NCBI RefSeq assembly: GCF_054482595.1
Contig: NZ_CM137008.1
Length of the DNA: 64,000 nucleotides
Reading direction: 5' to 3' (one strand)
In this document: piece by piece, positions 1-64,000 of the stretch
Layout of the letters: each line of letters starts with the position of its first letter
Numbering within the stretch: the stretch's first letter is position 1
The notes under the pieces: generated by a model
What the model was told of the DNA's origin: nothing
Database searches by the model: none
What the model saw: only the letters and a program-made list of their open reading frames with translations
Program-made: the position numbers and the translations under genes

Positions 1-1040
1 TTGGTCACATCGGTAAACTTGCTGCGGGTTCTCTGAAAGTGGGCGACGCTGTGCAGGCTGATGTTGATGAGGCTCGTCGCGCCCGTATTCGTCTGAATCA
101 CTCCGCAACGCACCTGATGCATGCTGCGCTGCGCCAGGTTCTGGGTACTCATGTATCGCAGAAAGGTTCACTGGTTAACGACAAGGTGCTGCGCTTCGAC
201 TTCTCACACAACGAAGCGATGAAACCAGAAGAGATTCGTGCGGTCGAAGACCTGGTGAACGCACAGATTCGTCGCAATTTGCCGATCGAAACCAACATCA
301 TGGATCTCGAAGCGGCGAAAGCGAAAGGTGCGATGGCGCTGTTCGGCGAGAAGTATGATGAGCGCGTACGCGTGCTGAGCATGGGCGATTTCTCCACCGA
401 GCTGTGTGGCGGTACTCACGCCAGCCGCACTGGTGATATTGGTCTGTTCCGCATCATCTCTGAATCGGGTACTGCTGCAGGCGTTCGTCGTATCGAAGCG
501 GTAACCGGAGAAGGTGCTATCGCCACCGTTCATGCAGACAGCGATCGCTTAAGCGAAGTCGCGCATCTGCTGAAAGGCGATAGCAATAATCTGGCTGATA
601 AAGTGCGCTCAGTACTGGAACGTACGCGTCAGTTAGAAAAAGAACTACAACAGCTTAAAGAACAAGCTGCCGCACAGGAGAGCGCAAATCTTTCCAGTAA
701 GGCAATTGATGTTAATGGTGTTAAGCTGTTGGTTAGCGAGCTTAGCGGTGTTGAGCCGAAAATGTGGCGTACCATGGTTGACGATTTAAAAAATCAGCTG
801 GGGTCGACAATTATCGTGCTGGCAACGGTAGCCGAAGGTAAGGTTTCTCTGATTGCAGGCGTATCTAAGGACGTCACAGATCGTGTGAAAGCAGGGGAAC
901 TGATTGGTATGGTCGCTCAGCAGGTGGGCGGCAAGGGTGGTGGACGTCCTGACATGGCGCAAGCCGGTGGTACGGATGCTGCGGCCTTACCTGCAGCGTT
1001 AGCCAGTGTGAAAGGCTGGGTCAGCGCGAAATTGCAATAA
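1..1040 (+). CDS. alaS: alanyl-tRNA synthetase, C-terminal part (5' end outside window)
   Basis: ORF runs in frame from window start; C-terminal AlaS-like sequence; followed by csrA as in the recA-alaS-csrA locus. Confidence 0.9.
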
Positions 1041-1274
1041 TATAAGCGTCAGGCAATGCCGTGGACTCGCTTCACGGCATTCGCATTAACGCTATCGACA
1101 ACGATAAAGTCAGGTTGAAGTTGTGTATATCGGCTAAACTTAGGTTTAACAGAATGTAATGCCATGACTGCTTAGATGTAATGTGTTTGTCATTGCTTAC
1201 TTTTTGGCGTTATATGATGGATAATGCCGGGATACAGAGAGACCCGACTCTTTTAATCTTTCAAGGAGCAAAGA

Positions 1275-1460
1275 ATGCTGATTCTGACTCGTCGAGTTGG
1301 TGAGACCCTCATGATTGGGGATGAGGTCACCGTGACAGTTTTAGGGGTAAAGGGCAACCAGGTACGTATTGGCGTAAATGCCCCGAAGGAAGTTTCTGTT
1401 CACCGTGAAGAGATCTACCAGCGTATCCAGGCTGAAAAATCCCAGCAGTCCAGTTACTAA
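1275..1460 (+). CDS. csrA: carbon storage regulator CsrA (61 aa)
   Basis: 61-aa [51 protein letters not shown] matches CsrA. Confidence 0.97.
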
Positions 1461-1776
1461 TCTTTCCGCGTCTCATCTTTATCGGTGAGACGCACCCTCA
1501 AAATTTCTCCTTCACTCTATAGTCTTTTCGCTTTACTCCCGTTCATTCAACTTAAGTCTCCATATTTTTTACATTACTGCTATCTGTCAGACCTCCGTTT
1601 TTCTGTTGATAAAACACTCTTTTTGACGTTTTTACAGACTAATTGAGCGTGAAGTGTGCAAACGATAAAAGTGTGGGAAAAATTGTTTGACTTATAAGTC
1701 TCAGAAAGTAATATGTGCGCCACGCAGCGACGATGAGCGATAAACAAGTTCTTCGAAGCACTCGTAAGAGGCGTGT

Positions 1777-1869
1777 GGTGAGGTGGCCGAGAGGCTGAAG
1801 GCGCTCCCCTGCTAAGGGAGTATGCGGTCAAAAGCTGCATCCGGGGTTCGAATCCCCGCCTCACCGCCA
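1777..1869 (+). tRNA. serV: tRNA-Ser (anticodon GCU), long variable arm
   Basis: 93-nt sequence GGTGAGGTGGCCGAGAGG...CCTCACCGCCA with GCT anticodon loop. Confidence 0.93.
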
Positions 1870-1872
1870 TTT

Positions 1873-1949
1873 GCATCCGTAGCTCAGCTGGATAGAGTAC
1901 TCGGCTACGAACCGAGCGGTCGGAGGTTCGAATCCTCCCGGATGCACCA
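1873..1949 (+). tRNA. argV: tRNA-Arg (anticodon ACG), copy 1 of 4
   Basis: 77-nt GCATCCGTAGCTCAGCTGGATAGAGTACTCGGCTACGAACCGAG...GATGCACCA. Confidence 0.93.
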
Positions 1950-1974
1950 TATTCTCCGTAACTTTCAGCGATGA

Positions 1975-2084
1975 AGGTATGGAAGAGGTGGCGGTACTAA
2001 CCGCAGGCACCAGGGAGGATAACGTTGCTTTAGCAACGGCCCGAAGGGCGAGCCGCAAGGCGAGTAATCCTCCCGGATGCACCA
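1975..2084 (+). repeat. tRNA-Arg 3'-end-derived spacer repeat (copy 1)
   Basis: unit ...AGGCACCAGGGAGGATAACGTTGC...AATCCTCCCGGATGCACCA ends with a duplicate of the tRNA-Arg 3' acceptor/T-arm. Confidence 0.7.
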
Positions 2085-2148
2085 TCTCTTACTTGATACG
2101 GCTTTAGTAGCGGTATCAAAAAATCTGCAGTAAAGTAAGTTTCCCGAT

Positions 2149-2225
2149 GCATCCGTAGCTCAGCTGGATAGAGTACTCGGCTACGAACCGAGCGGTCGGA
2201 GGTTCGAATCCTCCCGGATGCACCA
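2149..2225 (+). tRNA. argY: tRNA-Arg (ACG), copy 2
   Basis: identical 77-nt tRNA-Arg sequence. Confidence 0.93.
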
Positions 2226-2287
2226 TCTCTTACTTGATATGGCTTTAGTAGCGGTATCAATATCAGCAGTAAAATAAATTTCCCGAT

Positions 2288-2364
2288 GCATCCGTAGCTC
2301 AGCTGGATAGAGTACTCGGCTACGAACCGAGCGGTCGGAGGTTCGAATCCTCCCGGATGCACCA
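2288..2364 (+). tRNA. argZ: tRNA-Arg (ACG), copy 3
   Basis: identical 77-nt tRNA-Arg sequence. Confidence 0.93.
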
Positions 2365-2394
2365 TATTCTCCGAAATCTTCAGCAATGAAGATA

Positions 2395-2499
2395 TCGAAG
2401 AGGTAGCGGAATTAACCGCAGGCACCAGGGAGGATAACGTTGCGCCAGCAACGGCCCGAAGGGCGAGCCGCAAGGCGAGTAATCCTCCCGGATGCACCA
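2395..2499 (+). repeat. tRNA-Arg 3'-end-derived spacer repeat (copy 2)
   Basis: near-identical to unit at 1975-2084. Confidence 0.7.
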
Positions 2500-2562
2500 T
2501 CTCTTACTTGATATGGCTTTAGTAGCGATATCAATATCAGCAGTAAAATAAATTTTCCCGAT

Positions 2563-2639
2563 GCATCCGTAGCTCAGCTGGATAGAGTACTCGGCTACGA
2601 ACCGAGCGGTCGGAGGTTCGAATCCTCCCGGATGCACCA
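2563..2639 (+). tRNA. argQ: tRNA-Arg (ACG), copy 4
   Basis: identical 77-nt tRNA-Arg sequence. Confidence 0.93.
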
Positions 2640-2688
2640 TATTCTCCGAAATCTTCAGCAATGAAGATATCGAAGAGGTAGCGGAATT

Positions 2689-2772
2689 AACCGCAGGCAC
2701 CAGGAAGGATAACGTTGCTTTAGCAACGGCCCGAAGGGCGAACGCCAGTGAGTCATCCTCCCGGATGCACCA
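2689..2772 (+). repeat. tRNA-Arg 3'-end-derived spacer repeat (copy 3, more diverged)
   Basis: third copy of GGATAACGTTGCTTTAGCAACGGCCCGAAGGGCGA...CCTCCCGGATGCACCA unit. Confidence 0.65.
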
Positions 2773-2919
2773 TCTTCTCCAAAAAATTTCCTTCAAAAAT
2801 ATCTCATTTCTAAATAACTACTTTATCCATTTCCTGAATTTTCTTCTCCTTCGCCATCAGCGACAAAATCAAGCAATTACGCTAAAGTAGCGTCATATTT
2901 TTCGACTTGCGAGAAGACC

Positions 2920-3486
2920 ATGTACGAGCGTTATGCAGGTTTAATTTTTGATATGGATGGCACAATCCTGGATACGGAGCCTACGCACCGTAAAGCGTGG
3001 CGCGAAGTATTAGGGCACTACGGTCTTCAGTACGATGTTCAGGCGATGATTGCGCTTAATGGATCGCCCACCTGGCGTATTGCTCAGGCAATTATTGAGC
3101 TGAATCAGGCCGATCTCGACCCGCATGCGTTAGCGCGTGAAAAAACAGAAGCAGTAAGAAGTATGCTACTGGATAGTGTCGAGCCGCTTCCTCTTGTTGA
3201 AGTGGTGAAAAGTTGGCATGGTCGTCGCCCAATGGCTGTAGGAACGGGGAGTGAAAGCGCCATCGCTGAGGCATTGCTGGCTCACCTGGGATTACGCCGT
3301 TATTTTGACGCCGTCGTCGCTGCCGATCACGTCCAACACCATAAACCTGCGCCAGACACATTTTTGTTGTGCGCGCAGCGTATGGGCGTGAAACCGACAC
3401 AGTGTGTGGTCTTTGAAGATGCCGATTTCGGTATTCAGGCGGCCCGTGCAGCAGGCATGGACGCTGTGGATGTTCGCTTGCTGTGA
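2920..3486 (+). CDS. yqaB: HAD-family sugar phosphatase YqaB
   Basis: 188-aa ORF with HAD motif FDMDGTILDTE; locus position next to arg tRNAs. Confidence 0.9.
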   Translation: MYERYAGLIFDMDGTILDTEPTHRKAWREVLGHYGLQYDVQAMIALNGSPTWRIAQAIIELNQADLDPHALAREKTEAVRSMLLDSVEPLPLVEVVKSWHGRRPMAVGTGSESAIAEALLAHLGLRRYFDAVVAADHVQHHKPAPDTFLLCAQRMGVKPTQCVVFEDADFGIQAARAAGMDAVDVRLL

Positions 3487-3911
3487 GTGAAGCGTTATCG
3501 CTTTTCTCGTTGTTTGCCAGTAGTTTTCTCAGCGCTACACTATTACCCGGCAACTCCGAAGTCGTGCTGGTGGCAATGTTGCTTTCCGGGATCAGTCATC
3601 CCTGGGTTTTAGTTTTAACAGCAACAATGGGTAATAGCCTTGGAGGGTTAACTAACGTTATCCTTGGGCGTTTCTTTCCATTGCGTAAAACATCGCGCTG
3701 GCAAGAGAAAGCTACCGGCTGGCTGAAACGCTATGGTGCAGTCACGCTATTATTAAGCTGGATGCCCGTGGTTGGCGATTTACTGTGTCTGTTAGCGGGA
3801 TGGATGCGCATCTCCTGGGGGCCAGTAATCTTTTTTTTGTGCCTTGGTAAAGCGTTACGCTATGTTGCAGTTGCAGCAGCGACCGTTCAGGGCATGATGT
3901 GGTGGCACTAA
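3483..3911 (+). CDS. yqaA: DedA-family inner membrane protein YqaA
   Basis: 142-aa hydrophobic ORF overlapping yqaB stop by 4 nt. Confidence 0.88.
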   Translation: MSEALSLFSLFASSFLSATLLPGNSEVVLVAMLLSGISHPWVLVLTATMGNSLGGLTNVILGRFFPLRKTSRWQEKATGWLKRYGAVTLLLSWMPVVGDLLCLLAGWMRISWGPVIFFLCLGKALRYVAVAAATVQGMMWWH

Positions 3912-3956
3912 TTGTAGGCCTGCACATATGGTCACCATTACAGTTATGCTAATTAA

Positions 3957-5540
<1,584 letters not shown>

Positions 5541-5544
5541 CAGA

Positions 5545-5621
5545 AAAGAAAAAGGCCACTCGTGAGTGGCCAAAATTTCATCTCTGAATTCAGGGATGAT
5601 GATAACAAATGCGCGTCTTTC
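5545..5621 (-). ncRNA. micA: MicA (SraD) small regulatory RNA
   Basis: reverse complement reads GAAAGACGCGCATTTGTTATCATCATCCCTGAATTCAGAGATGAAATTTTGGCCACTCACGAGTGGCCTTTTTCTT, in the gshA-luxS intergenic region. Confidence 0.9.
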
Positions 5622-5689
5622 ATATACTCAGACTCGCCTGGGAAGAAAGAGTTCAGAAAATTTTTAAAAAAATTACCGGAGGTGGCTAA

Positions 5690-6205
5690 ATGCCGTTGTT
5701 AGATAGCTTCACAGTCGATCATACCCGGATGGAAGCGCCTGCAGTTCGGGTGGCGAAAACAATGAACACCCCGCATGGCGACGCAATCACCGTGTTCGAT
5801 CTGCGCTTCTGCGTGCCGAACAAAGAAGTGATGCCAGAAAGAGGGATCCATACCCTGGAGCACCTGTTTGCTGGTTTTATGCGTAACCATCTTAACGGTA
5901 ATGGTGTAGAGATTATCGATATCTCGCCAATGGGCTGCCGCACCGGTTTTTATATGAGTCTGATTGGTACGCCAGATGAGCAGCGTGTTGCTGATGCCTG
6001 GAAAGCGGCAATGGAAGACGTGCTGAAAGTGCAGGATCAGAATCAGATTCCGGAGCTGAACGTCTACCAGTGTGGCACTTACCAGATGCACTCGTTGCAG
6101 GAAGCGCAGGATATTGCGCGTAGCATTCTGGAACGTGACGTGCGCATCAACAGCAACGAAGAACTGGCGCTGCCGAAAGAGAAGTTGCAGGAACTGCACA
6201 TTTAG
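5690..6205 (+). CDS. luxS: S-ribosylhomocysteine lyase LuxS
   Basis: 171-aa [28 protein letters not shown]... Confidence 0.96.
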
Positions 6206-6232
6206 TCAGTAAACTATCTTCACAATTAATTG

Positions 6233-6258
6233 AAAAAAGCCAGTTCAAATGAACTGGC
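6233..6258 (-). terminator. intrinsic terminator downstream of emrB
   Basis: hairpin GCCAGTTCAAATGAACTGGC followed by a T-run on the minus strand. Confidence 0.6.
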
Positions 6259-6268
6259 TTAGTTGTAC

Positions 6269-7807
6269 TTAGTGCGCACCGCCTCCGCCGCCACCTGCGC
6301 CAAAGGGCGGTTTAGCAAACCACACCAGCCCCAGCAAGACGAGGAATATCCCGGCTGACATCCAGAAGATCTCATTTGCGGAAATAATCAGCCCCTGATT
6401 GGTGATCTGCTGGGCAATCCAGCCTGATGCCTGCTGTTGCGTCATCCCAAGTCCTTCCAGTTGACTGTACATCGCCTGGGCATTCGGGTTGAACGGGTTT
6501 ACCGACTCGGTTAACTGCGCATGGTGCATCGACTCGCGGTTGGTCCACATGGTTGTGGTTATCGACGTGCCGATAGACCCCGCCAGCGTACGCGTAAAGT
6601 TGGAGAGGCTCGATGCCGCCGCCAGTCGTTCCGGTGGCAAACCAGACAGCGTAATGGTGGTCAGCGGCATAAAGAAGCAGGCCACCGCAAACCCCTGGAT
6701 AAACTGCGGCCAGGCCGACGCGCCAAAATCCATACCTGGTTCAAAGGTATAGGCACGCCAGTAGAAGCAGACGGCATACATAATAAAGCTGAAGGTTACC
6801 AGTCGGCGCATATCCAGTTTATGCGCGAAGCGGCCGATAATCGGCGACAGTATCACTGGAATAATCCCTACCGGCGCAGAGGCCAAACCTGCCCAGGTCG
6901 CCGTGTAACCGTAGACCTCCTGCAACAACTGCGGCAGCAGAACAATCGCGCCGAAGTAGAGCATATACGCGAGGCTGATACACAAACAGCCGATGGTGAA
7001 GTTGCGCGACTTAAACAACGACAGATCGACTATCGGGTTATCGTCGGTCAGCTCCCAGACAATCAGGAAGCAGATAGCCACCACCGCCACCACGGTAAGG
7101 ATGATAATTTCCTGTGATGAAAACCAGTCCAGCTCTTTACCGCGGTCGAGCATAATCTGCAGGCTGCCTATACCAATAACCAGCAGTGCCAGCCCCACGG
7201 CATCAATCCGCCGCCGTTCGGTGCGGGTTTCGCGTCCGCGCAGAGTTTGCAGTGTCATCAACACCACCGCCACGCCAATCGGCACGTTGATGAAGAATAT
7301 CCAGCCCCAGTGGTAATTATCGCTGATATACCCGCCGAGGATTGGGCCGCAAATTGGCGCGACAATCACCGTCATCGACCACAACGCCAGCGCGATTGAG
7401 CGTTTGGCTGGCGGGTAATTATTCAGCAATAGACTTTGCGAAAGCGGGATCAACGGCCCGGCGACAATCCCCTGAATCACGCGGAAGAAGATCAGCATAT
7501 TCAGGCTGCTGGAGACACCACACGCCCACGACGCAATAGCAAAGGCGATGGTTGACCAGAGGAACAGTTTCACTTCCCCGACGCGCTTTGCCAGCCAGCC
7601 GGTAAGCGGGATCGAGATGGCATTCGCCACCCCGAAAGAAGTGATTACCCACGTTCCCTGGCTGAGCGATGAGCCCAGATTCCCGGCGATAGTGGGGATC
7701 GCCACGTTAGCAATGGTGGAGTCCAGCACCTGCATGAATGTCGCTAGTGACAGCGCAATCGTCATAATGACCAGTTGCGCGCCTTCCAGCGGTTTTTGCT
7801 GTTGCAT
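6269..7807 (-). CDS. emrB: multidrug efflux MFS permease EmrB
   Basis: 512-aa 14-TMS-like ORF starting MQQQKPLEGAQLVIMTIALS. Confidence 0.95.
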   Translation of the reverse strand: MQQQKPLEGAQLVIMTIALSLATFMQVLDSTIANVAIPTIAGNLGSSLSQGTWVITSFGVANAISIPLTGWLAKRVGEVKLFLWSTIAFAIASWACGVSSSLNMLIFFRVIQGIVAGPLIPLSQSLLLNNYPPAKRSIALALWSMTVIVAPICGPILGGYISDNYHWGWIFFINVPIGVAVVLMTLQTLRGRETRTERRRIDAVGLALLVIGIGSLQIMLDRGKELDWFSSQEIIILTVVAVVAICFLIVWELTDDNPIVDLSLFKSRNFTIGCLCISLAYMLYFGAIVLLPQLLQEVYGYTATWAGLASAPVGIIPVILSPIIGRFAHKLDMRRLVTFSFIMYAVCFYWRAYTFEPGMDFGASAWPQFIQGFAVACFFMPLTTITLSGLPPERLAAASSLSNFTRTLAGSIGTSITTTMWTNRESMHHAQLTESVNPFNPNAQAMYSQLEGLGMTQQQASGWIAQQITNQGLIISANEIFWMSAGIFLVLLGLVWFAKPPFGAGGGGGGAH

Positions 7808-7823
7808 CACACGCACCTCTGGA

Positions 7824-8996
7824 TTAGCCAGCGTTAGCTTTTACGATATCGTCGATCAGTTTATTGACAGGTGCCAGGCTGATTTCACGCGCGGTGCTTA
7901 CCGCTACCGGAGTGGAACGTACTTTATTTGCCAGTACCTGACCGTCACGGTTAGTGGTATTGACGCTCACCAGCGTGGATAAACCGATACGCAGCGGATA
8001 TTGCTCCAGCTGTTTCTGGTCCAGTTCGATACGCACAGGCAGACGCTGAACGACTTTGATCCAGTTACCGGTCGCATTTTGCGCTGGAAGCAGTGAGAAC
8101 GCGCTACCTGTGCCCATATCCAGACCAACCACTTTACCGGTGTATTTCACATCATCGCCGTAAATATCGGTGGTGATGGTGACCGGCTGACCGATGCGCA
8201 TATTGGCAATCTGCGTCTCTTTAAAGTTGGCATCCACCCACATATTGGTGGCTGGAACGACCGCCATCAGCGGCGTCGTTGGGCTAATTTGCGCCCCAGG
8301 CTGTACCGCGCGGCGGGAGACATAACCGGTCATCGGACTGACAATACGAGTACGCTCCAGCGCCAGCCAGGCGTTACGTACTTCGGTGGCAGCCTGTTGC
8401 ACGGCAGGCTGATCTTCCAGTTTAGTCCCCAGAATCATCGCCTGATTGGCATTGTATTGTTGAATCGCGACGTCCAGTTGCGCCTGGGCACTGGTAACGG
8501 CGTCGCGGGCGTGTTGCAGCTCTTCGCGACCAATCAGGTTGGCATTGCCCAGCGGCACACGGCGGTTGTAGTCGCTTTGTGCTTTCGCGAGGGCGATTTT
8601 TTGCACCTCAATATTCGCCTGCAACTGTTTGCTGTTAATCATCAGCTGGTGGGTTTGGCGAACGCTGGAAGCCAGTGCAGTTTTGGCTTTTTCAAACGCC
8701 TGGCGAGCATCTGTCGGGTCGAGAGTGACCAGCACGTCGCCTTCTTTTACAAAATCGGTGTTATCGGCCCAGACTTTCGTCACGCTGCCAGACACCTGAG
8801 ACATAATTTGAATTTGATTCCCTGCCACGTATGCGTCATCGGTTTCTTCGAAGTGACGCAGTACCAAAAACCAATAAATCCCTATCGCTACGGCAATAAT
8901 TATAAAGAGCAAGGTGAGAAGGAGGAGCAGACGCTTACGTTTGCCGCTCTTCTTTACCGGTTGCTGCGGGGTTTGAGTCTCCGCATTTGCGCTCAT
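7824..8996 (-). CDS. emrA: multidrug efflux membrane fusion protein EmrA
   Basis: 390-aa ORF MSANAETQTPQQPVKKSGKRKR... Confidence 0.95.
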   Translation of the reverse strand: MSANAETQTPQQPVKKSGKRKRLLLLLTLLFIIIAVAIGIYWFLVLRHFEETDDAYVAGNQIQIMSQVSGSVTKVWADNTDFVKEGDVLVTLDPTDARQAFEKAKTALASSVRQTHQLMINSKQLQANIEVQKIALAKAQSDYNRRVPLGNANLIGREELQHARDAVTSAQAQLDVAIQQYNANQAMILGTKLEDQPAVQQAATEVRNAWLALERTRIVSPMTGYVSRRAVQPGAQISPTTPLMAVVPATNMWVDANFKETQIANMRIGQPVTITTDIYGDDVKYTGKVVGLDMGTGSAFSLLPAQNATGNWIKVVQRLPVRIELDQKQLEQYPLRIGLSTLVSVNTTNRDGQVLANKVRSTPVAVSTAREISLAPVNKLIDDIVKANAG

Positions 8997-9046
8997 ATTG
9001 TTCTCCACGATCTTCTTAACTCATCGGCTGAGCCGACCTGCTTGCC

Positions 9047-9086
9047 AAAAAGGCCAGCATGTTGCGATGCTGGCCAGTCATTTTTT
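9047..9086 (-). terminator. hairpin/attenuator between emrR and emrA
   Basis: GGCCAGCATGTTGCGATGCTGGCC hairpin flanked by T-runs on both strands. Confidence 0.5.
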
Positions 9087-9122
9087 CTTTTATAAATCTG
9101 GATTTTTGAGCGAGATGACGCG

Positions 9123-9653
9123 TTAGCTCATCGCTTCGAGAACCACACCGTCTTGTTCCATCTGGTCGAGACGGGAGAGCAATTTGCGGGTGATTTGCTC
9201 GAGCTGATCTTTTTCTGTTGTGCTGAGCGCGGACCAGAGTTGATGCAGGCAGTTATGCTGCGGTGGTAAAACCTCGCGCAAAAACTCGTGACCTTTTTCC
9301 GTTAATTGCAGATGCAGGCAGCGGCGATCATTATCGCTTTCACGACGTTCGATCCAACCGCGTTTTTCCAGTTCATCGGCAATACGCGTCGCGTTGGTAC
9401 GGGATGATCCAAGAGCACAACTTAATTCAGAAGGCTGAATACTGTGGTTTTCCTGAGACTCCAGCGTAATCAACGCCATAAACAACGTCTCGTTAATCCC
9501 CTGAGCCTTCAGCATTTTATTGCGGTTCTCCAGCAGCTTGCTTTGCATGTGCATGCAAAGACGAGTCAGAAGGATCTCCTGATAAGGAAAATCTTCGTGG
9601 CGGCTGGCGCGAAATTTTAGCATTTGTTCAATGGGCGTAAACGAACTATCCAT
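9123..9653 (-). CDS. mprA: MarR-family repressor EmrR/MprA
   Basis: 176-aa ORF; first gene of the emrRAB operon. Confidence 0.93.
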
Positions 9654-9743
9654 TTGGGTATGACCTCATTAATTTCAGCCGATATAGTAACGACAGTGAC
9701 AAATAAAGTAAATGTATTGTTTTAGAAAAATGATTCTTGTGGG

Positions 9744-10079
9744 TTATATAATCGCCATCACTTTCCAGGCGAGCCCATAGGCCAGCGCACTAAGCAGTGT
9801 TGGGATGATAATGCTGCGTGTTTTATAGAAACTGGCACCCAGTACCGCGAAGCCGACCAGCGTGGGCACGAAACGGCGTGTATCGTGCATCACTTCTGGT
9901 GCGGTAGAGACAACCAGCAGAGCGCATATCGAGGCGATGCCAATGGTGTCGAGCAAAATACCTACCGCGCCACGTTTGGTTGGGCGGGCATTACCCACAC
10001 GCAGGCGCAGCGGCAAATAGCGGAAGCAATAATTCGCTGCGCCAACCAGTAACCCAAGCAGCAGAACCTCATAGCTCAT
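9744..10079 (-). CDS. ygaH: L-valine exporter small subunit (AzlD-like)
   Basis: 111-aa membrane ORF overlapping ygaZ. Confidence 0.88.
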
Positions 10080-10806
10080 CGGGCGCTCCTTGCCAGAATG
10101 CCTGGATTAACGCAGTGAGGCAGCCACAGACAATGCCTGCCAGAATGGCGACGGGAATAGAAAATAGCGTTACGCCTGCAAGGGCACCAACTAACGCTGC
10201 GGTAACGCAAAGAGATTGTTTGCGCTGGAAAGAGGCGAGCAGGAAACTCATAAAGAGTGCCGGAAGCATAAAACCTAATGCTGCTTCAACGGCGGGATAA
10301 CCTTGCAGCAAGCCGCTGCCGGAGAATGCCCCTATTACCGTACCAAATACCCACGATGACCATGAACTGAAGGCAATGCCGATCATCCAGTTCTCGCTCC
10401 AGCGGCGATTATTGCGTACCAGTTTTGCGGTGGCGGCGGCAAAAACCTCATCCGTCAGGCCAAACGCCCATAGGGCGGTTTTCGATTTTTGCAGACGCTG
10501 AATAATACGGCTACGCAGTGACGGGCCATACAACACATGGCGAACATCCATTGCCATGACGGTCAGTGCAGCAACCCACAAACTACTCCCGGCTGCCAGC
10601 ATCGCGGTAATGACGAACTGGCTCGCGCCTGCATAAATGATGCAGGAGAAAAAAACGCTTTCGAGAGGAGAGAATCCCAGACGGGTCGCATTCAGACCGA
10701 ACGCAAAGGCCACCGGAATATAACTAATAACAATCGGTAAACTGTCTTTGCATCCTTCCATGAAGGTCGCCGAACCAGGAGCAGGCTGTGGAGTAGGGCT
10801 TTCCAT
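10069..10806 (-). CDS. ygaZ: L-valine exporter large subunit (AzlC-like)
   Basis: 245-aa membrane ORF. Confidence 0.88.
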
Positions 10807-10929
10807 AGAGTGTACGCTTAACGATTGTTAATATTATAAATAGACTGAATGAATATCTTAACCTTATCAGACTGATGGGCTTCTTAACACCCTTATAAGT
10901 GTAAAGCCACGAAAACGGTTGCTGATTGC

Positions 10930-12114
10930 TTAATTTGCGGCTTCCTGACGATGAAAACCTCGCCACCAGACCAGTAAGTTAACCAGGGCAATTGTCGCGC
11001 CAGCCAGACAAACGCCAGCCCAACCGCCATGTTGCCAGGCTGAGGCTGAAATTAGCGAACCGGCGGCACCGCCAATAAAGTAGCTGGTCATGTAACCTGC
11101 AGTCAGGCGATTACGCGCATCAGGATGTATTCGATAAATTACCGTCTGGTTAGTGATATGCACGCCCTGTACGGTGAGGTCCAGCACCAGAATGCCGATA
11201 ATCAACGCCAGTACGGAAGTGTGACCAAACCAGATTGCCAGCCATGAAAGTAATAGCAGCAGCAGACCGAAAGTTGTGGTGTGGTGCGATTTGCCCTTGT
11301 CGGCAAAACCGCCCGCCGGACGAGCGCTCAACGCTCCGGCAGCTCCCGCAAGCCCAAACAGACCAATGACACCATCGCTGTAGTTAAAAGGTGGAGCGGC
11401 AAGCAAAAAGGCCATTGAGGTCCAGAGAATGCTGAAGTTGGCAAAGGTCAGGCAGCCCAGCAACGCGCGGGTGCGCAGGATCTTATTGCTGATAAACATA
11501 CTGAAAACGGAACCCAACAACTGTGGGTAATTGAGGTGGGTTTCTGATTTCATTTGTGGCAGACCACGCCATAATGCCAGCGCCATCAGTGCCATTAACA
11601 CCGAGGCAACCCAAAAGACGGTGCGCCAGCCGCCGAGGTTTGCCAGTAACCCGGCAACGGTTCGTGCCAGCAAGATCCCCAACAGCAGACCGCTCATAAT
11701 GGTGCCAACCACTTTGCCGCGTTTGTCCGGTGAAGCCAGCGTCGCTGCCAGTGGAACCAGAATTTGTGCCACGACTGAGAATAAACCGGTTAATGCCGTA
11801 CCGAGGATCATCATCGCCAGCGACTGACTGCTGGCGGTAATCAACATGCCGCATGCCGCCAGTAAGGTCATCGAGACAATCAGGCGGCGGCGTTCAAACA
11901 TATCACCGAGGGGAACAAGAAACAGTAGACCTGCGGCATAGCCCAACTGCGCGGCGGTAACAATAAAGCCTGCCGAACTGGCGGAAAGGGAAAAGTTACG
12001 CGCGATGGTGTCGAGCAATGGCTGGGCGTAATAGTTACTGGCGACCGCCAGACCGGTGGCGATAGACATCAGCACGATCAGCGCCGGGCTAAGCTCATGA
12101 TTAGGTTTAGTCAT
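10930..12114 (-). CDS. ygaY: MFS transporter (intact ygaY-type)
   Basis: 394-aa 12-TMS-like ORF between ygaZ and proX. Confidence 0.8.
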   Translation of the reverse strand: MTKPNHELSPALIVLMSIATGLAVASNYYAQPLLDTIARNFSLSASSAGFIVTAAQLGYAAGLLFLVPLGDMFERRRLIVSMTLLAACGMLITASSQSLAMMILGTALTGLFSVVAQILVPLAATLASPDKRGKVVGTIMSGLLLGILLARTVAGLLANLGGWRTVFWVASVLMALMALALWRGLPQMKSETHLNYPQLLGSVFSMFISNKILRTRALLGCLTFANFSILWTSMAFLLAAPPFNYSDGVIGLFGLAGAAGALSARPAGGFADKGKSHHTTTFGLLLLLLSWLAIWFGHTSVLALIIGILVLDLTVQGVHITNQTVIYRIHPDARNRLTAGYMTSYFIGGAAGSLISASAWQHGGWAGVCLAGATIALVNLLVWWRGFHRQEAAN

Positions 12115-12215
12115 TATTTTTGTTCATCAGGTGATGATTAAGCTGGAAATCAATAATAGCGGATGTTGATGAATATGGGATGAAAGATAGATTGTTGAAA
12201 TGTGCGGTGTGGTTT

Positions 12216-12296
<81 letters not shown>

Positions 12297-12305
12297 GAAT
12301 AAAAA

Positions 12306-13298
12306 TTACTTCTGCGCTGCCAACGCCTCATTCACCCAGCCATCGAACTGTTGCTGGTGGGCTTTGATCCAGCCATCAACGTGGCCCTGAATATCGCCTT
12401 CTGAGGCTTTGCCGTCATGCATAATGGCGTTCTGGGCGTTAATATCTGCCACTGGCAACTGCATAATGGCAAACAGTTTCGCTGCTGCCGGGTTTTTCTC
12501 GGCCCAGGCTTTATTGGCAACGATATGCATGGTGCTGACCGGGAAGCCGTAATTCGCGCCATTCGGCAGTTTGGTATCGGCATTTTTATCGCCCGGCAGT
12601 GCAGAGAACGGCACCTGCAACCAGACCACATCTTTCCCTGGCTTCAGCTCATTACTCACCCAGTACGGCGTCCAGGTGTAGTAAAACACCGGTTTGCCCT
12701 CTTTGTAACGACTGATGGTGTCAGCCATCATCGCCGCGTAGTTCCCCTGATTATGCGTCACGGTATTGGTCAGTTCATACGCGGCAAGCTGGTGGTTGAT
12801 CGCCCCTTCGCAGCCCCAGCCAGGGTTACAGCCAGTCAAATCCGCTTTACCGTCGCCGTTGGTATCGAACAGTTTGGCGATCTTCGGATCTTTTAGTTGT
12901 GCGATGTTGGTGATTTTGTACTGGTCGGCGGTTTTCTTATCGATCAGGTAACCCTGTGCCGCGCCGTTAACAAATACCCCTTCACGATAAAATTTCTTAT
13001 CGCCACCGGCAGCTTCGTACATGTTGTCATGCAGTGGCGTCCAGTTCACGGCGGTGAAGGTTGCATCGCCGGAAGCAAGCGAGGTGTAGCCAACGTTGTA
13101 ATCCACTTCGCTGGGTTTATTGACGGTATAACCTAATTTCTCCAGCGCACGACTGACCAGCAGTGTCTGGAAGGTTTCTTCGGTGATGGTGCTTTGAACT
13201 GGATTAACAGTAATGCCTTTGCCCGGCAGATCGGCAGCAAAAGTTTGTGTAGAGATAAGCGTGGCAAACGCTGTCGCAAAAAGTACGCTATGTCGCAT
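12306..13298 (-). CDS. proX: glycine betaine/proline ABC transporter periplasmic binding protein ProX
   Basis: 330-aa ORF with signal peptide [21 protein letters not shown]. Confidence 0.94.
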
Positions 13299-13354
13299 TG
13301 TTATTCCTTTTTTTGGCAGGGTGATATGCCCGGCGTCACCGGGCAAGTGCAGAG

Positions 13355-14419
13355 TTACTTAATGAATGGGCGGGTCAGCAGACCGACAGGGCCAGTGGTG
13401 TACCAGCGACGGTTGCCGCGACTGCGTGAGTCGCGCCCAACGGCCTGCGTCAGACGATCGAGGATAATGGCGAGGATCACAATCCCGACGCCGCCAACGG
13501 TGGCAAGCCCCATATCCAGACGACCGATACCGCGAAGTACCATCTGACCCAGCCCGCCGACGGCAATCATCGAGGCGATGACCACCATAGAAAGGGCCAG
13601 CATCAGCGTCTGGTTAACGCCCGCCATAATGGTCGGCATCGCCAGCGGTAACTGAACTTTGAACAGCATCTGGCGCGGGCTGGCACCGAATGAGCGCGAG
13701 GCTTCAATCAGATCCGCCGGAACCTGGTTAATCCCCAGAATGGTCAGACGGATAATCGGCGGCAGAGCAAAGATGATCGTCACCACCACGCCCGGCACGT
13801 TACCGATACCAAATAGCATGACGATTGGCACCAGATAAACAAACGCTGGCGTGGTCTGCATGGCATCAAGCAGTGGACGAATAATTTTCGCCGCTCGCGG
13901 ACTTCTCGCCAGCCAGATCCCCAACGGCAAACCGATGACGATACAGAACAGCAGGGCGGTTAACACCAGCGCCAGAGTCACCATTGCCTGCGACCAGGCA
14001 CCGATTGCGCCGATGGCAATCAGCGAAACCAGCGTCGCCACACCCATTCCGACCCCGGAAATCTGCCAGGCGATGAGAGCGAAAACGATAATCGCCACCG
14101 GTGCGGGCATACCCAGCAGCAATTGCTGGAAACCGTTGAGGATATAATCAACCGGAACGCGCACGCCCTGGAAGACGGGACGGAAATGGGTAACGACCCA
14201 GTCGATCCCTTCAGTGACCCAACTGTCGAGCGGGATCAGCGTTTTATGGAACGGATCGAGAATATTAAAATGCTCGACGTTTGGCGCAGGCGTACTGGTC
14301 AGCCAGTCAGCACCACCGCCGTCAGTCGGTGCAGTCGCCGGTGTACCCCAGGCGTCTGCGGATTGTGCGGCACTGTCCGCCGCTGGCGTGGTATCCCACG
14401 GATTATTTTGATCAGCCAT
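13355..14419 (-). CDS. proW: glycine betaine/proline ABC transporter permease ProW
   Basis: 354-aa membrane ORF. Confidence 0.94.
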
Positions 14420-15614
14420 TATTTACCCCCTCACGATCTAAAGCGCGCAGCAGCATTCCTTTCGAAATGATGCCGACATACTGTTGGTCCTCGTCGACCA
14501 CGGGCACCGCACAGGGTGCCTGTCCGACATGAGAGAGCAACTCGCTAAGAGGCGTTTGTGCATCGACTGCTAACGGCGCATCAATCAGCGCCGCATCAAG
14601 ACCTTGCTGCTGCGTTAACGCGGTTTTAAGCGAATCGATGGAGACAGCGCCGACAAACTTATTACCGCGTTCGATAACGTAGCCATATTCGCGATCTTCA
14701 TCCTGCAATAATTTCAGTGCCGAACGTGGGCCGAAGCCAGGGGTTTTACGAATTAAGCCATTTGGTGTCCGGCGGGCAATATCTTTCGCACTGAATACCT
14801 GACTAATATCAACGCCACGGAAGAAGGTACGGACATAATCATTCGCCGGATTATTGAGAATTTCATCCGGTGTGCCGACCTGTACCACTTCACCATTTTG
14901 CATAATGGCAATTCGGTCGCCAATACGCATGGCTTCATCGAGATCGTGGGAAATAAAGACAATGGTGCGCTGATGTTTCGCCTGTAATTTTACCAGCTCA
15001 TCCTGCATCTCGGTGCGAATTAATGGATCGAGCGCCGAGAAGGCTTCATCCATTAATAAAATATCCGGATTAATTGCTAACGCGCGGGCTAATCCCACAC
15101 GTTGACGCATCCCGCCAGAGAGTTCATCCGGGTAGCTGTGGGCATAATTTTCCAGCCCGACCTGACGCAGTGCATCAATGGCTTTTTCCCGGCGTTCTTC
15201 GGCATTAATTCCGGCCAATTCCATACCAAACGCAGTATTGTCCAGCACGGTCATATGCGGCATTAAGGCAAAGGACTGGAAGACCATCGCAATCTTTTTT
15301 CTGCGCACCTCACGGAGTTCGGCGTCGGATATTTTGGCAATATCCACACCATCAATCAGTACTTGCCCGCGGGTGGGTTCAATCAGGCGATTGAGAAGGC
15401 GTACCATTGTGGATTTACCCGAACCGGATAATCCCATGATGACAAATATCTCGCCTTCTTCAATGGCCAGACTGGCGTCTTTTACGCCAAGCGATAGCCC
15501 AGTTTTTTCCAGAATTTGTTCTTTTGAAAGTCCTTGTTCGATATATTTGAAAGCTCGCTGTGGATGCTCACCAAATATTTTATAAAGATTTTTAATTTCT
15601 AATTTAATTGCCAT
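14412..15614 (-). CDS. proV: glycine betaine/proline ABC transporter ATPase ProV (with CBS domains)
   Basis: 400-aa ORF with Walker [10 protein letters not shown] and ABC signature LSGGMRQR. Confidence 0.95.
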
Positions 15615-15969
15615 GCAATAGAAAGATTCCTGTTATTTGTTTATGTCGATACATTACCCAATGGAAATAGTCACTTTTTTCTACCCTAACATACTGAGAA
15701 TCTGAGGCAACCCCTGAGGGCAAATGTGGCATGAATATTGATGTGAGCAAATCGCCGGAATTTCCCGTGATATAAGGGCTGAGAGCAAATCGAGAAAAGT
15801 TGATATTTTTTGTCAAAGATAGCGAAAAAACGCCTGAATATTGTGGTTTCAGGCGAATAATGCAACAGAGTATCAGTGTAGATCACCACAAAATATTTGC
15901 GTGATAAAAAGCTATTTGGCGGGAATTATTTCCCTGTCGCGGGTAGTGATATTTTTGAAAATAACACCC

Positions 15970-16938
<969 letters not shown>

Positions 16939-19083
16939 TTAAAGTGCACAGGAGACGCAGCCTTCAATTTCAGTGCCTTCCAGCGCCATCTGACGCAGGC
17001 GGATGTAATAGAGCGTTTTGATACCCTTGCGCCAGGCGTAAATCTGCGCTTTGTTGATATCGCGAGTGGTGGCGGTATCGGGGAAAAACAGCGTCAGCGA
17101 CAGCCCCTGATCGACATGGCGAGTCGCTTCCGCGTAGGTGTCGATGATCTTTTCTGCGCCGATTTCGTAAGCGTCCTGATATAGCGCCAGATTTTCGTTA
17201 GTCATAAACGGGGCAGGGTAGTAAACGCGTCCTGTTTTGCCCTCTTTGCGTATCTCTACTTTCGCCACAATCGGATGAATACTCGACGTAGCATGGTTGA
17301 TATAAGAGATAGAACCGGTTGGCGGCACCGCCTGGAGATTCTGGTTGTAAATGCCGTATCGCATCACGTCATCGCGCAGTTGCGCCCACATCTCACGGGT
17401 AGGTAACGTAATACCGCTGCGGGCAAACAGTTCGCCAACTTTCGCCGTTTTCGGCTGCCAGTTACCTTGCAGATATTGGCTGAAATATTCACCACTGGCA
17501 TAGCGTGACTGTTTGAACCCGGCGAAGGTTTGACCGCGTTCGCGCGCCAGCAACATCGAGGTACGCAGTGCGTGCCAGGTGATGGTATAGAAATAGAGAT
17601 TGGTGAAATCCAGTGCTTCCGGCGAACCATAAGCGATGCCTTCCCTCGCCAGATAACCATGTAAATTCATCTGCCCCAGTCCGATGGCGTGCGAGGCGGC
17701 ATTTCCGGCTTCGATGGAGGGCACGCTGCGGATATGACTCATATCTGACACCGCCGTTAAACCGCGTACGGCAGTCTCTACCGTGCGGGCAAAGTCGGGG
17801 GAATCCATGGTGTGGGCAATATTCAACGAACCTAAATTGCAGGAGATATCATGGCCTGTGCGGGCATAGTCGAGATTCTCGTTATACTCTGAGGCGCTGT
17901 TAACCTGCAAAATTTCTGAGCAGAGATTACTCATATTTATGCGCCCGGCGATAGGGTTAGCACGGTTTACCGTGTCTTCATACATGATGTACGGATAGCC
18001 AGACTCAAACTGGATTTCTGCCAGTCGCTGGAAGAAATCACGGGCGTTGAGGTATTTTTTGCGAATGCGTTCATCGGCAACCAGTTCGTCATAGTGTTGG
18101 CTGATGGCCACATCGGCAAACGGCTTGCCATAAACTCGCTCTACGTCATAAGGCGAAAACAGCGCCATCTGCGCATTCTCTTTTGCCAGATGGAAAGTGA
18201 TATCCGGGATCACCACGCCCAGCGACAGTGTTTTAATGCGGATTTTTTCGTCGGCATTTTCCCGTTTCGTGTCGAGAAAACGCAGAATATCGGGATGATG
18301 AGCATGTAAATAGACTGCACCAGCCCCCTGACGAGCGCCGAGTTGGTTGGCATAGGAAAATGCGTCTTCCAGCATTTTCATCACCGGAATTACGCCAGAA
18401 GATTGATTTTCAATACGTTTAATTGGCGCGCCCGCTTCTCGCAGATTCGACAGCAAAAATGCCACGCCGCCGCCGCGTTTCGACAGTTGTAGTGCGGAAT
18501 TTACCGCCCGGCCAATCGACTCCATATTGTCTTCAATACGCAGCAGAAAACAGGAAACCAGTTCGCCGCGCTGCTGCTTACCGCAGTTGAGGAATGTCGG
18601 CGTGGCTGGCTGAAAGCGTCCTGACAGCATCTCATCAGTGAGCTGCGTCGCCAGTGTTTCATCGCCTTGTGCCAGCGTCAGCGCCACCATCGTGACTCGA
18701 TCGGCAAAATCTTCCAGATAACGTTTACCGTCGAATGTCTTCAACGTATAGCTGGTGTAAAACTTCCATGCCCCGAGGAATGTCTGGAAACGAAAACCGC
18801 TGGTGTGTGCGTGGGCAAACAGCGTAATGACAAAGTCGCGAGGGTAGCGATTAAGAACGCTTTCATCATAGTAACCTTCGTTGACCAGCCAGTTCAGGCG
18901 CTGCTGCTGGCTACTGAAGGTCACACTGTTCGGACGCACATGCGTCGCAATAAAGGCGTCAACGGCCTGGCGGTCTTTATCGAACTGAATGCGACCTGCG
19001 CTATCGTAGAGGTTAAGCATCGCATTCAGCGCGTGATAATCCATCGTTTCCTGCGTCAGGCGTTCTGCGGTTGTCGTTGCCAA
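16939..19083 (-). CDS. nrdE: class Ib ribonucleotide reductase alpha subunit
   Basis: 714-aa ORF. Confidence 0.95.
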
Positions 19084-19466
19084 AATTCGGTTACTCCTTT
19101 ACGAACGTTTTCGATATCGCTTTGCGTACCCATGAGTTCAAAACGGTACAGCCACGGCACGCCGCATTTCCGGGCAATCACATCTCCGGCGCGGCCATAC
19201 GCCTCACCAAAGTTGCGATTACCCGAAGCAATAACGCCGCGCAGCAATGCCCGGTTATGCTCGTTGTTTAAAAAGCGAATTACCTGTCGTGGCACCGCGC
19301 CAGCCGTACCGCCGCCGCCGTAAGAGGGCACGATCAGGATGTAAGGCTCGTCTACCTGAATCCGTTCCCGCTCATTGAGCGGGATGCGCACCGCGGGCAG
19401 CCCTAAACGTTCGATAAAACGCTGCGTATTTTCGGAGCTGCTGGAGAAGTAGACGAGCTGGCTCAT
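19056..19466 (-). CDS. nrdI: flavodoxin-like NrdI
   Basis: 136-aa ORF overlapping nrdE start. Confidence 0.93.
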
Positions 19467-19708
19467 GCACTGGCCGCGTGTGGCGCTGGATGCAGACGGT
19501 TAATCATGTCCGGACGGAAACCAGACCAGCTAAGATCGCCAGCAATCACTACCGGCAACTGACGAAAGCCCTGAGCACGCAACGCTTCTGCCGCTTCAGG
19601 AACGCGATCGACATTAATCATTTCAAAATCAAAGCCCCGGTTTTCCATCGCCCGTTTGGTGGCGTGGCACTGAACGCAATCGTTACGAGTGTAAATAGTA
19701 ATGCGCAT
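19463..19708 (-). CDS. nrdH: glutaredoxin-like NrdH
   Basis: 81-aa ORF with CVQC redox motif. Confidence 0.93.
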
Positions 19709-19955
19709 GATTCGTATTTCCGTTTAAAATGAAGATACGGCGCGATGATACGCGTCGGGTTGTCTCTCTGTTGATACAGAGATACTAGATGTAGTTGAAA
19801 AAAGATTCAACCACACAATATATAGCAAATAGTGGTCGGAATTACCCTGGATATGAGCGTGACGGGGTAGGGGGATTTGTGTGATTTAAGAGGCAAAAAG
19901 AAACCCCGAAAACAGGCTTCGGGGTCAAAGACGCGTATTTATTATCATTTTTGCA

Positions 19956-20285
19956 CTACGATTTGCGCATGCTTAACAGTGCGCCGATAAAAATACCTAC
20001 CGCAGCTGCTGTACCCACGCTACACCAGGGTCTTTCACGAACAAAAGAATCCGCGCAGCCAACGGCATCGCGTGCGGCTTGCTGGACGCGAGTACGACCA
20101 TGCATTCGCGCCCTGGTTTCTTTCAGCAATGCCTGAGCTTTACTTCGTGCGGCTTCAGCTTCCCCTTTGGCGTCGCTGCCCCAGGACTTCAATACAGATT
20201 CGAGGCTGTCAGCTAATTGATTGACATCATTCTGGATATCCTGCACGCCATCATCAACGTCGTTGCGGTTCGGTCGGTTAAACAT
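19956..20285 (-). CDS. ygaM: ElaB/YqjD-family membrane-anchored protein YgaM
   Basis: 109-aa ORF MFNRPNRNDVDDGVQDIQNDV... with C-terminal TM anchor. Confidence 0.88.
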   Translation of the reverse strand: MFNRPNRNDVDDGVQDIQNDVNQLADSLESVLKSWGSDAKGEAEAARSKAQALLKETRARMHGRTRVQQAARDAVGCADSFVRERPWCSVGTAAAVGIFIGALLSMRKS

Positions 20286-20436
20286 ATGATCCCCCATTAG
20301 AATTCGATGTAATTTTCAGTGTAGACCATAATTTTCTTAACTGAGGTTCATCGCGGCTTTATGGACTTTTCTGAAAGCGTTGTGAATGCGCAATCAGGTA
20401 AGGTAGGCCCGCGGTTGATAATAACGAGGATCAAAT

Positions 20437-20781
20437 ATGTATTTACGACCAGACGAGGTGGCGCGCGTACTTGAAAAAGTCGGTTTTACTGTCGATGTGG
20501 TAACCCAGAAAGCGTATGGTTACCGCCGTGGGGAAAATTATGTCTATGTTAATCGCGAAGCGCGAATGGGACGTACCGCACTGGTAATTCATCCAACATT
20601 AAAAGAACGTAGTTCGACACTGGCTGAACCCGCTTCCGATATTAAAACTTGCGATCATTATCAACAATTTCCGCTCTATTTAGCAGGCGAGCGACACGAG
20701 CATTACGGTATCCCGCATGGCTTTAGTTCGCGTGTTGCGCTTGAACGTTATTTGAATGGTTTATTTGGCGAAGCCAGTTAA
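20437..20781 (+). CDS. ygaC: uncharacterized protein YgaC
   Basis: 114-aa ORF at the conserved locus position. Confidence 0.85.
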
Positions 20782-20817
20782 AGACGCGACTGGCGATGCC
20801 AGTCGCGAAAAGAAGAG

Positions 20818-21267
20818 TCAGGCTTTTACCTGCTGGTAATGGCTGACTTTAAACAGTCGGCGGCAATAATCGAGGAAGTAGCCATAAACCGCCCCCATCA
20901 ACATCGAAACAACGATGTTTGAACTGACCGCCGCCATAATCTGATGCCAGTCTGCGCCCACCACTAACAAGATCGCCACATACACCGGTGACTGGAACGT
21001 CACATAAGCCAGGATATCCGCCAGATTTTTTATCCAGCCCGACGGGCTAACTTTGCGTGCCGCGCGCATAAACAGATCGCGGTACATACCGTATGGCCAT
21101 GCAATTAAGATGTTCACCGGAATCGCTACCAATCTGGAATAAAAAGACTGTTCGAAGCTCATTCCGGAGAGGAAAACTTCAATACACATGTTCACGACAG
21201 AACAGTAAACAACCATCGCGAACGTATCTGCAACTGCATGACGCAAGCGTGACTGCGGTGAGAACAT
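20818..21267 (-). CDS. alaE: L-alanine exporter AlaE
   Basis: 149-aa membrane ORF. Confidence 0.88.
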
Positions 21268-21934
21268 GCTAATGCTCCTTAATAAAAGCGTAATGGGATG
21301 TTAATGGAGATGAAAGCAGTGGATCTCATTGCCATCTGCATTTTCGCATAGCGTATATCGCTGGCTATGACTAATCAATTAGTGAAAAATTTTTATTTAG
21401 TCAGTTTTTGTAGATAAAATATTCCGTAACGGCTCGTTTTTTGTACATTGTGGATTTTTACATGCCGATATGATTTATTTTCAATTAAATCAATTAGATA
21501 TGACCTTGCCTTTAATTTCACTAATGAAAGTTTGGGGGTGAGGTAACGCTATAAGCGTAGAGAATTCGGTGTATGTCGTGACCGGGTCATTTACAGCATT
21601 TTTTATGCCAGAAAATGTACATTAACAGCAGAAAGCACCAGTGATGGATGTTTTCTTTTATTCTGTTATATTGCATTTTTATTCACTTTGGTTTTGTCAG
21701 GCTTGCGGAATTAGCGAGCAGAGAGCGCCGTTCTGTTCACCAATAATCTAAATTACTCATCAAAATGGCTAATATATAATCTTGAAATTATTCTGAGAGT
21801 TTCAGAAAATAACAGCTGAAATAATCTCGCGCAGGACTGTAAATAGATTAAATTTTGTGGAAATATAATAAGTGATCGCTTACACTACGCGACGAAATAC
21901 TTTTTTGTTTTGGCGTTAAAAGGTTTTCTTTATT

Positions 21935-22339
21935 ATGTCCGTAATGTTACAAAGTTTAAATAACATTCGCACCCTCCGTGCGATGGCTCGCGAATTCTCC
22001 ATTGACGTTCTTGAAGAAATGCTCGAAAAATTCAGGGTTGTCACTAAAGAAAGACGTGAAGAAGAAGAACAGCAGCAGCGTGAACTGGCAGAGCGCCAGG
22101 AAAAAATTAGCACCTGGCTGGAGCTGATGAAAGCTGACGGAATTAACCCGGAAGAGTTATTGGGTAATAGCTCTGCTGCTGCACCACGCGCTGGTAAAAA
22201 ACGCCAGCCGCGTCCGGCGAAATATAAATTCACCGATGTTAACGGTGAAACTAAAACCTGGACCGGTCAGGGCCGTACACCGAAGCCAATCGCTCAGGCG
22301 CTGGCAGAAGGTAAATCTCTCGACGATTTCCTGATCTAA
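21935..22339 (+). CDS. stpA: H-NS paralogue StpA
   Basis: 134-aa [36 protein letters not shown]..., preceded by about 650 bp of AT-rich leader. Confidence 0.95.
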
Positions 22340-22385
22340 TTACTGAGGCCGGATGTCGCTGCCAGGGCGCGTCCGGCGTCGCTTC

Positions 22386-22910
22386 TCAAGCTCGTTGGTT
22401 CCACGGCATCTTATCTAACAACCTTGCCATTCCACAAAAACCGCTGATTCCTGCAAACAGTAACCCGGCACCAACCAAGCCACTTAATAAGAAGAAACCG
22501 CTATTTACGGTATAACCCAGTACAACGCCGATTAATATTAAACCACCCGCAGCGATCTGCACCTGGCGCATTAACGGCAAGGGTTGAGATTTATTTACCG
22601 CTACTGGCAATCCTGCTTTTTTCCAGCCATCAATCCCATCTTCGAGTAAAAAGATTTCTGCGGGGGCGGCAATCGCTGCTAATTTATCGGCATTATTACT
22701 GGTGCGTTTACCTGCCTGGCAGTGGAATATAATTTGCTCGTGACGTAATTTAGCCGGAAGACCTGACTGTTCCAGCACGGATAATGGAGCCAGATCTGCT
22801 TCAGGAATATGTTCACGAAGATATTCATCAGCATCACGAATATCGATTAACTTTGCGCCGCGTGCGATTAATTCTTGTGCATCATGCGGCGAAATGGTTG
22901 TCAAAGCCAT
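22386..22910 (-). CDS. ygaP: membrane-anchored rhodanese YgaP
   Basis: 174-aa ORF with rhodanese CQAGKR active-site loop and C-terminal TM helices. Confidence 0.9.
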
Positions 22911-22919
22911 AGTGACTCC

Positions 22920-23219
22920 TTACGGACAATAGACATTTTTCAGGGTGGCGATAATGGCATTTACCGCCTCATTTTTAATGGAATATAGAATGCGTTGGGC
23001 ATCCCGTTGGCTGTCGATAAGCCCTTCGTCCCGCATACGAGCGAGATGCTGTGATGTCGCAGAGGCACTCAGTCCGGTAATGCGCGTCAGCTCTCCCGCG
23101 CTGGTGCCGGGGGAACCGCTAAGCATGCACAGAATCAGCAATCGTTTAGGGTGGCTCATTGCTTTCAATAAGGCCGCTGCCTGTTCAGCACTGGCCTGTA
23201 ATTGCGTGAGTTCGGTCAT
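22920..23219 (-). CDS. ygaV: ArsR-family transcriptional regulator YgaV
   Basis: 99-aa ORF with winged-helix motif. Confidence 0.9.
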   Translation of the reverse strand: MTELTQLQASAEQAAALLKAMSHPKRLLILCMLSGSPGTSAGELTRITGLSASATSQHLARMRDEGLIDSQRDAQRILYSIKNEAVNAIIATLKNVYCP

Positions 23220-23401
23220 AGTTATTTAAGTATTTTCTAAATTAAGTAAACTCTAAACTAAAAATGCAACATATACCAGCCTCAGCAGCGTAAATGAGAG
23301 TAAAAGCGTAAGCTGAAACTGGCAGCCTCCGCTAAAATTACTACGCTTAAGAGATAAAATCTCTTTTTAAACAATGAGTAATTTTCTTATAGGGAGTACA
23401 T

Positions 23402-23560
23402 ATGGGTTTCTGGAGAATCGTCATCACCATCATTCTGCCGCCGCTCGGCGTGCTGCTCGGTAAAGGGTTCGGTTGGGCGTTCATTATTAATATTCTGCTG
23501 ACACTGCTTGGGTATATCCCCGGTTTGATTCACGCGTTCTGGGTGCAAACCCGCGATTAA
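23402..23560 (+). CDS. yqaE: Pmp3/UPF0057-family small membrane protein YqaE (52 aa)
   Basis: MGFWRIVITIILPPLGVLLGKGFGWAFIINILLTLLGYIPGLIHAFWVQTRD; missed by the ORF track (too short), which instead lists an antisense ORF. Confidence 0.85.
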   Translation: MGFWRIVITIILPPLGVLLGKGFGWAFIINILLTLLGYIPGLIHAFWVQTRD

Positions 23561-23643
23561 ACCTGTGCTCATCCCCGCGGCGTTAACGCGCCGCGTTCCT
23601 CTGCTACACTTTCTGAGTGTTTCCGTTAACGAATGAGGTAGCT

Positions 23644-24093
23644 ATGGGTCTGTTCAATTTTGTGAAAGATGCCGGAGAAAAACTCTGGGACGCGGTTACA
23701 GGTCAGCACGATAAAGACGATCAGGCGAAGAAGGTGCAGGAGCATCTGAACAAAACCGGTATACCTGATGCCGATAAAGTGAATATTCAAATTGCCGACG
23801 GCAAAGCGACGGTCACTGGTGACGGCCTGAGTCAGGAGGCGAAAGAGAAAATCCTTGTTGCGGTGGGGAATATTTCCGGCATTGCCAGTGTTGATGATCA
23901 GGTGAAAACGGCGACACCAGCCACTGCCAGCCAGTTTTATACCGTTAAGTCTGGCGACACTCTGAGTGCCATTTCCAAACAGGTCTACGGTAACGCCAAT
24001 CTGTACAATAAAATCTTCGAAGCGAATAAACCGATGCTAAAAAGCCCGGATAAAATTTACCCGGGGCAAGTGTTGCGTATTCCTGAAGAGTAG
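23644..24093 (+). CDS. kbp: potassium-binding protein Kbp (BON + LysM)
   Basis: 149-aa [23 protein letters not shown]...; SD-supported internal ATG of the listed ORF. Confidence 0.9.
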
Positions 24094-24756
24094 TTAATTG
24101 CCAGCCATCGCCTGCTGGATAATGGGAATTGGCGTCAGTAAATGCTGGCGCATTAACTCACTGGCGCGCGCGGTATCTCGCGCCAGTACCGCCGCAGTCA
24201 GGGTCTGGTGCTGATCGTGTTTATCCTCCAGCATTTCCACCGAAAGCACTGTTTGTCGCAGCCAGATAAATCGATAGCGCGCCGCCAGATCAAACAACCG
24301 TTCACGCATTTGCAGCAAATAGTGAGAACCACAGCCCGCCACAATTGCCGTATGAAACGCCTGATGACGCAGATCCCACTCATCAAGCATTTTCTCGCTG
24401 GCGTCACGGGCCTCAAGCTTACTCAACAGATGCGCTTTTGCGAGAACGTCTGCCTCCCACTCATCGCCACCGCGGGCAATCGCCAGACTCACTAACATCG
24501 CTTCCATATTGGCGCGGGCGTCGAAAATATCGAGCAGCTCCTGCTCTGACATAGACGCCACCCGATACCCTTTTTGATTCACCACCGTGACCAGCCGTTC
24601 CGCCACCAGTTGCGAAAGAGCTTCCCGTAACGGCCCAACGCCAAGTGCATAACGCGATGTCAGCAAACTCATTCGTAATTTTTCATCCGGTTGAAAATTA
24701 CCGCGAATAATATCGTTCTTCAGCCAGCGATAGCCATCCAGAGACGTAATGGTCAT
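24094..24756 (-). CDS. csiR: GntR-family repressor CsiR
   Basis: 220-aa ORF MTITSLDGYRWLKNDIIRG... Confidence 0.9.
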   Translation of the reverse strand: MTITSLDGYRWLKNDIIRGNFQPDEKLRMSLLTSRYALGVGPLREALSQLVAERLVTVVNQKGYRVASMSEQELLDIFDARANMEAMLVSLAIARGGDEWEADVLAKAHLLSKLEARDASEKMLDEWDLRHQAFHTAIVAGCGSHYLLQMRERLFDLAARYRFIWLRQTVLSVEMLEDKHDQHQTLTAAVLARDTARASELMRQHLLTPIPIIQQAMAGN

Positions 24757-24776
24757 GGTGTGACTCCTGATCATTA

Positions 24777-45461: not shown

Positions 45462-45480
45462 GGCGTGGCGGGGAGAGCAT
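45462..45480. other. cos-like site (P2/P4 cohesive-end-like 19-mer)
   Basis: GGCGTGGCGGGGAGAGCAT matches the recalled P2/P4 cos GGCGAGGCGGGGAAAGCAC at 16 of 19 positions. Confidence 0.45.
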
Positions 45481-45690
45481 TGCGCGCGGAGTGGGTGTTT
45501 TATTTTTTGTATGTCACATAAACTTAAGGTATGCAGTACGTAGCTAGTTTCACTAATACTGGGACGAAAAGAATGGTGCGTTTGTAAAAATGTATTTTAA
45601 TTTTTGGATTGTGATACAGAGTAAATTTCATTTAATTTTGTATTTTAATTGCGGTAAGCTATAACAAACTTGAAAAGGAATTATAATCAC

Positions 45691-47352
45691 ATGAGGTATG
45701 TTGAAAATATGAAAATTCTAGTAACTGCACCTTCAAGAAAAAATCACCCAAAAAATAATGTATTGTATGATTTTATATTGCAACAAGATGATTGGAATGA
45801 TTTTAGTTTTATCACTAAGTATCATTTATACATTACAACGAAACTTACTGGTCTTGATGAAATAGAGTATGCTGGGGTTGTTAAAATTATAAAAAAAGAT
45901 CAGTCTGAAGCTGATTACTACATGGTTGAAGAAGGCGAGTTTTCATATTTGAGTGACGAGTTTTGTTCTGTGGGACAATCTCTTGATTATTATGGGAGGC
46001 TCTCTGAATTGGGGAGTGAAATTTGTGAGGGGATATTGACATCATTACGCGACATTAATATGTTTGATTATGTTTCTGAGGGTTTCAAAAATGAAAGAGC
46101 TTGGGAACGTTCTATCATGAGAGACTTAAATAATGATGATGATATTTTTATTCTTCCAAAGTTTATAATAAAAAATCAGTTCTCGGCTATACCTAGTATA
46201 GACATGAAGTTTTCATTTATGTATTCAGGAATGATTAATACTCTTTCGTTTGATTTCGATTCAATACAATATGGATATTTTGAAAGTGAAAAACTACCAT
46301 GTAGAATGTCCGTAATTGTAGGCCGGAACGGTTGTGGGAAGAGTACAACATTGGCAAGACTTTCTAGGGTTGCTTATTCTTCAACTCAGGACAGAAAAAA
46401 AGAACAGATAGCCAAAATTGGTGAAATTCTTCCAGAGGGATTAGGTTTTCCGAAAATAATCAACCTTTCATACAGTGCTTTTGATAGTTTTCAAATACCC
46501 GGGTGTACTTTTAAAGAAAAGAAACAGCTAAGGCAAGACATACTTGATGGGAAAGGTAGGTATATATATTGCGGAGTCAGGGATGTTGGTGCTGAATTGG
46601 ATTATGTATTGGCTAATGTAGATGAAAACAATATGGATATAGAGTTTATTACATTAGATAGGCAAGAGAGAACCATATTAAAACCTCTTGAAGTACTTAG
46701 TGAAGAGTTTTATGGTGTCTTGATAAAAATACATAAAGATAGTGATAAGTGGAATTTGTTTAATAAAGTGATGATGAAGTTGAGAGAAGAGGTTTCATTA
46801 TCTGAAATTATTGATGAAATCTTTAAAGATGATTTTATTCTTAAATCTAAAGAATATTTTCATAGGTTGAGTACAGGGCATAAATTTGTTTTGCATTCGA
46901 TGGCGCATATTTTGTTGTATATTGAAAAAAGATGCCTTGTTTTATTTGATGAGCCTGAAACTCATTTGCACCCGCCATTGCTTGCGGTTTTAATGAGCGC
47001 TCTGAGAATTGTTTTGAACGAAGTCGATGCTTTTGCTATTGTTGCTACTCATTCACCTGTGGTAGTACAAGAAACATTAAGTAAAAATGTTAATGTTATA
47101 ACTAGAAATGGGGAGTTTACTGATTTTCAACGACCTGAAATTGAAACTTTTGGTGAGAATATTGGAGCAATAACATCATCAGTATTTTCATTAACGACTC
47201 AAATAACTGATTATCATGATGAATTAGACAAGCTAATAATAGAATATAAAAATAATAATAATCCATTAGATGACATTGAAAAATGTTTTGATACAGGTCT
47301 TAGTACACAAGCAAGGTCTTATGTAATATCTAAATTAGCGGTAAAAGGATAA
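45691..47352 (+). CDS. ABC-type (AAA15/AAA21, OLD-family-like) ATPase with about 200-aa N-terminal domain of unknown function
   Basis: Walker A GRNGCGKST, signature-like LSTGHK, Walker B LVLFDEPETHLHP, H-loop ATHSP; SD AAGGA 11 nt upstream of ATG. Confidence 0.8.
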   Translation: MRYVENMKILVTAPSRKNHPKNNVLYDFILQQDDWNDFSFITKYHLYITTKLTGLDEIEYAGVVKIIKKDQSEADYYMVEEGEFSYLSDEFCSVGQSLDYYGRLSELGSEICEGILTSLRDINMFDYVSEGFKNERAWERSIMRDLNNDDDIFILPKFIIKNQFSAIPSIDMKFSFMYSGMINTLSFDFDSIQYGYFESEKLPCRMSVIVGRNGCGKSTTLARLSRVAYSSTQDRKKEQIAKIGEILPEGLGFPKIINLSYSAFDSFQIPGCTFKEKKQLRQDILDGKGRYIYCGVRDVGAELDYVLANVDENNMDIEFITLDRQERTILKPLEVLSEEFYGVLIKIHKDSDKWNLFNKVMMKLREEVSLSEIIDEIFKDDFILKSKEYFHRLSTGHKFVLHSMAHILLYIEKRCLVLFDEPETHLHPPLLAVLMSALRIVLNEVDAFAIVATHSPVVVQETLSKNVNVITRNGEFTDFQRPEIETFGENIGAITSSVFSLTTQITDYHDELDKLIIEYKNNNNPLDDIEKCFDTGLSTQARSYVISKLAVKG

Positions 47353-47357
47353 TACAT

Positions 47358-48203
47358 ATGTGGACACTACCTTTACCAGATGATGCGGATAGAATGAGCG
47401 AGTTATTAACCGCTTTAACGTATAAAAATGGAAATCCTAAGTATGCTTTAACACAAGATGAAAAGGATAAAATTGAAACTATTTATACTTTATATCACGA
47501 TCGTAAAGCAACTCCCTGTGCTGAATTTTTAGCAGAGGAAATAAGTGATGAAACCCAAAATGCTATAAAAACAGCTTATTCAGAAGTGCAAATAAATGGA
47601 CGGCTTTCAACCCTTCGCTCAAGGATTTTATTAAGTTCTAAAAAATGCCCATTATGTGGGATCGAATCATCAACCGACCTAGATCATTATCTTCCCGAAT
47701 CAATATATAAATGTCTCGCAGTATATTCAAGAAACCTGATACCGACCTGTCATAAGTGCAATAATAAAAAAAGAGCTGGTGTAGCAGAAAATGGAGTTGG
47801 ATTTATTCATGTGTATTATTTTGATGAGCCCGATGGTGTATTTTTCGTTGCCAATACTGAAATGATAGATGGTGCTTTAGTAATTGATTTTAATATCAAT
47901 ATGATCGAGGGTATGACTCGAGAGGTATATGATTCATTATGCTTTCAAAATAGAGTTGTTAACCTAAATGAAAGGTTAAAGATGGAAGCGAATGATTTTT
48001 TAGGGGGGCTCTATACTTCACTTGAAGAAACATATAATTCTGCAGGCCAAGAAGGATTAAGATTATTTCTAAAAAGAACTAGGGATGACTATACCAGACG
48101 TTATGGGCTTAATCATTGGAGAAGAGCATTGATAGATAGTCTATCCGATAATGTGGAGTTCCTTGACGCTGGTTTTATTACTGCCTTAGGAACTCCAGAG
48201 TGA
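47358..48203 (+). CDS. HNH endonuclease-domain protein (281 aa)
   Basis: CPLCG...DLDHYLPESIY...NLIPTCHKCNNKK HNH/zinc-finger motif; start 5 nt after the ATPase stop. Confidence 0.8.
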   Translation: MWTLPLPDDADRMSELLTALTYKNGNPKYALTQDEKDKIETIYTLYHDRKATPCAEFLAEEISDETQNAIKTAYSEVQINGRLSTLRSRILLSSKKCPLCGIESSTDLDHYLPESIYKCLAVYSRNLIPTCHKCNNKKRAGVAENGVGFIHVYYFDEPDGVFFVANTEMIDGALVIDFNINMIEGMTREVYDSLCFQNRVVNLNERLKMEANDFLGGLYTSLEETYNSAGQEGLRLFLKRTRDDYTRRYGLNHWRRALIDSLSDNVEFLDAGFITALGTPE

Positions 48204-48205
48204 GT

Positions 48206-49399
48206 TTACTGGTGGGGATGAATATGTCGTCCCCACCAATTCATCAATTCAATTCTTGCGTGTAAATATGTTGAGCGATTGTAGGCTTTTCGTACTTCAT
48301 TTCTATCTGAATGAGCAAGAGCAGCCTCAATTACATCAGCATTAAAACCGGCTTCATTCATTGCCGTACTTGCAATCGAACGTAAACCATGTGCAACCAA
48401 TTTCCCACCATAACCTATTCGCTTAAGTGCAGCATTGGCAGTTTGGCTATTCATAGGTTGTTTTGGATTATTTCTGCTGGGAAAAACATGTTCTCGATGT
48501 GCACTAATAGGTTTCATCACATCCAGAATTTCTAATGCTTGTGGTGATAAAGGAACAATGTGTTCACGCTTAGCCTTCATTCGTTCGGCGGGAATCGTCC
48601 AGAGTTTGGCATTGAGATCGATCTCTACCCACCGAGCACCAGAAGCCTCAGAAGGGCGCACTAGGGTCAGAAGCTGCCATTCAATAAGACAGCGAGTCGG
48701 AACAGACAGATTCGACATGACCAGGGAACGCATAAGCTTAGGTAATTCTTCTGGCCGTAGCGTGGGCATATTTTGCTTTTTGGGTTTCTCAAAAGCCATT
48801 CCTACACCCGAAGCCGGGTTGGCATCTATCAGACCGGTATTAACCGCATAAATCATTATTTCGTTAATACGCTGAACTAGGCGACGAACCGTCTCTAATG
48901 CGCCACGTGCTTTGATTGGCTCCAATGCTTCAACAATCGTTCTGGCCTTTATATCCTGAACGGGCATCGCACCGATTGCCGGGAACACGTCTTTATCCAA
49001 AGAACGCCAAATATCCTTTGCATAATCCTCTGTGACACTTCTGCTTTTAATCTGGAACCAGTTAGCGGCCACAGTTGAGAAAATGCTGTCTAACTCAATC
49101 TGGCGTTGTGCTGACGCTTGCTCCTGTTGCTGTTGTGGATCCATGCCTTGCGCGAGCGTGGTTAAGTGCTGGTCGCGTATCTGACGAGCTGCTGCGAGTG
49201 TAAGGGCAGGGTATGAGCCGAGACTCAAATTTGTGCGGCTGCTGCTTCCCGGTCGTTGATAACGGAAGCGTCAGAGTTTTTTACCGGAGGTTTTGACGAG
49301 TAAGAACAGGCCATCACCATCATGCAGGGTGAAGTCTTTTTCGCGGGGTTTCGCTTTGAGGATTTCGTTGTTAGTGAGGGGGCGTGTAATGCGCGCCAT
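48206..49399 (-). pseudogene. intA: P4-type tyrosine integrase with in-frame TGA at codon 43
   Basis: N-terminus MARITRPLTNNEILKAKPREKDFTLHDGDGLFLLVKTSGKKL then TGA then RFRYQRPGSSSRTNLSLGSYPALT... in the same frame; stop sits where related integrases have Trp (TGG). Confidence 0.75.
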
Positions 49400-49449
49400 G
49401 TCTGGATCCCTTCCATAATTGGTACACGTTTAATGGACCACAGTATAGC

Positions 49450-49477
49450 GTGTACCTAAACGTGTACCAATTTTCTC
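49450..49477 (+). repeat. 28-bp direct repeat (int-proximal copy)
   Basis: GTGTACCTAAACGTGTACCAATTTTCTC identical to 42613-42640. Confidence 0.8.
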
Positions 49478-49514
49478 TGGATTTAGCCGGATGTTCTCGG
49501 ACAACGACAGACAC

Positions 49515-49548
49515 AAAAAAGCCCGCAGGGCTTGTGCCGTGCGGGCTT
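49515..49548 (-). terminator. intrinsic terminator downstream of ssrA
   Basis: minus-strand hairpin GCCCGCACGGCACAAGCCCTGCGGGC followed by TTTTTT. Confidence 0.7.
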
Positions 49549-49582
49549 TCTGTACTTCACCGGACGTATCCGGATCATCATT

Positions 49583-49945
49583 TGGTGGAGCTGGCGGGAG
49601 TTGAACCCGCGTCCGAAATTCCTACGTCCTCGGTACTACATGCTTAGTCAGTCTTTACATTCGCTTGCCAGCTGCGGACGGACACGCCACTAACAAACTA
49701 GCCTGATTAAGTTTTAACGCTTCAACCCCAGGCAGGGCCTCCACGCGATCTCTTTTGGGTTTGACCTCTCTTGATCCCCGTCCTAAGAGCGGAGGCTAGG
49801 GAGAGAGGGCTCTAAGCAGGTTATTAAGCTGCTAAAGCGTAGTTTTCGTCGTTTGCGACTATTTTTTGCGGCTTTTTACGAGGCCAACCGCCCCTCGGCA
49901 TGCACCTTGGGTTTCGCAAATCCCGTCGAATCCAGAATCAGCCCC
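49583..49945 (-). ncRNA. ssrA: tmRNA (SsrA), 363 nt
   Basis: reverse complement begins GGGGCTGATTCTGGATTCGACGGG and ends ...GCGGGTTCAACTCCCGCCAGCTCCACCA. Confidence 0.97.
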
Positions 49946-50159
49946 AATGTGTAAAGGTAAGTATACCAGATTTATGAGCGCCATGACCAGCCTCAATGGC
50001 GTTATCGTTAAAGATTTAGCGACCATGTAGCCTGATTTTTATTCGATTTAGCAATGGGATGGCAACATTTTCGTCGGATGTGATAGCCAATAAGATGTTC
50101 ATTCGCGCCGCCGGAGAGGGAGGCGCGGTGAGGAACTGGTCAATAATTGGAGTGCAGGT

Positions 50160-50642
50160 TTAACGGTGAGCGTTTTTCATGATACGCGCTTTATCCACCT
50201 GCCATTCGCGTTCTTTGATATCTGAACGTTTATCGTGCTGTTTCTTACCTTTGGCGACGCCGATTTTCACTTTGCACCAGGCATTTTTCCAGTACAGGGA
50301 GAGCGCCACTACGGTATAGCCTTCTCGATTGACGCGACCGTACAATGAGTCCAGTTCGCGCTGGTTGAGAAGTAACTTGCGGGTACGGGTAGGATCGCAC
50401 ACCACATGCGTGGAGGCCACGGCCATTGGCGTGATGTTAGCGCCAAACAGAAATGCCTCTCCGTCACGCAGAAGGACGTAGCTGTCGCTGATATTGGCTT
50501 TTCCTGCGCGCAGGGATTTAACCTCCCAGCCTTGCAGGGCAAGTCCCGCTTCGAACTCTTCTTCGATAAAGTATTCGTGACGGGCGCGCTTGTTAAGCGC
50601 GATGGTCGCTGAACCAGGTTTATGTGCTTTTTTCTTCGTCAT
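50160..50642 (-). CDS. smpB: SsrA-binding protein SmpB
   Basis: 160-aa ORF adjacent to ssrA. Confidence 0.95.
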
Positions 50643-50812
50643 AAGCGTCGTGAATCATCGGTAATCTGAAATCGAAAACACCCCATATCAATCCTGCGGG
50701 GGACAAGGCTCTATCTTAGCATGAACCCGATGTTACCCAGCGCCGGGATAGCGTTTTTTTTACAGCAGGATAAATGATATTATTTGTTGGATTTTTGTTG
50801 ATGGAAATTGTT

Positions 50813-51250
50813 ATGCCTCAGATTAGCCGGACCGCACTGGTACCCTACAGCGCGGAGCAAATGTATCAGTTAGTGAATGACGTTCAGTCTTATCCTCAGT
50901 TTTTGCCGGGTTGTACCGGAAGTCGGATTCTGGAGTCCACTCCTGGGCAGATGACTGCGGCGGTAGATGTCTCTAAGGCTGGGATCAGCAAAACGTTTAC
51001 TACCCGCAACCAGTTGACCAGTAACCAAAGTATTCTTATGAATCTGGTGGATGGGCCGTTCAAGAAATTGATTGGTGGATGGAAGTTTACGCCGCTGAGC
51101 CAGGAGGCGTGTCGTATCGAGTTTCATCTCGACTTTGAGTTTACCAATAAGTTGATTGAACTCGCTTTTGGTCGCGTGTTTAAAGAGCTGGCGTCTAATA
51201 TGGTCCAGGCTTTTACGGTTCGTGCGAAAGAGGTTTACAGTGCCAGGTAA
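50813..51250 (+). CDS. ratA: ribosome association toxin RatA (SRPBCC/polyketide cyclase-like)
   Basis: 145-aa [33 protein letters not shown]. Confidence 0.88.
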
Positions 51251-51530
51251 AATTGCCGTTGAGGTGGCTTATGCGCTACCTGAGAAGCAGTACCTGCAGC
51301 GCGTGACGCTGCAGGAGGGCGCGACGGTTGAAGAAGCTATTCGCGCCAGTGGCTTGCTGGAGTTGCGTACCGATATCGATTTAACTAAAAACAAAGTCGG
51401 CATTTACAGCCGTCCGGCAAAACTAAGCGATAGTGTGCATGATGGCGATCGGGTGGAGATTTATCGCCCTCTCATTGCCGATCCGAAAGAGCTTCGCAGG
51501 CAACGAGCAGAAAAATCAGCGAATAAATAA
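51240..51530 (+). CDS. ratB: RatB/YfjF (GTG start, overlaps ratA stop)
   Basis: 96-aa [25 protein letters not shown]... Confidence 0.8.
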
Positions 51531-51537
51531 CAGACAG

Positions 51538-51566
51538 AAAAAAGGTGCTCATTGAGCACCTTTTTT
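51538..51566. terminator. bidirectional intrinsic terminator between ratB and bamE
   Basis: GGTGCTCATTGAGCACC hairpin flanked by an A-run and a T-run. Confidence 0.7.
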
Positions 51567-51591
51567 AACGTCTTTGAGAGCAACTTTATTA

Positions 51592-51933
51592 TTAGTTACC
51601 ACTCAGCGCAGGTTTGTTATCAATATTGGTCAACACACCGCTACTGTTAAAGGTTAGCGTCAGCGTTTGCTGCGTTACACCTTCATGACCTGGTTGCTGG
51701 CGGAAGACATAGAACCAGGTATTCGTACCAAATGGATCGGACATCAGCGGTGTACCCAATGCGTACGCAACTTGTTGTTGCGTCATGCCAACACGTATTT
51801 TGGATACGTCGTTAGCGGTCAGATAGTTCCCCTGGTTGATGTCAGGACGGTAAACCACTCGCTCCAGAGTGGAACAGCCTGCGGTCAACATCAATAGTAC
51901 TGCTGCTGCAGCAGTCAGCGTTTTACAGCGCAT
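51592..51933 (-). CDS. bamE: outer membrane protein assembly factor BamE
   Basis: 113-aa lipoprotein ORF with lipobox LTAGCS. Confidence 0.93.
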
Positions 51934-52081
51934 AGTGATTTGATTCCTTTTCGGGCCCGAGCAGTACGTGGCTCATCTGTAATATGCCGATGATAATAGA
52001 CCTTTCATCACTTTAAAACCTTTTGCTTTCCGGTCTTACGGCGTTTTGCTGTTTACTCTGACCGTGAAGCAGGAAAAAAGT

Positions 52082-53743
52082 TTACGCCGCAAGCAGTTCT
52101 TTCGCATTCGCCAGTGTGTTACGTGTGACTTCACTGCCACCAAGCAGGCGCGCCAGCTCTTGTAACCGCGCTTTTTTATCCAGAGATTGCATATGCGTTT
52201 CTGTCATCGCACCATCGGTTTCTTTGCTGACAAAATAGTGTTGATGACCACATCCCGCGACTTGTGGCAGGTGGGTAACACACATCACCTGAGTTGATTC
52301 GCCGAGTTGACGCAGCAGTTTGCCGACAACTGCCGCTGTTGGACCGCTAATCCCTACATCCACTTCATCAAAAATCAGTGCCGGGGTTTCCATTTTACGC
52401 GCCGTGATGACCTGGATTGCCAGTGCGATGCGGGACAATTCACCACCGGATGCGACTTTGGCAATAGGCTGCATTGGCTGACCTGGGTTGGTGGTTACCC
52501 GAAACTCAATACGATCGGCACCGTCAGCGCCCAGGTGATGCTCGTCAAATTTAACATCAATCGTAAACTGCCCATGCGGCATTGAGAGCGCATGCATACT
52601 GTCGGTGATCAGCTGTGCAAGTTCTTCTGCATAATGCTGGCGTTGCTGGTGTAATGCGCGCGCCGTTTCCAGTGCCTGCTGATGATGTTTCGTTACCGCC
52701 AGCGCGAGCGTTTCTTGTGAGTCGGCCTGATCGTCCAGTTGCTGCTGTTCTTCCAGTAGCGACTGGTAATACTGTGGTAATGCCTCAGGGCTGACGTGAT
52801 GTTTACGTGCCAGCGAAATCTGTTTTGAGATGCGCTGTTCAAGTTCAAACAGTCGGTTGGGATCGAGATCCAGACGATCGCAGTAGTGGCGCAGTTCGTC
52901 GCTGGCTTCAGCGATCTGGATGGTAGCTTCTTCCAGCATATCAAGTACGCCGGACAGTTTGCTGTCCATGCCAATCAATTCGCTCACCAGTTGTTTAGCC
53001 GTGTAAAGCTGACTTTGCAGGTTTGCGTCTTCACCGTCGGCCATTAATGCCAATGCATTCTGGCTGGTGGTCAGCAATTGACCGCTGTTCGCCAGACGTT
53101 TGTACTCTTCGTCGATTTGCTCAAACTCTCCGGGCTGCGGATTAAATTCGTTAAGTTCTTTTAATTGGTATTGCAGCAGTTCCGCACGGGCGGCGCGTTC
53201 CTGACTTAACTGTTGATGATGCGCGAGGTCACGGCAGCTTTGATGCCACAACTGATAACGTGCGGTCATTTCCTGGAGTAGAGAGGTTTCATTGGCATAG
53301 CCATCAAGCAGGAACTTTTGGTGCTCGGGTTTGGTGAGTAACTGATGAGCGTGCTGACCATGGATCTGAATCAGCAACTGACCCAGTTCGCGCAGTTGTG
53401 ACAGAGGAACAGCTGTACCGTTGATGAAACCACGGGAGCGACCATCGCTGCTGATCACGCGACGAAGCAAACATTCATGCCCGTCTTCAAGCTGGTTTTC
53501 TTCCAGCCAGCGCAGGGCCGCTGGCGTATCTTTCAGAGAAAAACGGGCGCACAGGTCAGCGCGAGCAGCGCCGGTACGCACCATGTCGGCTTCAGCGCGA
53601 CCACCGAGACAAAGACCGAGGGCATCTATTGCAATAGATTTACCCGCGCCGGTCTCGCCAGTTATTACGGTCATGCCGCTATGAAAATCAATCTCAAGCT
53701 CACGAACGATAGCAAAGTTGCTGATGGTCAGTTGTGCCAACAT
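52082..53743 (-). CDS. recN: DNA repair protein RecN
   Basis: 553-aa SMC-like ORF with Walker A GETGAGKS. Confidence 0.95.
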
Positions 53744-53828
53744 AGTCGTTTTCCTGTATGAAAAACCATTACTGTTATTGTGTACAGTATAAACTGGTTT
53801 TATATACAGTAAAGAGGCTGGCGTAAAA

Positions 53829-54707
53829 TTAGAATAATTTTTTTGACCAGCCGAGCTTGGTGCTTAATATATTGAAATAACTGTAATCTTTCGGATGAAT
53901 CAGATTCAGATGGTAATCACAGCGACGAATCAGGACATCTTCACCTTCCTGAATCGGCAGTGCTATCTGGCTGTCGCAACTGATTTCCAGGTCGTTACGG
54001 CGATGCGAAAAACGCAGACGGATCGTGCTGCTGCTGTTTATGACCAGTGGTCGTGCTGACAACGTATGCGGGAACATGGGCACCAGGGTAATCGCATCCA
54101 GAGAGGGGGTCAGAATAGGACCGCCCGCAGAGAGGGAATAGGCGGTGGAGCCTGTTGGCGTCGAAATAATTAGCCCATCAGATCGCTGAGAAAACGCAAA
54201 GATCTCGTCGATATACACTTCGAACTCTATCATATGCGCCACTTTGCCTGGATGAAGTACCACTTCATTTATCGCGGTGCTGATGCGTTTCTGGCAATCT
54301 TGCTGACAGACTTGCGCTTCCAGCAAAAAACGTTTCTCGCTGATGTAGTGACCTTCCAGCACATCGGCTAATTGTTGCTGGGCGTTATCGGGGTCAAGGT
54401 CAGTCAGGAAACCCAGGTTGCCACGGTTGATTCCAATAACTTTAATATCGTAACGGGCGAGCGTGCGCGCCGCGCCCAGCATATTACCGTCGCCACCAAC
54501 GACTACCGCGAGATCAGCCAGTTGCCCAATCTCCGCGAGCGTGCCAGTTTTCACATTCTTCAGTTGCAATTCGTGAGCGATTTGTTGCTCAACGATGACC
54601 TCGTAACCTTTTGTGCACAGCCAGCGGTAGAGCATTTCATGTGTTGTCAGTGCAGTAGGGTGCCGTGGGTGTCCCACAATGCCAATACACTTGAAATGAT
54701 TATTCAT
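53829..54707 (-). CDS. nadK: NAD kinase
   Basis: 292-aa ORF with GGDGN motif. Confidence 0.95.
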
Positions 54708-54796
54708 TTTTCCGAGGTCCTTGTTGCGAAGATTGATGACAATGTGAGTGCTTCCCTTGAAACCCTGAAACTGATCCCCATAATAAGCGAAGTTAG

Positions 54797-55423
<627 letters not shown>

Positions 55424-55446
55424 TTTCTGTTTTCGTAATAATTCAC

Positions 55447-55476
55447 GGCCCTGCATGCGAATGCAGGGCCGTTTTC
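55447..55476 (+). terminator. intrinsic terminator after grpE
   Basis: GGCCCTGCATGCGAATGCAGGGCC hairpin followed by TTTT. Confidence 0.7.
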
Positions 55477-55477
55477 G

Positions 55478-64000: not shown

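Follow-up and report, generated by a model that had tools for sequence, protein, structure and literature searches.

According to our analysis, the short tRNA-like repeats found between and behind the tRNA-Arg genes of the serV-argV-argY-argZ-argQ operon of E. coli are the 3' termini of three copies of one element, a truncated, short-type member of the RtT family which we call L, and which would leave the operon transcript as a small structured RNA in the course of tRNA processing; we regard this reading, identity and mechanism taken jointly, as probable. The RtT family was reportedly first described beside tyrosine tRNA genes (Bosl & Kersten 1991), L is a known kind of feature, and the finding is mostly ordinary. 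The locus lies in the window, the whole stretch of 64,000 nucleotides that was analysed, with csrA on one side and yqaB on the other, and it is in its entirety 100% identical to that of E. coli strain XH990. The layout in K-12 MG1655 is the same, and the spacers carry no annotation there. The operon is a well-known one in E. coli and for the window itself has little importance.

The initial annotation had reported four identical tRNA-Arg(ACG) genes, separated by spacers that each end in a copy of the tRNA 3' half. ARAGORN finds the four identical 77-nt genes (Table), the first of them beginning upstream of position 1975, where the array had been said to start. The 19-mer AATCCTCCCGGATGCACCA occurs seven times in the window at up to three mismatches (0.01 expected), four times within the tRNAs and three times outside them, exactly at 2066-2084 and 2481-2499 and with one mismatch at 2754-2772. 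The hairpin noticed before these copies, AACGTTGC-NNNN-GCAACG, indeed stands upstream of every extra tRNA 3' end, and adjoining it is a core, GCAACGGCCCGAAGGGCGA, which is present three times in the window against 0.15 expected. What is copied amounts to 19 of the 77 nt, that is the last quarter of the tRNA and not its half: the last T-loop bases, the 3' strands of the T and acceptor stems, the discriminator and CCA. Such a copy exists in two of the three inter-tRNA spacers; the spacer between argY and argZ lacks it, and the third copy belongs to the 3' trailer after the last tRNA. Neither do the copies close the spacers, each internal one being followed by a module of 63-64 nt, S, and only then by the next tRNA. 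The order of modules is therefore tRNA-L-S-tRNA-S-tRNA-L-S-tRNA-L', with L in the orientation of the tRNA genes and between promoter-like and terminator-like sites. The first S module has its own hairpin, TTGATAC...GTATCAA, and the position of the promoter-like site agrees with the published serV leader of 52-56 nt (PMC7049720). No other copy of the core was found in the 64-kb window near its other tRNA (34593) or tmRNA.

Table. Features of the serV-argVYZQ locus and of the predicted L1 fold (positions in the window)
Feature	Position	Strand	Evidence
Promoter-like site, TTGACT-16-TAATAT	1687-1714	+	consensus match only
serV, tRNA-Ser(GCT)	1777-1869	+	ARAGORN; Rfam tRNA 56.8 bits; same layout in K-12
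argV, tRNA-Arg(ACG) copy 1	1873-1949	+	ARAGORN, Rfam; four copies identical
L1, RtT-like module, 135 nt	1950-2084	+	Rfam RtT, tyrT alignment, fold, covariation
L1, 5' hairpins	1953-1986 and 1991-2004	+	predicted fold
L1, closing pseudo acceptor/T helix	2007-2020 with 2067-2080	+	predicted fold
L1, inner hairpins	2023-2038, 2039-2049, 2052-2061	+	predicted fold
L1, ACCA tail	2081-2084	+	predicted fold
S1, short spacer module, 64 nt, directly 5' of argY	2085-2148	+	
argY, tRNA-Arg(ACG) copy 2	2149-2225	+	ARAGORN, Rfam
S2, short spacer module alone, 62 nt, without L or tRNA fragment	2226-2287	+	
argZ, tRNA-Arg(ACG) copy 3	2288-2364	+	ARAGORN, Rfam
L2, RtT-like module, 135 nt; pseudo 3' end 2481-2499	2365-2499	+	Rfam RtT, fold
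S3, short spacer module, 63 nt	2500-2562	+	
argQ, tRNA-Arg(ACG) copy 4	2563-2639	+	ARAGORN, Rfam
L3 (L'), RtT-like module in 3' trailer, 133 nt	2640-2772	+	Rfam RtT, fold
Terminator-like hairpin and T run, after L3, before yqaB	2879-2903	+	consensus match only
yqaB	2920-3486	+	ORF list; K-12 annotation

Against the RtT model of Rfam (RF00391) the full-length scores are 29.1 bits (E 0.014) for L1, 26.9 for L2 and 22 for L3, all three copies of the window being below the Rfam gathering threshold of 45 bits. A local search with L1 gives 34.2 bits (E 2.6e-5) over model positions 46-130, a 5'-truncated match, and the arg copy of the E. coli reference genome reaches 31.5 bits. The E. coli elements fall below the gathering score because the 5' half of the model is missing from them, and being truncated in this way they are missed by standard annotation; a broader model would label them together with the relatives associated with 5S rRNA. 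The orthologous elements that follow tRNA-Arg(ACG) are above the threshold in Yersinia nurmii, with 70.8 bits, and in Serratia grimesii, with 62.3 bits, and so are the Lys- and Pro-associated elements and the ones associated with Arg(CCG) in Marinobacterium and Amphritea. The tyrT locus of K-12 holds four RtT units of 133-137 bits, to which the 3' ~75 nt of L can be aligned, each element terminating in the 3' end of its own tRNA. This alignment has a common core, AACGTTGC..GCAACGGCCCGAAGGGCGA..hairpin..GAGTAATCC, and the conserved stretches AACGUUGC..GCAACGGCCCGAAGGGCGAG..CGAGUAAUCC of L agree with the RtT consensus. The position is also that of the family: L begins just downstream of a tRNA gene, on the same strand, and ends in ~19 nt of that tRNA with CCA, and a closing helix formed with this end is found by the fold, by covariation and by a swap control (see below). 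A homologous core is labelled 'RtT RNA' in a Salmonella record. Judged by these features, L of E. coli is a truncated short-type member of the family, one which fails the formal Rfam score and carries the other sequence marks of RtT. Matches of Rfam 'Plastid-ycf2' and miRNA models were also returned, and we rejected them as spurious (antisense or sub-threshold, on a tRNA or on a helix of L).

The predicted fold of L consists of 5' hairpins and of a 3' domain shut by the pseudo tRNA end (Table), and the minimum free energies of the whole modules stand at z -5.4, -6.4 and -4.4 against shuffled sequences for L1, L2 and L3, respectively. The third copy is more degenerate than the other two, with the pseudo end CATCCTCCCGGATGCACCA, a weakened closing helix and last hairpin, and z of -1.8 for its 3' domain alone. 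In the closing helix GCACC.AGGGAGGAU is paired with AUCCUCCCGG.AUGC and ACCA is left free, so in the modelled structure this helix mimics the acceptor and T stems of tRNA-Arg in their coaxial stacking. Where a tRNA would have its T loop, the helix surrounds three hairpins: AACGUUGC-N4-GCAACG, GCCC-GAA-GGGC and a small variable one that covaries. The fold of L persists when argV, L1 and S1 are folded together.

Covariation was followed in 18 distinct short-type arg elements from ten genera (Escherichia, Enterobacter, Hafnia, Phytobacter, Kosakonia, Brenneria, Pantoea, Klebsiella, Pragia and Citrobacter). Paired cells make up 87.4% in this set, against 34-48% when the partners are slid, and 20 pairs are changed on both sides, against 7-12 with slid partners; none of 500 shuffles reaches any of the observed covariation measures. 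The closing helix (helix 3) is paired at 94.8% over the 18 elements, with five compensated pairs, and it tracks changes of the tRNA itself: Hafnia has GGGAAGAU/AUCUUCC, and its GGAAG/CUUCC is present in tRNA and element alike. Helices 4 and 5 are invariant in sequence throughout the set, which points to a specific recognition site and not to mere pairing, and the invariant core, including AACGUUGC and CCCGAAGGG, suggests a specific binding partner. As for the strand, G-U pairs in helices 1 and 3 favour an RNA made on the tRNA strand, and for 13 of the 18 elements the sense strand gives the more stable fold (on average -53.2 kcal/mol, against -50.2 for the other strand), which is a weak preference.

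We propose that L is a part of the serV-argVYZQ primary transcript, in which it would form a structured RNA module. Each real or pseudo CCA of the array is followed by an AU-rich stretch, UAUUCU or UCUCUU. In the published model of tRNA maturation (PMC2190699), RNase E cuts 1-3 nt past the encoded CCA, and RNase P cleavage and 3' exonuclease trimming come after it; RNase T/PH is needed for the 3' ends of tRNA-Arg2 (PMC3378859). From the AU-rich context after every CCA we infer that the RNase E cuts which free the tRNAs should also free L. The product would be an RNA of ~135 nt with its 3' end trimmed to CCA and protected like the end of a tRNA, a by-product equivalent to the rtT RNA of the tyrT operon, and a processed by-product RNA of this kind is what L most likely represents. 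The initial annotation had expected tRNA-half-like transcripts. This is a misnomer, as the RNA to be expected is the whole ~135-nt module, and a tRNA half is a piece of 30-40 nt cleaved from a tRNA or pre-tRNA, whereas the copies in question are separate 19-nt genomic sequences fused to sequence that is not tRNA. Its other suggestion, that the copies act as processing signals, is plausible, and it fits because each pseudo-end recreates the CCA and the AU-rich context of a real tRNA. The rtT RNA has been described as a by-product of tyrT processing, perhaps modulating the stringent response, and from Actinobacillus, Northern signals have been reported for RNAs of the RtT family that lie close to the tRNA genes for Asn and Lys (PMC4986893). 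A literature search by the names of the arg genes returned no paper on the arg spacers and no expression or processing data, and the core and the 19-mer, searched as literature text, matched tRNA-Arg oligonucleotides only.

The array is not invariant among strains; an invariant structure is what the initial annotation had named as speaking against its own idea. We took 59 complete E. coli genomes with full-length matches, in even steps down the BLAST ranking of a query made of two 1-kb flanks, and measured the distance from the serV end to the right flank; it ranges from 211 to 1035 bp in this sample, which is not phylogenetically independent and in which repeats may be collapsed in some assemblies. 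Arrays of 899-902 bp are found in 20 genomes, of 1034-1035 bp in 10, of 630-634 bp in nine, of 760-767 bp in seven, of 670-672 bp in four and of 733 bp in two, and lengths of 211, 352, 529, 595, 608, 624 and 870 bp in one genome each; even inside O157:H7 there are arrays of 670 and 529 bp. In the examples that were fetched the number of tRNA-Arg copies is 1, 2, 3 or 4, and every spacer, as well as the trailer, may have or lack L. The window and K-12 have four copies with the spacers LS,S,LS; other four-copy patterns among the fetched arrays are LS,LS,LS, then LS,S,S, then S,LS,LS and S,S,S, and the O157 type with four copies reads S,S,l*S, l* being a 40-nt partial L. Three copies are carried by O157:H7 MB41-1 and ETEC1738, two by AVS0542 and one by D1. 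About 15% of the sampled genomes have the length of ~631 bp that corresponds to S,S,S arrays, which lack internal L altogether. Each internal L stands between two copies of a 20-nt direct repeat, AATCCTCCCGGATGCACCAT, one at the tRNA end and the other at the pseudo-end, and where L is absent the junction is exactly tRNA...GCACCA-TCTCTT, from which the absence of L is best read as a deletion between these repeats. MLI108K3 lacks the trailer copy L' precisely; in three strains this copy is without its core, which was deleted between microhomologies of GCACCA, and in SWHEFF_69 it bears a 22-nt internal deletion.

At the DNA level, the 20-bp repeats and the identical 77-bp tRNA genes would drive deletion, duplication and conversion, and therefore the polymorphism between strains. 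The L-free spacers are probably the derived state, because other Enterobacteriaceae also carry L between arg genes. As L is often lost, any function which it has in E. coli should be weak or redundant, and the natural dispensability of individual copies argues against a strong one. The array is at the same time a natural deletion series, with 0-3 internal L units and 1-4 tRNA-Arg2 genes across strains, and offers material for effects of RtT on tRNA maturation, on tRNA-Arg2 dosage and on the stringent response; the dosage of tRNA-Arg2 influences editing by TadA (PMC13170351).

The proposal of the initial annotation, that the fragments are products of repeated unequal recombination, has to be divided in view of these data. 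The array itself does recombine, its copy number and unit composition varying with breakpoints in repeats. The fragments are, in our reading, the 3' ends of an ancient RtT-family element, conserved in sequence and present at this operon throughout Enterobacterales, and not the debris of crossing-over. Neutral debris, with partial 3' ends left by unequal crossing-over or slippage in spacers of no structure or function of their own, would agree with an array so polymorphic in its one to four tRNA copies and in the presence of L per spacer, with a trailer copy that is decayed in several strains and with internal spacers that commonly lack L. It would leave unexplained that one conserved core always accompanies the fragment, from Escherichia to Pragia, Hafnia, Brenneria and Pantoea, that six helices are kept by compensatory changes and that the same core stands behind four other tRNA species and 5S rRNA; moreover, a crossover of identical tRNA genes cannot yield a 19-nt end fused to unrelated sequence. 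We consider it unlikely for these reasons. An origin in integration, in which a mobile element entered the T-loop/3' region of a tRNA gene and was later reduced to ~135 bp, leaving attR-type scars, is a good deal less probable still. Direct repeats of ~20 bp do flank L and begin in the T loop, its loss is precise, and tRNA gene fragments are known to arise in general by site-specific integration (PMC9897764). On the other side, L has neither an integrase nor any conserved ORF within it or close by, three copies sit in a single operon, a strand complementary to the end is not expected on the 5' side of an att scar, and the core occurs with at least six different cognate ends, for which one att site cannot account. 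A blastn comparison with phages and plasmids returned mislabelled chromosomes and one unannotated 7-kb 'Salmonella phage' record, with no genuine carrier, and the scan of IMG/VR gave three contigs with Tyr- or Lys-type RtT, two of which have the match at the end of the locus beside host-like sequence, and otherwise chance matches in GC-rich coding DNA. The phage, plasmid and viral matches being chromosomal records, host flanks at contig edges or chance, we rejected the mobile-element origin.

Two more readings would see in L something other than a released by-product RNA. RtT is typed 'Cis-reg' in Rfam, units in other genera include intrinsic-terminator hairpins, and one paper has linked rtT-like sequences to attenuators and BIMEs (PMC2965389), so that a cis-acting signal, an attenuator/terminator or a REP-like DNA hairpin which tunes read-through of the array, might be thought of. 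In E. coli none of the hairpins of L has a U run after it on the sense strand, and the sole terminator-like site of that strand is situated downstream, at 2879-2893. With an internal terminator the tRNA genes beyond it would go unexpressed, yet they are expressed, because deletion of argYZQ lowers tRNA-Arg2 16-fold (PMC13170351); we hold such a role to be improbable, if slightly less so than the integration scar. The least credible of all, to which we give almost no weight, is that L encodes a small basic peptide analogous to Tpr, whose ORF is annotated within the tyrT RtT. There is a 42-aa ORF with ATG in L1, at 1979-2107, and the K-12 annotation places tpr inside rttR. The second and third copies have no start codon (ATCGAAG for ATGGAAG) and no equivalent ORF listed, and the variation of L follows RNA pairing and not codons; with the L1 ORF not conserved in L2 and L3, peptide coding was rejected.

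The RtT-family element with a tRNA-derived end, which we prefer, has a wider distribution. A scan for GCAACGNCCCGAAGGGNGA with one genome per species gave at least 120 loci. Of those listed, about 30 are either fortuitous hits in unrelated phyla or copies beside which no host RNA is recognisable; the remaining matches listed come from Enterobacterales, Orbaceae, Vibrionaceae and Oceanospirillales. Among the matches listed, the hosts standing just upstream are tRNA-Tyr, tRNA-Lys, tRNA-Arg(ACG), tRNA-Arg(CCG), tRNA-Pro and 5S rRNA, and every host-associated element listed terminates in the last 13-19 nt of the upstream RNA, a rule that holds for at least 71 elements behind Tyr, Lys, Pro and Arg genes. 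In the swap control the duplex energy of the upstream strand was calculated with 3' ends of its own class and of the others: it is -17.9 kcal/mol with its own and -10 to -15 with the others for Arg, -12.3 against -8 to -10 for Lys, and -18.5 against -8 to -14 for Tyr. The control is clear for these three classes and not clear for Pro, where sequences are few. The arg element of Yersinia has 23 nt of tRNA-Arg, from the 3' strand of the anticodon stem to base 5 of the T loop, directly 5' of the core, and the rest of the tRNA directly 3' of it, which gives the element the appearance of a tRNA 3' half whose T loop has taken up an insert of ~75 nt. Short Arg-type and short Lys-type elements have an identical junction, GGAT-AACGTTGC, and an identical core. 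The family could have originated by insertion into a tRNA copy, or by spread through recombination at the universal T-loop sequence. Several other genera have a terminator hairpin after the tRNA and before the element, which may therefore be poorly transcribed there.

We may even suggest, as a speculation that is rather unlikely and is to be weighed as a whole, that RtT-like elements are not a curiosity of tyrT and constitute a single modular family in Gammaproteobacteria whose members mimic the ends of stable RNAs, with a nearly invariant core of ~55 nt at the site of the T loop, a helix tailored to the host, a terminus that is always the 3' end of the host RNA, and an uncharged CCA end under selection. 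Its hosts would be tRNA-Tyr, Arg, Lys and Pro, 5S rRNA and possibly Ser; its RNA could be a decoy or a sensor for enzymes of the tRNA 3' end or for the stringent-response machinery, and its spread between stable-RNA operons could have gone through recombination at the universal T loop. If this is true, the matching of the helix to the host and the constancy of the core would imply selection for an RNA that offers a tRNA-like CCA end together with a site to which a conserved factor binds. The rule by which the element copies the terminal helix of its host sharpens in any case the long-open question of the role of RtT RNA.

It would be logical to compare L, before others, with RtT/rttR of the tyrT-tyrV operon, which likewise follows a tRNA gene immediately and within one transcription unit, repeats at its end the final ~19 nt of this tRNA with CCA, and has the same core (AACGnnGC..GCnACGrCCCGAAGGGyGA..hairpin..GAGTmATCC) and the same closing helix, in which the pseudo 3' end pairs with a strand upstream of it. 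The tyrT locus is arranged as tyrT-RtT-short spacer-tyrV-RtT x3 and shares with the arg operon the layout tRNA-RtT-short spacer-tRNA-RtT, although L is interleaved with tRNA genes and the tyrT RtT is repeated in tandem. The element of the arg operon is also shorter (~135 nt vs ~175 nt), and it lacks the first ~45 positions of the model and the hairpin derived from the T arm, having two unrelated 5' hairpins instead. Release from the primary transcript as a discrete stable RNA has been demonstrated for the rtT of tyrT only. The duplicated tRNA 3' ends left by integration (PMC9897764) are similar in forming a direct repeat with the intact gene; in L the repeats are separated by 115 nt of sequence that is conserved and structured and is not a mobile element, L is present in several copies per operon, and one core goes with many cognate ends. 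The long-type arg elements of Yersinia and Serratia share with L the position in the operon and the pseudo 3' end, and the one of Yersinia differs in being placed after a terminator hairpin and in keeping the 23 nt of tRNA-Arg before the core, a part which L of E. coli has lost. In the short Lys-type elements of Enterobacteriaceae the junction and core of L recur and the outer helix alone is refitted to tRNA-Lys. From outside the family, 3'ETS-leuZ reportedly is an sRNA sponge (Lalaouna et al. 2015), a spacer of a tRNA operon that is released by tRNA processing and persists as RNA; it has no sequence relation to L, and the two are alike in being a spacer or trailer of a tRNA operon.

The conserved hairpin segment of the RtT family (the core) was found by us directly behind 5S rRNA genes, as in Superficieibacter (locus L025, 80-218), and further loci from other genomes carry an RtT-like core right after 5S (L041, L044 from E. 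coli, L056, L058, L065 and L092). In an rrnD-like operon, for example, such a core separates 5S from tRNA-Thr. The 5S-associated element terminates in AACTGCCAGGCAT, the 3' terminus of 5S, and beyond it comes CAAAT(T/A)AAG, the same stretch that follows the real 5S end. The Rfam RtT model makes no call on the 5S-associated cores at its threshold.

Core copies are also present in Pectobacterium zantedeschiae (L038, 9722-9740; L039, 1080-1098), where gene calling places neither a tRNA nor an rRNA gene in the vicinity, and here the core is followed, in place of the tRNA 3' end, by a small hairpin and TCAT, together with a hairpin resembling an intrinsic terminator.

In arg arrays of O157 and other strains (L005, 560-661; L011-L014; L137) we observed a 40-nt partial copy of the long RtT-like module, TATTCTCCGTAATCATCAGTGATGATGGTTAAGATGGATTT, in which the first hairpin alone is retained and fused to the short spacer module S, giving a spacer of 101-102 nt that has neither core nor pseudo 3' end (the copy of the host RNA's own terminus). 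Within the window, the start codon of the ORF through the long module L1 is absent in modules L2 and L3, and the core search of the window detected no RtT-like core near the tmRNA gene or the CAT-anticodon tRNA.

Other features of the window
Feature	Position	Strand	Detail
42-aa ATG ORF through L1	1979-2107	+	
MicA sRNA	5550-5621	-	Rfam RF00078, 83.9 bits
tRNA, CAT anticodon	34593-34668	+	
tmRNA gene	49583-49945	-	tag ANDENYALAA

Two records labelled or predicted as viral contain RtT-like sequence. A Tyr-type RtT unit in IMG/VR contig 2660238126_000002 (L142, about 4570-4588) has its 5' side cut off within GCAGCGAGAGAGCG and abuts unrelated sequence near the end of this predicted viral contig; the breakpoint could mark a prophage junction that lies within the tyrT repeat region. 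The unannotated 7,356-bp record OR850888.1, 'Salmonella phage S.Kent 1-2-1', has an RtT-like core at 1444-1501 (match H92, 86% identity over 55 nt) and could be host DNA.

Lys-type RtT units occur in three to four tandem repeats in Klebsiella sp. (L028), Pantoea (L037) and Acerihabitans (L022). Since each unit opens with a strong intrinsic-terminator hairpin, AAAGGCGCCCTAAAGGCGCCTTTTT, every repeat duplicates the tRNA 3' end, the terminator and the core together.

Follow-up and report, generated by a model that had tools for sequence, protein, structure and literature searches.

The 5' region of the envelope-stress small RNA MicA reportedly pairs with ompA (Udekwu 2005; Rasmussen 2005), and bidirectional intrinsic terminators are said to be symmetrical, with an A-tract on one side of the hairpin and a U-tract on the other. 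MicA and its setting between gshA and luxS were described between 2001 and 2010, and the identical K-12 MicA is established in the literature as an Hfq-dependent repressor of ompA and other envelope mRNAs. Transcription of micA is strictly sigma-E-dependent, with a sigma-E consensus of GGAACTTTT at -35 and GTCAAA at -10 (Papenfort 2006). Work on the neighbouring luxS gene mapped a distal, sigma-S-like promoter, P1, by 5'-RACE and primer extension to a start at -332 from the luxS ATG, assigned to it a full-length luxS mRNA of >800 nt, described the conversion of long luxS forms to a form termed R3 through MicA and RNase III, and associated the P2 luxS ends with A/U-rich single-stranded sites; the same study reported no gshA-luxS bicistronic RNA and detected no MicA-related effect on the level of LuxS protein (Udekwu 2010, PMC2956633). 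Furthermore, 3' ends of E. coli mRNAs have been shown to be defined and protected by stable stem-loops without U-tracts (Dar and Sorek 2018, NAR, PMC6061677), and RNA 3' ends of strain MG1655 have been mapped by Term-seq in three conditions (Adams et al. 2021, eLife, PMC7815308, Supplementary file 1). Here we compare with these systems the gshA-luxS spacer in a stretch of 64,000 nt from NCBI RefSeq assembly GCF_054482595.1 (contig NZ_CM137008.1), hereafter the window.

The micA locus and its neighbours

An Rfam cmscan search matched RF00078 (MicA) at 5621..5550 on the minus strand over model positions 1-75 of 75, with a score of 83.9 bits (gathering score 41 bits; E = 2.6e-12). All 73 nt at 5621..5549 are identical to K-12 micA (b4442, NC_000913.3 2814802..2814874), which supplies the confirmation of sequence identity that the first-pass annotation of this DNA had called for. 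The entire 149-nt gshA-luxS spacer shows no difference from K-12, and the 501 bases around micA match many complete E. coli genomes at 100% and were found in 5,423 of 5,426. We identify the locus as micA; it belongs fully to the MicA family and carries every feature that can be tested in sequence. K-12 numbering runs in the opposite direction, such that the window position equals 2820423 minus the K-12 coordinate, a relation derived from the window and the K-12 record. The features of the locus are as follows.

3984..5540, plus strand: gshA (glutamate-cysteine ligase), 518 aa, TTG start, TGA stop at 5538-5540; from the open reading frame list, the RefSeq annotation of 100%-identical matches and the K-12 annotation
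5690..6205, plus strand: luxS (S-ribosylhomocysteine lyase), 171 aa; from the open reading frame list and annotation
5546..5621, minus strand: MicA sRNA, 76 nt by its Term-seq 3' end (annotated K-12 end 5549, Rfam end 5550)
5600..5621, minus strand: MicA 5' single-stranded, target-pairing region, nt 1-22 (about nt 1-23 unpaired in the Rfam consensus structure, nt 7-22 in the predicted fold)
5578..5599, minus strand: MicA stem-loop 1, nt 23-44 (predicted folds and Rfam structure line)
5572..5577, minus strand: MicA A/U-rich linker AAUUUU, nt 45-50; its plus strand is the AAAAUU tail after the hairpin and contains the gshA end at 5576 seen in M63
5554..5571, minus strand: MicA Rho-independent terminator hairpin GGCCACU-CACG-AGUGGCC, nt 51-68 (terminator scan and folds)
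5546..5553, minus strand: MicA U-tract UUUUUCUU, nt 69-76 (sequence, terminator scan and Term-seq)
5554..5571, both strands: inverted repeat GGCCACT-CGTG-AGTGGCC, the MicA terminator, folding also in gshA-sense RNA
5628..5655, minus strand: putative sigma-E-type micA promoter, -35 TGAACTCTT at 5655..5647 and -10 GTCTGA at 5633..5628, placed by motif

The first-pass annotation had placed a MicA sRNA at 5545..5621, between gshA and luxS and on the strand opposite to both, and had called the arrangement a known one. The identification, the antisense orientation to both plus-strand neighbours and the prior description (Udekwu 2010, PMC2956633; MicA review PMC4618604) are all borne out; the 5' end was exact, and the 3' end lay 1 nt from the Term-seq end, 4 nt from the annotated end and 5 nt from the Rfam end.

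For comparison, we used 113 Enterobacterales genomes retrieved by a MicA 5' pattern, and in most of the loci compared a luxS start motif lies upstream of micA. The putative promoter, consisting of TGAACTCTT, a 13-nt spacer and GTCTGA ending at -7, agrees by motif comparison with the sigma-E consensus, and its -35 AAC and GTCTGA are each at least 90% conserved across the 113 loci. From 5655..5628 it would drive an approximately 76-nt Hfq-dependent sRNA on the minus strand, which would repress ompA and other envelope mRNAs in trans and is also fully complementary to the long luxS 5' leaders. The terminator stem comprises 7 bp, 5 of them G-C, with TTTTTCTTTT after it, and the Term-seq end falls 8 nt past the stem. 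In all 111 loci scored the stem is a perfect inverted repeat of at least 6 bp, with T-A/A-T swaps at pair 7. That the match represents a chance hairpin or a degenerate relic is exceedingly improbable: nothing was found in favour of this reading, which is refuted by the full-length Rfam match and the identity to K-12, and against which also stand the retention of promoter, stem-loops and terminator in about 113 species and the Term-seq 3' end in all three conditions.

With MicA (SraD) of E. coli K-12 the locus shares the 73 nt and the whole spacer, the synteny, the sigma-E-type promoter, the two stem-loops and the Rho-independent terminator. The sRNA itself shows no difference; the host is another E. 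coli strain, with synonymous differences in gshA and a different ssrA-side island. In the PGAP (RefSeq) annotation of the matching non-K-12 E. coli genomes, gshA and luxS are present and micA is absent; only the K-12 record has micA.

Several features elsewhere in the window were observed alongside. The ssrA-side island (34700..49500), lying between tRNA-Ile (34593..34665) and ssrA (49583..49945, minus strand), occurs in full in just 15 of the 5,426 E. coli genomes. According to the annotation of a matching genome it carries ypjCB, ypjA and an AbaSI-family restriction endonuclease (about 42693..43574, minus strand), together with degraded P4-like satellite genes, namely a partial primase-like gene, a psu pseudogene and an integrase pseudogene (about 48206..49399). 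An AAA ATPase and HNH endonuclease pair at about 45691..48203 in the same island looks like anti-phage defence cargo. Upstream of yqaB-yqaA-gshA, a tRNA cluster at 1777..2636 (plus strand) comprises one long-arm tRNA and four identical tRNAs, given as tRNA-Ser and four tRNA-Arg in the RefSeq annotation of the matching genome; its 275/139/275-nt spacing is that of K-12 and not of O157:H7. Finally, Rfam returned a match to naRNA4, the REP-derived nucleoid-associated ncRNA 4, at 12219..12296 on the minus strand (76.4 bits, threshold 59.5).

Strand asymmetry of the shared hairpin and mapped RNA 3' ends

The hairpin at 5554..5571 has a predicted stability of -11.0 kcal/mol on either strand and is part of the minimum-free-energy fold predicted for the plus strand. 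It begins 13 nt past the gshA stop, and the MicA Term-seq 3' end at 5546 is 5 nt from the stop, in keeping with the earlier observation that the terminator hairpin adjoins the end of gshA. The 13-nt gap is approximately the complement of the MicA U-tail, which fills most of it. A distance of 8-27 nt between gshA stop and hairpin, with modes at 13 and 10, is kept in 113 of 114 genomes, which range from Escherichia to Yersinia, Serratia, Pantoea, Erwinia, Dickeya, Pectobacterium, Edwardsiella and Hafnia. This tight spacing is old, and a gap occupied by the U-tract of MicA is a simpler account of it than bidirectional termination.

The two sides of the hairpin differ in what follows them. Just after the hairpin the minus strand reads TTTTTCTT and the plus strand AAAATTTC, a U-rich tract being present on the minus strand only; the gshA-side tail (AAAAUUUCAU / AAAATTTCAT) has no U-tract. 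A consensus terminator scan called the hairpin on the minus strand only. Across the 113 genomes, the 8 nt after the hairpin contain 6-7 T on the MicA side versus 0-4 (mean 2.1) on the gshA side, and a rough d'Aubenton-Carafa-type score, to be taken only as an index, is +32.5 for the MicA side versus -51.1 for the gshA side. The luxS terminator scores -41.2 on its luxS side by the same rough index, although its Term-seq end is strong and constant. U-tract scores are therefore unreliable predictors of in vivo behaviour and do not settle the question for gshA.

The luxS terminator hairpin (6237..6260) adjoins the stop of the convergent emrB gene (6269..7816, minus strand) and is terminator-like on both strands in the scan, and the luxS-side Term-seq end at 6263-6264 (K-12 2814159/60) appears in all three conditions. 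To judge from sequence, the luxS/emrB hairpin has a stronger claim than the MicA hairpin to being a bidirectional terminator.

Term-seq at the gshA 3' end, which had been proposed as a check on the locus, is already published (Adams 2021, PMC7815308). Each listed coordinate corresponds to base 51 of a 61-nt string, as verified arithmetically against K-12 coordinates, and the data record steady-state ends, in which termination and processing are not separable. The mapped ends and the published luxS 5' ends, converted to window positions, are as follows.

5546 (K-12 2814877, plus), minus strand: MicA 3' end; 143,109 reads in LB OD 0.4, 50,179 in LB OD 2.0 and 122,784 in M63 (PMC7815308)
5576 (K-12 2814847, minus), plus strand: 'primary gshA' end, GGCCAAAAU, stem +5; 177,654 reads in M63 (PMC7815308)
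5562 (K-12 2814861, minus), plus strand: gshA-sense end at the second base of the hairpin loop; 34,625 reads in LB OD 0.4 (PMC7815308)
5509 (K-12 2814914, minus), plus strand: gshA-internal end; 305,886 reads in LB OD 2.0 (PMC7815308, Supplementary files 1 and 3)
5345..5358, plus strand: luxS distal promoter P1 inside gshA, -10 TATGAT at 5345-5350 preceded by C, start G at 5358; placed by arithmetic, the hexamer by inspection
5607..5608, plus strand: R3, the proximal luxS mRNA 5' end, overlapping MicA by 14-15 nt; placed by arithmetic (PMC2956633)

On the MicA strand a 3' end at the hairpin is thus present in all three conditions. On the gshA strand it lies at stem +5 in M63 only, where its reads exceed those of MicA's own end, and in the loop in LB OD 0.4; in LB OD 2.0 the same dataset records no gshA-sense end at the hairpin (PMC7815308). 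The loop position 5562 is one that neither termination nor exonuclease stalling at the folded hairpin would give. Since P1 starts inside gshA and its luxS transcript exceeds 800 nt, P1 RNA necessarily crosses the MicA hairpin. Within micA and overlapping it, sigma-70-like hexamers on the plus strand (5599..5628; ATGATA, 18-nt spacer, TATACT, 9 of 12 matches) are no more than expected from shuffled sequences and differ in position from the proximal luxS 5' end reported at about 5607-5608.

In LB OD 2.0 the end at 5509 has more reads than MicA itself; the P1 start lies 151 nt upstream of it, and the MicA 3' end at 5546 is 37 nt away. It may belong to a small RNA internal to the ORF, or arise by collision or processing. 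The 5' end of P1 RNA (GGUAUUGGCGG) can pair with 5494-5504 at 10 of 11 positions in the window and at 11 of 11 in the K-12 sequence, leaving a 5-nt 3' overhang. A discrete structured RNA from 5358 to 5509 was nevertheless rejected as a conserved structure: in a set of more than 100 genomes only Escherichia and a few relatives keep the pairing, which elsewhere drops to 5-8 of 11, against about 4.6 (maximum 7-8) in shifted-register controls.

With respect to Rho, the published listing holds no Rho-termination (BCM-sensitive) region on the gshA strand here, which is absence of evidence only (PMC7815308). On the micA strand, a Rho region is listed inside gshA at about 5178 (K-12 2815245, plus; Rho score 4.87; PMC7815308 Supplementary file 2), some 370 nt past the MicA 3' end, which suggests that antisense transcription passes the MicA terminator and is then stopped by Rho near 5178. 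The supplements of TERMITe 2025 and SMRT-Cappable-seq 2018 contain no entries for gshA, micA or luxS. A full-text literature search found no discussion of the MicA terminator as a gshA terminator, and in the literature examined we found none of condition-dependent ends on the gshA strand.

Origin of the gshA-sense ends

Because its hairpin abuts the gshA stop, the first-pass annotation had suggested that the MicA terminator may also terminate gshA, acting bidirectionally. One part of this proposal holds: gshA transcripts can end at the MicA terminator hairpin, as the ends at 5576 in M63 and at 5562 in LB OD 0.4 demonstrate. A bidirectional terminator in the full sense would combine a stable GC-rich hairpin in the RNA of both strands with a U-tract on both strands, in vivo RNA 3' ends shortly past the hairpin on each strand, and little read-through in both directions. 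Predicted folds give the hairpin in both RNAs. The gshA side, however, has no U-tract, the scan calls the minus strand only, P1 luxS RNA reads through the hairpin (PMC2956633), LB OD 2.0 lacks a gshA-sense hairpin end, and two-sided 3' ends are found in only one of the three conditions. The MicA hairpin is therefore leaky and not a canonical bidirectional intrinsic terminator. It marks the 3' end of gshA mRNA and probably protects it. With the elements of Ju, Li and Liu (2019, Nat Microbiol) the locus has in common a single GC-rich inverted repeat between convergent units and 3' ends nearby on both strands. It differs from that reportedly symmetrical class in that the gshA side here is AAAAUUUC, with 0-4 T in 8 nt across species, and in its documented read-through.

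In order to rationalise the gshA-sense ends near the hairpin, we favour, with reasonable though limited confidence, read-through followed by processing, with the hairpin serving as a protective 3' stem-loop; the data show what the locus is, its anatomy and conservation, the mapped ends and the read-through, and the enzyme or event that makes the ends is what we infer. The inverted repeat is primarily MicA's own terminator and also folds in gshA-sense RNA 13 nt past the stop, where it would act as the 3'-terminal stem-loop of gshA mRNA and not as a canonical intrinsic terminator. As the gshA side has no U-tract, polymerase would largely or partly read through, and the ends by the hairpin would most likely derive from processed read-through RNA. 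The likeliest routes would be an endonucleolytic cut in the single-stranded AAAAUUUC linker between two hairpins, MicA-guided RNase III cleavage, or both, after which the upstream gshA mRNA would be shielded by the hairpin from 3' exonucleases. In the predicted folds, the end at 5576 lies within a 6-nt single-stranded AAAAUU linker between hairpins of similar strength at 5554..5571 and 5578..5599, the plus strand of the latter folding into a predicted 9-bp hairpin of -12.0 kcal/mol. A cut near 5576/5577 would have P2-type luxS 5' ends as its downstream products, the linker being just such an A/U-rich single-stranded stretch as has been associated with P2. The sizes agree with this, in that a luxS RNA beginning near 5577 would measure about 690 nt, compared with about 660 nt for R3.

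Exonuclease trimming from the luxS terminator or from an RNase III site is less likely as the sole source of the 5576 end, since the equally stable hairpin at 5578..5599 should stop an exonuclease first, and the published Term-seq listing contains no plus-strand 3' end just past that hairpin (PMC7815308). Some observations speak against read-through and processing. Weak intrinsic termination followed by slight trimming would likewise leave an end at stem +5, the unreported bicistronic gshA-luxS RNA fits real termination of transcripts from the gshA promoter, and the luxS terminator manages a strong, constant end with a poor U-tract. Read-through and processing also leave the loop end at 5562 and the end at 5509 unaccounted for.

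Two other explanations have to be weighed against read-through and processing. In one, the MicA hairpin is a true bidirectional terminator that also halts RNA polymerase arriving from gshA, so that one element ends both convergent transcripts, perhaps with help from elongation factors, the A4/U3 tail or the release of the ribosome 13 nt upstream. We regard this as doubtful, and yet partly efficient genuine termination on the gshA side is a possibility to be taken as a serious rival. The abundant M63 end, recorded as 'primary gshA', would be accounted for, as would the equal stability of the hairpin on both strands, and neither a bicistronic gshA-luxS RNA nor a Rho region on the gshA strand is on record; moreover, a comparably poor U-tract does not keep the luxS terminator from working in vivo. 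The conserved distance between gshA stop and hairpin could be counted in its favour, but the MicA U-tract explains that distance more simply. Its main difficulties are that a gshA-side U-tract is absent in all 113 species, with no scan call on the gshA strand, that P1 luxS transcripts traverse the hairpin, and that LB OD 2.0 lacks a gshA-sense end at the hairpin and the LB OD 0.4 end falls in the loop.

The other explanation attributes the gshA-sense ends to convergent micA activity, through RNase III cutting of a perfect MicA:mRNA duplex or head-on collision of polymerases, in which case the choice of 5576, 5562 or 5509 would follow sigma-E/MicA activity. This we consider unlikely, despite several features that it would capture well. 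The end position shifts with growth condition, and the loop end at 5562, hard to obtain from a folded hairpin, would be easily obtained if the strand were in a MicA duplex. Two polymerases meeting head-on are spaced by approximately 37 nt, and 5509 lies 37 nt from the MicA termination point at 5546; the agreement with the collision spacing, however, is a numerical coincidence. The Rho region near 5178 on the micA strand inside gshA would reflect antisense transcription past the terminator, and cleavage dependent on both RNase III and MicA has been demonstrated in the overlapping luxS leader (PMC2956633). Against these points, 5509 lies outside the 76-nt MicA duplex, and MicA reads are lower, not higher, in LB OD 2.0, where 5509 dominates. 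The broader proposition that convergent sigma-E-dependent micA transcription or MicA pairing, acting by polymerase collision or RNase III, drives the switching of gshA-sense ends (5576 in minimal medium, 5562 in exponential LB, 5509 in stationary LB), and thereby couples envelope stress to glutathione synthesis and AI-2, is quite unlikely.

Comparable 3' stem-loops and significance

In function, the MicA hairpin would by analogy resemble the protective stem-loops of Dar and Sorek (PMC6061677) and the hairpin between ygdI and gcvB. With the former it shares a precise steady-state 3' end directly past a stable stem-loop without uridines; it differs in that their cases are Rho-dependent, whereas the gshA strand has no recorded Rho region, and in that its stem-loop is borrowed from a convergent sRNA gene. 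At ygdI/gcvB, a different sRNA and a different mRNA, the primary ygdI end similarly lies 3 nt past the opposite-strand gcvB terminator hairpin, without a U-tract (Term-seq, PMC7815308). Borrowing a convergent sRNA's hairpin is thus not unique to gshA-micA. The locus is also akin to cis-antisense sRNA/mRNA pairs cut by RNase III, MicA being perfectly complementary to long luxS leaders and R3 requiring both MicA and RNase III, but it departs from them in that MicA acts mainly in trans through Hfq and no effect on LuxS protein was detected.

Nothing in these results is new in kind, as the arrangement, the promoter, the antisense relation to luxS and the RNA-end map have all been published, and the significance beyond correct annotation is small. 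As automatic RefSeq annotation omits micA outside K-12, its detection from sequence alone is useful. Should the coupling through micA activity be true, envelope stress would set the balance between a hairpin-capped gshA mRNA and transcription continuing into the luxS leader, and one shared inverted repeat would couple envelope stress, glutathione synthesis and AI-2 production. Independently of this, gshA offers a clear case of an mRNA using the terminator hairpin of a convergent sRNA as a 3' stem-loop without a U-tract, and the gshA-micA pair bears on the practice of calling 'bidirectional terminators' from 3'-end maps.

Follow-up and report, generated by a model that had tools for sequence, protein, structure and literature searches.

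EmrAB-TolC is a multidrug efflux pump, and emrAB is classically described as co-regulated with emrR from an EmrR-repressed promoter; capsule, motility and virulence genes are also under the control of EmrR, otherwise named MprA. The locus analysed here raises the question of what a strong hairpin is doing inside that operon, between the gene for the repressor and the genes for the pump. The evidence assembled below indicates that the element is very probably a Rho-independent (intrinsic) terminator in the emrR-emrA spacer that would yield more repressor than pump message.

The window, i.e. the whole 64-kb stretch of DNA that was analysed, belongs to the chromosome of Escherichia coli: of 5426 complete E. 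coli genomes, 5417 gave a match to a 351-nt query taken around the hairpin, and all of these matches fall at annotated emrR and emrA. The gene order on the minus strand is ygaZ, ygaH, emrR (mprA), emrA and emrB, with the convergent luxS beyond. Open reading frames and RefSeq annotation bear out the emrR, emrA and emrB names given in a preliminary description of the locus, as well as its placement of the hairpin between the repressor and pump genes. The three genes of the operon are as follows.

9123..9653, minus strand: emrR (mprA) coding sequence, MarR-family repressor, first gene of emrRAB (open reading frame and RefSeq annotation).
7824..8996, minus strand: emrA coding sequence, annotated ATG at 8996 (open reading frame list and RefSeq annotation).
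6269..7807, minus strand: emrB coding sequence, last gene of the operon (open reading frame list and RefSeq annotation).

The K-12 counterpart of emrR is b2684 (2810770-2811300 in the RefSeq annotation). The emrR-emrA spacer is 126 nt long (8997-9122) and identical to that of K-12 MG1655, therefore K-12 coordinates transfer exactly; the MG1655 emrA ATG at 2811427, for example, is window position 8996.

The interval 9047-9086 reads AAAAAGGCCAGCATGTTGCGATGCTGGCCAGTCATTTTTT on the plus strand and contains three components of the element.

9052..9075, minus strand: terminator stem-loop GGCCAGCAU-CGCAAC-AUGCUGGCC (inverted-repeat scan, folding and conservation in the Enterobacteriaceae).
9047..9051, minus strand: U5 tract that adjoins the 3' side of the stem and is followed by GG (published Term-seq 3' end at 9047).
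9081..9086, minus strand: sense-strand A6 run (plus-strand T6) lying 5' of the stem, with a 5-nt UGACU gap between the two (sequence).

The sense RNA, from the minus strand, is AAAAAAUGACU-GGCCAGCAU-CGCAAC-AUGCUGGCC-UUUUU-GG, in which the stem starts 47 nt downstream of the emrR stop codon and comprises nine perfect base pairs, six of them GC, closed by a 6-nt loop. As minus-strand RNA the 40-mer folds at -16.7 kcal/mol (z = -4.5), a stability reached by none of 200 shuffles, and the pattern GGCCAGCA-N3-12-TGCTGGCC has a single occurrence in the window and none in 100 shuffled versions. Perfect GC-rich hairpins of at least 8 bp followed by a T-run are found at five loci in the window, both strands counted, against a random expectation of 0.1 per window (mean of 20 Markov-1 sequences). 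The strong GC hairpin that had been claimed at 9047-9086 is thus real and well in excess of what chance would give. On the minus strand the element combines a GC-rich stem-loop within the usual range of intrinsic terminators (stem about 5-14 bp, loop 3-8 nt) with an adjacent U-tract, and published data place an in vivo 3' end within that tract.

T-runs had been described on both strands, which is literally correct, and the plus-strand version of the hairpin folds slightly more stably (-18.4 kcal/mol), both of which would suit a bidirectional terminator that also halts antisense transcription on the plus strand. However, the plus strand lacks terminator geometry because a 5-nt gap, AGTCA, separates the stem from its T6 (9081-9086), and this gap is present in every aligned genus; only the minus strand has the geometry of a terminator. 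Furthermore, the flanking genes are co-directional, hence there is no convergent gene requiring a plus-strand stop, and the sole entry at 28113xx in the Term-seq data of Adams et al. (2021) is on the sense strand, with no opposite-strand 3' end (PMC7815308). A bidirectional role is accordingly very improbable.

The Term-seq and northern analyses proposed in the preliminary description as a check have both been published for E. coli K-12, and both agree with a terminator. Adams et al. (2021, eLife, PMC7815308) report a Term-seq 3' end at MG1655 2811376 (+) in Supplementary file 1, sheet 'LB 0.4', classed as 'orphan' and with the flanking sequence ...GGCCAGCATCGCAACATGCTGGCCTTTTT/GGCAAGCAGG; its signal is weak, the average of 861 reads lying near the bottom of the list, and it was called at LB OD 0.4 alone, being absent from the LB OD 2.0 and M63 lists. 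This position is window 9047, where the tract ends in its final U and the interval given above starts. Supplementary file 2 of the same study has no entry for a Rho-termination region at 28113xx (PMC7815308). In a PNAS 2025 study on the targeting of mprA by the sRNA UhpU, the main mprA isoform on northern blots was about 900 nt rather than the 3.5-kb operon transcript, and the authors named a Rho-independent terminator between mprA and emrA at which this isoform stops (PMC12704781). The mprA start site was mapped within ygaH, at codon 49, giving a predicted ygaH'-mprA transcript of 888 nt (PMC12704781); this length is reproduced here exactly, as codon 49 of ygaH is at 2810489 and 2811376 - 2810489 + 1 = 888. 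The start corresponds to window position ~9934 on the minus strand, where no obvious -10 hexamer is seen by eye just upstream. Uniform read-through across the hairpin, the outcome that would have spoken against the preliminary proposal, was not what the blots gave, since the main mprA isoform ends at the hairpin.

The K-12 mprA-emrA terminator of these publications (PMC7815308, PMC12704781) and the element described here are one and the same, with no difference in sequence. The hairpin and its terminator activity are therefore already published for E. coli K-12 and the finding is correct but not new. The K-12 publications do not discuss conservation or the emrR:emrAB ratio, and the conservation survey across the Enterobacteriaceae is new here.

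An EmrR-based scan with one genome per species yielded 80 Enterobacteriaceae loci. The distance from emrR to emrA is 114-133 nt in nearly all of them (189 nt in L021), and the same hairpin occurs at the same place in nearly every spacer of these ~80 species; at three Kosakonia-type loci (L077, L078 and L081) it was not singled out by the automated scan, and the aligned arms are present. Conservation of the arms is deep: outside Escherichia GGCCAGCA is exact in 65 of 75 loci and TGCTGGCC in 70 of 75, while adjacent fourfold-degenerate sites of emrR show just 56% identity to E. coli. In the set of 49 distinct hairpins hardly any change is seen at pairs 1-8, apart from rare double substitutions at pair 1 (GC to AU), pair 5 (AU to UA) and pair 7 (CG to UA), and pair 9 is variously GC, CG, UA or UG. 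RNAalifold on the spacer alignment reports little covariation (-0.35 kcal/mol) because the outer stem is almost invariant. This invariance neither supports nor refutes pairing, and it is the inner pairs and the loop lengths that carry the signal.

A perfect inverted repeat with such strongly conserved arms could also be a DNA-level palindrome, such as a protein operator (e.g. an additional EmrR site) or a REP-like dispersed repeat. Among species, however, the loop and hence the arm spacing ranges between 3 and 8 nt, with 12 nt in a single sequence, a spread too large for a DNA site bound by a dimer; since pairing persists while spacing varies, an RNA hairpin is favoured over a fixed-spacing DNA operator. 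The AT-rich promoter/operator region of emrR contains no GGCCAGCA-like sequence. Neither does the element behave as a REP/BIME repeat, as it is single-copy, with a median of one place per E. coli genome and one in the window. A DNA-level role is the least credible of the explanations considered.

The tail that follows the stem is far more variable. UUUUUGG is confined to Escherichia and three Kosakonia-type loci; most genera have UUUCUGA(C/U), and Citrobacter braakii, Klebsiella indica, Raoultella planticola and Enterobacter sp. JUb54 have UGUCUGAU. At these last four UGUCUGA loci (L015, L038, L040 and L044) a single U-to-G change lengthens the stem to 12-16 bp and abolishes the U-tract. Judged from these alignments, the conserved feature is the hairpin rather than the U-tract, and strong terminator geometry is lineage-specific.

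Because it is the hairpin and not the U-tract that is conserved, a role in RNA processing or stability stays live, either as a rival or as an added function. Here polymerase would read through, the transcript would be cleaved downstream, and 3'-to-5' exonucleases would trim it back to the stem, so that the emrR segment would persist while the emrAB segment decayed quickly. Such a role would fit a hairpin kept in all genera examined next to a U-tract that is weak (UUUCUGA) in most of them, and the four loci that have a lengthened stem instead of a U-tract. The Term-seq and northern results fit trimming to a stable hairpin as well as they fit termination, the two being indistinguishable in data of this kind. 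Intercistronic stabiliser hairpins are known from the REP elements of malE-malF, where they lead to differential mRNA decay. The emrR-emrA hairpin resembles these in being a stable intercistronic stem-loop with a more abundant upstream segment, a parallel that suits the genera without a U-tract, and differs from them in being single-copy and, in its E. coli form, in having an adjacent U5. That U5 adjoining the stem, with the 3' end at its last U, is the classical picture of an intrinsic terminator; a Rho-independent terminator is also how the authors of the northern study read it (PMC12704781). No processing site has been reported. For E. coli, processing in place of termination is therefore considered unlikely.

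Two further conserved segments lie between the U-tract and emrA, and this neighbourhood of the stem is likewise in keeping with a processing or protective role.

9023..9037, minus strand: second small hairpin GUCGGC-UCA-GCCGAU, -7.8 kcal/mol, without a U-tract (folding and alignment).
9001..9014, minus strand: emrA leader AAGAUCGUGGAGAA, which includes the Shine-Dalgarno GGAG at 9003-9006 (alignment).

The second hairpin begins 10 nt past the U-tract and is conserved across the Enterobacteriaceae with few compensatory changes, one being UCGGC/GCCGA to CCGGC/GCCGG (UA to CG) in two Kosakonia-type loci. In L033, L067 and L079 its 5' arm can alternatively pair with the 3' arm and tail of the terminator. 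The 14-nt AAGAUCGUGGAGAA is nearly invariant in 77 aligned spacers, which exceeds the need of a ribosome-binding site alone. Upstream of the terminator hairpin, at 9096-9103 (-), there is in addition a conserved near-palindrome, ATC-NN-GAT, in the forms ATCCAGAT (E. coli), ATCCTGAT (several genera) and TTCTGGAT (Klebsiella/Raoultella). An internal emrA promoter was rejected: a TGnAATAAT-like motif in other genera is, by eye, too near the Shine-Dalgarno sequence to be credible and is absent in E. coli, where the promoter scan found none.

It is conceivable, though unlikely, that the first hairpin, the second hairpin and the invariant AAGAUCGUGGAGAA together form a three-part emrA leader module. 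The first hairpin would then have been selected throughout the Enterobacteriaceae mainly for RNA stability, processing or factor binding, and Escherichia and a few Kosakonia would secondarily have strengthened the U-tract from UUUCUGA to UUUUUGG. If so, the stronger U-tract would have made termination efficient and uncoupled emrAB from emrR, and read-through could depend on condition, the dominant E. coli emrR transcript being one that starts in ygaH. The gene ygaH was itself inferred to have been acquired in the Escherichia lineage (PMC12704781).

Returning to the E. coli terminator, the proposed sequence of events is as follows. Polymerase arriving from the emrR promoters would transcribe the GC-rich hairpin and next the U5 tract; folding of the hairpin at the weak rU:dA hybrid would free most transcripts at 9047 as short emrR-only mRNAs, and the fraction that reads through would carry emrA and emrB. 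A single promoter region under EmrR control would in this way give message for the repressor in excess of that for the pump. Of the 'partial terminator' originally suggested, the terminator is borne out by Term-seq and northern data, and its partial nature is made likely by a spacer without a promoter-like site and by the dependence of emrAB on the emrR promoter. A promoter scan of the minus strand from 9122 to 8997 found no promoter-like site in E. coli; termination is most likely partial because the pump genes depend on the emrR promoter and the spacer offers no such site of its own. In line with such dependence, deletion of emrR in Salmonella raised emrA and emrB RNA 5.7- and 5.9-fold, respectively. 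We infer that termination is incomplete and that emrAB is expressed by way of read-through; setting of the emrR:emrAB ratio would be the selected function. A literature search found no mutational, reporter or in vitro efficiency data on the mprA-emrA terminator.

Partial intrinsic terminators within operons have precedents in E. coli, namely the rplL-rpoB attenuator and terminator T1 of rpsU-dnaG, where the upstream genes are transcribed more than the downstream genes from the same promoter and read-through fractions have been measured. The emrR-emrA element is likewise a hairpin with a U-tract between co-directional genes of one operon. Unlike in these systems, the upstream gene here encodes the operon's own repressor.

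The preliminary description also offered an attenuator, i.e. regulated read-through, in which a ligand, an sRNA, a protein or the translation of emrR would switch the terminator in addition to repression by EmrR. The calling of the 3' end in one of three growth conditions could be taken in its favour, although that may be just the effect of a read count near the cutoff. Also in its favour, conservation of the spacer is unusually high along its whole length, and CCCP-evolved E. coli K-12 lines were reported to carry six mutations in the mprA-emrA intergenic region (bioRxiv 392977). Nevertheless, no antiterminator partner, leader or Rfam family emerged from the analysis. The 5' arm GGCCAGCAU has no match, allowing at most one mismatch, in emrR or the upstream spacer, so there is nothing upstream to compete for the 3' arm, and the emrR stop codon, 47 nt from the stem, places the stem beyond the reach of a terminating ribosome. 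No Rfam riboswitch or leader family scored above noise in 8500-9900 at E <= 10; only wcaG, isrD and mir-2755 were returned, the best of which, isrD, is at chance level (E = 2.6, with 17 bits where the gathering score is 37). That match is also the sole hit bearing on a small RNA derived from the 3' UTR. A long-range helix predicted over the emrA Shine-Dalgarno sequence is broken in many genera without compensation. This helix, an SD-sequestering pairing of the upstream UCCAGAUUU with AGAUCGUGGA in the minimum-energy fold, was rejected as a candidate, since its upstream side varies (AUCCUGAU, UUCUGGAU) in ways that disrupt pairs, with no variation on the downstream side. Regulated attenuation is thus an unlikely account of the element, about on a par with processing.

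Resistance-related mprA changes in the supplements of one study are coding changes or deletions only (PMC7686311), and the mutation hotspots of the ALE-42C and IBD-mouse experiments lie upstream of mprA, outside the emrR-emrA spacer. As to natural variation, about half of the E. coli genomes show 1-3 nt of difference from the window within 9030-9100, and the sampled variants at 9076 and 9079 are just 5' of the stem and outside it. E. coli STK78-E (L001, NZ_CP162185.1) has a 90-bp tandem duplication equivalent to 9023-9112, which gives a spacer of 216 rather than 126 bp in which terminator hairpin, U5 tract and second hairpin are each present twice in full. In the blood-culture isolate E. coli AF57 (L086, NZ_OZ546943.1) the terminator hairpin is interrupted at the equivalent of ~9055-9066 by an IS4 element, whose transposase is encoded on the opposite strand, with a 12-bp target duplication (CGCAACATGCTG); the arms are now 1.4 kb apart and the insertion is predicted to destroy the terminator upstream of emrA.

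The operon has a further hairpin at its far end.

6237..6260, both strands: operon-end hairpin of 10 bp with T-runs, just past the emrB stop codon and shared with the convergent luxS (scan and Term-seq).

Its minus-strand T-run would end emrRAB, and its plus-strand side ends the luxS transcript. The corresponding Term-seq 3' end in Adams et al. (2021) is 2814159(-), with 208,906 reads and the label 'antisense emrB' (PMC7815308). The remaining perfect GC-rich hairpins with T-runs in the 64-kb window are at 51541-51563, 55446-55471 (+) and 34861-34882 (-), the first having adjacent T-runs on both strands and so a bidirectional look.

A terminator between repressor and pump means that the emrRAB 'operon' as usually drawn has no fixed 1:1 output. 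Mutation, duplication or IS insertion in this 30-nt element could alter the level of the pump with emrR intact, which makes the element useful when interpreting resistance-associated intergenic mutations.

Follow-up and report, generated by a model that had tools for sequence, protein, structure and literature searches.

The intact ygaY of an Escherichia coli strain is very probably the ancestral form of an MFS transporter gene broken by a 7-bp deletion in the K-12 laboratory lineage

In this study, we analysed a 64,000-nt stretch of DNA (hereafter the window; NCBI RefSeq assembly GCF_054482595.1, contig NZ_CM137008.1) and found that it carries a gene that is in all probability the ancestral, intact ygaY, encoding a 394-residue, 12-helix MFS transporter that K-12 lost by a 7-bp deletion, most likely through slippage. 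ygaY is a core gene of the Enterobacteriaceae, and the window strain keeps what almost all E. coli have. It is K-12 that is atypical at this locus, which elsewhere, in nearly every E. coli, holds a conserved gene under selection. The existence of an intact ygaY beside a broken K-12 copy is itself already known, as a routine annotated strain difference.

The initial annotation had described a complete open reading frame (ORF) of 394 aa between ygaZ and proX. The ORF listing bears this out, with an ATG start, and assigns the frame to the minus strand, which had been left unstated (Table 1); it runs for 394 codons and its first stop is codon 395. The position between ygaZ and proX was confirmed from the RefSeq annotation of XH990, whose sequence is 100% identical to positions 10730–12314 of the window and in which the ORF is annotated as "MFS transporter" (WP_021557117.1). 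Given this identity at the DNA level, WP_021557117.1 should equal the product of the window gene. Among 5426 complete E. coli genomes, megablast found the region 10730–12314 in 5425; only 25 DNA records are at least 99% identical to it. The ORF is not a chance one, as its product matches the Pfam family MFS_1.

Table 1. Features at and around ygaY in the window
Feature	Position	Strand	Basis
ygaZ, L-valine exporter subunit; downstream neighbour of ygaY	10069..10806	−	Annotation in XH990
ygaZH sigma-70 promoter, TTAAGA-17-TATAAT, in the ygaY–ygaZ spacer	10833..10861	−	Consensus scan, 10/12 matches
Intact gene at the ygaY position, MFS transporter	10930..12114	−	ORF; Pfam MFS_1; RefSeq CDS WP_021557117.1 in XH990
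Two perfect tandem copies of a 7-bp unit, GCGGCAT GCGGCAT (gene nt 256–269, codons 86–90)	11846..11859	−	Alignments; K-12 has one copy
Paired REP elements (our reading of the palindromes) in the proX–ygaY spacer	12219..12296	−	Rfam naRNA4 (RF02564; CssrE), 76.4 bits vs cut-off 59.5
proX, binding protein of the glycine betaine/proline ABC transporter; neighbour upstream of ygaY	12306..13298	−	Annotation

The initial annotation's view of ygaY as interrupted at this place in K-12 is correct: in MG1655 (NC_000913.3), the 1178-bp ygaY (b2681), lying between proX and ygaZ, is annotated as a pseudogene. It has the same locus and orientation as the window gene, with the order proVWX–ygaY–ygaZH–emrRAB kept, and a pairwise alignment gave 98% identity over 1178 aligned bases with a single 7-bp gap, so that the K-12 gene is neither intact nor identical. 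The two copies differ by 2 non-synonymous and 28 synonymous substitutions, and because only 2 of the 30 differences are non-synonymous, the inactivation in K-12 is probably recent. Whereas the window gene is uninterrupted through its 394 aa, the K-12 copy lacks the 7 bp at gene nt 256–262, meets a stop after 88 codons (codon 89) and contains 14 in-frame stops in all, with the remaining 318 codons open in another frame. The b2681 locus was formerly split into ygaX and ygaY, presumably on account of this second open frame. The DH10B copy is identical to that of MG1655 and is flagged as "MFS transporter, frameshifted". K-12 ygaY has been treated as a pseudogene or a cryptic gene (PMC10656529; bioRxiv 10.1101/072470).

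The missing bases correspond to one unit of the tandem repeat listed in Table 1, which was read from the alignments, being shorter than the minimum length of the default repeat search. The BL21 allele has a repeat of its own at this site, GGCGGCA GGCGGCA, one base out of register with that of the window. Since losing one unit from either repeat gives the K-12 sequence, a slipped-strand deletion is likely. The K-12 laboratory lineage lost one copy (codons 86–88), most likely by replication slippage, and its YgaY is cut short after residue 88, close to where the third hydrophobic segment begins.

A 70-base probe spanning the K-12 deletion junction was searched in 5426 complete E. coli genomes. 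The junction was perfectly matched in 353–354 genomes, and the 7 bases were kept (gapped match) in about 5050 of the 5402 matching genomes. When the perfect matches were evenly sampled, 60 of 60 carriers looked like laboratory strains of the K-12 lineage, among them MG1655, BW25113, C600, J53, JM109, TG1, MC4100, S17-1, EPI300, and O16:H48 isolates; many carry K-12 in their names, and the remainder were recognised by strain name or by a size like that of K-12. An intact 1185-bp coding sequence is present in BL21, O104:H4, O157:H7, and MS8345, and the products of these four alleles are identical to that of the window gene at 388–392 of 394 residues (BL21, WP_000165699.1; O157:H7, WP_000165714.1). 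At codons 88 (11851–11853 of the window) and 263 (11326–11328), the allele shared by the window and XH990 encodes Cys and Ser, whereas Gly stands at both places in BL21, O104:H4, O157:H7, and MS8345; Cys88 is found in Salmonella too. It is the Cys88 codon that makes the GCGGCAT repeat perfect in the window allele.

E. fergusonii and E. marmotae (both 97% identity), Citrobacter (92–93%), and Salmonella (92%) have orthologues of 394 aa, and the E. albertii matches are 391–393 aa long with 95% identity. At the three outgroup loci compared (E. fergusonii, Citrobacter, and Salmonella), ygaY lies directly after proVWX, and the 14 bases at the repeat site are diverged, non-repeat, and in frame, with the 7 bases present. 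The 1178-bp form is carried neither by close non-laboratory relatives of K-12 nor by the outgroup species. Given that the outgroup genes are full length and that about 5050 E. coli genomes are undeleted, the intact ygaY appears to be ancestral and the deletion specific to the K-12 lineage. The opposite polarity, with the K-12 form ancestral and a 7-bp duplication having created or repaired the long ORF, would account just as well for the fact that the 7 bases of the window are an exact tandem copy (GCGGCAT twice), but it is refuted by the full-length frame that the outgroups maintain over a non-repeat site, and the long form is found in E. coli genomes of all lineages while the short form is confined to K-12 laboratory strains; we assign it next to no probability. 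The initial annotation had spoken of a small strain-level difference. This is real with respect to K-12, but an intact ygaY is the norm of the species, and it is the K-12 laboratory lineage, not the window strain, that departs from it.

In E. coli S115 (NZ_CP158441.1; positions 1586–2751 of the extracted locus), ygaY has been inactivated once more, independently of K-12: a 19-bp deletion bounded by TTA microhomology spans exactly the repeat region hit in K-12 (−7 bp), and RefSeq marks the coding sequence as frameshifted. These two independent events may mark the short GC-rich repeat at codons 86–90 as a recurrent deletion hotspot, although we hold this to be even less probable than the osmoadaptation role considered below. 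Recurrent, phase-variation-like slippage as a general phenomenon was considered and rejected, since all 60 sampled junction carriers look K-12-derived and most E. coli alleles have no perfect repeat at the site.

By its sequence, YgaY is clearly a predicted MFS secondary transporter, and its membership of the superfamily is unambiguous. It matches Pfam MFS_1 (PF07690) in two stretches (141.1 bits vs a cut-off of 33.4, E = 5.3e-41), with weaker matches to Sugar_tr and to MFS_4, the latter spanning residues 31–381. In a Kyte–Doolittle hydropathy analysis, 11 hydrophobic 19-mers reached a score of 1.3 or more, and a weaker twelfth segment, below this threshold, probably lies at about residues 336–358. 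The segments are arranged in a 6+6 layout around a polar central loop (about residues 185–220), and the PRK03545 profile, which describes a 12-helix MFS protein, aligns to residues 11–390. The earlier description of the product as 12-helix-like therefore stands, with 11 clear segments, the inferred twelfth, and full-length alignments to 12-helix profiles. MFS motif A (consensus G-x-L-a-D-r/k-x-G-R-r/k) belongs to the loop joining helices 2 and 3 and is found in this loop of YgaY at residues 68–80 (PLGDMFERRRLIV), where the translation fits an L-G-D-x-F-x-R-R-R-L core. The "GP..GG" motif of DHA1 type was not seen in the fifth hydrophobic segment when the sequence was judged by eye. As in the superfamily at large, YgaY would be expected to work through an alternating-access cycle powered by the proton gradient.

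The dN/dS ratio of the window ygaY (Nei–Gojobori) was 0.024 in the comparison with K-12 and 0.055 in that with E. fergusonii. The comparisons with Citrobacter and Salmonella, both at a dS of about 1, gave 0.041 and 0.045, respectively. These low ratios (0.02–0.06) indicate that ygaY is under strong purifying selection. A consensus scan found no sigma-70-like promoter on the coding strand of the proX–ygaY spacer, and no obvious Shine–Dalgarno sequence was seen by eye before the ATG; as a result, expression of ygaY may be weak or may need read-through from proVWX. In K-12, the ygaY transcript is reported to be low and to go up after hyperosmotic shock, a rise put down to proVWX read-through, and some ChIP data sets place H-NS on the ygaY region (PMC10656529). 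The lack of a promoter-like site upstream on the coding strand, the weak ribosome-binding context, the low K-12 transcript with its mainly read-through increase upon osmotic shock, and the H-NS occupancy would all be expected of an ORF that is intact yet silent in every strain, the frameshift in K-12 then being without consequence. We consider this improbable, because an unexpressed ORF would not stay intact over a dS of about 1, whereas ygaY has kept both its low dN/dS and its exact length of 394 aa across Escherichia, Citrobacter, and Salmonella. The reading to which we commit is that the intact ygaY probably encodes a functional, proton-coupled MFS transporter kept under selection.

The literature search found no transport assay, expression data or other experimental study of intact YgaY. 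Searching NCBIfam with YgaY gave 27 weak matches, every one far below its curated cut-off, so that no named subfamily was reached. YgaY is not a member of the PRK03545 sugar (efflux-type) equivalog (NF002921; 63.1 bits vs a cut-off of 401), of the Bcr/CflA (DHA1) efflux family (TIGR00710; 48.9 bits vs 200.9), or of Cmx/CmrA (NF033135; within the 49–63 bits scored by this efflux-type group, whose cut-offs are 200–401). Among the named NCBIfam families, near-full-length alignment was obtained only with these three, all of efflux type. A sequence search of the PDB returned only GlcP, Qdr2, and EmrD (E = 2e-8 to 9e-4). Given that all subfamily scores fall far below their cut-offs and that the PDB matches are weak, the substrate is not assignable from curated families. 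The E. coli paralogue YnfM (b1596), a putative MFS protein, aligns to residues 1–390 of the 394 (26% identity, E = 9e-21) and is clearly homologous, alike in length and hydropathy layout; however, it is a distant paralogue at another locus whose own function is poorly defined, and it gives YgaY no substrate assignment. An exhaustive search of representatives of 1.84 billion proteins yielded 1153 clusters of homologues at E ≤ 1e-30, which indicates that the YgaY subfamily is large. In the separate homologue search that gave the enteric orthologues, the top match, a 596-aa ENA metagenome protein (P0001), scored 1078 bits with only 72% identity to the 394-aa query, which suggests a partial internal duplication, or else an assembly or gene-call artefact.

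Taking the profile alignments together, the best guess is weakly in favour of YgaY exporting a small organic solute. Export is preferred because full-length alignment was seen only with efflux-type MFS families, and YnfM also aligns over the full length. It is possible, although we hold it to be the less likely direction, that YgaY is instead an importer (a solute:H+ symporter), perhaps one related to osmoprotectants, as it always follows proVWX. The best partial matches do include symporters, namely the aromatic acid:H+ symporter family TIGR00895 and GlcP, of solved structure, but they cover the N-terminal half, which is generically alike across MFS families. Likewise, ygaY keeps its place directly after proX in four genera, one of them being Salmonella, which lacks ygaZH, and the ygaY transcript is raised by hyperosmotic shock; yet five homologues with 46–57% identity lie in five unrelated neighbourhoods, and none of them adjoins a proU-type system. 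This argues that the adjacency to proX is synteny inherited among enteric bacteria rather than a conserved functional linkage, and that it gives no hint of function. Deriving the substrate from gene neighbourhood was rejected for the same reason, the contexts of these five distant homologues being all unlike. Export of a small organic solute remains our preferred direction.

A more specific role, in which the intact YgaY would take part in osmoadaptation, for example as a valve that releases, or a carrier that exports, a compatible solute or some metabolite related to one, is in our judgement very improbable. If true, it would entail expression by proVWX read-through under hyperosmotic shock, and it would have been overlooked because the physiology has all been done in K-12, in which ygaY is broken.

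The hexamers of the ygaZH promoter (Table 1) are the same as those listed for a constitutive RpoD promoter in the spacer between ygaY and ygaZ (PMC3946193). In Escherichia and Citrobacter, ygaZH lies between ygaY and emrR. In the Salmonella locus (positions 5185–5682 of the extracted contig), proVWX–ygaY is followed directly by emrR, and ygaZH is absent. An obligatory ygaY–ygaZH operon was thus rejected, and the documented promoter of ygaZH together with the Salmonella arrangement suggests that ygaY is not tied to the valine exporter. On the other side of the gene, a 37-base stretch of the proX–ygaY spacer (12215–12251 of the window) has a median of 9 matches per E. coli genome.

Being regarded as a "neutral" pseudogene, ygaY is in wide use in K-12 for integration or as a control (bioRxiv 10.1101/072470). 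Among the E. coli papers examined, ygaY figures as a K-12 pseudogene, an integration site, or an anchor of H-NS bridges. Engineering designs from K-12, or models of chromatin in the proU region, would on being moved to other strains meet a downstream gene that is probably functional there. Knowledge of MFS transporters as such is unchanged by the ygaY result.

Elsewhere in the window, one tRNA-Ser and four tRNA-Arg genes lie downstream of csrA, and gshA and luxS are separated by the gene for the MicA sRNA (83.9 bits); the tRNA cluster and MicA sites (1777–2639 and 5550–5621) are standard core features. A variable island (34593–49945) extends between tRNA-Ile (34593–34668) and ssrA, encoding tmRNA (49583–49945, minus strand). 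By the XH990 annotation, it includes a ypjA/EhaD autotransporter, an AbaSI-family restriction endonuclease, an AAA ATPase paired with an HNH endonuclease, and also an integrase pseudogene, and we read its primase and Psu pseudogenes as remnants of a P4-type satellite. Up to 49.6 kb, no more than 6 mismatches separate the window from XH990; from 49614 onward the two diverge. Beyond this point, XH990 carries RloB and AAA ATPase genes, an integrase, and an apparent lambdoid prophage, while the window continues with ssrA and then core recN, nadK, ffh, and dgcN, where it is 100% identical to, for example, O157:H16 Santai.

Follow-up and report, generated by a model that had tools for sequence, protein, structure and literature searches.

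The window analysed here, a 64,000-nt stretch of DNA, is part of an E. coli chromosome. Positions 43400-50000 were 100% identical to the corresponding segment of strain THO-010 and 99.9-100% identical in 14 further complete genomes. Between ypjA and the ssrA and smpB genes, this locus holds the remnant of a P4-like satellite, in which a cos region lies between a broken psu gene and a predicted defence cassette. The features of the locus, in order along the window, are the following:

to 42382, + strand: ypjA.
42614..42641, + strand: far end of the element, marked by a 28-bp sequence that recurs at 49450-49477 as a direct repeat (100%).
42693..43574, - strand: modification-dependent restriction endonuclease of the PvuRts1I/AbaSI family (PADLOC mREase_II, 4e-122).
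43824..43990, + strand: crr-like replication region, one repeat unit (blastn to P4 4472-4590 and 4292-4406).
43990..44658, - strand: 3' fragment of the alpha primase-helicase gene, its last ~220 codons (tblastn to alpha aa 556-775, 91%).
44723..45292, + strand: psu pseudogene (63% identity to P4 Psu over 177 aa).
45330-45487, + strand: cos region, ~160 bp.
45670..48203, + strand: hotspot cargo, a Septu-like two-gene system with a G+C content of ~31%, a drop relative to its surroundings.
45670/45691-47352, + strand: cargo ATPase (PADLOC PDC-M01A 1e-99, PtuA 1e-73; Pfam AAA_21, AAA_15).
47358-48203, + strand: cargo predicted HNH nuclease (PADLOC PDC-M01B 3e-37; PtuB 2e-8, weak and partial).
48206..49401, - strand: integrase pseudogene (36% identity to P4 Int).
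49583..49945, - strand: ssrA (tmRNA), the integration target of the satellite (ARAGORN; Rfam RF00023, 292 bits).
from 50160, - strand: smpB.

While P4 itself integrates at leuX, the element in the window sits at ssrA and has an integrase only 36% identical to that of P4. CP4-57 of E. coli K-12, which we take to be a cryptic and degraded prophage of the P4 family at ssrA, presumably has ypjA and ileY beyond it. In the RefSeq annotation of the window, ypjA and an ileY-like gene are likewise neighbours beyond the element. The same pair of 28-bp repeats was observed in three intact ~11-kb satellites that occupy ssrA in other E. coli genomes (L005, L006, and L007), and these repeats are probably arm-type binding sites of the integrase. 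A 16-nt motif inside the 28-bp repeat is also found inverted near int (49417-49432 and 49457-49472). A search for an attR copy of the ssrA 3' end, or for any duplication of the att core, gave nothing convincing apart from the 28-bp arm-type repeat. Since no core duplication was found, the far end of the element is placed only approximately.

The cos region itself could be divided into five conserved parts:

45330..45367, + strand: distal left hairpin AAAAGCCATGCA...TGCATGGTTTTT with repeated TGCAT/ATGCA motifs (inverted repeat I1).
45393..45412, + strand: palindrome CCGCGCCAGT/ACCGGCGCGG in the left cos flank (inverted repeat I3).
45427..45461, + strand: proximal left cos block TGCACCTGCATTAAAAGCGACCTCTTAAGCGGGCA, conserved in satellites and P2-like phages and aligning with P4, P2, and 186.
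45462..45480, + strand: 19-nt cohesive-end core of the cos site, GGCGTGGCGGGGAGAGCAT.
45481..45487, + strand: conserved right flank TGCGCGC, after which conservation ends and the variable hotspot begins.

The 19-mer had been singled out in an earlier note on this DNA as cos-like, differing at 3 of 19 positions from the cohesive end of P2 and P4 as given in the note. Both reference records agree with the sequence given there and with the count of differences. The P4 record (NC_001609, junction 11624/1) starts with GGCGAGGCGGGGAAAGCAC, and in P2 (NC_001895) cosL/cosR are annotated on an identical stretch of 19 nt. The window core is homologous to this sequence and identical to it at 16/19 positions; the mismatches fall at positions 5, 14, and 19 (A5T, A14G, and C19T relative to P4), and directly behind the core the window has T where P4 has C. 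Compared with phage 186 (NC_001317), whose annotated cos at 1-19 is GGCGTGGCGGGGAAAGCAT, there was a single mismatch (18/19 identical), and the following 7 nt, TGCGCGC, were the same. When up to 3 mismatches were allowed on both strands, 45462-45480 was the sole match in the 64-kb window, with 0.01 such matches expected per window from shuffled sequences.

Agreement at just 16/19 positions with the P2/P4 sequence could be read as a chance match of a G+C-rich stretch unrelated to cos. The expectation of 0.01 matches per window argues against this, as do flanks homologous to P4 over ~390 bp and the occurrence of the identical 19-mer, at its canonical position, in 106 satellite and phage contigs. 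We have therefore dropped the chance explanation, to which we attach practically no probability.

Alignment with the cos flanks, the check that the earlier note had named, revealed extended similarity. In a local alignment to the circularised P4 junction, similarity began in the 3' half of psu, continued across the 19-mer, and ended at GCGCGC, ~390 bp in all, and several blocks were shared with P2 and 186 as well. What P4 has in common with the window comprises the 3' half of psu, the TGCAT hairpin, the CCGCGCC...GGCGCGG palindrome, the TGCATTAAAA block, and the GCGCGC after the core. In a BLAST search, the region matched alpha and psu of P4 as well as cos regions from >60 P2-like phages. In a four-way alignment of the window, P4, P2, and 186, invariant blocks were found on either side of the 19-mer, namely the GGTGCAT and TGCAT motifs, TGCATTAAAA, AAG-GGGC, the core, and GCGCGC. 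The flank block that helpers and satellites share (TGCATTAAAA...GGGC on the left, GCGCGC on the right) is thus present in full around the window core. Together with the occurrence of this core in phages and satellites, the homology to the flanks of P4, P2, and 186 turns the cos-like 19-mer of the earlier note into a cos of the P2/P4 family.

To describe how far this conservation extends, a profile anchored on the 19-mer was calculated from 84 satellite and 18 P2-like contigs. Conservation in the satellites was ~1.0 from -35 to +26 (45427-45487) and fell to the background of ~0.35 from +27 onwards. Most columns between -35 and +26 were at 0.9-1.0 in both classes of contig, and the few variable columns lay at -19 to -10. 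TGCGCGC directly followed the 19-mer in 82/84 satellites and in all of the P2-like contigs (18/18). Farther to the left, the palindrome block at 45393-45412 was kept in satellites and in P2-like contigs with the window cos allele; it was found in P4 and 186 and is absent from reference P2. The distal block at 45330-45367 was conserved at 0.85-1.0 in satellites and was recognisable in P2-like phages. TGCAT/ATGCA motifs occurred six times in 135 nt, compared with 0.28 expected. We regard both left blocks, 45330-45367 and 45393-45412, as putative recognition elements for the terminase.

The hairpin at 45330-45367 may also act as a terminator of psu transcription. A scan for consensus promoters and terminators around cos returned nothing above the shuffled expectation, and Rfam found no RNA family other than tmRNA over 41-51 kb. 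Ziermann and Calendar are said to have described, in 1990, a block of ~55 bp common to P2 and P4, and our four-way alignment agrees with a P2/P4-shared block of that length. Between P2-family helpers and satellites more generally, the 19-nt core with a conserved block of ~60 bp was the sole common region. The published statement that cos is the only region homologous between P2 and P4 (PMC9122126) is along the same lines.

The order of the locus is psu, cos, cargo, int, and then the attachment site in ssrA, which is collinear with P4 10888-11624 followed by 1-4097 and bears out the suggestion of the earlier note that a cos between psu and the hotspot follows P4 organisation. Between the psu stop codon (45290-45292) and the first base of the core (45462) there is a gap of 169 nt, which is in the same spacing class as in the satellite contigs. 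This is the canonical position of a satellite cos, which lies downstream of psu, while in helpers the site lies beside the portal gene. In P4 (NC_001609), psu likewise precedes cos, which is followed by the accessory gop-beta-cII slot and int. The two layouts are opposite: to the right of cos, P2-family helpers have the portal and terminase genes, and their hotspot is on the left (old/tin in P2), whereas in the window the hotspot is on the right of cos and psu on the left.

The earlier note further took the site as the left boundary of the variable cargo, and this could be placed to the nucleotide. Homology to L005, L006, and L007 ended at 45487, 45487, and 45490, respectively, and conservation across the 84 satellites collapsed at the same place. 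Given the drop at +27, the precise left edge of the psu-int defence hotspot is, as judged from these alignments, 45487/45488, which is 7 nt beyond the 19-mer. On the other side, homology to the three satellites resumed at 48230-48231, within the last int codons, and by the same comparison the right edge is 48229/48230. The right border lies ~24 nt inside the 3' end of int (48209-48230), with no intergenic spacer, and the same holds for L005-L007. As this border is inside int, each cassette supplies its own last ~8 integrase codons. The cassette enclosed by cos and int differed among the homologous elements: Drt3a/b in L005, an AAA and DUF4435 pair that is PARIS-like in L006, and retron St85 in L007.

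That a psu-int defence hotspot of P4-like satellites directly adjoins the cos signal was reported by Rousset et al. 2022 (PMC9122126), and the cos-adjacent hotspot is also covered in PMC8628076. The arrangement in the window, with a cassette beside cos and bounded by int, shows no difference in kind from the hotspot of Rousset et al. (PMC9122126). It differs from the hotspot of other satellites in its PDC-M01/Septu-like cassette and in the defective state of the host satellite.

The sharpness of the left border raises the question of whether the cos end might itself be the mechanistic cause of cassette swapping, with cohesive ends that are exposed once the terminase has cut or the DNA has been injected serving as recombination substrates that fix the border, an idea put forward as speculation by Rousset et al. 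(PMC9122126). In 84 satellites, which between them have 70 different right flanks, the border was at one and the same nucleotide (+26/+27), as it was in the three ssrA relatives, and P2-like phages also have a hotspot adjacent to cos, all of which would suit such a mechanism. However, an equally sharp border is expected if selection keeps the cos block and everything beyond it varies freely. The other border, in the 3' end of int (48230), is distant from any cos, and there is no cos at the second hotspot, which lies between the primase gene and att. We therefore hold cos-driven swapping to be doubtful, with perhaps a minor share of the probability; it is compatible with our preferred reading of the site, given below, and unproven.

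To determine whether the three mismatches to P2/P4 reflect decay of the site, the occurrence of the exact 19-mer in other genomes is informative. It was found in 106 IMG/VR viral contigs. About 84 of these were P4-like, with the P4 gene order alpha, orf106, cI, orf88, sid, delta, psu, and with the 19-mer 170-220 nt downstream of psu. A further ~19 were P2-like, with homologues of portal Q (~77%) and terminase P (~83% identity), and here the 19-mer was 175-190 nt from Q, as it is in P2. The 19-mer with the following TGCGCGC was also identical in the intact satellites L005, L006, and L007, and uncultured P2-like contigs, for example L009 and L016, had the identical 26 nt. A pattern scan with the other positions fixed returned, among the matches listed, P2-like cos sequences with A/T5, A/T14, and C/T19. 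Because the exact 19-mer recurs in P2-like phages and in intact satellites, the three mismatches are better described as an allele than as decay, and at the level of sequence T5/G14/T19 is a natural allele that one group of P2-like phages has in common with many of the P4-like satellites.

Among named phages, a megablast search of INPHARED with the 61-nt block from -35 to +26 found no shared exact word of 28 nt, and the best match to that block in a distant-mode search was 90% over 61 nt. Helpers with the G14 allele are consequently known here solely as uncultured or prophage contigs. Two of the IMG/VR satellites, L014 and L043, had alpha, sid, delta, and psu products 98-99% identical to those of reference P4; both carry the T5/G14/T19 cos and not the P4 reference allele, and the integrase of L043 is of a non-P4 type (38% identity). 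From this mixture, the cos allele and the int module appear to be swapped independently of the satellite backbone.

The presence of the same allele and the same flank blocks in P2-like phages would also be expected if the 19-mer were the cos of a degraded P2-like helper prophage. Yet no homologue of P2 Q, P, or old, the only P2 proteins that were searched for, was found in the window. A psu homologue ends 170 nt upstream of the site, which is surrounded by the alpha fragment, the crr, and a P4-type int at ssrA, and the locus is collinear with the intact P4-like satellites L005-L007. Based on the psu, alpha, crr, and int context, the collinearity, and the missing P2 Q and P, a P2 prophage remnant was rejected, its probability being negligible.

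While the cos region is complete, the satellite around it is not. RefSeq marks alpha, psu, and int all as pseudogenes, alpha as "missing N-terminus" and the other two as having an "internal stop". In psu, an in-frame CAG>TAG change was found at 44996-44998, where the intact L006 has CAG. In int, an in-frame TGG>TGA change at 49271-49273 affects codon 43, where L006 has TGG. Each of the two stops amounts to a single-base change relative to L006. The loss of alpha sequence is part of a 4.5-kb deletion in which L006 1501-6000 is missing, with the junction at ~44652-44660 corresponding to L006 positions 1500/6001. The deleted segment contained the N-terminal two-thirds of alpha, orf106, the Icd/CI (immunity/derepression) region, orf88, ori, sid, and most of delta. 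At the junction, alpha codon ~556 meets the 3' end of delta over a short CACC(G/A)CC microhomology. Such a microhomology points to illegitimate recombination, and not to site-specific loss, as the likely origin of the deletion.

The core gene set of P4-like satellites has been given as int, psu, delta, sid, alpA, epsilon, and alpha (PMC8628076). Of a core in P4 order, only int and psu, both with nonsense mutations, and the last 220 codons of alpha are left in the window; sid, orf88/alpA, cI, epsilon, and ori are absent, and delta is reduced to its 3' end. Descent from an intact satellite is nevertheless clear from the 89-97% nucleotide identity to L006, which is collinear on both sides of the deletion and of the cargo. 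We therefore classify the element as a remnant of a P4-like satellite member and not as a functional member, and in being deleted and pseudogenised it is unlike P4. By comparison, the cos block differed at 4/161 nt from that of the intact relative HKUOPY1, approximately the same divergence as in the adjacent psu. As far as these counts go, it bears no sign of decay or of special conservation.

Taken together, we read the site as a P4-like satellite cos at the 3' end of E. coli ssrA that is intact in sequence and most likely a non-functional relic, and we put the probability of this reading at roughly 0.9. We infer the relic status from the genes that the element retains and lacks, since the cos block shows no damage: the element would be unable, alone, to excise, to replicate, to activate helper late genes, or to redirect capsid assembly. 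With psu and int as pseudogenes and 4.5 kb deleted, helper-dependent packaging of the present copy is unlikely.

In the intact relatives, by analogy with P2 and P4, the terminase of a P2-family helper would recognise the ~160-bp cos region (here 45330-45487). Each strand would then be nicked at one border of the 19-mer, with 19 nt between the two nicks, and the satellite genome would be taken into helper-derived capsids with 5' cohesive ends. Terminase recognition, nicking at a 19-nt distance, and packaging in P2 and P4 were reportedly established by Ziermann and Calendar in 1990 and by Lindqvist and colleagues in 1993, both as cited by Rousset et al. (PMC9122126). The contribution of the present comparison is the homology of the window site, its position, and the sharing of its allele with helpers and intact satellites, all at the level of sequence alignment.

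It is conceivable that the remnant is still mobilised wholly in trans by a P2-like helper, possibly with the assistance of a second, intact P4-like satellite, which between them would have to provide integrase and excision functions, replication, late-gene activation, and capsid. Several observations would fit: no part of the cos region is damaged, and it differs from that of intact relatives by 2.5% at most or not at all; both defence cassettes have intact reading frames; the defects in psu and int are single nonsense mutations, indicating recent decay; and 15 genomes from a variety of hosts have the locus at 99.9-100% identity. Those 15 near-identical copies, however, are all at the same chromosomal locus, as vertical descent would predict. 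The element measures ~7 kb from att to att, compared with ~11.6 kb in P4, and has lost ori, the N-terminal primase domains of alpha, sid, most of delta, and epsilon, while int is stopped at codon 43. Neither a second cos nor any homologue of P2 Q, P, or old, the P2 proteins looked for, is present in the window, and the carrier genomes each gave a single megablast match to the cos block, a search that helpers with other alleles would escape. We consider mobilisation in trans very unlikely.

A different possibility is that the intact cos persists because it still acts in place, as a chromosomal, non-excisable site that is cut by the terminase of P2-like phages upon their induction or infection and thereby affects transduction or defence. 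We give this only a very slim chance. If it were true, packaging in situ might move the adjacent defence cassettes and the ssrA-side chromosome into particles, amounting to cos-driven lateral transduction. Alternatively, the site could be a decoy for the terminase or a trigger of chromosome breakage, which would add to the anti-phage effect of the remnant.

Returning to the reading of the site as the cos of a satellite relic, the cargo beside it was evaluated against defence-system profiles. By PADLOC profiles, the cassette is predicted to belong to anti-phage defence families. Its best PADLOC matches were to a separate candidate family, PDC-M01, ahead of Septu PtuA/PtuB, and Pfam found no HNH domain in the second cargo protein. 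We use "Septu-like" as the safest label for a system predicted in this way. P4 carries gop/beta/cII as its cargo where the window has the Septu-like pair, and no PDC-M01/Septu-like cassette was found among the 106 sampled contigs.

The remnant contains a second candidate defence gene at its other end. The restriction endonuclease at 42693..43574 combines the Pfam domains PvuRts1I-like_N (N-terminal nuclease) and SRA. It sits in a 1,023-bp stretch, 42637-43659, which takes the place of ~92 bp of L006, and the intact satellite L024 has a 99% identical endonuclease gene in the same position. Enclosed by crr and the arm repeat on the att side, this stretch represents the minor (primase-to-att) hotspot of P4-like satellites. 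With the endonuclease in the att-to-primase slot and the Septu-like cargo between psu and int, the remnant has defence genes in both hotspots, a combination found in only ~1% of P4-like elements according to a 2026 preprint. The reading frames of both defence cassettes are open.

Both P2/P4 packaging and the cos-adjacent hotspot are already published, and the same sequence is present in annotated RefSeq genomes. The current view of P2/P4 packaging and of the hotspot is left unchanged by the locus, and its value is mainly one of annotation, in that a satellite remnant at ssrA with defence genes is now identified and delimited. The three mismatches to the P2/P4 cohesive end are accounted for as a natural cos allele common to some P2-like phages. 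Mobility genes have been lost while the anti-phage cassettes in both P4 hotspots have stayed open, which fits the idea that hosts domesticate satellite-borne defence.

Two further observations concern tRNA genes elsewhere in the window. The tRNA with a CAU anticodon at 34593-34668 is called Met by ARAGORN and tRNA-Ile (ileY-like) by RefSeq. ileY is the attachment site of phage 186, and no prophage was evident next to the ileY-like tRNA in the window, where ypjCB and ypjA come next. A cluster at 1777-2639 is of the serV-argV type, with one tRNA-Ser and four tRNA-Arg with the anticodon ACG.

Follow-up and report, generated by a model that had tools for sequence, protein, structure and literature searches.

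Two adjacent genes lie between the remains of a psu gene and a P4-type integrase gene in the Escherichia coli chromosome studied here, which raises the question of whether they form an anti-phage system and, if so, of which kind. An initial annotation of the 64,000-nt stretch of DNA that was analysed (the window) had read them as an ABC ATPase and an HNH nuclease following the logic of Septu (PtuA/PtuB), possibly as a divergent or undescribed variant. Our analysis indicates that the cassette is probably a two-gene anti-phage system of the Septu kind, and that a decayed P4-type satellite at ssrA carries it as cargo in its psu-int hotspot. A role in defence is well supported by inference. The features observed directly are the gene organisation, the conserved catalytic motifs, the similarity of the predicted folds to PtuA and PtuB, the conservation of the two genes as a pair and their defence-island context.

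Organisation of the two-gene cassette

Gene 1 (45691 to 47352, plus strand) encodes a PtuA-like ABC ATPase of 553 amino acids (PADLOC PDC-M01A), and gene 2 (47358 to 48203, plus strand) encodes a PtuB-like HNH nuclease of 281 amino acids (PADLOC PDC-M01B). The ORF list and our own translation agreed with the annotated arrangement of two co-oriented genes with a 5-nt gap, and all of the ATPase and HNH motifs quoted in the annotation were found at their places in the translated sequences. At the junction of the two genes (47344 to 47360, plus strand), AAAGGA is followed by the stop codon TAA, 5 nt (tacat) and the ATG of gene 2. This junction, with AAAGGA just 5' of the ATG, suggests that translation of the two genes is coupled. 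Because the homologues all begin with MKILV, translation of gene 1 probably begins at the ATG at 45709. A TTG is present upstream of gene 1 at 45670.

The GC content of the cassette is 0.33, compared with 0.545 for psu and 0.485 for the whole window. Both reading frames are intact. The stretch upstream of gene 1 (45500-45690) is AT-rich, and a scan for promoters and terminators returned nothing above chance.

The cassette is the sole intact unit of a decayed P4-type satellite

On its left side, the hotspot is bordered by a psu pseudogene (44723 to 45289, plus strand), labelled 'phage polarity suppression protein, internal stop' in RefSeq. PHROG 6366 matched both halves of this gene (2e-40 and 6e-36; profile positions 1-91 and 106-188 of 190). 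A single cos-like 19-mer (45462 to 45480, plus strand) matched the P2/P4 cos sequence GGCGAGGCGGGGAAAGCAC with 3 mismatches, compared with a mean of 0.01 matches in shuffled sequence. The right border is a P4/CP4-57-type integrase pseudogene (48206 to 49416, minus strand; NF007246, 6.6e-149), also with an internal stop in RefSeq. It is convergent with gene 2 at a distance of 2 nt and adjoins ssrA, the tmRNA gene (49583-49945); smpB is located at 50160-50642. Additionally, only the C-terminal 191 amino acids of a P4 alpha primase were found (43990 to 44565, minus strand; TIGR01613 primase_Cterm, 2.4e-9), and RefSeq likewise records this remnant without its N-terminus.

Since psu, int and the alpha primase gene are all pseudogenes or truncated, the satellite is decayed: the P4-type element is a remnant in the E. 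coli chromosome, at ssrA, and the cassette is its sole intact P4-associated unit. The annotated psu-int position in a P4-like satellite was borne out by PHROG 6366, the cos-like site and NF007246, with the cargo lying between psu/cos and a P4-type integrase, but the satellite itself is not intact: it is a wreck in which both border genes are pseudogenes. The psu-int locus was defined as a defence hotspot of P4 satellites, with experimental support, by Rousset et al. (2022; PMC9122126), and Septu is among the known systems of the hotspot in the main text of that paper.

With every flanking P4 gene a pseudogene and no promoter above chance, the cassette might itself have fallen silent in this strain, as a relic that has lost its expression or its function. 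Its 2.75-kb stretch was recovered from 15 of 5426 complete E. coli genomes, at an identity of at least 99.9%. One of these carriers, APEC37, has the HNH gene annotated as two hypothetical proteins, as a relic might, whereas both genes are annotated as whole in the other 14. Strain Santai has the same neighbourhood as the window, including the position of ssrA immediately beside the integrase gene. The near-identity of the DNA among the 15 genomes, the intact frames, the retention of all catalytic residues and the upstream AT-rich stretch, which is typical of a promoter region, argue against a relic, and we regard this explanation as quite improbable.

The initial annotation had also stated that neither a reverse transcriptase nor a retron-like ncRNA was adjacent. 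In agreement with this, the ORF list contained no reverse transcriptase ORF between 42000 and 49500, and Rfam gave no RNA-family match at its gathering thresholds between 34700 and 49500.

Gene 1 encodes a PtuA-like ABC ATPase

The product of gene 1 comprises an N-terminal domain (residues 1 to ~165), an ABC head from residue ~170, a helical insert (~297-392) and a C-terminal helical extension (~490-550). Its ATPase motifs are a Walker A (GRNGCGKST, 211-219), a signature (LSTGHK, 393-398), a Walker B (LVLFDEPETHLHP, 416-428) and an H-loop (ATHSP, 452-456), with K217 in Walker A, D420 and E421 in Walker B and H454 in the H-loop as the key residues. In an alignment of 46 ATPase homologues, the residues of the Walker A and B motifs, the signature and the H-loop were invariant.

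In PADLOC-DB, PDC-M01A matched gene 1 at full length (1.3e-99; residues 7-546 on profile positions 1-474 of 482). The PtuA1 model PDLC00282 also matched the full-length ATPase, including the N-terminal domain (1.2e-73; residues 19-544 on profile positions 11-507 of 520), and by this profile gene 1 is recognised as a Septu PtuA; the other PADLOC PtuA models matched the C-terminal lobe only. Pfam gave weak AAA_21 and AAA_15 matches, again confined to the C-terminal lobe, and a sequence search of the PDB returned only weak C-terminal matches to retron PtuA. No NCBIfam family reached its cut-off on the cassette proteins; the PtuA equivalog, which is specific to retron Ec78, scored 40 bits on gene 1 against a cut-off of 500.

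An AlphaFold2 (AF2) model of the ATPase, built from the homologue alignment, had a pLDDT of 88. In a Foldseek search of the PDB, the first 48 matches were all PtuA chains (E-values from 3e-10 to about 3e-5), belonging to the retron Ec78, Eco7 and Ec83 complexes and to E. coli Septu (8EEA, 8EE4 and 8SUX). The best matches were retron and Septu PtuA, with E-values of 3e-10 to 1e-7. The TM-scores were low (0.23-0.46), which is expected because this is a multi-domain protein with an extra domain.

Gene 2 encodes a PtuB-like HNH nuclease

The HNH motifs of gene 2 are CPLCG (97-101), DH (109-110) and CHKCNNKK (131-138). C97, C100, C131 and C134 form a CxxC...CxxC zinc finger, H110, N126 and N135 are the catalytic residues, and a helical C-terminal domain spans ~188-276. 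The HNH and zinc residues were invariant in an alignment of 44 HNH homologues.

PDC-M01B matched gene 2 at full length in PADLOC-DB (2.6e-37; residues 20-273 on profile positions 19-276 of 281), whereas the match of the PADLOC PtuB1 model PDLC00336 was partial (1.8e-8; residues 61-141 on profile positions 36-114 of 250). Pfam HNH matches were below threshold, and a PDB sequence search gave no match. The AF2 model, likewise built from the alignment of homologues, had a pLDDT of 93.5. Its best structural match in Foldseek was PtuB, and the similarity reached well past the HNH core. No TOPRIM match to gene 2 was found in the PADLOC, Pfam and fold searches.

Comparison with Septu and other defence systems

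Three sets of Septu references were used for comparison: the stand-alone E. coli structures (PDB 8EE4, 8EE7 and 8EEA), the tested system EcB88 and the canonical P4-hotspot system 26 of Rousset et al. As in Septu, the cassette is a two-gene operon in which an ABC ATPase gene precedes an HNH nuclease gene on the same strand and the catalytic motifs are kept, and the adjacent, co-oriented AAA_15/AAA_21 ATPase and HNH genes agree with the gene-level definition of that system. The structural comparison points the same way, as PtuA and PtuB are the closest matches of the two predicted folds, and the location in the P4 psu-int hotspot is shared with system 26. The proposed Septu logic of the ATPase and HNH pair is therefore upheld by gene order, motifs, folds and PDLC00282, and the profile and structure searches suggested for it led to full-length matches of PDC-M01A/B and of a PtuA model, a partial match of a PtuB model, and PtuA and PtuB as the best fold matches.

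However, the cassette is remote from characterised Septu, with an identity of only 9-17%. Compared with Septu, the ATPase has ~165 extra N-terminal residues, which place the Walker A lysine at K217 rather than at about K20 (system 26) or K43 (EcB88), so the extra region before Walker A described in the annotation is real. Walker A and Walker B lie 203 residues apart, compared with 273 in EcB88. The nuclease is 281 amino acids long rather than about 200-234, with H110 and N126 in place of H75 and N91. With hhalign, the ATPase aligned to that of system 26 over residues 392-529 only (97% probability), with the C-terminal helix reading EYKNN against EYNNKK, and the nuclease aligned to PtuB of system 26 over residues 77-136 only (95% probability; 60 columns).

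At the level of sequence family, no difference from the PADLOC candidate PDC-M01 was found: the two genes are adjacent and both proteins match its models best and at full length. The PDC entries of PADLOC, under which this family was filed rather than under Septu, are untested candidates from a preprint by Payne et al. (2024), in which a guilt-by-embedding approach was applied and candidates were drawn from genes embedded in R-M, BREX and DISARM loci. One homologue of the cassette is located beside type I R-M genes, as expected of that discovery route.

Several other assignments were considered and rejected. The effectors of type I-A retrons (Ec78/Eco7 and Ec83 PtuAB; 'Septu type II' in PADLOC) differ from the cassette, which is without a reverse transcriptase and an ncRNA; the N-terminal domain is larger here than in retron PtuA, and no relationship between the two was detected. 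Membership of this group was rejected on the lack of a reverse transcriptase ORF and of an RNA-family match, together with the score of 40 bits against the cut-off of 500. PARIS (AriA/AriB), Gabija (GajA/GajB) and OLD share with the cassette an ABC ATPase from the broad AAA_15/AAA_21 group, and PARIS also occurs as P4 hotspot cargo, but their effector is of the TOPRIM/DUF4435 type, whereas the effector here is an HNH protein. The PADLOC AriA, GajA and Old matches were weak and restricted to the C-terminal lobe of the ATPase, and these three systems were excluded on the HNH partner and its lack of a TOPRIM match. TIGR04435, the 'restriction system-associated AAA ATPase', was dismissed as well, with 78 bits against a cut-off of 300 and a match in the C-terminal region only.

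Previous catalogue entries of the pair

Table S1B of PMC9122126 lists a system 17 (AAA_15/AAA_21 with HNH_4) at 80 of 5251 loci, annotated as 'Septu (Doron et al., 2018)'. Sequence comparison with this table showed that the system 17 proteins, WP_021557103 and WP_021557102, are identical to those of the cassette. The pair therefore has two earlier entries, one as Septu in the P4-hotspot survey and one as PDC-M01 in PADLOC. Consequently, of the annotated 'divergent or undescribed variant', the first half stands, given the distance from characterised Septu, and the second does not, given system 17 of Table S1B and PDC-M01A/B. The sequences of the pair were absent from the accessible parts of the other supplementary files of PMC9122126, including Table S2 of tested systems. 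A literature search found no paper citing WP_021557103 or WP_021557102 and no report of an experimental test of the PDC-M01 clade.

Homologues and their genomic contexts

The ATPase family had more than 3000 members in a first search, from Proteobacteria and Bacteroidota, nearly all of them ~550 amino acids long. For at least 17 pairs of ATPase and HNH homologues, the two partners had identical values for the longest contig, as would be expected if both genes share one contig. The gene order and the 5-nt gap were kept in all three loci examined (Carboxylicivirga, Paraburkholderia and Yersinia). Specifically, the Carboxylicivirga pair is directly 3' of the type I R-M gene hsdR, with Kiwa and other genes embedded nearby; the Paraburkholderia pair has a SIR2 gene in its vicinity; and the Yersinia pair adjoins an integrase gene, with AbiEii nearby. 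Moreover, matches to PHROG 8066 and 10378 showed that phage-borne copies of the family exist.

Such copies, a foreign GC content of 0.33 and the survival of the cassette as the only intact unit of a decayed satellite would also fit a function outside phage defence, in which the cassette serves the mobile element as an addiction or maintenance module or acts as its selfish homing nuclease; homing elements often carry HNH nucleases. To our knowledge, however, homing HNH genes are not accompanied by a conserved 550-aa ABC ATPase partner. In addition, the pair is conserved across phyla and recurs among Kiwa, type I R-M, SIR2 and AbiEii genes, and the psu-int locus in which it lies is an experimentally supported defence hotspot (PMC9122126). 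An addiction or homing function is thus very improbable, and defence of the Septu kind is preferred.

The N-terminal domain of the ATPase

In the AF2 model, the N-terminal domain of ~165 residues consists of six strands followed by four helices. An alignment of this domain matched no Pfam family, and its profile gave only chance-level matches among PDB sequences. A search of 1.84 billion cluster representatives (50% identity) recovered the domain in 2123 proteins, corresponding to at least 2100 clusters from several phyla. In all eight representatives checked, it was accompanied by the PDC-M01A ATPase. Some of those checked carry a further extension of ~160 residues, which places the domain internally in front of the same ATPase. 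The domain is essentially confined to one ATPase family, and the notion that it is a modular sensor with a wide distribution was therefore dropped. Judged from these sequences, it is the hallmark of a large clade rather than a shuffled module, that is, a clade-specific domain of mixed beta/alpha structure in PDC-M01.

The distribution of this domain, together with its lack of Pfam and PDB sequence matches, bears on whether the cassette is a defence system functionally distinct from Septu, namely PDC-M01 in its own right, sharing only generic ABC ATPase and HNH modules. In such a system, the N-terminal domain would recognise a particular cue, either from the phage or in nucleic acid, and the nuclease would attack incoming DNA itself in the manner of a restriction enzyme, without abortive infection. 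The best HMM matches, which were PDC-M01A/B and not PtuA/PtuB, are in line with this explanation, and so is the restriction of profile-detectable homology with canonical Septu to the catalytic cores. Against it, the PtuA model PDLC00282 spans the whole ATPase, including the N-terminal domain, and the structure searches gave PtuA and PtuB as the top matches, that of the nuclease extending well beyond the HNH core. The partial TIGR04435 match and the homologue directly after hsdR might hint at a restriction-associated system, but the score is far below the TIGR04435 cut-off and most contexts are without a conserved R-M partner. A distinct system is accordingly considered unlikely, and the cassette is further discussed as a divergent Septu.

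Proposed mechanism

In characterised systems, function requires the Walker A, Walker B and HNH residues, and infection is accompanied by cleavage of tRNA-Tyr (PMC13096335). According to PMC12819146, stand-alone PtuAB is hexamer-based and nicks DNA in vitro; ATP inhibits it, and a phage tail fibre sensitises it. [quoted passage not shown] PMC13001434 regards PtuA as a sensor that responds to ATP depletion.

By analogy with these systems, we infer the assembly, ATP control, trigger, substrate and protective effect of the cassette as follows. The ABC ATPase would oligomerise and hold the HNH nuclease through its C-terminal helices. As long as ATP is plentiful, the nuclease would be restrained, and infection would release it, with a drop in ATP, a phage component or a combination of the two as the signal. 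The N-terminal domain, a candidate sensor or regulatory module, is a plausible sensor of a phage component. The freed nuclease would then cut nucleic acid, which for tested Septu and retron PtuAB takes the form of nicked DNA in vitro and cleaved tRNA-Tyr in vivo, and phage replication would halt at the cost of the growth of the infected cell. An assembly or trigger unlike that of hexameric Septu could result from the N-terminal domain and from the reduced length of the helical insert.

The cassette is a further example of an established rule: the psu-int interval of P4-type satellites harbours defence cargo. Being intact and compact, it also offers an E. coli example of a Septu superfamily branch that is very large and has an uncharacterised N-terminal domain. 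We tentatively suggest, as a possibility that is on balance rather doubtful, that this domain is a new sensor module that gives the PDC-M01 branch a trigger or oligomeric assembly differing from those of hexameric stand-alone Septu and of retron-bound PtuAB. If this were true, the branch would be a mechanistically distinct subtype of Septu and more than a distant member of it.

Decayed P4-type element and a second defence gene

The P4-type element on both sides of the cassette (43990-45289 and 48206-49416) is a remnant. Only the last 191 aa of the P4 alpha primase are left, psu and int each contain an internal stop, and none of the sid, delta, epsilon and cI genes is present in the element in the window. 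It is annotated in the same remnant state in XH990 and Santai, two E. coli strains that carry the cassette.

An intact gene for a modification-dependent restriction endonuclease (42693-43574, minus strand; GC 0.38) is assigned to the AbaSI family by RefSeq, and its product matches the PADLOC model mREase_II over the full length (4e-122). Because this gene lies between the ypjA/ehaD autotransporter gene on one side and the truncated P4 primase on the other, it is a second defence gene of the decayed island that holds the cassette. The large autotransporter gene (37679-42382, plus strand), encoding a YpjA/EhaD adhesin-like protein of 1567 aa from a GTG start, belongs to the ileY-ssrA island and is ordinary at that locus.

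In XH990 (locus L001, 18240-21578), additional DNA was found between the cassette-side integrase and the site matching the window's ssrA, comprising a pair formed by an RloB-family protein and an AAA ATPase, together with a second integrase and a lambdoid prophage. This extra material shows that insertion has happened repeatedly at the ssrA site. The RloB-family protein and its AAA ATPase represent a further candidate defence pair.

Gene models and relatives of the cassette

All aligned homologues of the cassette ATPase begin with MKILV, which corresponds to ATG 45709 in the window, so the true start probably lies 18 nt downstream of the annotated ATG 45691. Some family members possess an additional N-terminal extension of ~160 residues ahead of the clade-specific domain, as in the homologues P0296 (650 aa) and P0298 (674 aa) and the PADLOC model PDLC04240 (639 positions).

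The cassette copy in E. coli APEC37 (NZ_CP127303.1, 35998-38749) is 99.9% identical to the query and one base longer in the record. Its HNH gene is annotated as two hypothetical proteins, which points to a probable frameshift in this strain.

A homologous pair occurs in Carboxylicivirga marina (locus L002, 1-11253) at a type I restriction-modification locus, where Kiwa (KwaA/KwaB), a GmrSD_N protein and an AAA_15 ATPase pair are embedded between hsdS and hsdR. The pair, matching the PADLOC candidate defence family PDC-M01, directly follows hsdR together with a DUF6946 gene, and the region is a dense nested defence island.

Follow-up and report, generated by a model that had tools for sequence, protein, structure and literature searches.

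An ABC ATPase gene in the 64-kb window (the whole stretch of DNA that was analyzed) encodes a family-specific N-terminal domain of ~165 amino acids ahead of its nucleotide-binding fold. This N-terminal domain is genuine, conserved, and inherited vertically with the ATPase. We consider it probable that the Ea59-type ATPase carrying this domain and the Ea31-type HNH nuclease encoded next to it form a Septu-like cargo module of a satellite element, in which the N-terminal domain has a regulatory function. Judging from its homologues, the domain marks an old and widespread family that has already been modeled, and the locus is not a new system.

Genomic context of the gene pair

A decayed P4-like satellite, integrated at ssrA, carries the ATPase and HNH genes as cargo in its psu-int hotspot (Table 1). 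The gene order across this region is AbaSI-family enzyme, primase fragment, psu pseudogene, ATPase, HNH protein, int pseudogene, ssrA, and smpB. The two genes have 31-35% GC, versus 48.5% for the window. Septu is among the listed cargo of the psu-int hotspot of P4-like satellites (PMC9122126). A 66% identical homologue of the ATPase (P0003) occupies the same slot in an intact-looking element with the order Ogr/Delta-Psu-ATPase-HNH-int, which includes an intact Psu gene. The exact allele was present in ~15 of 5,426 complete Escherichia coli genomes. Since psu, int, and the primase gene are all pseudogenes, the module may not be expressed. A promoter scan upstream of the ATPase gene found no consensus sigma-70 site.

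The coding frame of the ATPase lies within an intact open reading frame (ORF) at 45670..47352 on the plus strand. In the identical locus of E. coli XH990, the RefSeq product (WP_021557103.1, 553 aa, starting at the equivalent of ATG 45691) is annotated as "AAA family ATPase." By comparison with homologues, ATG 45709 is a somewhat more likely start than ATG 45691, because three of them (P0003, L007, and L008) begin at the equivalent position (MKIL...). Position 1 of the PADLOC profile likewise aligns to the residue encoded by ATG 45709. No Shine-Dalgarno sequence with ideal spacing was found before either ATG. Residue numbers below are counted from ATG 45709; the choice of start has no effect on the finding.

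Table 1. Features of the ATPase-HNH gene pair and its surroundings (positions in the window)
Feature	Position	Strand	Remarks
AbaSI-family restriction enzyme	42693-43574	-	left of P4 primase fragment
P4 primase fragment (pseudogene)			between AbaSI-family gene and psu
psu (polarity suppression) pseudogene	44723..45289	+	left hotspot border; internal stop (RefSeq, identical locus); two ORF fragments
Ea59-type, PtuA-like ABC ATPase gene	45709..47352	+	547 aa from ATG 45709; 553 aa from ATG 45691
Family-specific N-terminal domain	45709..46203	+	residues 1-165; AF2 prediction and alignment
Motif DDWND	45787-45801	+	N-terminal domain
Motif CSVGQSLDYY	45964-45993	+	N-terminal domain
Motif SLRD	46042-46053	+	N-terminal domain
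Motif RSIMRD	46108-46125	+	N-terminal domain
ABC-fold beta-strand lead-in	46207..46320	+	residues 167-204; predicted AF2 strands 167-171, 179-182, 200-204
Walker A GRNGCGKST	46321..46347	+	residues 211-219 (K217) from ATG 45691; 205-213 (K211) from ATG 45709
Variable helical insertion	46489..46863	+	residues 261-385; between Q-loop region and ABC signature; predicted AF2 helices 268-386
ABC signature LSTGHK	46867-46884	+	intact
Walker B LVLFDEPE	46936-46959	+	intact
H-loop ATHSP	47044-47058	+	intact
Ea31-type HNH nuclease partner	47358..48203	+	281 aa; 5 nt after ATPase gene, same strand
P4-type integrase pseudogene	48206..49399	-	right hotspot border; internal stop; ORF fragments 48206-49228 and 49225-49416
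ssrA (tmRNA), integration site of the element	49583..49945	-	ARAGORN; tag peptide ANDENYALAA

The ATPase core and the HNH partner

A sequence-only reading of this DNA had placed the Walker A motif near residue 210, and it does lie there with either start codon (K217 from ATG 45691, K211 from ATG 45709). Across 66 homologues, five Walker A residues (G205, N207, G208, G210, and K211) do not vary, nor do G390, D414, E415, E417, and H448. Pfam AAA_21 and AAA_15 match residues 388 to 459. Profile matches of the ATPase to PDB entries were obtained for retron type I-A PtuA (8e-20), Septu PtuA 8EE4 (1e-10), OLD (6e-10), and AriA (9e-9).

The HNH zinc-finger core of the downstream protein (C97, C100, D109-H110, N126, C131, and C134-N135; nucleotides 47646-47762) has its catalytic residues present, and RefSeq names the corresponding gene in the identical E. 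coli XH990 locus "HNH endonuclease signature motif containing protein." Among PADLOC models, the protein matches PDC-M01B at 2.6e-37 and, weakly, PtuB1 (1.8e-8 over ~80 residues). Chains of PtuB in the PDB gave remote matches to the HNH core (E values of 7e-4 to 5e-3). No NCBIfam family matched the protein at an E value of ≤0.01, so that there is no TIGR02646-type PtuB match.

Extent, structure, and conservation of the N-terminal domain

AF2 modeled the whole ATPase with a pLDDT of 94.2 and a pTM of 0.91 from a 66-sequence alignment; the first 205 residues alone were modeled with a pLDDT of 86.8. The N-terminal domain is predicted to consist of six beta-strands (residues 3-6, 22-26, 37-42, 53-62, 76-78, and 85-89) followed by helices at residues 92-99, 103-112, 130-136, and 145-154. 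The sequence-only reading had proposed an extra domain of ~200 amino acids. The homologues and the AF2 model bear out that the domain is real, but its length is ~165 rather than 200 amino acids, because residues 167 to 204 form the strands with which ABC ATPases normally begin ahead of the P-loop. ABC profiles from the PDB align to the ATPase from profile position ~155-185 onward.

Homologues were searched for with phmmer among 1.84 billion cluster representatives, using the N-terminal 200 amino acids, which comprise the domain itself (~165 aa) and the ABC lead-in, as the query. This yielded 734 representative homologues at an E value of ≤1e-3, 85 of them at ≤1e-10. Among the 150 representatives listed, the full-length ones have the homologous N-terminal region, with Walker A at about residue 185 to 230 and Walker B ~150 to 215 residues beyond it. 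The N-terminal domain was never detached from the ATPase, either in these 150 representatives or in 79 genome loci (see below).

Residues W29, D31, S87, Y95, S135, and R138 of the domain are invariant, and the motifs DxWND, IGxVKI, CSxGQSxDYY, LRD, and SLLR are conserved. Pairwise identity is highest in the ATPase core (0.39) and lowest in the helical insertion (0.21), which is the least conserved region of the ATPase; the N-terminal domain, with an identity of 0.29, has an intermediate rate of evolution. Divergence of the N-terminal domain correlates with that of the core (r = 0.63). The domain is acidic, with a median pI of 5.3.

The absence of any recognizable motif from this region, as reported from the letters alone, was confirmed by profile searches and extends to the level of the fold. 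Pfam gave no match to the N-terminal domain in the query or in any of 52 aligned members, NCBIfam matches were confined to the C-terminal half of the ATPase, and a profile search of all PDB sequences with the domain returned no match. Structure searches found no fold analogue of the N-terminal domain outside its own family. Foldseek returned 267 significant matches in AFDB50; the 50 of these that were listed are ATPases of ~480 to 650 amino acids or their fragments, one of them named "Ea59 protein," from Proteobacteria, Firmicutes, Actinobacteria, and Bacteroidota. Word-indexed searches with the domain added 2 (single sequence) and 19 (profile) short fragments and no new architectures, and a scan of viral contigs with the full ATPase found no relatives. 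PDB entry 9N69, a 552-aa "AAA family ATPase," does not match the N-terminal domain profile. The "D-V-K" in IGDVKIL had suggested a degenerate PD-(D/E)xK nuclease; this was rejected, as the acidic position varies freely (V here) and no nuclease fold was found.

Assignment to the lambda Ea59/Ea31 family

On the basis of model and sequence matches, the pair is assigned to an Ea59/Ea31-type branch within the Septu-like class of ATPase-HNH pairs (PADLOC candidate PDC-M01). This assignment is made because PADLOC, BLASTP, and PHROG matches all point to it and because the nearest solved ATPases are PtuA proteins. PADLOC PDC-M01A matches the ATPase at 1.3e-99 (residues 7-546), and PHROG 8066 (function unknown) matches it at 8.8e-78 (residues 20-543). 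BLASTP aligned the ATPase with lambda Ea59 over residues 24 to 510 at 6e-52, the N-terminal domain included, and the domain alone matches the Ea59 PHROG 8066 at 4e-18. A tblastn search of phage genomes recovered lambda ea59 (4e-41; query residues 24-510), for which the next gene downstream is ea31, encoding an HNH endonuclease. The HNH protein matches PHROG 10378 (1e-20) and, by BLASTP, lambda Ea31 (5e-12). Lambda Ea59 and Ea31 match the same PADLOC models (3.9e-201, 5.4e-184, and 5.8e-113), and both the lambda pair and the present pair match PHROG 8066 and PHROG 10378 (HNH endonuclease).

Like lambda Ea59/Ea31, the present pair combines the N-terminal domain, an ABC ATPase with a helical insertion, and an adjacent CxxC/HNH protein of ~285 amino acids. 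Their genes run in the same order, the sequence matches extend over the full length, and both pairs adjoin the integration module of a temperate element. In contrast to lambda, the carrier here is the remnant of a P4-like satellite, not a lambdoid phage, and the two ATPases are just 28% identical and the two HNH proteins 24%. Lambda also has an additional downstream gene, ea47, which is absent here and has no PADLOC match.

Among the papers searched, none names both Ea59 and Septu. In the Bacillus cereus group, PDC-M01 and Septu calls by PADLOC have been found to overlap on the same proteins, and DefenseFinder gives other system names to some of the proteins called PDC-M01 (PMC11811056). A lambda-encoded endonuclease was studied by Benchimol et al. 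in 1982; in view of the title of a 1994 paper, we take it to be the probable Ea59/Ea31 product. As indirect support for a role in defense, that title names a gene of Streptomyces lividans that confers phage resistance and resembles lambda ea59 (Zhou et al. 1994, Mol Microbiol 12:789, cited in PMC2653506).

Comparison with Septu, retron, PARIS, and Gabija systems

Canonical Septu (PtuA/PtuB) resembles the present pair in that a two-gene operon joins an ABC ATPase (AAA_15/AAA_21) with an HNH nuclease. However, canonical PtuA lacks the N-terminal domain, and its P-loop lies near the N terminus (K43 in Septu EcB88 [PMC13096335], compared with K211/K217 here). The PtuA chain of 8EE4 has 465 amino acids, and the ~165-aa N-terminal domain has no counterpart in PtuA chains of the PDB. 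The sequence-only reading had asked whether the segment might match a standard PtuA region. In part it does: one PADLOC PtuA (Septu) model, PDLC00282, aligns with residues 19 to 544 at 1.2e-73, whereas the PtuA chains in the PDB are without the segment. The partner also differs from that of strict Septu in not being a TIGR02646-type PtuB. As the HNH protein is only remotely PtuB-like, the mechanism may therefore differ from that of the Septu systems studied so far. Immunity by Septu EcB88 requires the Walker A, Walker B, and HNH residues, and tRNA-Tyr is cut by Septu as well as by retron PtuAB (PMC13096335). In contrast to this tRNA substrate, the lambda enzyme reportedly acts on DNA (Benchimol 1982, cited in PMC5241400).

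The closest solved ATPases are the PtuA proteins of type I-A retrons (Ec78/Eco7 and Ec83), in which Walker A lies at about residue 90. Retron PtuA likewise bears an N-terminal addition before the ABC fold, although this is only ~65 amino acids long, helical, and unrelated in sequence. In retron Ec78, the complex of reverse transcriptase, noncoding RNA (ncRNA), and msDNA holds PtuAB via this 65-aa N-terminal PtuA extension, which contacts the reverse transcriptase and the ncRNA, is needed for immunity, and is missing from stand-alone PtuA (PMC12819146). No reverse transcriptase or ncRNA gene was found beside the present pair among the ORFs and in the RefSeq annotation; its neighbors are the psu and int pseudogenes. 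The NCBIfam model of retron PtuA, NF041760, scored 40.3 bits against a cutoff of 500.

PARIS AriA/AriB and the Gabija GajA/OLD nucleases have the ABC ATPase superfamily in common with the present protein, with weak and C-terminal matches; the PADLOC AriA models match only residues ~378 to 471 (~1e-13). The nuclease in PARIS, Gabija, and OLD is a Toprim (DUF4435 or a fused Toprim), and these systems lack the N-terminal domain, whereas the partner here is an HNH protein. The proposal that the N-terminal region sets this system apart thus holds for the studied Septu and retron PtuA proteins, from which the domain is absent, but the domain is at the same time the signature of the known lambda Ea59 family, which is already represented in PADLOC.

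A self-contained and mobile two-gene module

Together, the ATPase and HNH genes make up a mobile module that is complete in itself. When one genome of each species was scanned for two motifs of the N-terminal domain, with a query alignment of 10 closer sequences, 79 loci were identified in Proteobacteria, Bacteroidota, Actinobacteria (including two Streptomyces), Firmicutes, Acidobacteria, Leptospira, and Campylobacterota. The ATPase ORF has 470 to 644 amino acids, with Walker A at residue 192 to 350, in 77 of the 79 loci; the position of Walker A is 192 to 257 in all of these except L031, which bears an extra N-terminal extension. An ORF homologous to the present HNH protein follows in 74 of the 76 loci that have a downstream ORF. 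These HNH ORFs encode 265 to 308 amino acids, abut or overlap the ATPase ORF, and keep the HNH core residues of the present protein (C97, C100, D109-H110, N126, C131, and C134-N135). No third conserved gene was found: no other family occurs in more than 10 of the 79 loci, and the flanks vary. Integrases are encoded near the module in 5 of the 79 loci.

The N terminus of the family is a site of modular change and accretion, because some members carry an AbiJ_NTD3 domain ahead of the N-terminal domain. Furthermore, in the metagenomic protein P0131, the N-terminal domain and ABC ATPase are fused ahead of a McrB-like GTPase (AAA+), with McrC encoded downstream.

Possible roles of the N-terminal domain

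By analogy with Septu, retron PtuAB, and the lambda enzyme, the ATPase would oligomerize and hold the HNH nuclease. In the same analogy, binding or hydrolysis of nucleotide by the ATPase would gate the nuclease, and an infection cue would release nucleic acid cleavage, so that phage growth stops. The most likely role of the N-terminal domain in such a scheme would be that of a built-in regulatory or cue-reading module packed on the ATPase, which is the weakest step of the proposal. What the domain recognizes is probably a conserved ligand or a surface within the complex rather than a rapidly evolving phage protein. Its conservation, its divergence in step with the core, and its acidity fit a conserved ligand- or interface-binding module better than a hypervariable sensor of phage proteins, and a generic DNA binder or clamp is made less likely by its acidic charge.

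Alternatively, the domain could be a nucleic acid recognition module that licenses the HNH nuclease upon reading single-stranded DNA, tRNA, or modified DNA as a cofactor or target. We regard this as unlikely, although several observations are in its favor. The lambda-encoded DNA endonuclease that Benchimol et al. described in 1982 reportedly depends on single-stranded DNA (cited in PMC5241400). In P0131, the N-terminal domain and ABC ATPase take the N-terminal place of the McrB-like GTPase. In McrBC systems, the N-terminal position of McrB is held by a DNA-reading domain. The S, Y, R, and D residues that never vary would also be suited to contacting phosphates or bases.

A direct sensor of a phage protein, comparable to PARIS AriA and its trigger Ocr, or a dock for another partner seems a still less probable identity for the domain. 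In retron Ec78, PtuA binds a partner through its N-terminal extension (PMC12819146), the AbiJ_NTD3 additions occur at the same end of the protein, and an acidic surface is compatible with protein binding. Against a sensor, the N-terminal domain does not outpace the remainder of the protein in its evolution and keeps invariant polar residues from Proteobacteria to Actinobacteria, unlike the pattern of an arms race. Against a dock, no third conserved gene that could supply the partner was found in the 79 loci.

We are equally doubtful that the domain is purely architectural, i.e., a platform for oligomerization or HNH docking that replaces the hexamer contacts of canonical PtuA. The pTM of the full-length model would imply a fixed packing of the N-terminal domain on the ATPase, and the two are never found apart in the 150 listed representatives and the 79 loci. 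However, a mirror-tree comparison of the N-terminal domain with the HNH protein gave a Spearman coefficient of 0.705, the lowest of five ATPase regions, and no specific covariation between the two. In addition, the invariant residues are polar, not hydrophobic, which suggests a ligand site instead.

Finally, it is hardly credible that the N-terminal region is an annotation artifact and that translation begins at an internal ATG near Walker A, as the sequence-only reading had allowed for: in-frame ATGs do occur at 46204, 46219, 46231, and 46306, and the upstream starts lack an ideally spaced Shine-Dalgarno sequence, but the region is conserved at the protein level across phyla with invariant residues, AF2 folds it confidently, lambda Ea59 aligns from residue 24, and a start at 46306, the sole in-frame ATG near Walker A, would remove ABC strands 167 to 204 and therefore part of the ATPase fold.

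Implications for the Ea59/Ea31 family

A regulatory N-terminal domain in a Septu-like module is thus the reading that we prefer. A more specific version of it, which we put forward tentatively and think rather improbable as a whole, is that the domain has an undescribed fold and acts as a cue-reading switch (responding to, e.g., single-stranded DNA or another conserved signal) that licenses the HNH nuclease, and that the lambda endonuclease of 1982, an enzyme dependent on ATP and single-stranded DNA that was isolated from lambda-infected cells, was the first member of the class to be studied biochemically. If this were true, phage lambda itself would carry a Septu-like weapon against other phages beside its attachment site.

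The N-terminal domain, which has neither a Pfam or NCBIfam model nor a structural analogue, is the mark of a large branch of ATPase-HNH defense pairs that extends across phyla, and structural work on Septu and retron PtuAB so far covers only proteins that lack the domain. For annotation, the present locus is best named an Ea59/Ea31-type (PDC-M01, Septu-like) module in a P4 hotspot. Overall, the role of the N-terminal domain would reveal what turns on these ATPase-HNH pairs, and it would give a function to the classical "non-essential" lambda genes ea59 and ea31.

Homologs and domain architecture of the ATPase

The ATPase-HNH gene pair (window 45709-48203) has a full-length homolog in the ea59-ea31 genes of phage lambda (L006, NC_001416, 24509-26973). 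The lambda pair itself gave very strong PADLOC matches to PDC-M01, the candidate system that covers this family, and to one model of the Septu ATPase PtuA. Among the papers searched, none named Ea59 and Septu together. Close homologs and the PADLOC profile indicate that the ATPase starts at 45709, whereas RefSeq places the start six codons earlier, at 45691, and a well-spaced Shine-Dalgarno sequence was absent at both candidate positions.

Among structures in the PDB, chain A of entry 9N69 (552 amino acids [aa], annotated as an AAA family ATPase) matched the profile of the family ATPases at 3e-15. The offsets are nearly equal in the two (263 in the profile and 249 in the chain), which hints at an N-terminal region in 9N69 comparable in length to that of the Ea59-type family. 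A profile of the N-terminal domain did not match 9N69.

Other members of the family differ in architecture. In P0131 (1,049 aa; L005, 515-3664), observed on a single metagenomic contig, the Ea59-type N-terminal domain and ABC ATPase are fused to an McrB-like AAA+ module (AAA_5, McrB_lid), and the next gene is mcrC (3682-5025) rather than an HNH gene. Members of one subgroup (P0078, P0143, and P0110, and L031 4467-6401 from Chitinophaga barathri) possess, before the Ea59-type domain, an additional N-terminal extension of approximately 160 to 250 aa that matches the Pfam domain AbiJ_NTD3 (E values down to 1.4e-53).

Genomic context

The same island contains a second defense gene, encoding an AbaSI-family endonuclease, with the ATPase gene approximately 2 kb downstream of it. 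The P4-like satellite that carries the ATPase-HNH pair (window 43990-45289 and 48206-49416) is decayed, with a truncated primase and internal stops in psu and the integrase. The two genes of the pair are intact.

Neighboring genes in the window
Feature	Coordinates	Strand	Remarks
AbaSI-family modification-dependent restriction endonuclease	42693-43574	-	Intact, 293 aa; PADLOC mREase_II, 4e-122
YpjA/EhaD-type autotransporter adhesin, large	37679-42382	+	1,567 aa; left of the island

An identical ATPase-HNH-integrase segment is present in Escherichia coli XH990 (L001). In the window, ssrA directly follows the integrase remnant. In XH990, the region downstream of the integrase pseudogene (10340-13678) encodes an RloB-family protein, a further AAA ATPase, and a second integrase, which suggests that tandem islands occupy this site.

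Follow-up and report, generated by a model that had tools for sequence, protein, structure and literature searches.

A recent nonsense mutation in the integrase of a decaying P4-like satellite at the ssrA 3' end of one Escherichia coli lineage

Results

The integrase gene int of a P4-like island next to ssrA was analyzed within a window of 64,000 nucleotides, the window being the whole stretch of DNA under study. We conclude, with a probability of roughly 0.93, that int is a recently pseudogenized integrase gene inside a decaying P4-like satellite at the 3' end of ssrA, and that this remnant is fixed and vertically inherited in one E. coli lineage. The comparisons described below establish the mutation and its ancestral state, the protein domain that it affects, the other lesions of the element, and its clonal distribution. 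The decay of the integrase is ordinary mobile-element decay, in a gene that RefSeq already marks as a pseudogene.

The int frame is interrupted by a single stop codon in the arm-binding domain

On the minus strand, the int frame translates into 397 codons that are interrupted just once, by a stop in the context ...TSGKKL-stop-RFRYQRPGSS..., and the open reading frames and codon concerned are as follows.

48206..49399, minus strand: int pseudogene, a P4/CP4-57-type tyrosine integrase (translation, Pfam, and the PGAP annotation of strain Santai)
49271..49273, minus strand: TGA at codon 43 of int, a TGG (Trp) codon in which G at 49271 has changed to A
49271..49399, minus strand: N-terminal int ORF of 42 codons, comprising about half of the arm-type DNA-binding domain (ORF listing)
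48206..49228, minus strand: downstream int ORF of 340 codons with a TTG start, comprising the core-binding and catalytic domains (ORF listing)

The single in-frame TGA at codon 43 that the initial annotation had described is borne out by the translation and by the split of the frame into ORFs of 42 and 340 codons; its placement at about 49272-49274 was one base off, as the codon runs from 49273 to 49271. Read on the plus strand, the change at 49271 is C-to-T, which makes it a C:G to T:A transition. In strain Santai, PGAP labels the gene as a pseudogene with the product name "integrase domain-containing protein, internal stop."

The repaired protein contains the domains Arm-DNA-bind_3 (DUF4102; residues 8-94), Phage_int_M (residues 107-198), and Phage_integrase (residues 213-378), with Pfam E-values ranging from 5e-23 to 9e-32. 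This is the full three-domain architecture of P4/CP4-57-type integrases, in agreement with the earlier identification of the gene as P4-type, and the stop falls within Arm-DNA-bind_3. The complete R-K-H-R-H-Y catalytic set is kept in the repaired protein (R248, K275, H337, R340, H363, and Y373). Because the repaired protein matches the consensus at all 36 of the 36 columns that are conserved at a level of at least 90% among 140 relatives, these catalytic residues among them, the TGA is the sole visible lesion in int. What the window gene lacks relative to a full-length integrase frame is continuity at codon 43.

The stop codon replaced an ancestral TGG

The closest known systems are the ssrA satellites of the E. 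coli strains GF3-3 and KSC9, whose integrases (WP_126681218.1 and WP_053286429.1, respectively) have the same length, domains, and catalytic residues as the integrase in the window. These genes lie at the same distance of 183 bp downstream of ssrA and are accompanied by the same arm repeats. In contrast to the window gene, both are uninterrupted, carry TGG at codon 43, and are listed in complete 11-kb elements (that of KSC9 without alpha). The DNA alignment at this shared locus reads TGG CGC TTC CGT from codon 43 onward in both strains, with bases identical to the window for ~50 nt downstream and ~12 nt upstream of the codon, at an overall int nucleotide identity of 91-92%. The repaired protein is 92-96% identical in amino acid sequence to its top database matches, the Klebsiella homologues among them reaching 96%. 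The KSC9 element (L008, 6001-6251), which served as a comparator with an intact int, is itself without alpha and without the distal arm repeat.

Conservation of the tryptophan extends well beyond these close relatives. In 140 relatives drawn from a library clustered at 50% identity, all of them at most 55% identical to the window protein except one (92%), the column of Trp43 is occupied by Trp in 130, by Phe in 7, and by another residue in 3. Trp is likewise found at the aligned position in P4 Int (NP_042035.1; 36% identity over the full length), which is an intact protein of 439 residues as opposed to the interrupted frame of 397 codons in the window, and in the solved arm-binding domain 3ju0. 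The initial annotation had stated that related integrases have Trp where the stop sits and had proposed an alignment with intact P4-family integrases as a check; in such alignments, GF3-3 and KSC9 have TGG and P4 Int has Trp at this position.

The repaired 397-residue protein exists in public data, where an exact-sequence look-up located it on only two contigs. One of these (L007; Logan, run ERR11525761) equals the window over 3,209 bp save for a G in place of the A at 49271. The other (L006, from an ENA metagenome assembly) has TGG at codon 43 together with seven other substitutions and a 1-base gap, for which reason it represents a separate lineage. As both contigs carry TGG, the ancestral allele is directly observed, and the TGG-to-TGA point mutation that had been proposed from the window alone is confirmed by a single-base difference in the one contig and by the same codon in the other. 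Among complete E. coli genomes the intact int allele was not found, the next identity band lying at 90-95%.

The element lies at the 3' end of ssrA and has a truncated distal core

The ssrA gene and the attachment features of the element are located as follows, the last three being given without strand.

49583..49945, minus strand: ssrA (tmRNA; ARAGORN), 183 bp upstream of the int start
49450..49477: int-proximal putative arm-type pair, GTGTACCTAAAC GTGTACCAATTT, with a 12-bp period, 105 bp from the core
42614..42641: distal putative arm-type pair, with the same sequence as 49450-49477, at 62 bp from the distal core
42537..42560: distal att junction, CATGA-GG-GCTGGCGG-AGTCTGAAT, with the canonical TTGGTGG shortened by 5 bp

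Comparison with the empty site of strain AB66 defines the att core as the 3'-terminal 15 nt of ssrA (49583-49597; TGGTGGAGCTGGCGG on the plus strand). In AB66, ssrA directly abuts the ypjA flank (...CCAATCATGAT joined to TGGTGGAGCTGGCGGGAGTTGAAC), and therefore the insertion took place at the ssrA 3' end; the insertion at the ssrA junction assumed in the initial annotation is thereby confirmed. The second core copy, GCTGGCGG+AGTCTGAAT, lies at 42544-42560 and is 5 bp short, so that the window combines a tmRNA-adjacent integrase gene with a distal copy of the core.

Both att arms carry a perfect direct repeat of 28 bp (42614-42641 and 49450-49477), each copy containing two GTGTACC heptamers with a 12-bp period as putative Int sites. 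In complete relatives, too, the repeat is conserved on the two arms. P4 integrates in leuX. Its attP is organized like the att arms in the window: the core, a match to the 3' terminus of a gene for a small stable RNA, is flanked on either side by tandem 12-bp repeats. The arm-to-core distances in the P4 record are 113 and 54 bp compared with 105 and 62 bp in the window, and the arm repeat itself differs, being TGCCCCC in P4 and GTGTACC here. By analogy with P4, the 28-bp repeats are probably the arm-type sites that would be read by the very domain truncated by the stop. The 28-bp repeat was also considered as the att core itself and was rejected, since it is absent from the AB66 empty site, where ssrA meets the ypjA flank directly.

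The distal junction was compared with the empty site, with GF3-3 and KSC9, and with IMG/VR loci (window 42537-42551; L004 11808; L009 4320; L010 4304; L027 237; L023-L026). In several host backgrounds the canonical distal junction consists of the flank followed by TTGGTGG and GCTGGCGGAGTCTGAAT, and the canonical TTGGTGG is present in GF3-3, in L028, and in four non-E. coli flanks. In E. coli, microdeletions of the distal TTGGTGG vary by lineage, with losses of 1, 3, and 4 bp, and of 5 bp in the window. If strand exchange takes place within TTGGTGG, the distal junction in the window would be expected to be a poor substrate for excision. To place the crossover point, IMG/VR contigs were scanned for attP in excised or packaged form (P arm, core, and P' arm), and none was found; a looser attP scan of IMG/VR returned only integrated left junctions, which suggest that the crossover may lie within TTGGTGG.

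The satellite has suffered further disabling lesions

At the same ypjA-ssrA site, GF3-3 holds a complete P4-like satellite of 11 kb with the order alpha primase, DUF5375, hypothetical, icd-like, HTH regulator, sid-like, delta, psu, DRT3a/b, and int. The island in the window, read from the ypjA side, consists of an AbaSI-like gene, an alpha fragment, psu, a cos-like sequence, an ATPase gene, an HNH gene, and int. Its degraded satellite features are the following.

43990..44660, minus strand: C-terminal fragment of the alpha primase-helicase gene, ~223 codons (PHROG primase matches, to the C-terminus of the profile only)
44723..45289, plus strand: psu pseudogene of 189 codons, with TAG at codon 92 (44996-44998); PGAP "internal stop"
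45462..45480, plus strand: cos-like sequence GGCGTGGCGGGGAGAGCAT, between psu and the hotspot

The junction of a 4.5-kb deletion was mapped, with L027 and GF3-3 as references, to ~44655-44660, with CACCGC as microhomology. Through this deletion the C-terminal fragment of alpha has become joined to the 3' end of delta, and most of alpha and most of delta have been lost together with DUF5375, the icd-like gene, the HTH (Vis/AlpA-like) regulator, and sid; judging from the gene map of P4, the replication origin would also be gone. The P4 record describes ORF88, located at the position of the deleted HTH gene, as "excisionase and transcriptional regulator." The TAG at codon 92 of psu derives from CAG, which is still present in the sister genome CP057861.1 (L017). 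Both nonsense mutations, that in int and that in psu, are C-to-T changes on the plus strand. The psu pseudogene also contains a private substitution at position 44888, where the window has T and all eight of the eight sister loci have A. The cos-like sequence has three mismatches to the cos of P2/P4. Its position agrees with the location of the hotspot adjacent to cos (PMC9122126).

A functional P4-like satellite has int, psu, delta, sid, alpA/vis, and alpha in order. In the window, int and psu carry nonsense mutations, only the C-terminal part of alpha and the 3' end of delta are left, and sid and HTH-Vis are absent. A survey of P4-like satellites described variants without alpha or psu and frequent alpA pseudogenes, with psu pseudogenes being rare (8%), and treats delta as essentially always present in functional elements (PMC8628076; de Sousa and Rocha 2021). 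Compared with the surveyed satellites, the element in the window, which is without delta, is not a functional variant but a remnant. Partial decay of P4-like satellites at ssrA is common.

The initial annotation had concluded from the stop codon that the element is probably immobilized. The immobilization holds, but its derivation from the stop alone does not, as the 4.5-kb deletion, the psu nonsense mutation, and the truncated distal core are also disabling. With several disabling lesions present, immobilization is over-determined, the stop codon being only one of its causes, and even with a repaired int the satellite would not regain its mobility.

The remnant is confined to one clonal lineage

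Of 5,426 complete genomes, exactly 15 contain the entire 7.2-kb island, at 99.9-100% identity. A comparison based on the adjacent 14-kb chromosomal flank ranks these 15 genomes first, at 99.9-100% identity, ahead of a next best match of 99.6%. The carriers thus belong to a single clonal lineage, pointing to vertical inheritance, and the coincidence of the 15 carriers with the 15 best flank matches fits an immobilized element. In CP057861.1, codon 92 of psu is still CAG and the int TGA is already present, indicating that the int stop is older than the psu stop. No int substitutions were found among the eight sister loci that were compared base by base, and dN/dS is therefore uninformative and relaxed selection not measurable. 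The inactivation of int is recent. The remnant thus provides a clean, datable case of stepwise satellite decay, in which the TGG ancestor is still in public data and the int stop precedes the psu stop.

In several sister genomes a second island (with an Arm-DNA-bind_2 integrase and AAA_21 + RloB) lies between the remnant int and ssrA, and a lambdoid prophage of 32-45 kb is also inserted between the remnant and ssrA in several sisters. The sisters with tandem insertions are L015, L016, and L018 (positions 14049-21662), and XH990, GF66.1, DETEC-C31, and 2824 by coordinates. Insertions are stacked in tandem at ssrA, and the site is still in use.

A sequencing error, readthrough, restart, or recoding is a poor explanation for the stop codon

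The initial annotation had allowed for a sequencing error, in which case the genome would really read TGG and the integrase would be intact. This is extremely unlikely. Over positions 48100-49600 (1,501-bp query), TGA included, the window is matched at 100.0% identity by fifteen complete E. coli genomes, which were sequenced independently in different laboratories and come from different hosts and countries. An exact look-up among about 15 billion proteins returned the 340-residue product on 933 public contigs and the 42-residue product on 787, compared with 2 contigs for the intact 397-residue protein. The stop site reads CTCTGACGC and lies outside any homopolymer run, with an A6 run located five bases upstream. 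An error would be in keeping with the two public contigs of otherwise identical or near-identical sequence that read TGG, but the agreement of the 15 complete genomes and of the 787 and 933 contigs makes the stop a real mutation. One deposition of the 340-residue product (P0121), HJE97219.1, comes from a metagenome-assembled genome named "Ligilactobacillus acidipiscis" and almost certainly reflects contamination of the bin by E. coli.

With TGG changed to TGA at the conserved Trp43, translation from the normal start would halt after 42 residues. A near-cognate tRNA-Trp might read the UGA and so give a low output of functional, wild-type Int. Some features are favorable to such leaky termination: Trp is the exact ancestral residue, the remainder of the int ORF is undamaged, and in E. 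coli no other stop is read through as readily as TGA, for which mostly Trp is inserted (PMC11126739). Some readthrough of UGA is bound to occur in E. coli and would restore wild-type Int at a low level (PMC11126739). The RNA past the stop, however, has no unusual structure (z = -0.59), the codon context is the same in TGG-bearing relatives with nothing to suggest programming, and the TGA allele is restricted to one clonal lineage. RF2 is also more efficient in non-K-12 strains than in K-12, and even a full-length Int would find neither a Vis/AlpA-like excision factor nor a complete distal core, with the genes for replication and packaging missing as well. Trace amounts of wild-type Int arising by UGA readthrough are plausible, but a functional integrase maintained in this way is improbable. 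The +4 base (C) was considered as an argument for leakiness and was dropped, because the published effects cover only T and G, and earlier work on +4-base effects on termination is conflicting (PMC11126739). Less likely still is that an N-terminally truncated integrase retains some activity, such as core binding or Holliday-junction resolution. The candidate products are 340 residues from the TTG at 49228 and 312 residues from the ATG at codon 86 (49144), both of which have been annotated by GenBank submitters, and the long downstream ORF does encode complete core-binding and catalytic domains. Neither start is preceded by a recognizable Shine-Dalgarno sequence at a suitable spacing, however, and no conservation backs a short isoform because relatives retain the full frame. 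A product restarted downstream would also miss the β-sheet that reads the arm sites, here the tandem GTGTACC repeats flanking the core. Fragments of λ Int without the arm domain are not known to support att recombination, and by analogy the arm-less product would be unable to carry out arm-dependent integration or excision. The probability that the UGA is recoded as selenocysteine is negligible. The gene does have an in-frame UGA within an otherwise intact frame, but RNA folding revealed no SECIS-like or other recoding structure past the UGA and no stable hairpin directly 3' of it (fold z-score -0.59); the relatives encode Trp and not Cys or Sec, and the codon is one step from TGG, an ancestral allele that has been seen. 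Pseudogenization of int by the nonsense mutation is therefore the preferred reading, and the recombination activity of the integrase has probably been lost.

Only the defense genes are still intact in the remnant

Three genes of the remnant are intact, and all of them are defense genes.

45691..47352, plus strand: AAA ATPase gene, intact (PADLOC PDC-M01A, PtuA-like)
47358..48203, plus strand: HNH-nuclease gene, intact (PADLOC PDC-M01B, PtuB-like), in the psu-int hotspot
42693..43574, minus strand: gene for an AbaSI/PvuRts1I-like modification-dependent restriction endonuclease, intact (PADLOC mREase_II; Pfam PvuRts1I-like_N + SRA)

The ATPase and HNH genes are matched by the HMMs for PDC-M01A (E = 1e-99), PtuA (E = 1e-73), and PDC-M01B (E = 3e-37) and lie between psu/cos and int, so that both HMM matches and position agree with a Septu-like cassette, and on sequence grounds the pair is a predicted Septu-like defense cargo. 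In P4, a defense hotspot is located between psu/cos and int, with Septu-type systems among its contents (Rousset et al. 2022, PMC9122126), and the ATPase and HNH genes of the window likewise sit exactly between psu/cos and int. The window differs from the described hotspot (PMC9122126) in that the carrier is defective and in that a second defense gene, the AbaSI-like one (mREase_II, E = 4e-122), is found at the other end of the element beside alpha. With the distal att on one side and alpha on the other, this gene is not located in the described psu-int hotspot, and the left part of the island that includes it is 95% identical to the complete P4-like IMG/VR element L022.

Relation to CP4-57 and significance of the remnant

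IntA of CP4-57, a cryptic prophage of E. coli K-12, has the same ssrA target and belongs to the same integrase subfamily as the integrase in the window, and a phage protein annotated as "Prophage CP4-57 integrase" is 49.5% identical to the latter. CP4-57 differs from the element in the window in that it is not a P4-like satellite, and its integrase is only about 50% identical. IntA is intact in K-12.

Beyond annotation the importance of these findings is small: the ssrA island is a fixed remnant whose sole intact genes are predicted anti-phage systems. Counts of mobile satellites should leave it out, and its integrase should not be regarded as functional. The distal att core microdeletions across lineages are the only feature that is possibly worth a wider survey. 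It is conceivable, if rather unlikely, that the int stop is one symptom of a recurrent "locking-in" of defense-carrying P4-like satellites at ssrA, to which the distinct distal-att microdeletions (1, 3, 4, and 5 bp) and the intact cargo would also belong. Such locking-in could be caused by host-level selection or by scars of aborted Int cleavage, leading to fixed defense islands; if it were true, leaky UGA-to-Trp readthrough would leave a mere trace of Int.

Elsewhere in the window, at 35419-36873, ypjCB forms an uninterrupted ORF of 484 codons, which is annotated as frameshifted in strain Santai, otherwise 99.99% identical to the window.
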